DNA of 64,000 bases from Amoeboaphelidium protococcarum X5 (taxonomy: Eukaryota > Fungi > Aphelidiomycota): NCBI GenBank assembly GCA_023515725.1, contig JALDTO010000162.1, positions 410,476-474,475 of the forward strand. Reading direction: 5' to 3'. Below are positions 1-64,000 of this stretch, in pieces. The position numbers were made by a program, and so were the translations under genes. Below the pieces are notes generated by a model. The model made no database searches. It was not told where the DNA came from and saw nothing but the letters and a program-made list of their open reading frames with translations. How positions within the stretch are numbered: the first letter of the stretch is position 1; the number at the start of each line of letters is the position of its first letter.

Positions 1-115
1 ATACATCAGTGGATGCAGCAGGACCTTTATCTATACTTCTTTAATTCAAAACACGCGAAGAAGATTACTAGTTCTATCGCGAATCAACTTCCTCTGCATT
101 GGGGATTCGAAACAT
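1..115 (-). CDS. 5' end of a probable gene running off the window, divergent from TRA1
   Basis: ATG at 115 on the minus strand, open in table 6 to the window edge (MFRIPNAEEVDSRQNQQSSSRVLNQRSIDKGPAASTDV). Only 38 codons are visible, too few to identify. Confidence 0.35.
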
Positions 116-466
116 TGATCTAATTGGGATAATTCTAAGAAGTATCTTACGAGTAATATAAGTGATGATCACAAAACAGAGTAGTAGGAGAACAGTGACA
201 AAGAGCAAACGAGAAAGTTCAAACGCGCTCTGGTCAGTTCGCTCTCAATTCGGCGCTGTTGAATTTGAATTTATTCGTCTGTCGTCGCGTCTCTTGTATC
301 CTCTCTTTCGTATTAGCAGAGAGCTTTACTACATCGAGTCTATACTATTGTAGATTCTCTATAGTTTTGGTCATTCTGTATATAATTATTAAGTCGCCAT
401 ATAAGCCGTTTTTTAGTTATCTGTTCTATTTGAGTATTGTATAAAATAAACTTTGAGTGAGTTTGA

Positions 467-3400
467 ATGAGTTTTAATATTGACTATAGAGCGTTGATCA
501 AGTCACTTGGTGTCGAGAAGTAGTTGTCCATTACTGACAAGTGCAAGGTTGCGACCGATTTGAAAGAGCTTGTGGAGTCATAGGGTGGTACAAGTGGTAG
601 TAGTAGTCAGTCAAGTAGTAGTGGTGGTGGTTCTGTAGCAAGCTCTGTGGCTATAGACTGGATGTAATTTCTTACTGCGTATGTGCCTATTTGCAGTCAG
701 CTTCTTGTGCAGAGTGATGGCGATTTGTACGTTCCTGTCGAGTATACGAGCGATTCTGTTAGTCATAGACTGCGCATTACTTTGATAGAAATTTTGTAGC
801 GCGTTCCTTATGGAATCTTGCTGCAGACGCATTCAGCTCATTATTAACAGTAGTAACTTTTGCTGTAGTAATAGTAATAGTAACAGCCAGCTTCGGATTA
901 AGCGGGCAGCGTGTCCAATTCTACTGGTAATGCTTTGGAAGATTTGAAGTCCGTGGTTAGTGACGTAATGAAGGAGGTTATTGGTGTTCTTGAGCTTGAT
1001 AATGAAGAAGTTGGGCAGGTGTGTTTGAGGATAATTATTGAGTTGCATAAGTGTTTCCGTAATTCTGTTATGCCGTAGGATCAATAGTAGCCGTAATAGC
1101 AGTTTATGCTTGAAGACTGGATCGATCCGTTCTTTTAGTTTGTCAAGGATATGTTGGGCAACTTTTAGTCTTTTGTTGAGGAATATATCGACTAGGTGGA
1201 AGAAGGTGAATAGGCTACTTAGTCTCACTCTGGAAGTTAAAGTTCTTTGGATGAGCACGGTGCTGAGGCTAAGAAGACGTATGTTCTGGGTAAGAAGTCT
1301 TTCAAGTTGTTGTCAGAGTGTCCTATCATATTGGTGCTGTTGATACAAATTTATAAGAAATCTGTTGCATCTGGTATTCCATCCATGGTTCCCTTGATCA
1401 TATCCGCGATTAGTACCAGAAGCTAGCAGTAATCCTAATACACTAGCATTGAGCATTTGACTGCTTGTCTGTAGGCTGGCACTTTGAGCGAATTGAAGTT
1501 GGGGCCGTGTCCGGTGTTGAAAAGATCAGCTGCTTTTGCTGATTTCATTAGTAGTTAGGTGAAGATTATGTCGTTCCTTGCATATATAATTCGTGGATTC
1601 AGTGTTCTTTTGAAGCCTTCTTAGCAGGTTATTGCTGATGGTGTGATGTCTCTGCTCCTGGACTGTCCTCCAGAATGTAGCAGTGCGCGTAAGGAGCTGC
1701 TTGTCGCTGCCAGACATATTTTGAGCACTGATTTTCGTGCTAGCTTTGTCTAGTACGTTGACATGCTGTTGATTGAAGATGTTCTGGTGGGTACGTCCAT
1801 TACCACTCGGGAGAGTTTAAGACCTTTAGCTTACTCCACTCTTGCCGATCTGATTCATCATGTGCGCGCCGAGCTATCTCGAGAGTAGATTAGACGCACG
1901 GTGGAGCTCTATCTGGCCAACATGCACGACTTGTCTCTTGGGGCTAGTATTCAGACAATGTGTGCCAAGCTTTTGCTCAATCTTATTGATGTTATAAATG
2001 CAGACAACAATAACCAGTAGCAATTGTTGAATGCATAAAAGTCTCAAGGTGGATCTTCTGGTTCAGATGATGGCGATTTTATGGGAATTGGAGATTACGG
2101 ATCTCCCCGCTGGATGTTGTCGATTATTTTGGATGGATTCTGTAAAAAGTTTACCGCGCTTAGTTTTATTGTTGACAAATTGCAATCTGCCAAGTCGATG
2201 CCTAAGAATAACACCGTGCAATTGGATCTGGAGCATGTTTGCCAGATCAAGGTGTCAATGGTTCATAATGAATCTTAGTCGTCAGAGATTGGAAAGGACT
2301 TCAAGTTTCTGTTCAAGACTTTAGTACTTGGAGTCAAGACTATAATAAGTGGCTTCAAGAAGTTGTAGGGCGTATAGACTGAGTAATAATAGCAACTAAA
2401 TCCTGAGAGAGTCGTCCCACTTCAAGACCAGCACATCTTTGTTTAACTTTTTGCTGATGGCCTAAAGTGTTTTCAACTATATCGTGTTGATTTGCAGGAT
2501 AATGATGCTTAATCTGGATCTATTTAGAATATGGCTGGTCAGCAGGCTTCGTCCAGTGGAAAGTCCATTATTATTGCTAAAGAGGAGAAGGAAATTTTGG
2601 AGCACTTTGTATCCATCTTTTCACTGCTGGATCCTGCTCTATTCTACGAAGTTCTTTATCTGAGTATTGATCACTTTTACGATAGTCTGCTGAAAGAGCC
2701 TGCATTCCTCGCAGTGCCTTAGTATTTGCTGGCGAGTGAACCAGTGTCCAGGATATTTAGTGGTGTTTTATTGTAGTTTCTTATGGGTAAATTGGATGAT
2801 CTTGGTAAATGCGATACCAGTGAGGCTAATATGCTGCTTAGACTGTTCAAGTTGGCTTTTATGGCGGTGACTCTATTTCCTGATTCCAATGAGCCAGTAT
2901 TGCAGCCTCATATCCACGATTTGCTGAATAAGTGTATGAAGTTGAGTCTAAGTTTGAAGGATAACAATTCCTATTTTATGCTTCTGAGGGCATTGTTTAG
3001 AAATATTGGTGGTGGCAGATTTGAGACATTGTACAAGGAAGTTCTACCTCTTCTGCCAATGTTACTCAAGGGACTGAATGGTATGCTCGAAGAAAGTGAT
3101 CGTGCGTCTTAGAAGGAACTATTTGTCGAGTTATGTCTAACTGTGCCTGTGAGATTAAGCGTGTTGCTTCCCTATTTGCATTTTCTGATGAAGCCTTTAG
3201 TTCTATCGTTGTAAGCAAGTACTGATCTGGTAAGCTAAGGCTTGCGTACTCTTGAGCTATGTGTCGATAATCTTACTTCAGACTTTCTTGATCCTATTCT
3301 GGCGCCGGTCATTAAAGAGTTGATGCATGCATTATGGAGCCATTTAAAGCCGCATCCTTACCATCCCGTCCATAGCTATTCTGCGTTGCGCATTCTGGGT

Positions 3401-6400
3401 AAATTAGGTGGTAGAAGTAGAAAGGTTTTGGCTGATACTTTTGAACTTTAGTCAAAATCATCATCTGCAGTCCAGTTGAAATTACCTCTTCAGTTGAGTT
3501 CATCTTCCGATGGGAAGTAGGAACCAGTTTGTTGGATATCCATCGCTGAGACGATCACGTATGCTGCGGGGTTGCTCAATGATTCGAAAGCTGAGTTTGC
3601 TGCAGATGCCTATAAAGTCTGCAATGGTGTTGTCAACTTTGTGTTGAAGGTAGATCAGCAGTCGACCGATGCTTTTTAAGACGTTCTTTACCAGCAGTTT
3701 TAGAAAGGAACCAAGTAATTGGATTAGGAAACCTGTATTAAGAAGATTAATGCCTTCTTTGAAAGTCAATCGCGATTAGGTAAAGACTCTGGTCGTCCCA
3801 CCTTGGAGTCTATGTCTTGCATGTAATCAACTCTGATATAGGCGATAAATGGAGTATTTTCTGGTGTATGTGTGGAGGCTATCTAAGATCAATGCCAGCA
3901 AAGTCTTCAGCTTTACACGCGTCATTTTGCTTTACTTCTAGTGGCTGAGTCTTTGACCGTTAGCTCCAAGTCATTGCAGTCTTAATCAGAAGTTAATTAT
4001 GCCATTATTGATCCAGGCGTGTATTTGGAGAGTCTGATGTTTGCAGTATGTAGTCTTAGTAGCTCGGTACGTCAGTTTGCTCTTGATCAAATCAACCTTC
4101 TCTATTCCGTATAAAGAGATATAGTCGGTGATGGCAATGTTGTAAAGCTGCCAGTTTATCATCAGTTAGCTTCGAAGCTGTGTTCTAAATGTTATTATGA
4201 TGGCTTCTCTCATAAAGTTGGGGCTATCCATGGTTTGCAATATCTATTCAATATGTTAAAGGATCATCGATTATGGGTTTTGGATCATTTGATGGAAGTA
4301 TACAAAGCTGTGATATTTGTGGCCAAGGACTCTTCTCAGGAGAATCTTGAATCTATCGTGGGTAATATTGAAAGTTTGCTTCATGGTCTTCTGTAATGTT
4401 GCTTTGCTGTTCTGGCTGAGGGAGACAAGTTGAAAAAGTAACAGCAAAAGTTTAACTCAATATTGGGAGTGGCCATCACTGAGCTATCTAATGCTAGTTC
4501 TGTACTTCGTAAGTTGGCTTAGGATTCGTTGAAAGGTCTGACCTGCTTCCCACTGGTGCAATCTGACAATGTTGTTGACCTGCTCAGTCCGGTAAAGTCC
4601 AAAATTTTAGGCCCCATATTCGTAAAGCCCCTTAGAGCTCTGCCTTTCAGTATGCAAATCGGCAATTTGTCTGCCGTGTCGTACTGTCTTGAGTTGGATC
4701 AGAGCCTGGTGCCTTTTAATGAGGAATTCATCAGACTTGTGCAAGAGTGCATAGCCAGTGCAGATTCTGATGATGTTGCTTTGTCCAGCAAAAGTTCAAC
4801 TGCTAAAAGTGCAGATGTCTTGAGATAATTGCGTTTCGTTTGCGTGAAATTGTTGTCTCTAGCTGTGAAGTTTGAAGAGTTTTCCAAGATGGAGCAGCTA
4901 AATCCAGTGAAATTTAGGATTGTACAGGTGTTCTTCAAGAGTCTTTATTCCAAATCGTTGGAAATTGTGGAGCACGCCAAAGTTGGTCTAGATAATGTAC
5001 TGATTGCTCATTAGAATAAACTTCCCAAGGAAATTCTTTAGAGTGGATTACGTCCTATCTTGGTCAATTTAAGTGATCCAAAGCGGCTGACTCCGGAAAG
5101 TTTGATTGGATTGGCACGTTTATTGGAGAAGTTGTCTAGCTATTTCAAAGTTGAGATTGGAAAGAAGCTGCTTGATCATCTTGAACAATGGACGAACCCT
5201 CAGCTTCTTACTTAGTTGGCTTGGATGCCATCCTGTCAGGCAGTGGAAATACAAGTTGTCGTTGGAGTGATGGATCTTATGCATTTGCTGCCGCCTGCTG
5301 CCAGCTGTTATCTTGATGATATGGTGCAGAAGACGTTAGAGCTGTAGAAGTCTTTTTAGCGCTGCGAGTCATCCCCTTTCTTGCCTCCATTGCTAAAGTT
5401 TCTTAACAAGTACAGCCAGGAGTCTGTCAACTATTTTTTGAGTAAGCTTGATGATATCCAGTATGGTTTGCTATTTGTACAGGTATTGAAGCACGCTGAT
5501 GCGTCGGAAGTTCGTTAAACGTTAGCGGAATAGCTGCCTGGTATAATCGAATCCGTGTTTGGCCAATAAACTGGTGTCGGAGGTGTTAGCTTCGTGTAAT
5601 GTTTATTGGTGAAGATGATTAGCGTTTTGTTGAGTTACGACCCTTAATTATCATTGGACTAACAGAGTCTATAGCACCTTATGTCCCATTGGCAGTATAA
5701 CCATGATACTACACCTTTTGCTGATTCAAGATTAGGATTTATGTCAGTGTATCATTGGAATACACTGTGCCAAATATTATATCACCATTGGAATAAGTAT
5801 GAGGATAATCTTCTGCTATACCAAGTATCTCAACTCTTTGCAAAGTAGTCATTTGTGTGCAGTAATGAGGTTAAGCGTCATTTTTGGTCGCAAGTAAAAG
5901 ATATGGCTGTCGAGTAGAGAAGCGCACTGGTTATGACATTTATTGATTTGCTGCCAGTTGAAAAGCACAAGAGCTTGCCTTTTTTGAATGTCTTTGTAGT
6001 GCCTATGCTTGAGATAAGTCTCGCTGACGGACTAGGCGTGTCTGTGCTGACGGAGCAAGTGCTTTCTGCCCTGCACTAATTCATTTGGTCTCAGAGTGTT
6101 CCGAGGTATTTGTCTTTTAATGATAGTTTGCTAATCTTACAGTTCATGCAAATCACCGCTTCTATTTTGAATTACTGTCCTACCGTCATTGGAAATATGC
6201 GTAAGGATGTCATCAGATCTGCATGGAACATTATAAAGAATGAGGATGCGGTGCTCAAGTTTTCATCGTATGTGGTCATCTGCCTATTTCTAAAGTCGTT
6301 TGAAGTTCCGGAGAAGATGTTGCTGCAAATCTTACGGTCTCTGCTACGCACTTACTCATCCGAGTCAAAGTATTTAGTGCGTCAGGCATTGGAGATTCTG

Positions 6401-9400
6401 CTTCCTATTTTACCAAAGCGATTGGCTGAAGAAGGAGATTCACCATCATTTGTCAGATGGCCGCGCAAGATCTTGCTGGAAGAGTCGCATGTCCTGCCGC
6501 AAGTCATCTCTTTATGGCAGATCATTATCGCATTTCCAGAGATTTATTACGACTTCCGGTAGTAGTTTGTGCCTATGATTGTTTAGAATTTACCGAAATT
6601 GGGACTTACCTCTAGCTCTACTATGGATACTAGAGGTCTGTGTTTGGATATGATTGAATTGATTCATCAATGGGAAGTTATTAGAATTTCTGGATGCCAG
6701 ACAGAGACTGCTGAAGATGGCATGGATGTTGACAGCTGGACACTACCTCTGCAATTGTAGGATATTGTTGTCAATTTTCTGGTTCGCTTCCTCACTTCAG
6801 TCTAGGAGCCTATCTAGCGGAAAGGTTGGTCTGGTAAGATCATGAAGCTGACCAAGAGCTTCAGTTCTATGTGGCCATTGTCCACTGTCAAGCTGTCTTT
6901 TGTCGAAAAGTTCATGGCGGCCTCGGAGCTGAATGATGGAAATGTGTCGATAGTTGCCTCTTTATTGGAAATTGTGGGTTATCAAATAGAGTCGAAAGAT
7001 GAAAAGCAAATTTCCGGTATGATGACTAGTCTTTGCCGCATCTTTGAGCTCAGCCTGAGATCTGATCATTCGTTGATTTCGGATTAGTTGTAGTCTCTTG
7101 TGGGTGTGATTTGTGATAAATTTCCTGACATTGAAGCTTCAGATGATGTAGCGGGTGAGTAAGAACACACTCAGGATTATGGGCTTCAATTTGTGAATAA
7201 TTTGGCAGATGTTTTATCGGAGAATCTGAATAATGGACGAGCTGTATTCAGTTGCGTTACTATCATTGGCGGAGTTATCAACTCTCATAAAATGAATCTT
7301 GTATAGGCATTGGCACAAAAATTGGATACTGTACTGATTAAAGTTCTTCAGAAACTGACTAAAGAAGTTACCTTAAATTAGTCTGTTGCGCCTCAGGTAT
7401 CAGAATTGGTGCGAAAGTTGTTTGAATAGCTGCTTGCGTTTTATGATCTTGTAGAAGACAATAATAAGCGCGCAATTCTGGGACTGCTCAATGCTAATTA
7501 GGGCAGACATTTGGACCAAGTGACATAGAAAGCTTTAGTTCTAACGCTGGAACGATGGGTAGCTTCCGGAGAATAGTCAAAATTGAAGGACTTTGCGTTG
7601 GTATCACAGTAGATTGCTTTCAGTCATTCTCATTGGGATTTGAAGCATTTAAATCGTTGGCTTGAATTGGTAGCTGAGTTATTCTAATCCAAATAAGTTA
7701 TCCACTTTGCACCATAGATGGAAAATGCTTTCATGTTAGGATTAATGTCGTAGAATTACAAGCTGCGTCTTCGATTTATGAAAGTTTTGGATGGGAAATT
7801 GCCTCATAATATCTTTGCAAGGCTGATGTTCATTCTTGGAGTGTAGAATTGGGAGTTTTGCTCTAGATAATATTGGCTGCCGATTGCTATCGATATCTTG
7901 TTGATGCGTGGCTCTATGGCGTTGTCCCATCAAAGCGATGTTAATGTCGCATCTTATGGCATGTATAGTGCAGTATTTGGATCGCCTTACGTCAGAAATG
8001 CTGATGATCAAAGTCAATTGCTTGCCTCTTCAGAGTTTCTGCAGTCACTTTCAGTAATTTACAAAAATAATGAGGATATATCGAATTAGATTTGGTGTCA
8101 ATTGTTCAAGTTCTGTTGGACAATGTTGAGCAAGAGTGAGGTATCTTCTCTGAATAAAGTGATGATTGGTTTTCTGACTAAGCCATATCACTAAATGTAG
8201 AAGTCGTTGACTGGACGTAATGTGGTGTAATCAGTTCTGGAGGGTGCGACGCAATGTCAGGGTCTTCTATTACCGCCTGCTGTTTTACGCTATTTGGCGT
8301 AGAACTATAATTCTTGGTACCTTGCTATTGAGTTGATATAGTAAATGGCGTCCTAGGTGAAGGGATAAAGCTAAAATTTCAAGAATCCTAATAATGTCAT
8401 CAATGGTATAAACTTGATTCTGCAGCAACTTTATGGACAGTTGAGAGATTAAGATGCTTAGAATGGTGTCTGGCTTGTGAATTCCTTGTTTAAAGAGACT
8501 AACGCTGCGTTATCTTTTGAGATTGTAGGGGATTATAAAACTGCTTAGAGTATTTTGGAAGATGCGCAGATGTAAGTAAAAAATAGCAACATCCCATTCG
8601 TTGAGAGTGAATTGTCCCTTTGGGAAGACAAATGGATAGAGTGTGGCAAGTAATTGCAGTAATGGGATCTTTTGAATGATTTATCCAAGCATGAGAACAT
8701 GGTCGATCTACAGTTGCAGTGTGCGTGGCGTATTACCGACTGGAATGCTTAGTATGATAGTCTGTAGGCATTACTCTCTTCTTCTGGTGACGATAAGCAA
8801 AGTTAGAGTGAGAAGCAGATGTATTAATCGTTAGCTTTACTATCAAAGCTGCCAGAATTGCCAGAGAAGTTGGTTGAATTCTAGAAGAGTAATGAACAGA
8901 GTTTTCAGATGGTCATTGCGGAGTGGCATCAACTACCAAAGACTGTGACTGGTAATTCTCACTCGAAATTACTGCAAGAGATGTAGTTGATGGTGGAATT
9001 TTAGGAAGCTTCTCATATCTATGCTGGTGCCAATCCACAGAATCCGCAGGTTAAGTTGCAGTCTATTTAAGAATTGAAGGGTACTTTGGGTACGTGGCGT
9101 GATAGACTGCCCAATATTTATGATGGAATTGACATGTGGAGCAAGTTAGTGGCATGGCGCCAGCATGTTTTTGGTGTTATTAACAATGCTTATCAGTCTC
9201 CTGATACCTAGAATAGTTTGGCGTATAGAGGCTACCATGAAATTGCTTGGATAATTAATCGTTTTGCTCATGTTGCGCGCAAGTAGCATCTCTCTGATGT
9301 GTGTATCAATGCTTTAACCAAGATTTATACATTGCCGAACATTGAAATCAGTGATGCCTTCCTGAAGCTCCGTGAATAAGCCAAGTGCTACATGGATGAC

Positions 9401-11959
9401 AGCGATGAATACATTAGTGGACTGGAGGTGATATCAAACACTAATTTGGGATATTTCTAACAGCCTTAGCGTGCCGAATTCTTTGCTCTCAAGGGAGAAT
9501 TTCTGGCCAAGTTGGATTTCGAGCAGGAAGCCAATGCTGCGTTCAGCTCTGCAATCTAGATTGACGCCAATTTGCCCAAAGGATGGCTGGCATGGGCTTA
9601 GTTTAATGATAGGCAGTTCTAGTCGACCAAGTAGATAAGCTATGCTGCTAATGCTGTAAATTGCTATCTGCATGCATGCGAGCTGTACAATAGCCGTCGT
9701 TGCCGCAAGTACATTGCCCGAATCTTATGGTTGCTCTCCGTAGATGATGCCACTGGTACTGTGTAGAAGGCTTTTGATGCTTACAAGGGAAATATGAACA
9801 TCTGGTATTGGATCACTTTTATACCTCAGTTGTTATCAAGCTTAAGCCATTAGGAGGCGTCTATTGCCAAAGCTGTCCTAATCAAGATTGTCAAAGCTTA
9901 CCCGTAGGCTGTCTACTTTCAAATGAGATGCCATCGGGAAGAGGTGACTGCTTCTTTGGCTACCACTGGAAGTTCATCAGTGAATGGTGCAGGGGCATTC
10001 CGTTCGTTGACTGCTTCATCCTCAGTTGCATCCATCTCTAATAATCCAGTGGCAACGGCGATTAATGCTGGTAGTTCGTCTCAACTTTAGTTGTCTGAAG
10101 ATCAGGCCAATACATCTAATGATGAAATTCAAGGTAAATTAATCGGATTGTAGATGAGCGAACCTGAAGACTCTTCTTGTGAGATGAATTCTCAAGCAAT
10201 GGATATTGATGGTGCGGCAAATTAGCAAAAGTCTTCCGCTGCTTCTAGTGCTGATGATATGGACACTTTGGTACAGACTGGCAACAAGAGTCCTGCTGAT
10301 TAGATTGATGATATTATGGCAATCTTGAAGACTGCGTATCCTCTACTGACTTTAACCATGGAGACTATGGTTGATTAGATTCTGGCTAGGCTGAAGCCAA
10401 CTGCTGATGAGGAAATCCACAGAATTCTATCTGCTTTGCTTTCTGACGCTTATACACAGCTGGTGAATAAGATCGTTGACGGACAAGACACGAGTCTATA
10501 GCCATCCAACAGCATACAGAAGACTATTCTGAAGTTTTTGCAGAGTCCTTACGTGTCCACCAGCAAGTTCAAGAACGATTTGGAGCGTGATTTAGTGCAG
10601 AATGGTCCATCTCTCGAGTAGATTGTAGTTTTGTGTAGGCAGTGGGTGGCTAAACTGGATCTTGTTCTCGGTGTAAAGTAACACAAATTAAATTTACATC
10701 AGCTGAGTAACTACTTGGCTGAATTTGAGTACTAAAAGTTTGATGATGTTGAAGTTCCTGGATAGTACTTGAACCTGCTGGATGCTGGTGAGAGTTTCGT
10801 AAAGATTGAGCGTTTGCAAAGTGAAGTGGATGTTTTTAAGAGCGGTGTTGGTGTTTGGAGCCGTCGTATATACTTCATTGGACAGGATGGTAATAAATAC
10901 CCATTCATGATTCAGAATCCGTCCTCAAAGCATTCTAGACGCGAGGAGACTCTGCTGCAGTTTATGAGAATGTGCAATGATGTCCTGGGCAGAAAAGTGG
11001 AGTCTAGAAAGCGCGAATTATCTCTCTACACTCCTAAGATTGTGTCGCTTGCATCCAGCGTAAGGTTGGTGGAGAGTGATGTGTCAGCTGTATCTCTACA
11101 GCGCATTTATGACGATTACTGTGAATAGAAAGGATTCGTCAAGGATGAGCCGTGTGTGCAGTACTTGGTGCATCTGCAAAAGTATATCCAGTCTGACATC
11201 AACAGTAGACAAGATTTGCAGAATTTTAATTTGGAAATCTTCTAGACGATTTAATGCAACTGGGTTCAAAGCAATCTACTTTCTTAGTCTTTAATGTAGA
11301 GAATGAAGTCGTATGAGCACTTTTGGCTGTTGAAGAGATCTGTCGCTAAGAACCTGGCCACCTCTTACTGTATTTAGTACATGTGGGCTGTCAGTAATAG
11401 ATTGCCTGGTAAATTGAACTTTGGTCTAACCAGTGGCTAGATTGAATGGACCGATATGCTGCCGCATGTGAACAAGTAAGCACAGATTGCAAGTGGTGAA
11501 AGTGTACCGTTTAGATTAACTCCATAGCTGCAAAACTTCATAGGACCAGAGTTGATGTCTGGCGTGTTTGTGTCCTCAATGCTGAGTGCGGCGTTCTCTC
11601 TGAGTCTGCCTGAGTATGATATAAGTCAATTGCTACCACTGTTTGTTCGCGATGAGTTGCTGTACTGGTAGAAATATTAACCTGGTGGAGGTGGTGGTGG
11701 TGCTGTATTTAAAGACGCGTAAGAGTTATCTGTAAAGGTGGAAGAGAACGTTAATGCGATGGTTACGAGACTGGAAGAGTTGGCTGCGAAGGAGATGCGC
11801 TCTTAGAAAGAACAAGATTCCGAAGAAGCTGATCAGTAATAATAGTAATCCAAGCCTCATACTAAGCCTTTAACTTTGCCAATCACCAAGAAGATATCTG
11901 AGGCTACTAATCCTAATAACTTGGTTCTGATGGGTCCTCTGTACCATCCATGGCTATGA
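467..11959 (+). CDS. TRA1: TRRAP/Tra1 PIKK pseudokinase (SAGA/NuA4 scaffold), ~3830 aa, apparently intronless
   Basis: All TRRAP-like fragments (2081, 2531, 2783, 3242, 4529, 6110, 10769) share one frame and are separated by TAA/TAG. Motifs: [62 protein letters not shown] end [10 protein letters not shown] then TGA at 11957-11959. Confidence 0.96.
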
Positions 11960-12655
11960 TCGTTGATGCGAAATGAAACATGAGTGGGTGATTTGAAGTA
12001 ATAATGGATATTAAATTTAGCCGTAAACTCTTGCGAAATTCTTTTCCAAATGTATCTGTACTTTATACACTTGACGCGTCTTGGCTGGTTTAGCTGTTAG
12101 TATAAATTGCACATACTGTACCATAGTTCGAAGTTATCTTTCAAAGATGAAACAGGAACAAGCAAACGAGAGAGCGAGCGCGCGAGGAAGGAAACGAACC
12201 ATCTAATTTTCTCTAACGAACAAAGCATTGATATCAAATCGTGCGCATAGTGGTTTTCAAGGTTAACCTTTATCTGTTAATTTACAAAAACTGTAGATTA
12301 TATATCATCAAAAATATTTTAGCATGAAGATGCAACTTTAACGCGAAAATCTCGATACCCTCAGTCGAATCTAGTATCCACATCGCGCCCCCTCTGTCGC
12401 CCAACAACAACAATATCCAGATGCGTAGAGAAGAACAACTCCGCACATCTAAATAAACTCAATTCTCTCAACCAATCTGCGACGTCTCACACTTCTTCTT
12501 CTTCTCCACTCCTGTTTATCATCTCATAACTTCACTGCATTGCTATCGATATAAACTTGACTAGTACACTACACAATTCTGTTTAATATCACTAAACTAC
12601 ATTTGCACTCTATTAAGTGAAACAATACTCTAATAATATAATCCACATCAACGAA

Positions 12656-15600
12656 ATGCCACTCCTGAATGGTGAACCGTATGTTGTACCACACGATCTG
12701 TCGAAAGAACCTCAATCTCAAGAAGTAGAGGAAGTATGGGTCGTCAGGTAGACGAAAGAGATATGCGTTGATTTAGAGTAAGTATTCACCTTAGTTCTGT
12801 ATTCATTCATTCACTCTTATATCAAGTGTTACTTGGTATGTGTAGAGACTATAGCAATCGAGCCGCCGAGTACCGCAAGCGAAAGTGGACTTGTGCAGTT
12901 ACGTAGAAGGATAGTCTCTCGTATGAGGAAGCTCTGCTGAGTGAGTAGAAGGCGCGAGAGGTTCAGACCAAGATCCCTCGCCCGGTGTAGAAGAGAGCAC
13001 TGGAGATGGCCTAGTACCATGTGACTGGAAGATTTGAACAGTTGGTTGATTAGATCTATGATGAGGTCAGTGTTAATTTCTATGCAGATGAAGTGCTTTC
13101 ATATGAATTCAAGGGTGATCCGACTAGTATCAGTAATTCTAAAACTGCCAATGGGAAGGGTAGTTATAAAGCTGGTGTTGGTGGTACTGCCAATTGTCAT
13201 TCGTATTAAAACCAAGTCACCGTGGTCAAAGTGATAAAAAAGTTGGATGATTCCAAGTATCAGGTGTATAATGTTACTGATGATGTGAATAGACCAGTGC
13301 CTAAACAGTATACGGATAATCCTGATCTGATAACTTGCTCAAGTAATGAACTCAGCCGTGAGCGAAATGCCGTGTCTAAAGTTGCACTACGTCCATTCCT
13401 CAAAGAGTGTATTCAGAGGGAGTCTTATTACGGGGCACCATGGATTGTAAAGGATGAGATTGCGCTTGATTTTAGCGTGTCACTTACACCGCCAGCCGAT
13501 CTTTGGGATCCTGTGACGAAGCGCTTGTAGAAGAGGGATGAATCTGCATCATCTGGCGGTGGTACTACCAAGAAGTCTTCATCATAATCGTCTTCTGTTA
13601 AGCATAAACGTACTGGATCTTTAGTAATTCTGCTGTAGAAGCCCAAGTATCCTGTGGAAGATTCGGAGCTCCCGTTGTATCAGAAGCCAAGCTAGCACCC
13701 AGAGATGCAAACGTCTGCCGTTCCCATTCCTCATAAACATTTTAGAGTCGATAGTGAGTACGTGGCTGATGTATTGTACATTTGGAACTTTCTATTCGTC
13801 TATGCAAAGCCTTTGCAGTTGAGTCCGTTCACATTTGATGATTTTGAGTAGAGTCTATTGTTTTCATCCACGCTGTAATTGCAATAGTAACACGATGCTG
13901 TAACTCGCTCATCTTCCTCACAGATACCTCCTATATTGGTGGCTGCATTTGTCACGCTGTTGAGATTTGCTGCCAGACATTCAGCGCAAGTACACGCCAA
14001 ATTGGAAAAGCTTTCTAAGCAGTTGCCCAAGCACAAGATTGTCAGTATGTAGAAGAAGAGTAAGGGGAGGCTATTGGAAGCGGCTGTGAATGAGATTTAA
14101 ATTAGTGATTAGATGTTGATTGATTATGGCGATGATAGTGCTGAAGATGATGTTGATCTAGATCAAGGGTATGATGAAGATTTAGATGTTGATTCGACGG
14201 AAGAAGATCAGGAATTGGGAGATAATGGTAATAAAGCTTCATCTCAATCAATTGCAGATGACACCGCAACAAGTGACGATGCGTCTGTTGATCATGCTCA
14301 GACTGGAATTGAGATTAGTAAGTAGTGGTGGAGAATGTCTTTGAATAACAGTACTTGGATGGAGGTGTTGGCCACTTACTTGGCAACTACAGCCACTATT
14401 GTGCATCTTCCCTGCTTATCTTCAGTGTTGTAAAAGGTATCTGCGCAAAATGTTCTCATCGATCCTACGACTGGAAAAGCGCTTCTGCAATCTGCCTTGA
14501 GCTTTCCTAAATCATCTGGTAGTTCTGGCGGGCATTCTTAGATAAATTAACGCTTCTTGTAGATTGATCTCTCGGAAATGTTGGCGCTATTCAAATTTGT
14601 GATCAATGAGTCTGTGATATGCAGCAAGGCTATCAGAGATTACATGAGCTAGTGCACGTCAGCATTACCAGAGTTAAGGAGAGATAAACGAGAGGTGGAG
14701 GCTCGCAAGAGGGAGCTAGAAAGTTCTTAGAAGGAATTAGTATAAAAGAAGAATGACTCTTCCTCTTAGTCTTAATAGTCTACTAGTACTACTGTCCCTG
14801 CTGATGTTGATGGTTGTTCAAAGACGAAAAAGTCTGCGAAATTACAATCTTTGTAAGCCAATGATGATCAAGATCGAATGGATATTGATGGCAACGAATC
14901 GTCTTAAAGTATAGCGGAAGATAGTGATGTCGACGATATAGAAGATGCTATTGAGTCAAGTGACAATGAAGAAGAAGACGATGACGATGATGAAATGGGC
15001 GATGAGTATTCAGAATATGATTATGCTATCCAGGAGTTGGAAGGTAAATTGGCAGATTTTGATAAGGATGGTCGCGCCAACAGGCAAGAGAAAATGAAAT
15101 TATAATAATAGTTGAAAGAAGCTGAGGAATCCAAGAAGAAGATGTAAGTATAGTAAGCTCGTGCTGAGGCCAGAGCCAGAAGTCAGCAGAAGCGTCAAGA
15201 TGCAGAGTAGAAGCGGTAGCTTGACTAGGAGCTTATAAAGATTCATAGAAAAGATTTGCAGTTGGATAGAGAGATTAGAATTCATAGTGGTGCTTCAAAG
15301 GGCAAGTTGCTGGGCTATGATAGATTCTGGAATAAATACTGGTGGATGGATGGATTTGGGAGTGGAGCTGGAGCAGTGTCGGAGTTTGGGGTGCCGCAAG
15401 GTCCTGGGCATAAAGCCAATGGTATTATACCTTATGGATCTGGTCGACTGCTAGTACAAGGTTCTGGTAGAGTAGAATACCTCGGCCTAATATCCGGTGC
15501 CACTGCTCTAATGTCCAGAAAGCGAAAACCTGTGGAGTTCAACGCTAAAGATTAATAGTTGACTGGCTGGCAGGTGGACGCTTTTGTCACTCTACCCAAT

Positions 15601-15996
15601 GGCTATAAGAATAAGCGACCTGGTGATGCTTTAGGGTCAAGCAATTGGTTATAAGATGATGAATGGGCGTACTATGAGACTGTAGATTAGATTGATGAAC
15701 TTCTCTGCTGGCTCAATTCGAAAGGTGTACGTGAAAGTTAATTAAAGACTACGCTTACCAAGTACTATGATCACATTGCTTACAACCTGACCAAACGGTA
15801 AGAGGTGGTCCAGATGGTCTAGGAGTAATAATTGTCATCATCGTCTACTTAAGAATCCACATCGATTGGTAAAAAGAGAGCTTCTGCTTCAATCACAGGC
15901 AATAATGGCGGTTCAAAACTCGGCGCAAGTTCTTACAACAGTAAATACAATGCTCACTCGTACCTGCGTTATGTGAACAAATGGTCTTCGAGATGA
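12656..15996 (+). CDS. ITC1: ISWI-complex subunit Itc1/ACF1-like (WAC, DDT, WHIM/WSD); intron 12778..12845
   Basis: WAC motif (EVWVVRQTKEI...WTCAVTQKDSLSYEEALLSE) is restored by a 68-nt GTAAGT...TAG intron. DDT (IWNFLFVYAKPLQLSPFTFDDF), WHIM2 (LGYDRFWNKYWW) and WHIM3 (IDELLCWLNSKGVRE) are present. TGA at 15994-15996. Confidence 0.88.
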
Positions 15997-16233
15997 TATA
16001 TTCTTAGTTGGGCAATAAATGCATACGTATTTGCACAAATGCTTGTACCATTGCGTACTGAAATTCAGTAATGATTCTTTTATTTCACCTTCATTTGGGA
16101 TATTTTCCAGATAGCAACTCATAAGACGAAATCGCGCTCCGCTGAGGTTTCGCGTGATGCGCACATGTTACTTGACATCGTTATATGATAGTAAAAGCCT
16201 ACTTCCTCAAAAGAATAGCCAAAGTCTTAAATG

Positions 16234-16863
16234 TCAAGGCAAGCCAATTTCATACCACTTTTCGCAACGTTTATAATAAGTCCAGCCACGCTCCACTTAA
16301 AATGGTTCATATCCGTTTTTCACCAGTCTCGAAATTTCTACCTAATCTAAAGAATGGACTTCTTTCATTTACCATTCCAAACATAATGGTGCAGCTCCAC
16401 CTATACGCGCGGATTCAACATTAGCGCGTATGTAGTTCTTCACTCGCTCCGCACCAGATATCATCTGATCAGTCAATTAATTAGCCTCTGTAGATTACTG
16501 CTAAACGTGGGCTAACATTTCATTGGCTTGTTCAGTAATCTTTTATTAGGCTTTAGAGGCCGTCTGCACCGCTTGATTAGCCTACTCCTTGGCCTCTACA
16601 ATAATCTTATCAGCTTACATACGCGCCTGATTCAAAATGGTATTAGCTCTCTACTGCGTCTCAGCCACAATCTTGTCAGTTTATCTGGAAGCGACTATTT
16701 TACTGAGCCAGCTGGAGGACTGTTCGCGCGAGATATCAAAAGTGTCTGATGGTAGTTCTCCATCGGAAAGCAGTGGTTGTTCCTTCGGATCATAAGTACC
16801 CGGAGCCACAACCACTGAAATAGCAGACACGATAAAAACTACTGATAGGATATTGAATTTCAT
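16234..16863 (-). CDS. Secreted hypothetical protein, 209 aa: signal peptide, 11-residue-periodic coiled coil, small C-terminal domain
   Basis: Hydrophobic N-terminus MKFNILSVVFIVSAISVVVA. In table 6 the frame continues through TDKIVAETQQRANTILNQARMQADKIIVEAKEQ to ...GYEPFQVERGWTYYKRCEKWYEIGLP then TGA. Confidence 0.75.
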
Positions 16864-17303
16864 TGGTAATTTCGGTACTGTTATTATTAATATTATTGCT
16901 ATTTAGTCAATAGAAATGTAAGATGGTGAAAAATTAATAAACGGTAATAAATTACCCCTCGAGTTGGTTATGTTTCGTACTAGTGCCAGAGGCTTGGCCT
17001 AGTACATTACGCGCAGGACAGTATGTCTGTCTGTGTGTTTATAATACAGCCGCGGGAGTGGTACTCGCTGCAGCACGCCGCCAATCCGTGTTTACAGAGA
17101 ATGAAAGTTGACGCTGTCTACTGGCTGTAAGATCACATTAGCTTGATTCATCTATCAGTCGGGCTGTTGCTATCAATATTAAACTATGAGCGTCAGTAAG
17201 ATTTACGAGTTGTCGCCAAAAAGAGGAAGCATGTGATACAGAGGGAAGAGAATATTATAGAGATGAGTATAATAGTAGTGATTAGACAGACGCATCTGAA
17301 GAG

Positions 17304-17771
17304 TCAAATCACAGCATCAACATTAGCGGCCTTTAGTTACCTTAATAAATCTTATAGTTGCTTATTATTAGCACCGTGTGAGCTATATATCTATTACTAA
17401 TAGAGAGATTACAATAACTAATCCATTTCCATCAGAATGTTTCGCTGACGTACAATCTGATCCATTTATGCAATTTAATCGCGACATTGATTGAACTTTG
17501 CAACATATGCATCGACATCTCTCTTCATCGCCTCAATAAAGTTCATGCTACTTGTATCTTATGACATTCGTTAGACTTATTCCTCCAACATGTTCAACTC
17601 TTCCCCGCATATCTAATCGGAGTGTTAATGCACAAAAGCGTCAATATCCTTCTGCAAATGTATCAACTCAAATCTGCATGCACTCAAGTGGCGCTCCAAT
17701 TCACTGCTACTCATTTCTTATAGCTATTTCGATGCTTCCCCACTTGTTGCATTCCCATTATCCTTCACCAT
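17304..17771 (-). CDS. Helical/coiled-coil hypothetical protein, 155 aa; weak resemblance to COG5-type tether N-termini
   Basis: ATG 17771 to TGA 17304 is open in table 6 (LERHLSACRFELIHLQKDIDAFVHQHSDQI...). Head-to-head with INTS11 across ~160 bp. The family guess is weak. Confidence 0.55.
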
Positions 17772-17932
17772 TTTCTTAAAGAGAAATTCTTGGAAATGAT
17801 ACCGTTATTCCTCTCTCACTTAAGCACAGCGGTCTCTAAAGGCAATGGAATTCTTCAAGATGGAGATAACAAACGCGCGATTTGCAACGTTAATTCTCTG
17901 TTGAGATTCCTCATTCAGTGCATACCAAAAGG

Positions 17933-19638
17933 ATGAGTAATTAGATTGTGATCACTCCGCTTGGAGCTGGTCAAGATGTCGGAAGATCGTGTATTCTGGT
18001 ATCGATCGGAGATAAAAACATCATGCTTGATTGCGGTATGCACATGGGCTACGATGACATTAGAAGGTATATTTTAGTTGATTTACTTTACCCGGGACGA
18101 CTTCGAATCATTATCAAACACTATGTAGATTTCCTGACTTTTCATACATTGCCCCAGATATAGACACATAGTAACTAAAGAGTGGGTAGAGAGTTGTGAG
18201 TCGGGATATGACAGCGATGATCGATGTGGTGCTGATTAGCCATTTTCATTTAGATCATTGCGGCGCCTTGCCGTACATGACAGAGATGTGTGGATACGAT
18301 GGCCCTGTGTATATGACTGCACCAACACGTGCAATAATCCCCATGCTTTTGGATGATTTTAGACGCATATCTGCAGATAAGATTGCCAAGTCTGACGATA
18401 CTAATGATAATACAAAAGATGCAATGTTCACACCTGCTGATGTTCGCAACTGTATGCTCAAAGTAAAGACACTGACATGTAATCAGGCAATCACCGTCGC
18501 TGGAGTGGACATTACTGCATTCTATGCAGGTCACGTTCTGGGAGCTGTCATGTTCCATCTGTCTTATGATGGAATGTCTGTTCTATATACGGGCGATTAT
18601 AACACTACTCCGGACCGACATCTGGGCGCAGCTTTCATTCCATCAATGTACCAGCCGCTGTGTGTGGACGTGTTGATCACTGAATCCACATATGCCACCA
18701 CAGTTCGTAATTCCAAGCGGGAACGTGAGCGGGACTTTCTGAATAAGATTTATGAGTGTGTCAAAAGAGGAGGCAAGGTGTTGATTCCGACTTTTGCGAT
18801 TGGACGTGCGCAGGAGCTGTGTGTTCTTGTTGAGGAGTTTTGGGCCAAGATGGGCCTAACTTATCCCGTGTATTATAGTACGGGAATGACGGCGCGGTCA
18901 ATGATATACTATCAGATGTACTCTAATTGGACGCACTCTAATTTGAGTATGAATTTCGGTGTGGACAAGTTTGACTTCAAGTATATTAAGCAGTTTCCTG
19001 GTATTCAGGCTGCAGATGATCACGGACCAGCTATTCTATTTGCATCTCCTGGTATGTTGCATGCTGGATTCTCGCTGGAGGTGTTCAAGAAATGGGCTCC
19101 GAATCCCGATAACATGATTATTATGCCTGGGTATTGTGTGCCTGGAACTGTAGGAGCTAGAATTCTGAGAGGCGAAAAGTAGATTGAGTTGGATGGTCAG
19201 ATCACGGAAGTCAAGTGTTAGATCAAGCATATGTCGTTTAGTGCCCATGCAGATGCTAGAGGTATAAAGCAGCTAATTAGGAACACACGGCCTAACCATG
19301 TTGTGCTTGTTCACGGTGAAGCGGACAAGATGAGCAAATTGAGTGATGAACTTAAACGAGACTTTGGATTATAGTGCCACTTCCCGTGTAATGGCGAGTC
19401 TCTATACTTGGACCGTATTCCACGCGTCGAAGTGTCCTTAAGCAAGAGACTACTTTAGAGTGCATATGGTCAGGTCAATGTTAACAATGCTGCGCTCAAT
19501 CTCGATCAAGAGCCACCAGCCTCTCTTATGTGTACCGATAAATTGCCGTTCTAGGGATGTATTGTCGTGGATTCACAAGGTGATGGCAAGTCAAAGAAAA
19601 TAAGGATTGTGCATGAGACTGAGTTGTAACAAAGATGA
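17933..19638 (+). CDS. INTS11: Integrator subunit 11 (CPSF3L), metallo-beta-lactamase/beta-CASP endonuclease; intron 18067..18128
   Basis: [33 protein letters not shown] (joined by a 62-nt GT-AG intron), [46 protein letters not shown] and PDRHLGAA match INTS11 rather than CPSF73/Ysh1. TGA at 19636-19638. Confidence 0.92.
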
Positions 19639-19840
19639 CTATGACATAATATATGATCTATATACTGTTCGATTGGATTACTAATTGTCTGCACCGGATT
19701 GTAGCCTTCCGCCCAGAATTCGTGCCTCGTCATCTTCCACGTCTCAGAAAACTCTCTTTTAATGCACACTGTAATTGTGCGTACCGTAATTTTACAGGCC
19801 AGAAATTTCTGTAACTTACAAAACTCTTTGGGTTATAATA

Positions 19841-20980
19841 ATGTAACTATTAAAACTACCAAGAACGCACTTGTCAGTCATTCCCAAAGCAGTGAGTACT
19901 AAAGACGTAAAGATTCAGCTGGATCAGGCTATTCATGAGGCTCAGAGGTCGTTAAGCGACAAATACGACGAAGTGGCCATTTTTTGCTGCCGCTGGAATA
20001 CAGATGATACAGGGAGTGATCAAGGTTGCAAGCTGTTCACCGATACGATGTCTTCACTATTTTAAACGTGTAAAGCTTAGTGTATATACAGCATCTAGGA
20101 AGAAGAAGATTATGAATGTTGGTTGACAGCATGCACCGAGACCAGGATGTAATTGGATAAATCGAAGCGAACCTTGTTCATTTTCTTTTATACCGGGCAC
20201 GCTACCAAGTCTTCTACGTCATCCTCCCTCATACTGACTGCTAGATTTGAAGACGCAGAGGACGATGGCATTGGCAAGACGCAGAGGGATTTTGCAATCA
20301 TAAATAATGCATTGATGCGTGCTTCTCGCGCGAATCCTCTGCTGGATGTTCTCATGGTTGTTGATTCATGCTGTGCAGCCGTTGGTTGACGAGGAAATAT
20401 TCCAAAGAGCGGAAGGATTGAGTTCATTTCTGCCACGACTGAAACTGGAATTTTGAATACCAGGGATGACAGACAGACATTTACACAGACGTTAGGTAAA
20501 GCGGTGAAGGAACTTTCCGCGAGCAGGGAAGATTTCACCACGGATGATATCGTTGCAAGGGTTAACGATGATCGTGAGTTGGCCCAGTACCCGCGCTTAT
20601 TTGTTAAGCATCAAGGCAAGGGCCTACCAATTCAATTCTCAAAGCCTATAAATGATGCGGTTGTCGTCCCTTTAGTAGAGAAGCCAACTCAATTGCCAGT
20701 TGTGTTGGTGGCGTTCCACCTTGCTGAAAGTCCAAGCGATGATGCGGTCATCAATCTCACCGATTGCTTAGCAAGAAGTAATATACCTATTTCAGTTCTT
20801 GCTGCTTTGCCAGTTGATTCCACCCTGCTGTTGATCGAGGTACCCGAGTTGTTGTTAGACTTTCTCCATTTTTTAAATAATCAATTCTATGTGACTTTGT
20901 GGCAGCTGGCGAGGAATTTGGTGGTTGATCGAAACAATTTGCACACTGTGTTCCTGTCAATGAAAAACAACCGTGTATGA
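19841..20980 (+). pseudogene. Caspase/metacaspase-like (peptidase C14 fold) gene interrupted by one in-frame TGA at 20387-20389
   Basis: One frame from ATG 19841 contains LFIFFYTGHA (His) and LMVVDSCCAA (Cys), then TGA, then IEFISAT and TFTQTL, which are typical later elements of fungal caspase-like proteins. Final TGA at 20978-20980. Confidence 0.65.
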
Positions 20981-21897
20981 ATCTCTTGACGCAATGGAGG
21001 TCAGATTGTGCAATTGGGTTGAACACGAAATCCCTTGGATTAGTTCAGAGAGGAGGCAATAGGTCCAGGAGATCGCGGTATAGGAGCTTCGTAAGTAATG
21101 GCTGAGTATCACGCAGCAGCCCAGCATAGTTGAAATGTCTTTCAATTGTGCATCTTAGAGCTTAAACGGGAATTTTAATTATGCTGGTAGCAGTAAGTGT
21201 TTTCATGTCAGCCAGCAGAAACAGCTTGGACACTAAGTGCACTGCATTGCGATTGGCTGTCAGGTTGACCACATATTCATGTTTGTACACATTAACACCA
21301 ATGGAAGCATCGAAGGCGTCATTGCTGTAGTAACAACACAGGTGGTAGTGACTTAGGTAATGTAGACAACCAGCTAAGCAGCACATAACTTTTATGGCTG
21401 ATTGGAGCCCTGAAAATGTATTTCGCACAACAAGCTTGCATGGATTGCTGTCATCTATGCTGCAGGTCTGCCGGTCAAACTGCCAGAGAGGGCTTCATTC
21501 TCACTCAAAGCCACTGTTCTGCAGGAACATTATAGAACTAGGCTAAAGGGCTGCAATACGCATCACAGGCTTGGCAAATGCAGTTGGCACCTTCAGGGCT
21601 CTATGGTACTCACCTCAGGTTCAGCTATGCAATCATCTAAATGGATCCTACAAGAATATACTGAACTTTAAAGTCTTCACTTTGTGATAATATGATCAAA
21701 ACCGTATTATATGTACTTGTTTAATAGCCCATTCATCTTCCTACTTCTCTGATTTGATTTATATGTGTCGCTATGTAATCAAAATGTTTATATATAGCAT
21801 AACATCGCACAGACCAGTTGGATACCTAATTATATGACTTGACTTTCACCATTTGATTAATACTTTACAATTTAAAGCAGTAACGAATCTACACAGT

Positions 21898-23523
21898 ATG
21901 CCTTCGATTTTACACTAGTATTCGCAGTAGATGACTAGCGCCCTTTAGAAGCTCACCCTTTTAGCTTCAGGGACGCGATCTACGGCCGATCATCGGCAAG
22001 AATCTGATCTCATCGCTAAAAATTCAAACAGTCTTTCAAGGCCACGGTATCAATCAAATGTCTCAAGTGCGAATAATAGTAATATCGTGAGTGATAGCTC
22101 ATATTGGCAAGCTGCAGACGATGATGATGAAAGTGGGATATCAATCAGTGATTTGCTTCGGGCAAGAAAGCAAGGCCAAGTTCAGGGTCATAGTATATCT
22201 AAAAATGTGGAATATCGAAGGATTATCAGCGATGCTTATTCAGAGTCACTGTAGGAGAGAAAATTGGAAAATGTCATGAGCATTAAATGCGATAAGATAT
22301 TCGCCTCCTAGTGGATCAACCACAGTCATATAGTGATTGGAACAAAATGCAGCAAGCTAATGGCGATAAACACACTGGACAGCCTGCAGACGCCAATTTA
22401 AATTGATCTAATCTCCAATAACAAAGATCCGATGCGCCGTCTATCTCGACCTGATGATACTTTTGCCTTAATTAGTAGTGGTGTTAGAACGATTAGTCTC
22501 GATCCAAGCGGAAGATTTCTAATCGCCAGTGGTAGTGACCCAAAAGACATTGCATTATACTCGGCCGTGACATTGGAGCCACTGTGTCTCTTTGGTACTA
22601 ATCAGTAAAAGCCTGGCCATAGCGATGTTATATTTGGCAGCTCATTCGTCAGCGATAAGCACTTTATAACGTGTGGGAGAGATTAGAAAATTGCATTGTG
22701 TCGAATTCCAGATAACATTTACTAAAGTCAAAATCAACGTGGCACTCCTGATGATGATAGTGGCGACAACACTAATAGTTTATCGCGGCGATTCAATTAT
22801 CCTGTTGTTGCGCCTGAAAAGCTATATCTTGCACACAATGACAAGGTGAGAGATATAAAGCATGATCGCTGGAATCAGTAATTCATGACTCTATCCACCG
22901 ACGCGTCGGTCAAGCTGTGGGATGTTGACACGATGAAATGTATTTCACGGTCGCCACTTGTTCACTCTCAGGAAACTGTATGTCTCTCCGTCACCAAAAC
23001 CATAGTTGATGATCAACACTTGAACACTGTGAATCAGTACACTCAATAAAATTTTTATGCTCGGCAGTCTGGTAGAAGATACACCAAGTCTCAATTAAAT
23101 AGCTCTAATCCGAGTACATTATATGCAGTAGGATCTTAATCTCACGTATCGTTCATCGACACCCGATGTGCTGATGGAGTAATCAAGACGGTGGAGTCCC
23201 GCGATAACAATTACGGTGTACGTTCACTCACATGGACACCAGACAACAATATTCTATTAATTGGTGGTGGTTGTGGTAGAATTTCACTCTATGATATCAG
23301 AGGTGGCAAGTTTTAGTAATGCGGTGACAATGGCGGAGAATATTTTCAGACTGGAAGCGGTTACTTGGAATAGAATAAAATCTATCATCAGCACTTTTCC
23401 GGTCAGAGTATACCGAACGCTGTATATACCATGGAATTTGATACCTCTGGAAGCCAATTGTTTTGCGGAGGCGGGCCTTTACAATGCGGTCTAGTTGGAA
23501 ATTACGCGTCATTATGGCAATGA
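21898..23523 (+). CDS. DCAF12: DDB1- and CUL4-associated factor 12 (WD40), 541 aa
   Basis: DKIFASQWINHSHIVIGTKCSKL and the C-terminus GGGPLQCGLVGNYASLWQ-TGA closely match animal DCAF12 motifs (NKVFASQWL...GTKCN; GGPLPSGLHGNYAGLW). The conserved Q in FASQW is TAG at 22309. Confidence 0.9.
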
Positions 23524-23649
23524 TGGATAACAATTTAGTTGCCAGTAGTAAAGGCAAAGAACTCACTTAAGATGGGTCAAATAAAAAATAATCATTTTCA
23601 TTTCCCATATGTATTAACGTTAAAATCTTCACTTAAAATTATTTCGATT

Positions 23650-24411
23650 TCAAATCTTGAGACTAGACACGTACTAAGGTCTTCTAAACTTTCCAGCGAG
23701 TATCATAATTACTATGAATACTGCTAAGGGGAACACAAACATGGCAATGAGTAGCGCTGCAGGATCCAGCTCATGTCCTGCAATAGTTTACAGAAGTCCA
23801 GGTGCTCCTTTGACACAACGGCATGAACTTATAACCTAATCATAGCCAGCGCCCATAAAATCAGGCATCAGAAAGTAATTACGCGGACGACATACACCAA
23901 TGTCCCAATTCAGGCCTAAATCCTAACAAAATTCAATGCAAGCCTGTTAACTCTTCTTACACTGAACATCAACGCTGTACTCCAAGCGCGTCCCATTAGA
24001 CAAAAACCCTTATGACACAAAGCCAACCAGAGAGTCCTCAGGCTAAAGATAAGAAGACGACACAGATAACACCTTAACCGTGTCCGTCTGCACATAGTTA
24101 CAATCAGCAAATATAGGGCGACCGTAATCATATCTCAAAGTCTTTGTGTAGCAATAGGAATGAAGTTCTGGCACGATCTGTGGCACTGGCTTCACCCCAT
24201 TCTCCTTGTCCAGACACGAACAATGTGCAGTAGTGCCATAGTGTCCATTTCTCTGTGTTAAAATACATGAGTTATCGAACGCGAACTTATCCTGCGAGGT
24301 GCACTTCTCTTCGCAAGCTTCCAACTTTTCATAGCAAGGCTCCAAGCTCTGACTACCATTGAATATCCCATAATCGCGAACAGGTTTAGCTTAAACTATT
24401 TGCAAGTCCAT
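23650..24411 (-). CDS. Cys-rich hypothetical membrane protein, 253 aa, two similar Cys modules and a C-terminal TM helix
   Basis: Open in table 6 from ATG 24411 to TGA 23650. Modules CYEKLEACEEKC...C...CSC and CKKSQQACIEFC...C...CRC. TM segment AALLIAMFVFPLAVFIVIMILAG followed by KFRR. True start uncertain. Confidence 0.7.
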
Positions 24412-24755
24412 TTTCAGTTATTGCAATGTAGATTATCTAAAAGGTGGCTAATGCTTTCTACTGATATTTTAACACAGCAGTCTAGTCTGCTAAATTTAAT
24501 ATCTTCAGCGATGCCTTTCGAAGGCTTAGTAAATGGGTCCGTAGTGCCCCTCTTGTTTCGTTATTGATCTTAACAGCCCCTGAACGCGGTCTGAATTTCT
24601 TTTAAATCTCCTTAATTAAGTAACAACATCTGGTTTGTTGTTCCTCTTTCGCTCTGTATGATTTCTTGAAATACACTGCATAATTGCATTTTATTGCTTT
24701 GAATTGCAACTAGTCGTTAGAGAGGCTATTCTAATCTGCACGAATCTTGGCTTTA

Positions 24756-27700
24756 ATGACGAGAGTTTTTAGTAGCAGTTTCCGACCCAGCTGGAAGCGC
24801 GGTCAATCTCCGACTGATTAACAGATATCCACTGCTGGTAATAATATTAATAATAATAATAATAATAATGACATTTTGCCTGTTTAATCATCATCTTCTG
24901 CTTCATCGCTCCCCGCAGTCAAACCTGCTCCACTTCATATTGACAGAGGCTTCACTGATGAATTAAATGAGATTATTAGCTCACCGGCTAGCACTCGAGT
25001 ATTTGGGCGAATTAAATCTGGCTCTATGGATAGTTAAGCCTAATCTCAGTAGTATGATTAAGATGGGAAGGCTAAGCTCAATCCTGGTGATGATTGTGAC
25101 AATAATAACGGTGATGGATCAGGTGCTAATGGCGAAACTTTTTTTGGACCAAGTGTCGTGATTTCTAGGGATGTTGTACTCTCTGGCCTGGTGAAGCTAT
25201 TCGAGATGTTTTATCTACTGTCTGGGTTTTCTTTTATCACCTGCATCACCATTTGTATCTTTGTGAATGTTGGATACGTCGCCTTCTAGACATCTGGTGT
25301 CATATACATTGTAGTGCTGGCATTCACCTTCTTCTCATCCATCCTGTTCGCCTTCTATCGTTCACTGCTGGGCACTGTGATTAGATTGATGCGTCTGGTA
25401 TGGCTACAAAAGTTTGGTGGTGGACGGCGGGATATGTTCTATGTGAGGTGGATCGATTGGATCTATACCAAGGCGACTGGTAAACCTGTGGAGTATGATG
25501 ATCCTCATTCATGGCTCACCTTTTTCAAGATTACTTTTCTGATTTTGTCGATTCTTATATTTGTAGGTGCGCCGCTGATCACTGTGGCTGCCATCTACGG
25601 ATATTGGACAATTATCAACGTGTTCTGTGCCCTGCTCACCATTGTATCTGCTGCATTTATCATTTTGGTGAATTGGGCTAGACGTATATTGAGATTTTTG
25701 AACTTTATCAAGAACATATTTATGGGCGCCTTTGGGAATGAACTCGTTGTACCTCAGATGCTGGTCGCCTATCTGGCATCGACTGGTAATGATCTGGGTA
25801 GGAATCTGGTTGATGTTTGGATGGAGAGAGTTGTGGTGTGGTCTTCGTGTATCTTTGTAGCTTCCAATATATTCACATTGTTCCGACCTGATCTGATTGT
25901 GGAGATTGTCTGTCTATCGCTGGCCTTTATCTCTCTTGTAATCAGGTATAGACGCAGGTTGTTGTACTGCTGCTTTGGAAAGAAGAAGTTGCATCACTAG
26001 TAATAATAATAATAGTCTTAGTCTCCTCTTTAGTTACTGTAGAATGACAGTGAAGAGACTTTGGTTGGAAGTACTGAGAGTGGGATGATTGGTATCAACA
26101 GCAACACCGATCTGAATAATAGCAGTTCAGATAATCTATTGAACCGCTCCTCTTAATAGAATCCGCATTCTCCATATGATTCAGAGTGGGATGGTCACTT
26201 TTATGGAGAGAGATGTTTCCCTCAGGTATTGCTGGTTTTTGTCTTCAGAGCTTTGCTGTTTGCCACTGGGTTTGTCGCACTTATGTACATGGACTTGACT
26301 GATGTTCGATCTTATGATGGTAATAAGCCCCCAGCGGCTCGTCATCTATCCGATATCCCTGTGCAGAAAATGATCAATATATGTGCTGCTTTCTTTGGCC
26401 TCACCATATTAAAAGACCTGTCCTTCATCTTCCCAATGCCTAGATATATTAGATCGCCCATAATGTTCCTTGTGCAATGTGCTCAACTATCTGTCGCTGT
26501 CTATGGATAGTATTTTTTCAGATCTTTCACCTTTACAGCATCTCTTATTCTGGCCATTTATGAATTGGATTACCGCGAAGGTAAATGGTATTGGAGTCAT
26601 AAAGAGTCATTGTGTGTTCAAGAGCGAAGTAAGAAGCGTGCATCAAGGAACGCCTGCATTATATTGGTAATGCTCCTACTATGCTTTGTTGGAAGTATTG
26701 CCGCGGGAATTATAAATTCGAATTTCCGATCTCGTGGAGAAGATGCTAATAAGTAATTTTTGGATCTCCTCAGAGGTGCATCACCGGCCACGAGTAATGC
26801 TGAACGCTCGTTAAATTCTGGATCAAATGCCACATTTTACAGTTCTACCCCAATGTGTACTCTGAAGTACACGAGAGAGGATTTGACACTCACAGATCTT
26901 GGTATAATGTCCATGGCCGCTTATCAGTAGACCCGAGAGGCGGCACTGGAGAGAATCAGGCTAGATCCGCAGTTGGACGCATGGGATGTTGGTTTGTACA
27001 ATCTGGGGCCAAGCATTCGTGATCAACCAGCAGGATTTAACAGAACTGCGCAGAATTACAGCAACATTGAGGTTGTGACTGGTGTTAGATTCATCGAATT
27101 TAGACACTAGCGGACTAATGTGTCAGTTATGGCTATCAGAGGTACGCAGAATCTGGAGGATATCTTTCAAGATTTGTACCTTTGGTTTACACCGTTCCTA
27201 CTGCAATCTAGTTCTTACTTTGGTACTCTGATTAATTTGTGGCCAGTATAGACTGTTAGCTATACAGTGGCACTTATATCCAATTTCGCTAGTTATCCTA
27301 ATCTGATTTACTGGGGAGAGATGGAGAAGATTGTCACGCGTGTAGTCGATGACAAGCACGAAACTCTGAGAGACAGGGTGAGAGATAAACTGTATGGTGA
27401 TGGGTCTGACTAGGAGTAAGGTGGTGCACTATCCATTTTCAAGATTCCATTCACCAACCGACCTATTTTTAAAGATCCGAGAGATAATGTTATTGGCTCG
27501 TCTACCAAGGTGATGTTGACCGGACACTCTATGGGTGGTGGATTGGCGTTCATAATCGGTGCTCACTTGGGAATTCCCGCTGTTGGATTCTCATCTCCCG
27601 GCCTGGCTTACAGTAGTATAATCTATAAGCTCACACAGAAGGCTCTGATGACGTAGACTGTGAACATCGTTCCGCTTAATGATCCTGTGCCTAAGTTCGA

Positions 27701-27821
27701 TCTCTAGATATCACAAGTGTAAAATGTACCATGTGACGCTGATTTCTCAGTTGATTGTCACAGCTTGGATCGTACCGTCGTTGAGATTATGAAGATTTGT
27801 GGAGTGCCCGGCAGGCGTTGA
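24756..27821 (+). CDS. Multi-pass membrane protein with C-terminal class-3 lipase domain, ~1021 aa
   Basis: One frame with many hydrophobic segments (~25.2-26.7 kb), then AIRGTQNLEDIFQDL, nucleophile elbow LTGHSMGG, NDPVPKFD and CHSL (S-D-H triad). TGA at 27819-27821. Confidence 0.85.
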
Positions 27822-28066
27822 TTTTACATGAGATATAGATAGTTCGCTGACTAAATTAGTAAGATAAGTAATTATAATAAAGTATTGAATAAATCAGTTT
27901 ACATATCTCCATATGGTTTAGAGTAAAGATTATAGAACTTTTTTGCACTTGATCAGAGGTTTTCTATCAATTGCGCCTCATCTTTTCACATTCAGTCAGC
28001 GATTAGATTGTGTGATTGAAAATCAATTCTATCCTGCAGAAGATCATATAAAGGAGCGATTGCATA

Positions 28067-29086
28067 ATGACTATGGGTGTTAGATGTATATCTTAAGGGA
28101 AGGTTAGATAGTTGTATGCTAGCGATGATGACGCGCATAAAGATCTATTGTTGATGGTCACGTCTAACAGAATATCCGCATTTGATGTTGTATTAGACGC
28201 TGAGATACCGCGTAAGGGAGAGCTATTAACTTGCATAAGTATTTTCTGGTTCAAGTTATTGGAATAACGTGGTATTTTCCAAGGACCGCTTATCAGTACG
28301 GGAGTTGCATCATAATCATCATAAGTATCTTCGCTACCTAATGATGGTAGTCCAGCGATTAGACATCATTTAATCACAGCGGATGTAAACGAGATGCCCG
28401 CTGTGTTCAAAGAGTTTATACAATCTTCACAGTCTTAATCATTTAGTTTTAATCCGAAATCTGTTATGCTGGTTAAGAAACTCAGCGTGATTCCCTTTGA
28501 GGCCATCTGTAGAGGATATCTGGCTGGATCTGCGTACAAGGACTACGTTCGCTCACGTTCTAGTTAATCTGGTATGAGCGATGCTAATATTCCTGAAGAG
28601 ATTAGAAATCTACCAGATGGTTTAAAACTCTGCGATAAACTGCCTGAGCCTTTGTTTACCCCTAGTACAAAAGCTGAAGTCGGAGGTAAGGATATTAATG
28701 TGTCATTTAGTACAATGCAGCGTGATGTCGGTGCTGAGTCGGCTTAGCGCGTGAAAGATGCTGCACTTTAGATTTACACTGCAGCTAGCGAGTATGCCCT
28801 TTCGAAGGGGATCATTATTGCAGACACAAAGTTTGAGTTTGGAGTTGATCCGATAACGTAAGAGCTATATCTTGTGGATGAAGTATTGACACCAGACTCT
28901 AGTAGATTTTGGCCTTTGGAGTCGTATTAACCTGGGCGTGATCAGGCTTCATTTGACAAGCAGTTTGTGCGTGACTATCTCACCAGTGTTAATTTTGACA
29001 AGAAGACCGCGATCAAGTTGCCTCAAGATGTCATTGAAAAGACCTCCTAGAAATATCTCTAGCTGTTGTAGATTCTGACTTTATGA
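28067..29086 (+). CDS. ADE1: SAICAR synthetase (de novo purine biosynthesis)
   Basis: [70 protein letters not shown] at 29084-29086. Confidence 0.95.
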
Positions 29087-29272
29087 AGTGTTTGAATGGA
29101 TAATTATGAGCATTCTTTCCAATTTTCGAATAGTTGCGCGTCTGCTTTAGATTTCAACTTGCTGTAATATAACAGAGATAAAAGAGTATCATTTACAAAC
29201 TTTATTACAATTTCGCCAATATTATCACTTTACGCAATTATACAACTGCCACCTTATTCGACTCAGTGCTAT

Positions 29273-32200
29273 TCACCAGAACGGACACCAACCAATGTAA
29301 CACTGGCACAGGTTCTCGATTGCGGTCGCTTATTAGATCAGCTTCTCAATCTGAGCCTCAACTTCTAACGCGGCACCATCAAGCGTCTTGAAATCTTTAC
29401 CGGTAAGCTTATTCTAGACACGTTTGATAACAGCCACAGCTTTGGCATTCAACACTTCTGGTTTCTATTTACCTTTATCTGCAGCCATATCTCCATCTTG
29501 CATTGATTCATGACCGGGACCACCACCTCCTATAGCAGCACCAGCATTGGCTCGCAATGATTTCTACCTCATAGATCCCATAGCCTGAGTGACATCATCA
29601 AAAAAGTCATCCTCATCACCTTCCTCCTGAATGCCACCACTTCCACCATATTCACCGTCCTGTTGCGATTGATCTCTATCGGTCATCTGTTTGTTATTAT
29701 TATTATTGTCTGCTGCGCTGACATTGCCAAACAGTCTCCAATTAATCAGCGGGTCGTGAACAAAAGCCTCCAGCACTGCCATAAGACTATCTTTACTTTC
29801 ACGCACGACACGCATCACATTCTCCGCCGTCGACCTAAACGATCCTTCAATACCAGACACCTCCATGGCATTGATCAACATGCGGGTGAGTCTGAATGGA
29901 ATCTTCTCCGGAAACTTATCTCTCTACATGGCCACCTCAAAGCAGTCACCAAAATCAATGTGTATAATCTTGCCGCTGTACTTGTCCAACATGAGATTAG
30001 AAGGATGTCGATCACCAAGTCCAAGAATGTAACCGACAATGGACATAACAGCCAGTGAGCGGACATAATTAGTTCTTCTATCGAGCCATGACTCGGAACT
30101 GCTACTCTTTAACCATAACACCTTCTACAAATCCTATCCAGTGGTCTGCTCAAGTGCATATTAGAATACCTCAATCTTCTGCATCAGGGACAAGTTATCA
30201 TAATCAGGTGCCATTTGCAGCATTAGACGATGTTCAATGTTAAGCAGTACCTTTCTTCCCTCGCGGTAATCTCTAATAAGACTATGCAGAGTGTCACAAT
30301 TAGGCACCCAACCAATAAGACCAGAGTTTGGCGATAGAGGAATAACAGGATATCTTTGAATGGCAAGATGACGCTTATAAGTCTCAGGATCTGTCATTAG
30401 TAGCGTATTAACCAGACCGAACAACTGCATGACTCTCTCATCCTAACGCAGATCCTCGTGGCCTTTCAGCAGATACTGATACTGCTTGCCATCGCTACCA
30501 ACAATAGTCAATTTCCTTGGTCTTTGCTTGGAGGTGATCACAGACAGACTAGGAGCGAATGACTTGATTCTCACCACATCGTCCCCACTCTTGTAAGTAC
30601 CAGGGATAGCCAATTCCAAATCGATTGCATTGAGCAATTTTGGGGAAACATACTGCAATTCAAGGGTGGTCAATTATGGAAGCTACTTATTGATTCTGCG
30701 GAAAATAGAATAATACAAGTCCCAAGCCTGATTAATATCATTCTCCACACCGCTCTACTTGAATTTGCGGCACCATTCAGCTGCCTCTTGCAGGTCACGT
30801 CCAAAACACTACAAGAACGATACTTCACGCAAAGTCTCGCCACCATTCTCCAACATTGCATGAAGTGGTTCCAATTTCTCAAACATACCCTGCACGTTGT
30901 GCTCTCCAAAATACAGTCTAGATGCATCTTCAAGAGCTTCATGCCACATCTCATGCCATAGAATTGACACTCTAATCAACTCTTGACTTACCAATAGTGC
31001 TTACTCGACCAGCCTAGAACTATGATGTCTCATCTTATCCATAATCATCAGTGCGGCATTTCTACGTGGAATACTTTGAGACTTGGATGCCACAGTCAAA
31101 CTATAGACCAAGGCTTGTGGATGAGCTTTTCCAATCTCTGTGAGCAAATAATGATTCAATTTACGAACATCTTCACTAGGTGTGTGAATTCTCGCAATAA
31201 GCTGCGGAATCACTTGTAGCCATGTGTCAATACTCACACTTTCAATTCCATTCATGATACTCTTGTACACTTCAGGCAGATGACCGTGCTTAAACCACAG
31301 AGTGAGAAGTCTAAGAGTATCTTGTAGAGAATTGCTTTTAGACAGAGCAATCGAACGGAAGAAGCCTTGAATGGCCTGCACAACATACAAATTTATGCCA
31401 GAATATGACACTGATTGTTAAGTAACGGCAGAACTAGACTTGATGAGCTCAGGTGCCTTTTCCATCAGCGAGGCCACCTCGAAATTGGCAAGTGCAAAGG
31501 TATGCCAAGCTTTATACCACTGAGGATCCAGCTTAGTAGCTTCTTCATAATTTCTGAGAATAGAGTGCACATTCTTAGAACTCCATGTATCATCCAAATG
31601 ATGTTGCCACTGACCCAACTTTAAGTGACAGCGTGCAAGAAGCTGAGCATTGATATCTGAAGCAAAGATGTGCTACTCCGTGGCCATTGATCCCTTCAGC
31701 TTGCCTTGGTAAAGCCCAGTCATGGTAACAGCAAGCTACTTCATATGGCTGAAAGTCGCGTTAGAGTGACTAGATTCCCAGATATGCTTCAAATAATTAT
31801 AGGTGACAATAGGATTGGTACTGGTTATATCAGAAGGATTAGCCTTATTGGCGCCCAACTAATCCACGTAAATATCGTCTGCCAACTTGGTACGCCCACT
31901 CTTGCGGCATAAATTGGCGTACTTGACGTAAATCTCAACGTCATCCTTAGGATCTAGTACCAAGCCGCGCACTCTCAACACTCTCTGCCAAATATCCAAG
32001 TTTCTCTAACATCCCTTCAGACGCTCAGACCAAGCCTTCTTTATCACCGCCTGACGTTCAGGAATGTCTTGAAATTTCTTATACACCAAAATTTCCTCCA
32101 ATTCAGACAGAATTTAAATTCTAACGATCCCATTGTATGCTCGAGAATAGCTCTCACCAACCAGAGCCTTAATTTCGGAATCAAGAAAATCTCTAGTCTT

Positions 32201-35200
32201 GTCAATGTACATCTAAGCCGCATCATGATCATCCCTCTTTATAGCCAAAATCACTTTGAAAAAGGTGGCATCAGGAGAATCTGGTTTCATAAACTGAACA
32301 TAATCATCCATCAACTGCCATTACTTGAGACCCCATGCGGCGGCAGTCGCTAGTGGCGATAAAGTTCTCTTTGTTGAATCGTCCACGACATAAAATTACT
32401 ATTGGGCAATATCGTTCAGTTTATCCCACTCACCTAGCGCATGTAAACATCTCAATCTTCCCAGTACAATACTAGGATTCTTCTTTATGTCTGCACTATC
32501 ACTCTTCTCGTATGACTCCAATGCAAGATCCCAGCGCTGCAAACTCTCATACCAAGCCTCTTTCAACTCCATATTGTGCTTTTGCTGCACAAACTTCAAC
32601 AGACCGGTCGCACTATCTGGTTACTGTAGCTAATTATTAATTGATATCAGAGCTTCTACAGTCTCTGGCAATGGATCATTGATAAACTCATTCTCCTTCA
32701 TGTGCAAAGCCTTGGCATAAGCATGAAACTTGGCGGCAACATTACCGAGCAGCTTTGAGTCTATAGGCAGAATTTTCTCATCGTGCTCCATGAACTCAGT
32801 CAAATTCAAAAGGATTTAAACCACCTCAGGAGGAACTGTAGGGGAGGTGAGAGCACTTTCAATTGCCCGCACCAATTCGTCTTACAACTAATCATACAAC
32901 TCACTCCAACATGAAGTGAAAGCAGCATTAAAAAGCCAACTAGCAAGGGGATGATAAGAACTTGCAAGACTTGCACAGGCTCTCAATGCATGCGATGGAG
33001 ACTCTTTAAGCAGTTCCACCGATAATCTACGCAGCCACTCCTACCAATCCTCTTTCGCTGAGCGTTGACCCGTCTCCCACGCCTTCTTTAAATGCATCTA
33101 ATTCACAGGAAGCTTCTTGGTAAGATTAGAGTCCGCAACAGATACATCTTCTGTATTTTAATCATTATCAGCATCAGCTCCGAACTCTTGAGGCAGCGGT
33201 TCCTTCTTTATCAATTTCTATACAAGAAGCGTATAATTAGGATGGACAATACGCTGCTACTTCAGAATCTTATTAATGGATGGCACAAACACAACAAAGT
33301 TCAGCCTCAACTAATACATGACGGCACACAGGGCATCAATCACGGGCGTCTTCAATTCTGCAACTGTATTAGGAGATAACAATATACGCTCCATCGAATG
33401 AACAATCCTGGCAGCATACTCTTAAATATTCGCATTCTTTGACAGCTTCCCAATACTTACAATGCAAGATTTTCTCAGCATTATAGGCTCATCCTCCTTC
33501 TCGGCGCATTATAACAAAGCAGGCATAATCAGACTTAAATAGTCCTCCACACTGGAGCCAAAAACAACGAGAGCGTGTAAAACTTTAAGTGCGACAGCAC
33601 GTCTTTCCGACCTGTCCACCTCGAGCATCTGCAGCATATGGCCAAGTAACTTTGGTAAATAGATGCGAAACTCCGTGTCCAACGCCATAGCAATAGACTC
33701 AATGAGAGTGAGAATAGTGAGCTGGACATTTCCATTCGGTCCCCAATACAATTTAACCATATCTAAAATGTCAACCAAATAGTTCCGGATATGCTATTTA
33801 ACAACACTGACCAGTGCTCCAAGTTGCTGAATATAAAACTCTAGCAGGCCTTGAGGAGCATTGCGCATCATGGTCAAGAACGGTGGCATAATAATAGGCA
33901 GCAGAGAAACGCTCTTGAAGCCAAGAGACTTGATAATGTAAATAAGACCTTAGATCACGGCAGTGTGATGAACAGTAAGTGTAGAATCATTAAGGATTTT
34001 AATCAAAGAGTTCACCGCAATCTATGAGTAGTAATCTTCGTTCTGGGAAGGAGTTTGTAATTACAGAGCATCAACCTCAGCCATACTACGCAAGTCCACA
34101 GCATCCTCAATGCTATTCTGATTCATACGATGTCGATACGGATCTAGTGCTCCCAAAATACCAAGAACACGCATAGTCTATATTCTAATTGAATGCACAG
34201 ATTCGGATTAGAGGATGTTGAGTAATAGAGGCAGCAATTGAGGGTGTTGGAAATAAGGTTACACAACATAAGGACAGTTGGCAGCAATCTATCCAAGACA
34301 TTTCAGAGCTGATTCACGTTTACCAACAGAAGACTGATCTTGAATAGTATCAATAAGCACAGGCATCAACTGCGGCAGATACTTTGCCATACTCTCTCGG
34401 CCGATGGCAGCAAGTTCTCCAATGCTCAGCATGATTTGAGCCGACACGCTGGGAGATGGATCACCAACTTTCAACAGCAGATTATCCATCATCGGGCCAA
34501 CATACGGTTTAATCAAACGTTAACAAGCCGTAATCAACAACGACAATAACGTGGCACTTTCCTCCTTAGACTTGGACACATTCGAGTATTCAAGATCGGA
34601 CATGAGGCGCAGAAATACCTTTCGCAGACTTGGCATTATATGAGCAGGATTGTAAAGCGTCAAGCGACCAATGATATCAACGCATAAACTTCTCACCTCC
34701 CAGTCTTCATCATTTAGAGCAAAGAATAAAGAATTGATAAACTCCTTGCTCGAGAGTAAAATATCTAATTCCTGAGAGATGTTGGACAAAATAACACGCC
34801 TAATCGTCACGTCTGGATCTCCAACAGCAATGTTGACCAGCTTATGCAAAATAACTTTGTACATGGACTTCATATTGGAATTACTCTTATACTCTAAAGG
34901 ATCATTCTCCATTATTTTCAATGCACAAATTGAAGCAGAACGTCGCAGTTCATTAATATCGTCATCAAGATATGCCAAAACCACATCCTTCGCAAAGTGA
35001 GTCAAAGTGTAAGACTTGAAATTGAACTCTGACAATACATTAAATGCAGCAACAAACAGATCCACATTCTTATCCTCTTGTACAATCACCATACGCAAAT
35101 TTGACGCCATCATAGCAAGAGGCGCCACACTTAGAGAACCAGCAGGCCGAAATGGAGATCCTGAGAGCGTCATAGAGACAAGATTAAGCATTTACACCTG

Positions 35201-36520
35201 AAGATAATGCAACAGTTGGGGCACATTCTCAGCAATCACAGCCAACGATGTCCTCAATGCATCACTAAGACCACAACTGAGCATCAACTCTGTGAGTTCT
35301 CGTAAATCCTTGACAATACTCTGACCGACCGCCTGTGATAACATGGCTACAAAATGAAATACGGCAGCTATATCAGCAAAATTCTTACTTCTTCCACGAA
35401 CACTCAACGACTCTTTAGCGGATGCTATGAGCTGAGGTAGATACTAAGTGATTGAAGACTAAACAGCAACACAAATACCACCACAGCTGTTAAATGCCGC
35501 CACCTTGTCTTTATCCTTCTTCAAATGCCCAACCAGATAGGACATTGCAGATGCAAGATAATTACTCACAAACGCATCCGGTTTGAATGACGCAAGCAAC
35601 GGCAATACTGTCATAACAGACTTGCGAATGAGCATATCCTTATTGTCCTTGTGCTTCAGCACCAGATCACATAGTTCGACGTAATGCTGATTCAAGCCAT
35701 CGTTAGAGAACTTCAACATTGACTCCAAAACCAACAGACTCGCATGCACACTTTCAATACTAGAACTTTTGAATCCTTTCAAAGTCTCATCAACCAGTCT
35801 AGTATACCACTTAGCCTTAAATCCCTCCTCGCGATCCCGAGTAGATGTAATGACGCAGCTCAAACATTCGGCGGCACTCTCCCTGATTGCCTGTTTGACA
35901 TCTCTCAGAGGATACCATATTAATTCCACAATTTGATTCGTATAAGCATATAGGAGGGTAGGTGCAGATAAGGTCAACTCATGTAAAACACAAACAGCTG
36001 CAAATCGCTTATGCTCCATCCTCTCACCAGTTATCCACTCAATACATCGACCAACCTCGAAATCAACAAATTCCGCCGTCAGAGTACCACCATACTAAGC
36101 CAAATTACCCAAAGCCTTGGCAGCCAGAACAATAATTTAAGTCTCCACATTATTCCCACCAATTCCACTACCACTGCCGCCACCAGAACCAGGAATGACA
36201 TTTCGCAAATAGTTGGCAAAGCGAGCCACCTTGGTACCAGTCTCCTCGCCCTCGACCTCAATACTGGCCAGAGCTTCAATACATACAACACCACACAACT
36301 TTTCATTAAGATCATTGGAATGAATAAACTCGAATATTTTCCTGTTAATATCATTCATAAACTTGGTGAACTGATCCCCACTCAGCTCTCGACTAACATT
36401 TATGGCGTGCCTCTTCAACCGCTCAGCACTCTTCTACTAATCTCCACCAATCGAGGCACTACTCATTTCTGCAAATATTTTACTCAGAGTATCCACATAC
36501 TACGCAGCCACCATTGCCAT
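29273..36520 (-). CDS. TOR: Target of rapamycin kinase, ~2415 aa, apparently intronless
   Basis: HEAT and FAT regions; [21 protein letters not shown]; kinase [34 protein letters not shown]; [15 protein letters not shown] then TGA. All fragments are in one frame. Confidence 0.97.
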
Positions 36521-37172
36521 CCCTATTATAATGATGATATTTAATTTGAAATCAAGTAATAATCAGATGAGTGTGAATGAAAGAGTGATTACGCAACAGA
36601 GTTCTGACAGAGATGTTTAAGATAAGGAAAGGAGAAAATAACGAACGAGGAAGAACGACGCGACAGAAGTTTTGACTGAATGCAACACTGGCCAAGTGTC
36701 GATCAGAACGATTAGATAATTGCTTTGTAAGTAAGGTGAGTGAGTGTTAATACAATGAACTTGATCTACTAATGCAAAGTGAAGAGTCTAAATCTGTCGC
36801 TACCCATACACACACTTCAATTAAGGCGAGTAGTCTTTATATGGTAAATTGCATCTTGCTTAAAACCAAATTTTTGAATTCAGAATCAAAGCGATTTACT
36901 ACACACTATACATGGTAGGAGATACACTCTTTAAATCGCTGACTGATTTGGTTGAGCTTAATGTTGCAGCGTTGTTTACAGCTCACTTTTTAATTGCAGG
37001 GATCAATTGATCATCAGTGAATGAGATCGGTTTCAAGTCTTACAGATCACGCTGATTTCCTTTTCGCTCTTCTTCTCTCTCAAAACGATCGTTCTTCTTT
37101 TCTTCCTAATCTCTCACTCTGGCCGTTCTCATTATTACATTTTAACACTGATAATTTTAGAACAGAGTTGAA

Positions 37173-39983
37173 ATGTCAATCTGGGATAGACTGAATACTA
37201 TTTAAAATTACGGAACTTAGCTCTTGGAATCTACAGAGCAGATTGCTAAAGAGATTTTGCCTCTGGATGATCCTAATGATAGCAATGTCAAGAATTAGTA
37301 GTAGCCTGGTGGTAGTAGTAATAGTAGGAGAAAGAATACATTTTTGAGTAATTTTATTGATACTAACGACTATGGATTCACGGATACCTCTCTGTCTCCT
37401 CCCACTACTGGTTATAAGAAGTAGGAGGAGGATAAAGCTGTTAATGGTGATCAGGAAGAGAAATCTGATATGGGAGATTTTAGCTCTAATAATCGTCAGT
37501 TGGACAGCGGTGCTGTGGAAGCAAGTAGAAACTTTGATGCATCAAATTAAGCTACTGCTTAGTAATAATTTCCATAGTAGGTGAGATACTAGGAAGACTC
37601 ACCTTAAAGGCGCTAGTAATTGTTTGCTACTCCGTAATAGACTCAGCTTGATCTGGCTTCAGGTGATCAAGTGCAAGAGATAGAATTCCTGTTAAAGTAG
37701 AAGGAGGAGGAAATTGAAGAGTTGCAGTAGGCACTGGTGGATAATTAGCTCAAAGTCAAGACTGCTTAGGAGTAGATTGATAGAATGGACTCCGAGATTT
37801 CTTAGTTGAGAGTGCAATAGTAGCTGGCGGAGTAGTTGCAGATTTAACTATAATAAAAAGACAGTCTGATATAGAAGTTGTAGAATGGCAGTCAGGCTGG
37901 TAGTAGAAAAAACTCAGATTTAGCTTCGCCTTAGTAATCTTTACACTCTCCTTCTTAATGGCAAGTTGGAAGTACCTCTGTATCTGAAGGTACTGTCGGT
38001 CTCAATGTTTAAGAACTACAGCATCGCAATTAATAGTTATAGTCGACTTTAGACCATTTGAAAGTTCGCGCCAAGTAAAAGATTGCAGAGTTATAGGCTT
38101 AGTTGAAGTAAGCACAGGAGCAGTCTGCACCAGTCTCTCCTTAGTAGTAATCGCAAAATCTGCAGCAGGTTGTGCATTAGAAAGATTAAGAAATTGCTGA
38201 ATTGAAAGAAGAATTGAAAAAGGCCAGTACGTAGTTATAAGAGACTGCAGATAAGAATATGGCGGCCAGTAATTCATCTTTATCTCGTGGAGATCTCAGT
38301 ACTGATGAGCAAGTGTAGAAATTGCAGTAAAAATTGTAATTCAAAGATTCTGAATTAGTCAGATTAACTGCTGATTTGAAAAAGTTCTAAGCTTTGGTTG
38401 CGCAGATGAAGAAGATGAAAACGAGAATTGAAGAGTAGCAGGAGATGTTGAAGGCCAAAGATGAGTAGATTTCTATGCTCTCCACTCAATCATCAGTAAG
38501 TAGCAATAATTAGTAAAATGGTGTCGATTAGGCAGCTTTGAATGAAAAAAATTAATTGATCGATGCTTTAAAGTAATAGATTGACGGTCTGCATAAGACA
38601 AATTCGACGTTGCCGTTGAAGGAAGAGGAGATTAGATCTTTAAAGAGAAGCGTGGCTGAGTACAAGACTAATTTAGAAGATTTATAAAGTCAGTTTGCTG
38701 AATAGTAGGAGCAGTTGGAAGAGCGTTAATAGGAGATTAACAAGTTGCGGGATGATCTTAAATATGCTGATAATAGTCAGAGCTCCCGATTGTCTGAGTT
38801 GCAATTAGAAAATTAAAAGTTGAAGAGTTAAATTGAGGAGCTGAGGGCATAAATTGAAGAATTAAGTGGTATTTAATCCAAGTACTCTGATAGTCAGGCA
38901 GACAGTGAGAGAGTAAGAACTTAGCTTGAAAATGCTTAGTAAAAGGTTGAAGAATTGTAGCAGTAATGTTAACTTTTGCAATAGTTTGAATAGAATTGCG
39001 AGCAATTGACATCTCAAGTAGGCGATTTAAAAGGACTTAATTCGCAACTGACCAGTTAAGTAGAAGAATTATCTGAAAAGCTGGACTCTGCTGAGAGAGA
39101 GAAAGCCACGGCTGAATAACAATTGTCTCAACTGCAACTCCAAGTCGATTAATTGGATTCTGATAAGTAATCAGAGTTGGCCGAGTATGTTGTCAAATGT
39201 GAGGATTTGTAAAAGCAGCTGTCTGACGGTGAGTTTAAGCAGTAATAGTTATAAACTAGAATAAGCAGTGTTGAAGAGGAGATTCAGGAGGTACAGAGAT
39301 AGAGAGATGATTTACGGGCGGAACTGGACGGCTTTGGGTAAAATAGTGCTCAAGAGAAAGAGTACCTAGAGTAGAAGTCCAAGTCTTTATCAAATCAATT
39401 ATCATAATAGTCTTAATAATTGCAGTCTGCTGATTAGGAAATTAGCCAACTCAAAGGATAGATTTATGAGTTGGAATCCCAATTGAAAACGTTACAACAA
39501 TCTGGTGCTATCACTTAGAATCATTTGGATAGAGTTACGGATGATTGGCGCTCCAAACTTGCTGATATGGAGTAGAATAACATGCGACTGTTGGATAGAA
39601 CCTTGAGAGCAGAGAGACAACTCGCGAATTATGAGAATGAAAGCCGCAATGCATCTGCAGGTTTGAGTAGAAGTGGGAGCAATTTCATGCAGGGTGTGGA
39701 TACTTTTAGCTGGCTCTAGACTAAAGAGGAAGATGATATCGATAGTGATGGTGCCGACTTGGAATCCGTGTCGCGTGGCAGTCTTATGCCTAGAGGAGGT
39801 GACGTTATGAGCAAAGTGAAATTTTATACACGCTTCTATGTTCGCAAGTCTATGCGGTTGATTGATCGAAAGACTGTTCAGGCTGGCATGTATCTCAAAG
39901 ACAATGCCATGGTGCGTATATGCGCTGTTGGTTATCTCGTCTTCATACAGATCTACCTACTCATGAAGATTATTGGACTTTGA
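37173..39983 (+). CDS. Long Gln-rich coiled-coil, tail-anchored golgin (golgin-84/GOLGA5-like), ~936 aa
   Basis: N-terminus MSIWDRL...LLE, extended heptad region, and C-terminal IDRKTVQAGMYLKDNAMVRICAVGYLVFIQIYLLM, which resembles the golgin-84 juxtamembrane/TM segment. Almost invisible in the standard code because TAA/TAG are dense. Confidence 0.7.
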
Positions 39984-40197
39984 ATCATGCATTGAGAATT
40001 TGCATATTGAATTGCGACACGAATGTATGACATGAAAGATAGGAAGTCACCCTTAATGGTCTTATATTTCAATTCATCATTATTATACTTGGTTACTTGA
40101 TCTGCTTCAAGCAAAATTATCCCAATAGTCAATTATTTATTGCCATTATTATCATCATCTTCTTCATCAACTTGGCAGTTCTACTCCCTTCTATTAT

Positions 40198-41352
40198 TCA
40201 CCAATGTTCTTCGTGCTCAAACGCGAGCGGAACTCTGACTCCATACCAAATAGCACGCATCAATTTTTTCTAGTTATAAGTGAACTCGCGAAGACAGTCA
40301 TCATCGAGATAACTCATGTAGTTGTGGATAGGTTAAAAGTTGAAAAAATCACAACTCCTAAATTGAGAACAAGTACGGCTATCAAAGTGCGAGTACTTGA
40401 ACTCAGATGGAGTATCGTCTTGGACACCATACACTTCCCTATACTGCTGAGGAAAGTCGGTCTAATCGCAGCTATCGGTGTACGTGTGGAGCAGTCCAAG
40501 CCAATGACCAACTTCATGCACAAGAGTCTTTCCTTGAGTGTACTGCAGAAATGGAATGTTTGAATACCAATTCTATATGCCAGGCAGAGTTTGCCAATCC
40601 AACACAATACCATCAACCTGGCGCTTTGCTCGATCGTGAACCAAATCTTGAGGATACACAGCGGCGACACCCATCTTCTCAGAGGCTTCGATTTGAGTAA
40701 TATAAATGTTCAGATCTTTCACTGTACCACGACGGTAAGCCTTCAACATATCTCTTAGCTCAGTCTGAATCCGCGGATTAACAGATCCAGAGCCATCATC
40801 GTAATCGTTCATGCTGATCTGCACTGAAGCAAATTGATCATCAGTGATCACTCGGGCATCAGCAATTACGAATTGAATATTAGCCGGTCTAAACGCATTG
40901 TTCAGCTCCTATACCTATGGCACTATGACTTGAGCATCAGGACAGAAGCTATGACGAGCACAGAATACATGCAAGTACGTGTTGATGTAAATCATTTCAT
41001 TGTAGTCTTACACCGACCTCTTTACCAAATTTTGAGATTAACCGGCAGATTACTGAGATGAAGCCTGACACTTGGGTGCCTATGAAGTTGGCAGTTGAGG
41101 CAGATGTAGACTTTCCACCGAGACATTACGCGGAGTTGTATGTGCAGTATCATTTGAGCTCTTCAGCCAGCCAGCCACAATCTTGTCATCAATTTTCTTT
41201 TTCAATAGCGAGCCACCACATCTATCTTTTTATTACTACGCAGATTGTGGATTTGACGCGTCTAAAGGCTTTGCTACAACCCCATTGAGGAGTAGACGGA
41301 GTATAATCATGGCTAATATTGTAAACCTGGAGAATTTATTCCATTGGGTCAT
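40198..41352 (-). CDS. Secreted M43 (pappalysin/ulilysin-like) zinc metalloprotease, 384 aa
   Basis: Signal-like N-terminus, prodomain Cys motif [25 protein letters not shown], Met-turn [19 protein letters not shown] at 40198-40200. Confidence 0.9.
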
Positions 41353-42362
41353 CTATAAATCCATCTTCTAATTTATCTATCTATCCTTAGTGCAGTGGTC
41401 GATCGAAACAAGATCAATTGAATCAGCTGTAATAACTCTAAGCGGTTACTAGTGATGGCAATTGTGTGTGTGAGTGTGTAATAACTAAAATATACAAAAT
41501 CTATGTGGACTATAAAATTTAATGCCAATCCGATACTCAGCAAAGAAGATGCAACACTCAGCACCAAGGTCAGTTGCAGACTCTTCAGCTTTTCCATTGA
41601 CACTGCAGCGTGAGCGATAATCATTGGCCAATCTATTCTGACACGGTTACACCGATTAAGCAGTACTTCCGCGTGAACATTGTATTAGAGTTACACAAGC
41701 TACAGCCCACATCGACAGCTATAAATCGCTAAATTCTTTGTCATCAATGGTGCAATGAGAATTTCGAAAGATTTACTGTATAAGCAAATTTAGCTAGATG
41801 TTTCATGAGCGAACGTGTAGAATCTTCCCACGGTTAAACACAATTGTGAAATTCGCGAACACTACACTACTTGTACCGTAGTTAGGAGTTTTGCTATAGG
41901 CAGATATTTATTAAGAAAACTATAAAATGCCAACAAAAGCTTGATCGCAATTTTGTTCAATGTCCTGACAATGAAAAAGACTTTGTTCTATTTGACCAAT
42001 GATGACAGTAAAACTTTATTCAAACGTGTTCAATCTTCACCGAACAACTCAGGTTCAAACAACAAAATTCCGGATCTTTTATTGATTACTTTGAATCATA
42101 AAAACACGATGTAAAAACAAGCTTTAAAATTTTTGGAATCTTTATACAAAGGCTGCTTTAATGGAAAATCGTCTGCGTTTCATTATTTGTGATATGGAAT
42201 GTCTGAAAGTAGTCTATCTGTGAAGTAGTGTCTTCAGCCGCTGGAACTAAGAAGGCTTATAGAAGATTATCTGTATATATATTGCAAATCTCCCTAAATA
42301 GATGCTACTTCTTGATGCAGTAATACGATTCAATTTTTCGTCCTGAATTCTAAATTAACTAG

Positions 42363-42836
42363 CTGGTGAGACGCAAGCGTAGGCGGTTAGGACTGCCTAG
42401 ACTAGGTGATAATGTTAAGCGAGCTTGGCGCGGGAATTTGTGCTCGTTCTCTTAGGATGTGGAGAAAGCAATGACTGTATCTGAAGTGCTTCCACTTCCG
42501 TGCAAGGATTTGAGTGACTATCTGTATGTTCATTTGGTTGGCTCGGATGTTCCTGCTCATATTACCCAGCAGGGCTTACCAAAATTGCTCCATCTACGCC
42601 GAGCTGTGATCAGGGACGCGTTAGTGTAGACTATTTGAGAGGATGTTTGAGACGCTTTTTCCGTATGGATGTGGAGGATTCAAGGAAGCTGACCTTTTAA
42701 ATTGAAGTTCGGGTTACTTAATTGTTAGAATCTGATTCAACGTGCTAATTTCGTAACCATTATTCATTTTGTTTTGTAGCTTTCAACATGCTGCAGAGAC
42801 ATGAGCTGAATGAATTCGTCAGTTACCGTATTCGTG
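42363..42836 (+). mobile_element. Decayed, internally deleted Helitron Rep fragment (DUF6570-like and Helitron_like_N-proximal motifs)
   Basis: Three consecutive frames give WRGNLCSFSQDV...LPLPCKDLSDYLYVHLVG...LHLRRAVIRDALV, then MFETLFPYGCGGF, then FRNHYSFCFVAFNMLQRH. These match, in order, Helitron Rep/Hel N-terminal motifs. Frameshifts and TGA stops indicate a relic. Confidence 0.75.
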
Positions 42837-43222
42837 TTGAAGAAGAAGATTACCAACCTGGCATGTTGGATGAATTGGCAAAAGATAGCTGAACTGCAAG
42901 GTGGACAAGCAACTACAGTACTGTTATTTTTACTTTGCACAAGACGACGCGTAAACATTTTAATGAATTTTAGCCCCTATTAAATTTTCGACATAAGCTG
43001 ATTGCAATGGCGCAGACAGACTATCAGTTGGTAGGAAAGCGTGTCTTAATTACTACAGAGGAATTCACGTCCAAGTAGCATCAATTTAAGAGTACCCTTA
43101 ATTCTTAACTTGGCGGTTAAAAAAAAGTATTTGTACTCGATGTGTTCTCTGGTCTGCATGACAATGTCGGAGCATATAATGTTATGTTACGTGCAGTAGT
43201 TTTGCTAAAGGTGAAGTCATGA
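42836..43222 (+). mobile_element. Fanzor/TnpB-like nuclease C-terminal remnant (IS607-TnpB/Fanzor2-type RuvC region), pseudogenised
   Basis: LKKKITNL / LDEL...ARW.SNYSTVI...LHKTTRK...FRHKLIAMAQ...VLITTEEFTSK...LGGQKKVF...HDNVGAYNVMLR then TGA. This follows the pattern KI.NLVDELH..A.WL..NY..I ... FRQRL..KA ... TEEYTSK ... LGG.K.F ... RD.NGA.NI.LR. Internal TGA at 42890. Confidence 0.72.
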
Positions 43223-43702
43223 TAGATTCTGGTAGTATTAAATTGCCTGTTTAGTAATAAAAATTTGATTAAGTAGCATGTTCAATCTCTTTGAGTACGA
43301 CAATCATACTTGAGTGAAAGTTTCAGCTATGATCAAATCAACATAAAAAGTGCTGCAGAAGACCTATGAATTTGCGTAAATTGATATTGAGTTCCTGTCG
43401 ACGCTCCGTGTATTTTCTAATACCCTGGCTGAATATATCATCAGACGTACGTTCTACTGAAAGTGCGCCTTTGAACGCTTAACCACTCTTCCGGCCAATA
43501 CCCGGGAACCAACCACTTAACTGACGAGATCAAACTTGGCCAGATCTTGACGTGTTTCAACTTTGCGAAGATGATCTTTAGTGATTTAATCAAGTTGCAG
43601 CACCATAGTGCTAGATGATATGTATTGTCAAATAAATAAATAACTAAAACAGATCTCACAAAATTTTTGATGAATTTCTCATTTCAACATTCCCAAATTC
43701 AT

Positions 43703-43972
43703 TCACGCGCTCGGATTGACAGTGACAGTGCCATCAGGATTGTTGGTCACAGGATAAACTTTGCCCTTGATGTAGCAAACAGAAGCTGCCGGACTCAAAT
43801 TGCAGGAAGCATCCTGAGACCAGAAGCAGTTGGTGCCACTTGGACCTGGCTACTGAAAGTACAGAATACCAACATTGTAGTGGTCCAGATTAGGACACTA
43901 CAGAATAGGATACTGCGCGGAGACGGTCATCAATGCTGCGACACCAGCCAAAAAAGTATTGATCAGTTGCAT
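43703..43972 (-). CDS. Small secreted cysteine-containing protein, 89 aa
   Basis: MQLINTFLAGVAALMTVSA-QYPILQCPNLDHYNVGILYFQQPGPSGTNCFWSQDASCNLSPAASVCYIKGKVYPVTNNPDGTVTVNPSA then TGA. Clear signal peptide and 4 Cys. Absent from the ORF track because of two TAG codons. Confidence 0.8.
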
Positions 43973-44917
43973 TTTCGAGTAAGATTATTATTAGGTAGAC
44001 TAGACAGATTATTATTTTCAATAAGCTTAAAGAGTAGATTGATTGTACAAAAGGAGAAGATGCACCACCCTCTCAATTGCGCTTTTAATAGCGATTTTCC
44101 AGCGTTACACCTCATATTGATATTCCAATCAACAAGCGGCGATCAGATGCCTCCAAGTCGATGGAATGTTCGGAACTTTCGTTACAGTTACAAATTATCA
44201 CTTTGACTCAAGTCAGCAGACTAGTCTTATTAAGATTAAATGGAATTCCAAGAGAACTTTCAGCTCAGGTGACCTGATGGACGTGTTACAGTGGTAGTAT
44301 GAACTATCTATTAATGACCAGGCGAGCAAATAAGAATAGAGGGCACCACTAAGAATGTGAGACAACGGGTACTATATCGAAAAAGTTAAAATCATCCAGT
44401 GCAGTGTCCAGTACCCACCCAATGACACGACCTTTTTCAATCTTATATAATGCAGATTGATTTAATACATGTCTAAACAACATCTAAATCTCATAGATAA
44501 TCGATTTGCACCATTACTTAGTGCAGGCTATTATTTGTCAGAAATTATTACAATTTCATCAAGTCTATAGTTCAAAGCGCATAATGAATTAAACCACTTT
44601 GAAATAAGCAGTGAATAGACTAGAAGACTGAACTACATACAGTGTTCAATATATATTTGTTTAAGTTGAGTGTCAGTCAGCAGTTCAATGTTTCAAGACT
44701 TAAAAATTAAGCTTCCACTTTCTAGGTGATGGATCGCTTAATAGGCGATAAATAATATTCACGCTCTTTGAATAGTGTAATGCTGGAAATACTTACTATC
44801 ACAGGTCAGAGGTCGGTTCATTCAGTCCATCCATCCATCCAATCCATCGAACGAGTGAAACGGGCAAAGTTGTTCGGGCCGACCTGCCGCCATTGTTTTC
44901 ATTCTTGAGCCGATTTG

Positions 44918-44938
44918 TCTCTCTCTCTCTCTCTCTCT
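44918..44938. repeat. (TC)n microsatellite upstream of SET2
   Basis: About 10 TC units seen directly. Confidence 0.9.
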
Positions 44939-45044
44939 TCTTTCTCTTTATAATCTGTACCGTACTATACTTTATATACCTTAACACGTTGTATCTGTAT
45001 ATTTTACTACTTCTTTGAAGACAATTTCATTTACTCCTAGGGAA

Positions 45045-47219
45045 ATGCTGACAATGTAGTCCTCACTGGATTCTGCTATCAAGACGGAATAGTAACGTTA
45101 GAGTTATAGTTAGAATGACCAGATTAGTAATAGTATCAGTGTATCGGGGAGTAGTATTGTTGATGTTGATGGTGAGTAATCGCAATAAATGTCTGTTACT
45201 AGTAAAGCTCTCAAGACTTTTGATTTGGTACATGAGAATGAGTATAAGGGAGTTGCCGGTGCTCTGGCTGTGCATGAGTCTATGAGGTGCCAGTGTACAG
45301 CCTCAGATGATTGTGGCGATGATTGCATTAATCGTCTAATGATGTACGAGTGCACAAAGTGTCTGCCCGGTGATAGATGCAAGAATAGACGATTCTAAAG
45401 GAAGTAGTATGCACCTATTGAGATTTTCGATGCTGGTGTAAAGGGATTCGGTATCAAGACGCTATAAAATTTGGAAGCGAATACTTTCGTGATGGAGTAT
45501 GTGGGTGAAGTTGTATCACTGGAGGCATTTCAGAGACGGACCAGGCAGTATGAAGCAGAGGGTCTTCCTCATTTCTATTGTATGGCGCTGCAAAAGTCTG
45601 AAATGATTGATGCCACTAAAAAGGGTGGTATTGCACGATTCCTCAACCATAGTTGTAATCCGAATTGTCTATTGTAAAAGTGGGTGGTTGGCAAGAAATT
45701 TAAAATGGGAATTTTCACTAAGCGATTTATACCAGCCATGACTGAGTTGACTTTTGATTATAAATTTGAGCGATATGGTGCACCTGCTCAGACTTGTTAT
45801 TGCGGGGAGCCTTAGTGTAAAGGCACTATTGGTGTGAGTAAGAATTAGCAGAATGGCGCAGTCGCTTAATAGTCTGCAGATGCGTATGATCAATACGCCG
45901 ATTGGGATTTTGATGATGAAGCTAGTTCATAGAAGAGTAGTGGAGATTCTAATGGTGTTAGATAATCAAAGAAGGGTTTTGCTGGATTCTAAAGCTCGGA
46001 GCACGTTCTTAAAGGAATCAAAATTGTTACTTAATCGTCTCAGGATAAGCTTTAGGGCAAGATTATAAAGTTTTTGGATAAAGTGCTCGCCACTGAAGAT
46101 GATAATTGTCTTCGGCAGTTTATGTATTTCAACGGACTTGCTCTGCTAAAGTAGTGGTCATCTCTCCTCTGTTCGCAGCAGTTTGCGATGGTCAAAATCA
46201 TTCAATCGTTTGATTAACTACCTATTGCCACTTATAACACGATTCAGGATTCAGATTTGGTGTCAATGTTGGATGATATGTGTCAGATTTCAGATTCTAT
46301 TGTTGCTGCTCTTGCTCAGACTCTACGATAGAAATGGAATAATCTTCCCAAAGTTTACGTTATTCCAAAATCTGAGCGATAAAACGTTGAAATGTCAGAT
46401 GATGAAGATTAGAAGGATTAAAATATGTCTAGTGTTGATGACTCTTTGAATGGTGATAATATCAAGTCTCCGACGGCTGGATATGGCGTGATGAATCCAA
46501 GTTTATCATCCAAGAATCAGCAGAGATAATAACAATAACAACAGGAGCTGCCTGCTGGTTGGGCAATGGCTTTCGATTAGATGGGCGTCTATTATTTGCA
46601 TGTGGAGAGTGGAGGTCGATAACGTGATTTCCCAACCTCATCTTATGCTCCTGTGTCATCTTTCAGTGGAACATCAGGTGGTAATATGGAAATGAATGGT
46701 CTCTAGACAGATTCCAATCGAAGCAGCGTGACGTATATTGACGGAGTATCTTAGGATGCTCTACAAGCAATTCTTGATCGTGCGCAATAACAATCCTTAG
46801 AAGAGGAGAGATTGAGGAAGGAGAGAGTTAAGTCATAGAAGGCCAAGAAGCGTAAATCTGAATCTTCATCACACTCTTCCGCTCCACATCGATCATCATC
46901 ATCATCCAAGTTGAAGAATAGCTATACTTCTGAAGATTCAAAAAAGATGCAATAAGAGGATGCCAAAGTTTTGGATATTGGAATGAAGCAGGAGGTGCGT
47001 GAGGGGATTGGTCAGATTGTAGTGAAGTATTTTAGTAAACACAAGGACTAACTGAGTAATGAAGACTTCAAGAAGCATGCCAGGAAGATTACTCACTTGG
47101 TCATCGATAAGGAAAGTCGTGATAAGACTGTGATTACTCTGAATGAAGAAACGCGTCATAAGATTAGAAAATTTGTGGATAATTACGCATCAAAGTTATA
47201 AGATACTAGCCATCAATGA
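45045..47219 (+). CDS. SET2: Histone H3K36 methyltransferase Set2 (AWS, SET, post-SET, WW-like, SRI), ~724 aa
   Basis: [11 protein letters not shown]...C.N.RF; [44 protein letters not shown]; post-SET CYCGEPQCKG; [22 protein letters not shown] at 47217-47219. Confidence 0.93.
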
Positions 47220-47375
47220 ATTTATCTTAAAGGTTCTGTATTTACTGCAACGGTCTTTTTGAATTTGAAGTATGGAAGAGATTGCATATACTGAAAAAGT
47301 TGAATTATGTTTTATAGAAAGTATTATTATGGTTCAAAAGGTATCAAGCAAGCTGTATAAACTACATATACTATG

Positions 47376-48763
47376 TCATGGACACTTCTTATCAACAATC
47401 GTCATTCCACCATCTTCATACTCTGATCTGGCCACCCACATTGACTGGAATGTGCCGAGAGATGACAAGATAGAGCCACCGATCCAATTGCCAAATCTCC
47501 TCTCCACACGATTACCAGAAGCATAAATCTTTATTCTTAATCCGGGGATCAACTGACCCAATTCCACGCTCAATCTCTCTGCAAACTGATCCAACAGAGA
47601 TCCTCCACCGACAACAATCACATGGCTCAACAGCTGCGGGCGTACATCCTGATCGCAAGCATTCAAAGAGTTGTAAACTAGAGTAGCCACACCTTGGAAT
47701 TCGATGCCATCGTTATCATGATGCCCACTAGCGTCACCATGATGATGCGATGCTGCCAGTACTTTGGGCTGGAACAACATCTCACCAAACTTGAATCTCT
47801 CTGCACCAAAGGTACTATTGTACCCATCTGGGAATTCGTAAGAGGTGGTGGGACGCATTGCCAGAAGTTGAGGGTCGTATCGCGCTGCAGACACAGCACA
47901 TACACTCTGTTTAAAATCCTCCACAATACGCATCTTCTCGTGGTGTTCAAAGCTCTCCGTGACTCCATTCAATTTCTTCAAGGTCAAATCTGGCTTAGTT
48001 CTCACGTCGACAACCAGAGCCTTCTTCTTCTCAATCTTGAATCTAGGTGTTAAATTCAGCTGTAATTCAGCGGTCAAATGTTCATATATTCTGGTGTTAA
48101 TCGTATTTCCAGCCAGGTCCTGATGAATGGCGCCTTTATTTAGAACGTAGCCTTCATACACTGGGGTAACTGTTGTCAGATCTGCGCCGACATCAATCAC
48201 CAGCCCAGATGAACGGCCTGCAGCAAATGCGGCCATAACAGCTGAACGCGCAAAGTAAATCGCTGGCACTTGGTACTACTTTATTAGAAGATCAGCCACC
48301 TTCTGCCGCTCATCAGCACTATTATCGGACCGCTCCACCACCAAGACTGGATACTCTGAAATGGCGACTCTCATCTACTTTATTGCATACTCCCATAACT
48401 TTTCATACAGTTCCCACTCCACAACTACAAAGAGCAAGGATACATTTAAAGAATTAATCTTTTAAATGGGGATATAATACCTTTGCCGTTAACAACCACC
48501 TTCCGCACTTCCATATTCTCTCTGAACTAATTCGCCTAATCCCCATAGAAATACTGGGATTCCATTCCACTATCCACTACTCCGACTGCAGTTGGAATCG
48601 CCAGGCGAGGTGTGTCTTCACCGGAATATCCAATTCTAAATGAGCTTGAGCCCACCTCAACCACAAGAGCCTGGATATCGACACTCTGCACAGAGCTGTT
48701 CTAATTTTGCATTTATTTTGAAGACTACTATGCCTACATTTATTGCTACTACAAGTTTACCAT
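47376..48763 (-). CDS. ARP4: Actin-related protein 4 (BAF53/ACTL6-like); intron 48425..48480
   Basis: IQALVVEVGSSSFRIGYSGEDTP, GRSSGLVIDVG, YEFPDGYN, ERRFGNWIGGSILSSLGTFQSMW, IVDKKCP then TGA. A 56-nt GT-AG intron restores the frame. Confidence 0.92.
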
Positions 48764-48918
48764 GGTCAGCGATTAATTAAATAAATGCTTTGAGGAGAAC
48801 AAAGGCGAGATTTCGCTGAAAGAGAAGAGAACGCGCGCAACAGCCCAAGAGCGTCTTAGTGTCAAGCTGCTCACTCAAGACTGAACCTCATGCTGCGCAT
48901 TCGCTGGTTGCTCTGGGT

Positions 48919-49187
48919 GATTCAATATGCTTAATACTGTATATCTAAGAAGTTTTCAAGTTTTCTAAAGTTGCCAACTCCGTGCGCTGTCAGATTCTAA
49001 TTATTAGAATTTCTGAAGCGTATATTCTAAAGGCTACTAGCCTGATCTCCCGCAACGCTTAAACTCATTCTGCGTATTCGCTGACTGATTTATATGATTC
49101 AGTATGGTCGATATATTATGTCCAAGTAGTTTTCAATTATGCTGAAGTTGGCAACTCGCTGTGCTGTTACATTCTATTCTTTAGGAT
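48919..49187. repeat. Two diverged ~90-bp direct repeats, 177-bp period
   Basis: 48919.. gattcaatatgc...agttttcaa...aagttgccaactccgtgcgctgt aligns without gaps to 49096.. gattcagtatgg...agttttcaa...aagttggcaactcgctgtgctgt. Confidence 0.75.
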
Positions 49188-49505
49188 CGCGCAGTAAACT
49201 CCAGGTGAGGCGGCACAGCACCCAGTGACTATTAAGCAGCATAGGCAATAAGTAAGGTTACAACACCATAAAGCTGCCATTACTCAAAACTTAGTGGATT
49301 CTGATAGTGAAGCACCTGTCTACTCTCCGATCTCAGCCTGGAATATGCAGATCGCGGCTTAACCACAACTCTGTCACGCGTTGAGTCAGCCGAGGCATCA
49401 CAATCACAATCATAGTCGTTTGTACTGCGCTACCTATAACTGTAATAAGAAAGTAAATTCAGTTTAACATTTGAAAGCTCAGATATTAACTAGTGTCGTA
49501 TTTCA

Positions 49506-52500
49506 TCATTCTATGCATACAAGACATTTGGGTTTTTATTTGGGGAATTTGAGTTCTAAATCTTGTTTATTGTAGAGGCGCTCGCATTTCGGACACTGGA
49601 ATACAGACCCGCCTTGATTATTCGCGTGGATATAACATCTTAATTTCACTGCACTACCATCCGCTGATCTATACCTGGAAATTACTAGTTGTGAAGGATC
49701 TAAACTTTATAAATCTTAACCGGTAAGAATCTTGCTCGCGTTAATAGTGGTAGATTTTCGCGTGGTCGATGGCGGCTTACTCTGCAGGAATCTAAGAGCC
49801 TCTCTATCGTTAATATCTTTATCCCATCTTAATTCAGTTAGAGGTAAAGAGTCAAATGTCGAACTGCAAAGAACGAGAAATTAACCGCAGTTTTCACATT
49901 GATTTTGATTGAGAGTATTCGATAGGGCCAGGTTCTTCAAATCCAGACTAATACTATTCAAGTTGGCACAGTTCCAGCAAGAGAGTTTACATAAATCATT
50001 ATCAACATTCCCACCGTTTTGTTAGCCATTTCTTTCAATTTACTTTTTACAGAGTAGAGAATTGTACTCAACCAAGTCTTCAAAGGAGGGATCTATGAAT
50101 AACTGGGGAGTAACACTCGATAATTATGATGCATACCGATTATCTTTCACTTACATTGTCAAAGAGAGCAATTCAGCAAATAGTTTACTTTTATTTATCA
50201 GTTATGGAAACCAGCAATGACTCTGATTATCACATAGCCACTTTGCAGCACGGAATTTGTCCAACGGGATAGATCTCTTGTCACTCATAACATCATTCGC
50301 GTGGTAGAAATCTGCGATCACTTACAAGCGAGTGACATCCCCAGCGACGTTTAAATCCTTATTGTTCAGTTCATTAGCCCTCAACTCCGTAAAATATAAT
50401 TCATTGTAGAGCTTGGCCAACTAGTTAATTTATTGCAAAGCTTCGCATTATTTGACAAACGAACTTAATGCATTCCGAATCGTCTCAACACTGCGAATCT
50501 TTCTAAGCTATACTACAGCATCCACATAGAAATCCTTACTTTGAAGGTGAATAGCATACTTGTAATATATATCGTCCCTTCTCTCTGGTACCAAATCTAA
50601 ATACTTGACAGCTTCAACAAAATTGCCATCTTGAATACAAATGTCAACCACCTTGCTATACTCAGAAATCATTTTATACAATTGCAGCGCATTTTGCTTG
50701 GATCCGCCATCTAGCAGCATTTACGCGGCATCTTTAATAAGATTATACTGCGATCTATCAAGCTACGAGCAGAGATCGTATAGGAGTTTATAGTTCTTAT
50801 GATGCCTACAGCTAGTCAACACGTCTTCATACAACATCTCTATCCACATTTTCCGTAACTTTTACTCATCCTTTTCCACCGTATGCGCAGATATAGGAGT
50901 AGTTTTAGACACTAGAGGATCAGATGCCGCGGGGCCAAGATTGACTGAATTACTCTCTCGCAATGTCATGCGAGAGAAATTTCTTGAACTCTAAACACTT
51001 CCTTGATTGCTGTGTAACACGACACCTTGCAGCTATTACAAAGCTTGCTAATCGCCTGCTCTTTCACAAGCCTTCTTCAGTACCGCAAAATCTTCCTTTG
51101 AACATCCAACTTAAACTGCAAACTTACTAGCCGCCGCCACATCATTCTTCTGCAAAAGATGCTTCAAAGAATTGGATTGACTTATTGAATGTGTCTACAC
51201 TCCATCATTGGTGAGATGATACAACTTTGTGCCACTAAATCCAACAACATAACCGTCGAATACCTATGTCTCTATCAAATCACTTCCCAAAACTATGTGA
51301 GTCTTTTTCGAATTGGTCGAATATCCAAATTGATTATTAATTCTAGTATTAAAAGCGATGCTAGTTGCCTTACTATTACTTTAGTATATAACAGTTTTAT
51401 CAGATATCTAGACGACTATCAGGTCTCCGCGCTCATTGACAACACCCACAGCAGACTTATCAGCATTTAAATCTACACATCGTATAGAGTGCCCAGAATG
51501 ATAAAGCTCTTATAGATTAGCATCTTTGACATGAGCGACACAAACTTGACCATTCTTTAGTCCGACTAGAAGGCTTTCATCAGATTAAGTATCTGTAGAA
51601 CTTTCTTATGGATAAGCCTTAATGTACCTCACAACAGCATCCAGATTCCATTATCTGATCATTGAGCCGGTAAAATCAACAGACATCAGGACTTTATCCA
51701 TACATAGCACCAAAATATTTTTCAAAACAACTATGAGGTTACAGTCAAACTATTTAGCTATTTTACTTTACAGTACATAAGTCAATTCATCACCACTACG
51801 TTGTCCACTAGTTTGCAGCGTATACACAAGAATCTTATCCGAGAGTTGAATGACCAAATAATTCTGATATAACGCAACCTTCTTTACCAGCTCCCTGCAC
51901 TTGATTCTCGATCGCTGATGCAAAGTCAAGTCTTGAATTACCACATCCGTCAGACAATCCCTAAAGGCATAGCGATTCTAATAAATAGCATGAACAGTAG
52001 AAAATGAGACCTAGAATAGCTAAACGAAACCTTTATCTGTACCAACTAGAGCAGACTTATCAAACACAGTAAAAGAGGATATGGCATCAGCAGTCTCAGC
52101 AACATCCTACACTTTATAACCATCTTTGGTCCAAAGTTGTAATCGATTATATGCGGATTTGCACAAGAAATACTGATTGCTCCAACCAAATTCTATAGAG
52201 CTAGACTTGAAATCCATTTTATATTTACTATCACCCACCTGCTTAAACTGGCTGTCATAAATCATAATCCTGCACAAACTATCAATGGCATATAAAAAAG
52301 ATTAATCGCCAATTTAAATCCACTTCAAGTTAAGGATACCTGACAATTATGACTTTAATGTCCGAGTGGTATCTCCATGTACATTCATAATAACAATACT
52401 ACCACTCTTATAACCAGCCGCAAATAAAGAACCATCACTGTTCCATGTGGCACAACTCAAATCAGTTTTGCAATGAACCTCGACCAGATCTTTCGCCGCA

Positions 52501-52871
52501 CCACCCCAGATGATTATATCTCTAACACTAGCACTCAGCAGCAGTCCATTCTTGTTCCAGTGGAGAGACTTGATTGAATTTTTATGGCAAAACTCTGTAA
52601 TTATATCACCGCGAGTTATATCATAGATGACCACAGATCCATCCTAACAGCCGGCTGCAAATCTATCATTCCACTTACATACAGCTAGACATTCGATATC
52701 AGATTGCTGACTTGTGTACAGTTACAATACTCGACCGTCTGCAGAACTTATGCGCTTGATATTACCACCAAAAGACACCAAGAAACTATCACCTTCATTG
52801 CCAACAGACTCCAGACAACCAACATGATCAGTATCTGTTATCTAAATCTCCCATTACTGATGCAGTTTCAT
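49506..52871 (-). CDS. IFT122: Intraflagellar transport protein 122 (IFT-A), divergent, ~1121 aa
   Basis: N-terminal WD40 repeats. VHAIYQNRYAFRDCLTDVVIQDLTLHQRSRIKCRELVKKVALYQNYLVIQLSDKILVY matches the IFT122 signature. Helical repeats follow, then C-terminal CxxC pairs (CPKC...CLVC) and TGA. Confidence 0.9.
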
Positions 52872-53607
52872 CTAGTTCAGACAATATAATAATAAGTCTG
52901 GTTCAACTTGTCAAATAGAGACTTACACAGTAAATCAGGGAAAGAACGGAAATAATCAGCCGTTTCAAAGCTAAAGTGAAACAATGTTCATTCTATGCTG
53001 GTAGAAACGATCATCATTCGTTTCAAAGCAAAAACTGAAGATTAACGCAAATGTATAGATTATTGAAACGGTTGCTGTTTGCAGTCTTGCTTGGAGTATT
53101 ACGCATAGTGCTCAAGTGATTAGCCTCAATTTCATTCGCATTTGTAACATTCAAGCATTATAATACGAGTGGGGTGTGGCCATTCAAGGATGATATGTTG
53201 CGGAAGCTCTCAAGCTCTCGTGAAGTTACTAGAATGACAACTGTTCAATATTACTGCATTTTTAGTCAAAGGAGCGTAAATCACTCAGCTAATGTGATTG
53301 TTAGACAGTTCTTTGCAAACCTAAATCTCTTTTATAAATGATAATACAATGAGAATCTCATTCTGATTTTGAAACGCCGGCGCATGATTTTCCATCGATC
53401 GCTCGTCCGTCTGTAATCGTTTCAAGTGCCGGCCATCTGGATCCATCAACTCCACATAATACAACAATGGCTTGATGGTTGTTGAAATTGCGCTCTGTTT
53501 GATCGATGTACTCCACTTATAAAGCGGTATATCACGCTATATGGCATTTTGACTTTCAATAGGTTTATCGAAAAGTTTGAAAGATTCTTACGGTGAAAGT
53601 TTTAAGG

Positions 53608-54936
53608 ATGGCGCTATTTCAAGCTAAACGATCCGTTTCAACATCTATGCGTGGTCTTATGGCATCGCTGTCATCTGTCGGTAATCCGTAGGGGAAATTG
53701 GTGCTTGTCGGAAGCGGTTGGGGCATTTATAATCTACTAAAGAGCATTGATACCTAGAATTATGACGTCCATCTGGTGTCGCCAAAGAACTATTTCACAT
53801 TCACGCCGCTCCTTGCTTCTACCTCTGTCGGCACGTTGGAGTTCCGATCGGCTATCGAGCCAGTGCGCGTCTCCGATCGTATCACTTTCCATTAGGCACG
53901 CTGTGACAGTATAGATTTCCAGTCTCGCAGCATCCAATGCTCCTCAGCTCTTGATGATTCTACTCAGAGTATTAGCTATGATAAGCTCGTCGTCGCTGTC
54001 GGGGCTCAAGTCAATACATTTGGTATTCCAGGTGTGGATAAGTATGCACACTTCTTGAAAGATATCAGTAATGCTAGAAGTATTAGAACGTAGATAATCA
54101 AGAATCTGGAACTGGCCTCTTCTCCTCATTGCACCACAGCTGAACGAAAGCGTCTGTGCTCATTTGTAGCCATTGGGAGTGGTCCGACTGGAGTTGAATT
54201 TGTGTCAGAGTTGTATGATTTGATTTCTGATGATGTGGCTCGAAAGTACCCCAGTCTGATGAAAGACATTGAGATTTCCATTTACGATGTGGCACCAAGA
54301 ATCTTGCCATCTTTCGATCCTGCTCTCAGCGAGTACACTACAAAGTTATTCACCGAGCGTGGTATTAAAATCTGCACTGGGAAAGCTGTAACTGAAGTGC
54401 ACAAAAAGTATTTTAAATTAAAAGATGGATCAGAGGTTCCATACAGTCTGATGATATGGTCTGCTGGATTATCGCCAGTTGATCTGATCTAGTCTATTGA
54501 TCTACCAAAGGATAGAATGAAGCGTTTATACACAGATGACAATTTACAAGTTCTTGATTCTGAGTAGTAGCCAATTTCTGGTGTCTATGCTCTTGGAGAT
54601 TGTGCGGTGATCAAAGATAATGATTTGCCGTGTACAGCGCAAGTTGCCAGATAGAAGGGGAAGTATTTGGCATCGCAGCTAAACTTGAAGGCCAAGGCGT
54701 TACATGATCAACTGTCCCCATTTGAATATCATCATCGCGGAAGCATGGCATATGTCGGTGGACACAAAGCTGTGGTGTAGATGAATAAAGGCTAGTTGTA
54801 ATCAGGCACTCTTGGCTGGTTGATATGGCGCGGCGCGTATGTTGGGATGGCCAACTCCCTGCGCAACAAGATTAAAATCTCCACATATTGGATACTAACT
54901 TGGCTCTTTGGACGAGAAATTAGTCATTTTAATTGA
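53608..54936 (+). CDS. Mitochondrial type II (alternative) NADH:ubiquinone oxidoreductase, Nde1/Ndi1 family, 442 aa
   Basis: Presequence-like [15 protein letters not shown]; [67 protein letters not shown] at 54934-54936. Confidence 0.93.
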
Positions 54937-55083
54937 AATTATATATTGAATAGCTGTTTCGACTATAAATACCAAGTTTTAATAAACTGAGAATTTCTTT
55001 GAACTTCTGCATAGGGGTGAGCTTTAGACCGATTTTCATCAGATCGTTTACTTTCATAAACATACGATAATTTTACTGGAGAG

Positions 55084-56253
55084 ATGAAAGTAAAGATATC
55101 GCTGTGTGAGGACAAATAAACTAATATTCTATAGCTACCATCTGGATAGATCACTAATGATTTGAATGTATTTGAGTTCTAGAAAACTGGCGCCATAAGC
55201 GGTAAAAGCACTGGCAATGATGATGTCGTTGTGCACGCAGAAAATGAAAAAATTGAATTGACTGGCTCATCCAAGGCATCAAGTACAATAGCGCCACATA
55301 CCCGATATGCCGTATGCGTATATGATAAGAAGACGAAATCCTTATAAATGTTGCCACCGACGCGTTTGATCGATATGCAGCTGACCGTGAAGAATCTCAA
55401 GGCTATCGCTATTGAGCAGTAGGTGGAGACGCGTGTATCTAGCACATTGAAGCGTGATCTTGGATAGGCATTTGGTACTAGAAAGTCGTAGTCAGCGATC
55501 AACTCCTATGATCGTGGTGTTATTAATGTCGGTCAGCTGCAAGGTGTGTAGAGTCATTTGGAGTCTGCGATTGATGAGAAGGCTGGCGGTTTGCGTACAA
55601 CCCAGTAGATTGAAAATGATAGTTATCTGCACTCGAGACTGCTGCCGTAATTCGATGCCACGACTGATAAATAAGATTGTGTGTTCAAGTTGGAAGATAT
55701 GATCCCCAAGGATGATTTTGAGCGTATCCCACTTGATGTCGATGTGAATGATACACGTCTACCTACGCATATCAAATCTAAATTACGCGTCGCCAATGAA
55801 ATGGATGATTAGCGCAAGATTCGCTTGTGTGTTCTAGTGGTTTATCTGATCCAATTCAGATCTCTGACAAGTTTTTAATTAAATGATAAATCGTATTGGT
55901 AGTAAAATTTGATATTTCCAATTCCTCAGCCAGTGGACGCGCTCCTATTTGAGACTTTTACAGAGTGGCATTAAATCTCATAGACTGGTAAGAGTAAGCG
56001 TATGGTCAGTACCTAGAATAAAGAGAAACTCACAAATTATATCGCCATCCTCTGCCTAATGATTGACAATTTCAAAGTTGAAGTTTCCTCCCTGGCCAAA
56101 GATTTGCAATTAACGGGCACAAAGTGTATCGATGTGTTCCGCTCTTGTGGATGTGCTGTAGAGTACGCTGTTATTGACGGTTAAAGGAAGAAGGTTTTGA
56201 AGTTGCAAGCTCCTATACAATTCCCGAAAGCATCTAGAGGTAGAATGAGATGA
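55084..56253 (+). CDS. RPA49: RNA polymerase I subunit A49 (POLR1E/PAF53), 389 aa
   Basis: YAVCVYDKKTK, RDLGQAFGTRKSQSAI, LLPQFDA, YIAILCLMIDNF, LAKDL...FRSCGC, LQAPIQFPK then TGA. Confidence 0.85.
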
Positions 56254-56316
56254 AGTGATATCACTAGACTTTATTATTTTGATAGTTGTTATCTGTTAGA
56301 TGCAATACTTACATGA

Positions 56317-57870
56317 TCATTACATGAGCTTATTAAGGCTTGATTCAATTTCAGTTAGACTCGCTTGCTTTCGCTAATACACCATCTTTATAACAGATCC
56401 ATCTATCGGTCGTTGTCGATAATGCCCATCTTCTTACAGAACAGTATCTTTATTAATTGATACATGATTGCGATAAGCTCCAAACCAGTGATCATCTTTA
56501 GACTTTATATACATTTCACAAAAACTATTTCCATTAGCGATTGATTATGAATGATGATCTTTGTTAGTAAAATCATACAATTGTCTAAGTCTACAGCTGA
56601 CGCCTTTAGGTATATCAGCAGTACCGTCTTTACCTATCATCTTTAGCTCCCGGCTATCAGCGGAAACTATAAATCCATGATCGCACTAGACTTTACCATT
56701 AGACTCTTATAATGGCTACAATTAACTCAATAACGGTTTAAATAAATGTATGACTTGACCAAATATATCACTTTAATAAGATTCTCCGCGCACAGCTAAA
56801 TACACAGTAAATTATCCAAATTGCACCTTTTCCAGTCTCAACTTCTCACCCTGTAAGTAAACAACATTCTCTCGTTATGTCAATGTAGTAGATTCAGAAG
56901 CATTAATATTATTACTATTCCCAATGCAAAATTAAATAAAATAATACAAACTGGCAGACTAGGACGGACTGAGATTAGACCAAACAAATTCGACATGATT
57001 GCGAACAACCATTAACTGTCTAACATCTTCTATATCAGATTATATGATATTGAACGCCGAATAGAACTGCAATACCTAGTGAGGATTCATGTTTATATGT
57101 GTCTTGTAGTTACCAAAAGATATTCCATCAATCTACCGCTAAGTTCCATCTTACACTATGTCCTGAAGAAGACTCTCAACCATGGTATCATAGAACTATC
57201 GGATATTCACCCAGTCAAGTACTGATGAACTATCAACATCGCCGCAGTACAAGCGGAGCAAAGAGTTCAGTAAATCAAGTACATTGCTAATCAGCACCTG
57301 GTCCACAGATTCAGCACTAAAATCAACTTTACTTGAATTTCCAGAGTTGGCTGAAGCACTTTGATGCTTAACATTTCGTTACGACGATTGAGACTACTAC
57401 TGTTACAGCAATTGAGATGATGACGAGGTACTCTAATAAACCGTGAATCCAAGATTAACATTCAATACTATGGTTAAAATTTTAGTGATTTTGCGTATAA
57501 ATATCATGTGCTTCCCTGTACGTATACATTAAACTTCAGAATCCGCTTTACCATCATCAACGGCAGCATCCACACTGAAATACTCATTAGTCATATTCTA
57601 AATAGCTTGCACCAGACCAATATGCTTCAATCTATCTTGCACTGTAAAAGTTGGAGGATAAAAGTACTGAATAAACTCATCACCGTCGTCATTCTCAAAC
57701 TATTTGTGCTACTATTATTATTACTATTATTATTCGGCACTTTCCTATTCAATACTACTAGACGCACTTTCACCAATGTCAACCTCTTTCTCATCACTCC
57801 CATCACGTAGCTAATCATTCGAATACACAGCTAAGAAGAATATGCTAGGCTTGGATGACAATTACTCCAT
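56317..57870 (-). CDS. CCZ1: Vacuolar fusion protein Ccz1 (tri-longin Rab7/Ypt7 GEF subunit), 517 aa
   Basis: IQYFYPP...RLKHIGLVQAI, FVWSNL...SLYYFI, EMYIKSKDDHWFG and KQASLTEIE match CCZ1 longin motifs in order. Open in table 6 from ATG 57870 to TGA 56317. Confidence 0.8.
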
Positions 57871-58382
57871 CTCTGTATAGACTATAAATGTTTTAAATTA
57901 TTTATTCAGAGCGGAGAAGCCGATAAAGCACAAAGAGAACCGCTTGTTTTCAAGTGAAAATAAACTGTGAACTTTGACTAGAGACTGTCTGTGAGGAAGC
58001 GGAGGAAAGAGCTAGGAGACTCGATTGCGAGCTGAAGACGAAAGTCGTGCCACTGTACTTAACTGTACTGTACTGCACTACCAAGCAATAGTTGACATGA
58101 CACAATAATAACTTCTTCTTAAATCAAAGCGCGTTTTACAGTTGTTCCATGTACTTTAGAAGTATTATCAGATCTTTTTCTCAAGAACTTTATTAACTGT
58201 ATGCCGCATCGCTGAAAGTTATAATTGCGTAGAAAGATGTAAGATTATCTGATTGGATGAAATACGAAGATAGCAGCGAAATAGTGTCAATATTCAATAT
58301 TTGAAGCTTGTAGGCGTTTAAGAGTCTGCAGCCGGAAGCTTACCGTTCTCACTTTAGATTCAGGGGCCATGGCCTGAAAGAA

Positions 58383-58510
58383 GGGGTACCGTTAATGTCT
58401 CCCAGTCAAATGTCGCTAGCAAATTGTCGCTACAACGATCAAGGAAATGTCGCTCCAATCGTCGCTGAAACAGATGATTGTGGCGACATCCCTCAGCTAA
58501 GTGTCGCAAG
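58383..58510 (+). repeat. Cluster of (T)GTCGC motifs upstream of the transposase; possible subterminal repeats
   Basis: (T)GTCGC at about 58411, 58425, 58448, 58461 and 58502, plus an inverted copy at ~58483, downstream of GGGGTACC at 58383. Confidence 0.5.
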
Positions 58511-58681
58511 ATAGTCTGACTCGTCCTTGGTAAGAGTTGTTAAAGCTCAAGCGCCATCGTCTGTTAATATCACTCGCTAACTCCCAAAGAGTAATTGTAT
58601 TATTTTAATTTATCGCCTGTATTATCTAACTTTACTTGCCTGCGTTTAGAACGTACATCTCTCATCCGGTAAATACTGAAC

Positions 58682-61600
58682 ATGAACTCAACCAATGGTC
58701 TATCCATTAATAACTTCTAAGCACCAAGTGGTAAAAGGCGTGCCTCTACGGATAAAGAGAATGATTCCAGAGGCAAAAAAGACTGGAAATGTGGTATATG
58801 TCATGGCTGGCATCATCGCCAAAATAAAAAGAAGCACTTAGAGTATTGTCAGAAAAAGGTGGGGGAGAAGAAGAAGAATGAGCAAGTGGCGAACAAGTTT
58901 GTCAGCCATTTTAAACCATAATCCAATGTCCAAAGCCCCTGTTAGCCACCAACTGACACGACAGGTAAAATATTGTTCGTCAATGTACTTATATATGTAT
59001 TTTGCTTGTAGTGGTTGCTTCTGCTATTGTTTCGGCCTCTACTGATAAAGTTTGGTAAAAGCGTGCTAATACTGGGTGGATTGTTAAGCATTGTGATGAG
59101 ATTGATGCTGCTATCAAGAGAACTGGATCTAGAGGTGCTCAGTGCAAAGCCACCAAGTCTCCGTCTGCTCCTTGTGATTGTCAGCCGGCGTAACCTCTAC
59201 TGTGGAAGGATTTGTGGAAGCATCCTCCTAATCCTTTGTTGGCGTCGCTTGATATACATCCCGATGATTTCATAAAAGAAAGCGTATTCTTCTGGGTGCC
59301 TGAAGTTTTCTTTTTTCGATTGGGATTGAGACATATGCCATGTCCTGTTCATGGTGTTGTAGATGGCAAAGTCACGCATGCTGGATGGTCGTCAGTTGGG
59401 CCGAGAAAAGTAGTTTGTCTTGGTCAGTCTTATTATGTGATGTATAAGAGATATAAGTGCTCATTGTGCAACAAGGAATTCAGAGGGCTGGATGACAGAA
59501 TAACTCAGTACTTACCAGCACATATCGCAGCGCAGCTCCCTTGCGTCCTGTTGGACAATTCTATACTGGATAAAGGTCTGGTGATGTTCCTCGATAGGCA
59601 GATTATGAAAGGTATGTCATTTGAAGGAGTCGTTGATCTTTTAAACGAAATGTTTCATACTGATTACTAACAAAAGCATCTGGCATACGCATCCGCTGCT
59701 GTATATATGAGAAAGAAAACATCTTCTGCCGTTCGATTTCAAAATCCTGGTTTGATTGAGCCATTTGGTGATTTTGATGACTTATCGTTGTACAATGGTG
59801 TCATTCCGTCTTCCAAAGCTCTGAAGAAATTTTATTTGAAGAGTCAGTCAGATCAGTATGATCTCAAAAATGCGTAAATCGTTGCTACTACCGGGAATGT
59901 CTTATCGGGTGATCATACTTTCAAAGCAGCCAAAGTTCCGATATCTAAAAGTCATTAGATTTTCGAAGGTTTGTACAGTCTCGTAAATGAGTTTGCTCAG
60001 GTAATTGGCTATTGGTTAGTATCCGGTAAAAGCTTAAAAGACCTTAAGGCTGAATTTAGTGACCTTCGTGCGAGATATGAAATGAAAGGGGAAGTTGGGC
60101 CATCTGCTTTCTATACTGATTTATGTTGCACTGAGCGAGAAACTTTGTAATAGTATCTTCCTTCGCTTTTCATAGAGAAAGATTCTTAATCGTAGAGAGT
60201 GCTGTTAGATGTGTGGCATTTTATGGAAAGATATCCCGTCTCTAAGAAAAGCCATATGTACCCTATATTTGCAGCTATGCTGCGTGATGCTATCTTCATC
60301 TGCTCTGACGAGGATCTGGCTGCCATCAAGTCAGTCTTACTTAAAAGAGGTGTAAATTAGGAGTTACAGCAGTTGTTGAAGCGGAGTTACCTTGTCTCCA
60401 GTAATCGTGTTAGACGTATGATTCCTAAAGCTGATGTTTTGTCTGATAGAGTCGATGATGTCGTGTAAATTTTTCGTTAAGCTGATTCGGAATTCATTAA
60501 TGATGGTGTCATGAAGAAGCGTCTGCTGAATATGAAGCATGTTCAAGAGGGCTGTCTCTCTGATCCTGATGGCGTTCCGTTCTATATGGAGATTAAGTCC
60601 GGTAGCGATGATACCTTTAAATAGTACAAATGCTTCCGCGGGTCAAGCCAACAGGAAGGGTATCATATGAATTTGTATAACGCTTTCTAAGCCCGTTCCA
60701 TTGGCCCGGAATTGTTTGACGTTATGCTGTTGGACTTTGTGTATAGAAGAAATTTAACTGCTTCCTAGTAATGTGGGTTTGTACCGGTTCATCATGTTTT
60801 TAATCCGTCGTTGTTGTTGCAATTGTAGTAAATATTCCATGACAATCAATAATTATTTGCGAAGGTTCAATGCTAAGAATTTAAGATAGTTGACGTCAGC
60901 GAGTTTTCTAAATCAATCAAGTTTGGTTGCAAGAAGTATCTTGATGGATAGCGTGCATTGGACGAGCTTGAGGATTCAGATGTGATGTGTGAAGATTTGG
61001 AGTAATCAATATCAGTAGTATCTGAAGATCCATCATTTGAGTACGGACTAGACTCAGTTACTTCGGACGATCACAAAATGGTCTCTAATATTAACTCTGC
61101 TTCTATCATGATGTAAAAATTCTCTATTAACTCTATTCCAAGACCGGTTCACTCAGAACAAGAATTGTCTCTTTATCTGCAATTATATGATATTCTTTCT
61201 GTCGCTCCTGGGCATTAAGAAAGGAAGGTCGATTTCAACCATATGGCTAAGCTTTGGAACTCTGCTATTTTGGAGAAGATCGGTAATTGTGAGGATGAAT
61301 CCTAATTAAAAGAGCTATAGAGCGTTTACTCTTTTAAAGCTGGCAGTCACCTCAAAGCCTTCTAAGATGTAATGGAGAAAAAGCTTCGGGCTAAGTATGC
61401 GCTTGAGCCATATAAAGCTCAGCTATCACAGCTTTAATCTCATTTAACTGACTCTTCTAAAGTGAATATACCCTTTCAGATGCGTGGTGAGTCTTCTAAA
61501 GTGGGGCTAAATAGCTAAAGATCTTTGCCATCAACTGACGATACCACTGCTTTGCGTTTGTCTCCATGTCATTAGCATCAGTCTGTTGAGACGTAGACTT

Positions 61601-62268
61601 TCTTACGCTGTGGTGATTGTTCTTGTGTCAATATTCAGATGGCGCCATCACATAATGATCAGTTATAGAATGATAATTTGTAAAGTTTGCTTGATGGGGT
61701 AAATTTGGAATCAATTTTTGATCCATTACCAGAATTGGGGCCTAATGATTTTGGTGGAAGTGATCCTTTGTTACCGTTGCATGATTCGCTTGATGCTACC
61801 GTCTTGGATTAGTTGACTCCTACATAGTATCCTACACGTGGAGATGATGATGCAGCCTTGGATCAGCAGGCTCACACTCAATATGAAGGACGTGAAGGGC
61901 GCCTATTGACTTACATCACGGAGGAGATTATATAGACGGAAAATGGCCCAGTTGCTCAACAGTTTTCGGTCAATCCAACTGAGATGCTGAAACAATGTGA
62001 TGCATAGAGTGTGTACACCTCTGAAAATGGTTTCTCTAGCGAATCAGATCTTCAATGTAATTTAAGAGATGCTGCAATATCTTAAGTCTGCAGCGTATGC
62101 TGGAAAGCACGACTGATGCTTAATTGTAATATCTATACCAATGGTCATGGTGGGAAGTCTTGCGAAGCTGCTCGTATCCTCAGTTAAGAGCAGGTGTAGT
62201 ATCGCCGATCAATATATAAAAAAGTCAGCAAGAGATATGAACGTCAGCGAAAAGTCCCTACGTTGTGA
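58682..62268 (+). mobile_element. Intact DDE transposase of the DUF6729-containing type (Mutator/ISL3-like D-D-DxxH-E architecture), ~1180 aa; intron 58965..59011
   Basis: N-terminal CxxC..H..C finger; CPVHG...GPRKVV...RYKCSLC (DUF6729-like); LSGDHTFK, FYTDLCC, LLDVWHFMER, GCLSDP, CFRGSSQQEGYH, VDFNHMAKLWN; C-terminal CxxC..H..C. No in-frame TGA from 59014 to 62265. A further upstream exon (intron 58591..58649) is possible. Confidence 0.85.
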
Positions 62269-62333
62269 ACGGAGCCAAGCTAGAATGTCTATGGACGCCT
62301 CAAATTATTAAACATACTTTCTTGTCTAATTTC

Positions 62334-62993
62334 TCATATTACGTCAATCGCCCCCGACCTTCGGTCGGCTGCGATATTACATTTTTTCCGAGTACCCGTA
62401 TTACCATATTACAAGCCCAAAATCCCAAAAATGATAGAAAAAGCTACAGCGGCGTCATATTCGGCTTAATACGGACACGCGCTTTAATCACAAAACTAGC
62501 CATAATAAGGACCTGCACATCCACGCGTGCAATTACCCAATTTAAAATCACATTCACCAAACAAGCAATTCTCAGGACACTTTTTAGAGCAGTCTTAGCT
62601 AAAGAAGCCCATTTTGCACTAATTGCATTTTCCAGTAAGCTTATCGCACTCTCCAATGCAGTTCGAGGAACAAGTAACTTCGCATCGATCGCCAAAAAAG
62701 CCATCTTGGCATTTCTCACATACTCCAGTGCTTTGATGGCATGAAGAGTCTCCTTAATAAATAATATGACATTTAGCGGGACATTTTCTGTTGCAAAAAT
62801 CGACATATTTATTATTCTAGCATCCGTATATGCAAAATCCTTAAAATTTATCACATGTCGGCAATCCGTACTTGTGTTTACAATCTGATGGGCAGTCTTT
62901 ATCGCAGTCAACGCCCCATTTACCATTAGCACACTACTCCGCGCCAGCAAAAAGGCTAATCAGAGCTACAATAGCAAATATCACGAATCTCAT
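62334..62993 (-). CDS. Signal-peptide protein with ~4 MEGF10/SCARF-like (laminin-type) EGF repeats and a short hydrophobic segment, 219 aa
   Basis: MRFVIFAIVALISLFAGA, then CANGKWGVDCDKDCPSDC...CDKFQGFCIYGC, CQDGFFGDRCEVTCSSNCIGECDKLTGKCNQC, CKMGFFSQDCSKKCPENCLFGECDFKLGNCTRGC, then AAVAFSIIFGILGL. Visible only in table 6. Confidence 0.85.
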
Positions 62994-63122
62994 AGTGTCT
63001 TAAATCTAGATATAGCAATATTTAGTGATTCTGTTAGTGATAAAAACTGTAAAAGGGAAAGATCAACGACAATAGAATCAATATATACATTTTAAAACCC
63101 CTGAAGTATTTAAATTAAGTAA

Positions 63123-63689
63123 TCATATATTGAGTAAATCATCAAGAACATCGGTAGGTTCAGGAACTTAAGCCTACTCGGTAGCATCAGCCTTGATTTA
63201 CCTTTTGATAATGGGGGCGCTTGGAACAACTTTGTATTAATAATGAGCGGCAAACTCGCCTCCCAAATTTTACACTTGCTAAAGACTATCCACCTAATCT
63301 AGCTTTTCAAACATTTATCTATCCCATTGAGTTTACTGCTGCCACTTGGACACCTTCTCAGAGTGCTACTACTTCAACTACTCCTATTCTAGTTGTAAAT
63401 GATGCAATAAGTCCTTTTAAGCCTGTATTTGTTGCAATTTCTACTGCTTACTCTGTGTCGCTTTATGAGGCACAGCATTCTATCCTTTACTATTTCCGTC
63501 ATTCAAATCAGAGACAGACAGAGGAGAGAGAATCTCATCCATATAAACATGATTCCGCTTGTACCGAATTGCCGCAATATCTCTCACCGTTATGTGGTCC
63601 AATTCATCACAACCTTATTCCTGTACAAAATGATGTCGCTATTACTACTGCTTCATCTATTACACGTTCTAAGGCTATGGCAAAGTCAT
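63123..63689 (-). CDS. Small SWI/SNF-RSC subunit-like protein (Ssr4 C-terminal / BAF57 NHRLI-like motif plus coiled coil), 188 aa
   Basis: DELDHITVRDIAAIRYKRNHVYMDEILSP resembles the Ssr4/BAF57 motif (DELD....R.I...RY..NH..M.EI), followed by a Q-rich heptad region. ATG 63689, TGA 63123. Confidence 0.65.
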
Positions 63690-63776
63690 TTACAATTCTA
63701 TTTATATTCCGCAGTGTATAATTCAAATAGTTATACGATGAATGCGAGTTTCTCTTAGGTGAGTTTTAAAGACAGA

Positions 63777-63803
63777 AGAGAGAGAGAGAGGCGCGCGAGA
63801 GAG
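63777..63803. promoter_or_regulatory. (GA)n tract with embedded GCGCGCG, upstream of the 63689 start; putative promoter element
   Basis: gagagagagagaggcgcgcgagagag seen directly. Similar GA-rich plus CGCG blocks occur at 12167-12190 and 48821-48840. Confidence 0.4.
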
Positions 63804-64000
63804 TAAATGCTTCAACTAAAGAACACCAAAATTTCATCGCATTTATTCAATCATTCATTGTTTTCACTAAAAGTCATTTCATTATAATCAATCAGAAATC
63901 TTTAATCCATTGGGACAGTCTGGAGTGATTTCTTGTCTCTGGATAATCTTAACCAGTAAGCACCGAGTCGTTAGGCATAGACCCGCGCTACTAGTTGCGA

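Follow-up and report, generated by a model that had tools for sequence, protein, structure and literature searches.

Positions 42112-43484 of the window, by which we mean the whole stretch of 64,000 nucleotides that was analysed, are very probably a dead, 5′-truncated copy of a non-autonomous Fanzor-bearing DNA transposon that holds a scrap of a Helitron open reading frame (ORF). The copy is frameshifted as well as truncated, and the element that it derives from is a transposon of about 3 kb that is bounded by terminal inverted repeats (TIRs), with a Fanzor-like protein as its single gene. Amoeboaphelidium protococcarum is a parasite of algae in which TAA and TAG encode Gln, and both the Helitron and the Fanzor parts of the relic are written in this TAR=Gln code, as the initial annotation of this DNA had stated. 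That annotation described a deleted composite of a Helitron and a Fanzor; in our analysis the Helitron piece lies inside the Fanzor ORF, and the intact relatives of the element are without Helitron sequence. The relic is inactive today and is neutral debris. Its features are listed in Table 1.

Table 1. Features of the relic and of the Helitron piece nested in it (window coordinates).
Feature	Position	Strand	Remarks
Fanzor relic, segment A	42112..42416	+	About residues 524-604 of P0001; contains NRCYFLMQQYDSIFRPEF and LVRRKRRRLGLPRL
Nested Helitron ORF fragment	42417..42929	+	513 bp, frameshifted; sits within the Fanzor frame
DUF6570, second half	42417-42626	+	DUF6570 positions 68-112 matched
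LFPYGCGG stretch	42625-42702	+	Within the Helitron piece
F.FVAFNMLQRH stretch	42749-42889	+	Within the Helitron piece
Fanzor relic, segment B	42930..43233	+	Residues 620-716 of P0001
Decayed ORF end, 3′ untranslated region and right end of the element	43234..43484	+	Ends in GAACGCTTAACC

The Helitron piece has Fanzor sequence on both sides. Segment A is 72% identical to the C179 copy of the element (also L053) across 42112-42413 (blastn), its match to a further copy, L056, spans 42112-42416, and it is found by tblastn with residues 524-615 of P0001 (E 2.8e-10), the public protein of 738 aa to which the C179 copy corresponds. The 54 bases at 42363-42416 (LVRRKRRRLGLPRL), with which the initially annotated interval began, are Fanzor and not Helitron. 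To the left of 42112, the 5′ two thirds of the Fanzor element are absent from the relic. The stretch MVRRKRKRLGLPRL was considered as the start of the protein, bearing a nuclear localisation signal at the N terminus, and this was rejected because it is internal (P0001 residues 587-600). Segment B is 66% identical to P0001 over 88 aa (tblastn, E 2.3e-28), in agreement with the nucleotide alignment of the copies, and carries the motifs LHKTTRK, FRHKL, TTEEFTSK (with the alternative catalytic Glu) and HDNVGAYNV (RuvC-III), the last with His in place of the usual Arg. It is interrupted by an in-frame TGA at 43220 and by a 5-base insertion near 43190 that shifts the frame, and the linker at the position of the zinc finger has no zinc-finger cysteines. 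Further downstream, 43371-43485 matches C179 at the 3′ end of that copy with 72% identity, and the right end is placed by a multiple alignment of the element ends and by the empty site that delimits intact copies. The subterminal hairpin and the inverted-repeat core of intact copies are degraded at the right end in the window, where the core ACCATAAACGCAC has more than two mismatches. The limits given earlier, 42363-43330, are thus too narrow: the Fanzor relic starts at 42112, and its right end, at 43484, lies 154 bases further on.

That the Helitron piece is nested follows from the collinear copies. The C179 copy aligns with 42112-42413 and 42930-43292, with only about 44 bp between the two blocks, and L056 does likewise; where the piece sits, intact copies have about 40 bp of Fanzor ORF that the relic has lost. 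Helitron sequence is absent at the insertion point from C179/L053, from L056 and from the L052 family. The downstream junction is at 42929/42930 and not near 42836, where it was first placed, and the stretch DEL..A.W..NY..I, first read as Fanzor, falls in 42866-42929, within the inserted piece, and nothing in the intact Fanzor proteins corresponds to it.

All of the Helitron and Fanzor motifs quoted in the initial annotation are present in their frames (LGG(Q)KKVF, GNLCSFS(Q)D and LRRAVIRDAL included), and the Gln of the FxQ motif is TAG in the window, in its homeologue C154 and in an independent Helitron copy, C249. Of the profiles proposed there as checks, DUF6570 matched the window piece marginally and below cut-off (E 0.0013), and Helitron_like_N and TnpB gave no direct hit in the window. 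DUF6570 is clear in the C154 homeologue (E 1.8e-5) and in the related C249 copy (E 6.8e-18). The latter shares with the window only 42418-42625, at 82.5% DNA identity, and its homology begins at 42418, exactly where the Fanzor homology ends. Two pieces further downstream (C and D) are collinear with the Helitron ORF of C207 (shuffle p 0.03 and 0.013). By sequence comparison the Helitron origin is firm for 42417-42626 only; weak collinear matches suggest it for 42626-42870, and the tail, 42870-42929, has no assigned match. The remnant amounts to about 170 codons from upstream of the Rep domain, comprising DUF6570 and the linker that follows it, without a helicase. A genome profile scan placed Rep (PF14214, Helitron_like_N) at five places, none of them within the window, and no Helitron termini were found on either side of the 513-bp piece.

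The composite model proposed earlier holds that the locus is an internally deleted Helitron with the Fanzor downstream of Rep-helicase, and that full composites exist elsewhere. It accords with the Helitron and Fanzor parts being on the same strand and with both junctions keeping the adjoining frame (a chance of about 1/9). Helitron-borne Fanzor1 is known from Chlamydomonas, with 5′-truncated copies that keep intact 3′ ends (PMC3627910), and copies of the relic's subfamily other than C179 are likewise 5′-truncated with intact 3′ ends. However, the model does not account for Fanzor sequence on both flanks of the Helitron piece, nor for three full or near-full copies of the subfamily that have no Helitron and are bounded by TIRs and by 8-bp duplications of a kind that Helitron insertion does not produce. 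Neither C249 nor C207, the Helitron copies, carries a Fanzor of the relic's family, and a genome search with the 47-aa piece of the insert returned only the window and its homeologue, with no further Helitron relatives. No independent locus in the genome links the two parts, an outcome that the initial annotation had itself named as grounds for refutation. We regard the composite model as highly unlikely, and the collinear intact copies largely refute it; no composite of the new type that it proposed, in which a Helitron bears a Fanzor2, exists at the locus studied.

Outside the window the two parts are joined only in C154, where the entire region, more than 10 kb, is present as a homeologous duplicate that is 88% identical over 9.4 kb. 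Since C154 also carries the relic plus the Helitron piece, the Helitron event predates the split of the homeologues, and the junctions have diverged by about 17% since then. The probable history of the nested relic would then begin with insertion of the element between two host genes before the homeologous copies diverged, followed by loss of its left two thirds and by the gain, in the Fanzor frame, of the 513-bp piece from the interior of a Helitron ORF; neutral decay would have come last, with frameshifts and an in-frame TGA. The likeliest route for the third of these steps would be the insertion of a Helitron followed by deletions on both sides. Alternatively, a double-strand break or gap in the Fanzor element may have been repaired with filler DNA, for which a Helitron at another place served as the template of the 513 bp. 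Filler would suit an internal ORF fragment with a Helitron terminus on neither side, and the replacement of about 40 bp of Fanzor rather than its simple interruption. There is also a parallel in the C17/C192 relic, where foreign transposase sequence adjoins a truncated Fanzor 3′ part. A full insertion with two flanking deletions, however, leads to the same end state, and the age of the event has left diverged junctions from which to judge; we consider the filler route rather unlikely.

The identification of the host element as a Fanzor transposon requires that its protein belong to the TnpB/Fanzor group. Because neither the window pieces nor P0001 gave a direct hit, this assignment goes through intermediates and a low-confidence model. 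Pfam gave no TnpB hit with seven stop-free window pieces and the C179 and L052 pieces (marginal DUF6570 only) and no hit with P0001, and OrfB_IS605 scored 24.2 bits with the related protein P0002, against a cut-off of 30.5. The PDB sequence search yielded no TnpB match with the 172-aa piece or with P0001 alone, a six-frame genome scan with OrfB_IS605 had zero matches, and none of the 41 hits in a genome scan with PF07282 fell on the relic's Fanzor family. The chain runs from the relic to P0001, from there to a giant-virus-like homologue, P0005 (BLASTP, E 4e-37 over 550 aa), and on to the mimivirus Fanzor2 ApmFz2 (P0005 vs PDB 9B0L, E 3.3e-11), of which the structure is available (PMC11832414). 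P0005 also matches PF07282 (E 1.9e-5), and the family profile matches 9B0L at E 4.3e-12, in an alignment that brings together the DPG motifs as well as the RuvC motifs of the C-terminal part. In a Foldseek search with the P0001 model, which is of low confidence (pLDDT 55.6; TM-scores of the fold matches 0.16-0.39), 9B0L was the top match (E 1.9e-7), followed by TnpB and Cas12f structures, and the matches with E no higher than 0.001, 24 in number, are without exception structures of TnpB, Cas12 or Fanzor. The ESM Atlas returned weak look-alikes, a Cpf1 RuvC (0.91) and a TnpB-related cluster (0.90).

Fanzors have DPG and the alternative Glu as their hallmarks (PMC10711439). RuvC-I is represented by SVDPGSR in P0001 and by VDPGV(R/K) in a sister family, aligned in both cases with NSCGIDPGLR of ApmFz2; the relic in the window has lost this part by deletion. 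The alternative RuvC-II Glu is found in TTEEFTSK in the window (43057-43075), in C179 and in the sister family. It is expected six residues ahead of the first zinc-finger Cys and followed by [TS][TS] (PMC10711439), and P0005 has the same Glu, then six residues, then CxxC. For RuvC-III, LRDNVGAYNV of P0001 and YRDNVGSYNV of P0008 align to ADRDENAAKNI of ApmFz2. The DPG, the alternative Glu and the RD are in the expected order and spacing. Bao and Jurka (PMC3627910) count a C4 zinc finger among the features that TnpB and Fanzor proteins conserve. The cysteine pairs of this domain (OrfB_Zn_ribbon, or TNB), which has its place between RuvC-II and RuvC-III, were not found in the window, C179, P0008 or P0002, and they are kept in the outgroup homologues P0005 and P0006. 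From the sequences, the family seems to have lost the zinc finger secondarily.

The missing cysteines, together with the lack of any Pfam hit over threshold and with phmmer and hhalign comparisons to the genome's other Fanzor families that were not significant (the alignments were too shallow), would fit an unrelated transposon protein with a chance likeness to TnpB/Fanzor at the level of motifs. This is extremely unlikely in the face of significant pairwise and profile matches that chain to a solved Fanzor2, a fold search whose significant matches are all of this group, and motifs in the expected arrangement. The relic's family is homologous to TnpB/Fanzor and has kept the catalytic motifs; its nuclease activity is putative.

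The carrier was delimited from its full copies. The full element is about 3.05 kb long and has imperfect 22-bp TIRs, 5′-GGCAGGGGCACCATAAACGCAC ... GTGCGTTTATGGTCGCTAAACC-3′, with the inverted-repeat core in opposite orientation at both ends in all full copies. Two copies at different loci have exact boundaries in common. The repeated unit that bears the Fanzor ends in GG...CC inverted repeats, unlike the 5′-TC and CTRR-3′ termini of Helitrons with their 3′ hairpin, and at the P0001 locus the element between the host genes contains one gene. Insertion of the element differs between strains. In G000 the site is empty, and its 8 bp at C286:75390-75397 are common to both flanks, from which it follows that AGAAGAAC is an 8-bp target-site duplication. 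Duplications of 8 bp are compatible with hAT, P or Zisupton-like elements, among others, and differ from IS607-style insertion, which leaves no long duplication. Searched to E 1, the 23.6-Mb assembly has no match to the serine-recombinase profile Resolvase (PF00239). With TIRs and an 8-bp duplication, and without a serine recombinase, the IS607-type affiliation suggested for the relic is unsupported, while the Fanzor2 half of that suggestion stands insofar as the nearest solved relative is a Fanzor2. For its movement the parent element would presumably have depended on a transposase supplied in trans by a gene at another place.

The equivalent of 43234..43484 in the parent element is a candidate template for an omega RNA. 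Subfamilies whose proteins are only 54% identical have in common a conserved block of about 70 nt at the 3′ terminus. The RNAalifold consensus fold is weak (-2.3 kcal/mol), the single-sequence fold has a z-score of -1.77, and Rfam had no hit for the 3′ region. Contigs from four sequencing runs, their kind unspecified, confirm the right end L052:1715 at 95-99% likeness; the depth of the same runs, which is not a measure of expression, is 2- to 4-fold higher over the 3′ part. By analogy with characterised Fanzors, the protein may bind an RNA from the conserved region of about 150 nt that reaches up to the right end, and the complex may cut DNA that matches the adjoining guide.

Intact Fanzor genes exist elsewhere in the genome, as had been anticipated. 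The C179 copy has an unbroken ORF of 762 codons under table 6, the genic part of which has 741 codons with 27 in-frame TAR and zero TGA, and it is 54% identical over 513 aa, ungapped, to a sister family of about 24 copies that are 97-99% identical to one another. Between two copies of the relic's subfamily dN/dS is 0.5, a value made uninformative by the deletion in one of them. Proteins of the family are already in NCBI, correctly translated and unnamed, so the earlier view that mining in the standard code would miss the family was overstated. Homologue searches with P0001 and with the family profile returned aphelid proteins only; a chytrid and a giant-virus-like contig hold the closest relatives of the aphelid lineage, and P0005, which is the nearest among the homologues that keep an intact zinc finger, is encoded on a giant-virus-like metagenomic contig. 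We found no paper that links Amoeboaphelidium and Fanzor.

The relic itself matters little. It points to a Fanzor lineage of an aphelid that is as yet undescribed, with intact multi-copy genes in TAR=Gln code in which the catalytic motifs are kept and the zinc finger is gone. It is possible, if somewhat doubtful, that P0001 and the sister family are active RNA-guided nucleases without a zinc finger, on a transposon that still moves among strains of A. protococcarum and has TIRs, 8-bp duplications and a conserved 3′ terminal guide-RNA scaffold of about 150 nt. If so, nature would have produced a Fanzor design without the zinc finger, in a host with TAA/TAG as Gln. A carrier with defined ends and a strain-variable insertion with its empty site makes this a concrete system in which to ask whether the TNB zinc finger is dispensable for RNA-guided cleavage, and whether Fanzors aid the persistence of their transposons.

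Among known systems, ApmFz2 of Acanthamoeba polyphaga mimivirus (TnpB-like protein L79, 9B0L) is the best match of the aphelid Fanzors in sequence and in fold. The two share the DPG of RuvC-I, the alternative Glu directly ahead of where the zinc finger lies, an LG.SK.Y/F stretch and RD..A.N in RuvC-III. The ApmFz2 chain has 520 aa, whereas the aphelid proteins have 738-745 aa, with an N-terminal extension of about 200 aa; they also have an extra basic segment, MVRRKRKRLGLP..., after LPEF, have lost all four zinc-finger cysteines, and are carried by a TIR transposon with 8-bp duplications that is not of the IS607 type. ApmFz2 is far ahead of SpuFz1 for the aphelid family, in similarity ranks that do not fix the Fanzor1 or Fanzor2 class as a tree would.

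In carriage, the aphelid element is the same as Fanzor1 captured by eukaryotic DNA transposons (Bao and Jurka 2013, PMC3627910; SpuFz1, 8GKH), with a single Fanzor gene on a non-autonomous element with TIRs and duplications, in a lineage related to fungi, and likewise with a long protein that has N-terminal additions. The fold match of SpuFz1 is much weaker (E about 9e-4 vs 1.9e-7 for ApmFz2), and sequence searches with the profile (to E 1) and with single proteins (to E 10) did not find it. CRe-1, 2 and 3 of Chlamydomonas, which are Helitron-borne Fanzor1 (PMC3627910), are similar in the linkage of Helitron and Fanzor and in their 5′-truncated copies; in the window, by contrast, the Helitron is an internal scrap inside the Fanzor gene, and the ends of the Fanzor element are TIRs with an 8-bp duplication. 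Finally, the Helitron piece resembles the fungal-type Helitron with an N-terminal DUF6570, to which 42417-42626 matches and with which the later motifs agree in being collinear with the C207 ORF; compared with that type, the window has retained the DUF6570 part without Rep, helicase or termini.

The initial annotation read 42363-43330 as a deleted Helitron-Fanzor composite of IS607 type, written in a TAR = Gln code. Translation of 42300-43400 recovers all of the motifs it quoted, spread over three different frames, and both components are present, DUF6570 on the Helitron side and tblastn matches to P0001 (the public 738-aa protein of an intact copy on contig C179) on the Fanzor side. The code is also borne out: UAR is read as Gln in this aphelid, Amoeboaphelidium protococcarum (PMC5304391), and the sequences fit this, with TAG at the Gln codon of CSF.QD in the window, its C154 homeologue and the independent Helitron copy on C249, and with 13 TAA, 14 TAG and no TGA among the 741 genic codons of the intact C179 reading frame. 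The boundaries need correction, as Fanzor sequence reaches upstream to 42112 and the right end (..CGCTTAACC) lies at 43484, 154 bases further than annotated.

The C179 frame is open for 762 codons under table 6 and corresponds to P0001, confirming the expectation of intact Fanzors elsewhere in the genome. Its central and C-terminal parts read, in order, ...HNRICNFLLRQYDLIILPEFQTSKMVRRKRKRLGLPRLVGDD...ITLHKTTRKNLLAFSHYKFRHKLVAMSQ...RVLITTEEFTSKQHPF...LRDNVGAYNVMSRS. Since this frame contains the matching sequence, LVRRKRRRLGLPRL in the window, previously taken as the start of the Helitron, is internal Fanzor sequence; DEL..A.W..NY..I, previously assigned to the Fanzor, lies within the insert and is missing from the intact protein. 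In tblastn searches, residues 524-615 of P0001 align to 42174-42446 (E 2.8e-10) and residues 620-705 to 42932-43195 (66% identity, E 2.3e-28). Fanzor homology ends at 42413-42416 and Helitron homology begins at 42418. Because Fanzor sequence lies both upstream and downstream, and intact copies have approximately 40 bp where the window has 513 bp (42417-42929), this segment is nested inside the Fanzor ORF. A deleted composite is not supported by this layout, by the intact C179 copy with its short spacer, or by the C154 copy, which is a homeologue.

Profile searches had been proposed for both components. The match to DUF6570 is marginal in the 57-aa window piece (Pfam E 0.0013; 19.7 bits, cut-off 24.3) and clear in the six-frame genome scan for the C154 homeologue (E 1.8e-5) and the C249 copy (E 6.8e-18), and 42417-42626 is firmly assignable to DUF6570; the putative Fanzor pieces of the window matched no Pfam family. 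The LFPYGCGG and FVAFNMLQRH pieces are collinear, in a single frame, with the stretch of a C207 Helitron between its DUF6570 and Rep domains (shuffle p 0.03 and 0.013). Helitron similarity, firm up to 42626 and tentative beyond, extends to about the last 60 bp of the insert. Searched against the genome, the 47-aa piece of the insert matches only the window and its homeologue, and no Rep, helicase or Helitron terminus was found for the insert.

DNA searching of the 23.6-Mb assembly, in which the window is C162:410476-474475, identified few relatives of the locus, on contigs C154, C179, C17, C192 and C249.

Relatives of the relic locus found by DNA search of the assembly
Copy	Matching part of the window	Remarks
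C154	whole interval	within a block 88% identical over 34032-43296, resuming after 43554
C179	42112-42413 and 42930-43292	~44 bp separating the two blocks
C17 and C192	3' part only	homeologous to each other (89.5% flank identity)
C249	42418-42625 only	82.5% DNA identity

As its match belongs to a long block of conserved identity, the C154 copy represents a homeologous duplication of the locus and does not count as independent. It has the inserted element, its truncation on the 5' side at 42112 and the Helitron piece in common with the window, so all three events would predate the divergence of the homeologous regions. Window and C154 are ~82% identical over the aligning part of the relic, compared with 88% for the whole block, which fits neutral decay. 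In the 3' region of the relic, C154 has 2.7 kb of inserted sequence that the window lacks (43297-43553). This insertion codes for an NDC10_II (Crypton-type tyrosine recombinase) domain (E 1.1e-11 over an 88-aa piece; C154:269456-270820, locus L002:2580-3944) and was probably gained after the homeologues split. Second copies at ~88-90% identity over several kb are seen for three separate loci (window 34032-45814/C154, L033/L034 and C286/C264), a pattern suggestive of two diverged subgenomes that arose by hybridization or by an old duplication. The C17/C192 pair (L033:1430-1825 and L034:6162-5797) is a second relic pair of the subfamily, 5'-truncated at approximately residue 666; it adjoins part of a large transposase-like ORF (1029 codons in L042:2-3088, C179:86-89 kb), which by eye resembles a KDZ/Plavaka-type transposase.

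The ends of the carrier are defined in strain MP228 (GCA_023515745.1), where P0001 stands alone between host genes and an internally deleted second copy occupies a different locus (L056:4025-6678). The two have exactly the same boundaries, 5'-GGCAGGGGCACCATAAACGCAC... and ...GTGCGTTTATGGTCGCTAAACC-3', which form an imperfect 22-bp inverted repeat with a 13-bp core exact at both ends in every full copy. At the empty site for L056 in our assembly, the left flank matches to the base before GGCAGG and the right flank from the base after AACC; the 8 bp common to both matches (C286:75390-75397) make AGAAGAAC an 8-bp target-site duplication. The homeologous site (C264:~438218-438248) is also empty, so the subfamily of the relic has either transposed since the strains separated or undergone excision or loss. 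The carrier is a non-autonomous, strain-polymorphic DNA transposon of cut-and-paste type, neither Helitron nor IS607-like. With these inverted repeats and target-site duplication, and no serine recombinase detectable in the assembly, the IS607-type label is not upheld.

A sister family has ~24 copies at 97-99% identity, all ending at the same base (L052:1715), which is also a breakpoint of contigs from a separate, independent group of sequencing runs. At L052:1705-5251 (C154:389705-393251) the element is partially duplicated in tandem, with a 1778-bp unit at 99.3% identity. The right end of the first unit is followed immediately by the second, which begins within the ORF, and a short GAATCAG microhomology lies at the join. 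Lone fragments of ~80 bp consist of just the last 76-85 bases of the element (C68:16251-16326, C44:1-78, C264:1159017-1159102 and C57:290245-290329), and in four public runs the contig depth over its 3' part exceeds that over its 5' part two- to fourfold. Both observations indicate that right ends are over-represented, which is not accounted for in an element of cut-and-paste type.

The relic is inert. Its parent element combines nuclease-family homology and retained catalytic motifs with defined ends, a target-site duplication and recent mobility. Conservation extends over the last ~70 nt even between subfamilies with only 54% protein identity, and this stretch includes a hairpin, CGTCACTTT-ACTG-AAAGTGCG, immediately preceding the inverted repeat; a guide RNA may therefore derive from the 3' end of the parent element. 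The structural statistics for this candidate are weak, and it has no match in Rfam. At least three further Fanzor families, with a zinc ribbon (PF07282), occupy 41 places in the assembly (e.g. L008-L017 and L038-L042); one is multi-copy, its ORF spanning 581 aa or more and extending past the start of the loci, and another, of 976-1165 aa, has a large N-terminal extension. The relic itself is ordinary, and its modest interest lies in its zinc-finger-less, strain-polymorphic Fanzor transposon family.

Neither the stop-free pieces of this family nor P0001 match any Pfam family or PDB sequence. Exhaustive phmmer searching with a 172-aa stop-free piece recovers P0001 at 100% identity, along with the sister-family gene model P0002 and distant homologues from metagenomes and the chytrid Borealophlyctis. 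The closest homologue retaining the zinc finger, P0005, aligns with P0001 over 550 aa (E 4e-37), keeps CxxC...CxxC and matches PF07282 (E 1.9e-5) and PDB 9B0L (E 3.3e-11), the mimivirus Fanzor2 ternary complex (PMC11832414). P0005 is encoded on a 22.9-kb metagenomic contig of giant-virus-like appearance (L054; JGI 3300013104, Ga0157370_10002347), densely packed with small genes and encoding BTB, F-box, KilA-N, SET and Glyco_transf_25 domains; P0005 has no neighbouring recombinase gene there. The family profile itself matches 9B0L (E 4.3e-12), aligning NsCsvDPGvR to NSCGIDPGLR together with the C-terminal RuvC motifs. AlphaFold models P0001 with low confidence (pLDDT 55.6); even so, every structure that Foldseek matches to this model at E ≤ 0.001 is a TnpB, Cas12 or Fanzor, with 9B0L ranking first (1.9e-7) and the Fanzor1 SpuFz1 far lower (~9e-4). 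By similarity rank only, the subtype would be Fanzor2. Of the hallmarks described by Yoon et al., DPG and an alternative glutamate beside the zinc-finger position (PMC10711439), both are present in the alignment, as is RD, and all four zinc-finger cysteines are absent. From the chain linking the relic through P0001 and P0005 to 9B0L, the fold matches, the hallmarks and the missing cysteines, we conclude that this is a Fanzor lineage that has secondarily lost the zinc finger, a feature listed by Bao and Jurka as conserved in TnpB and Fanzor proteins (PMC3627910).
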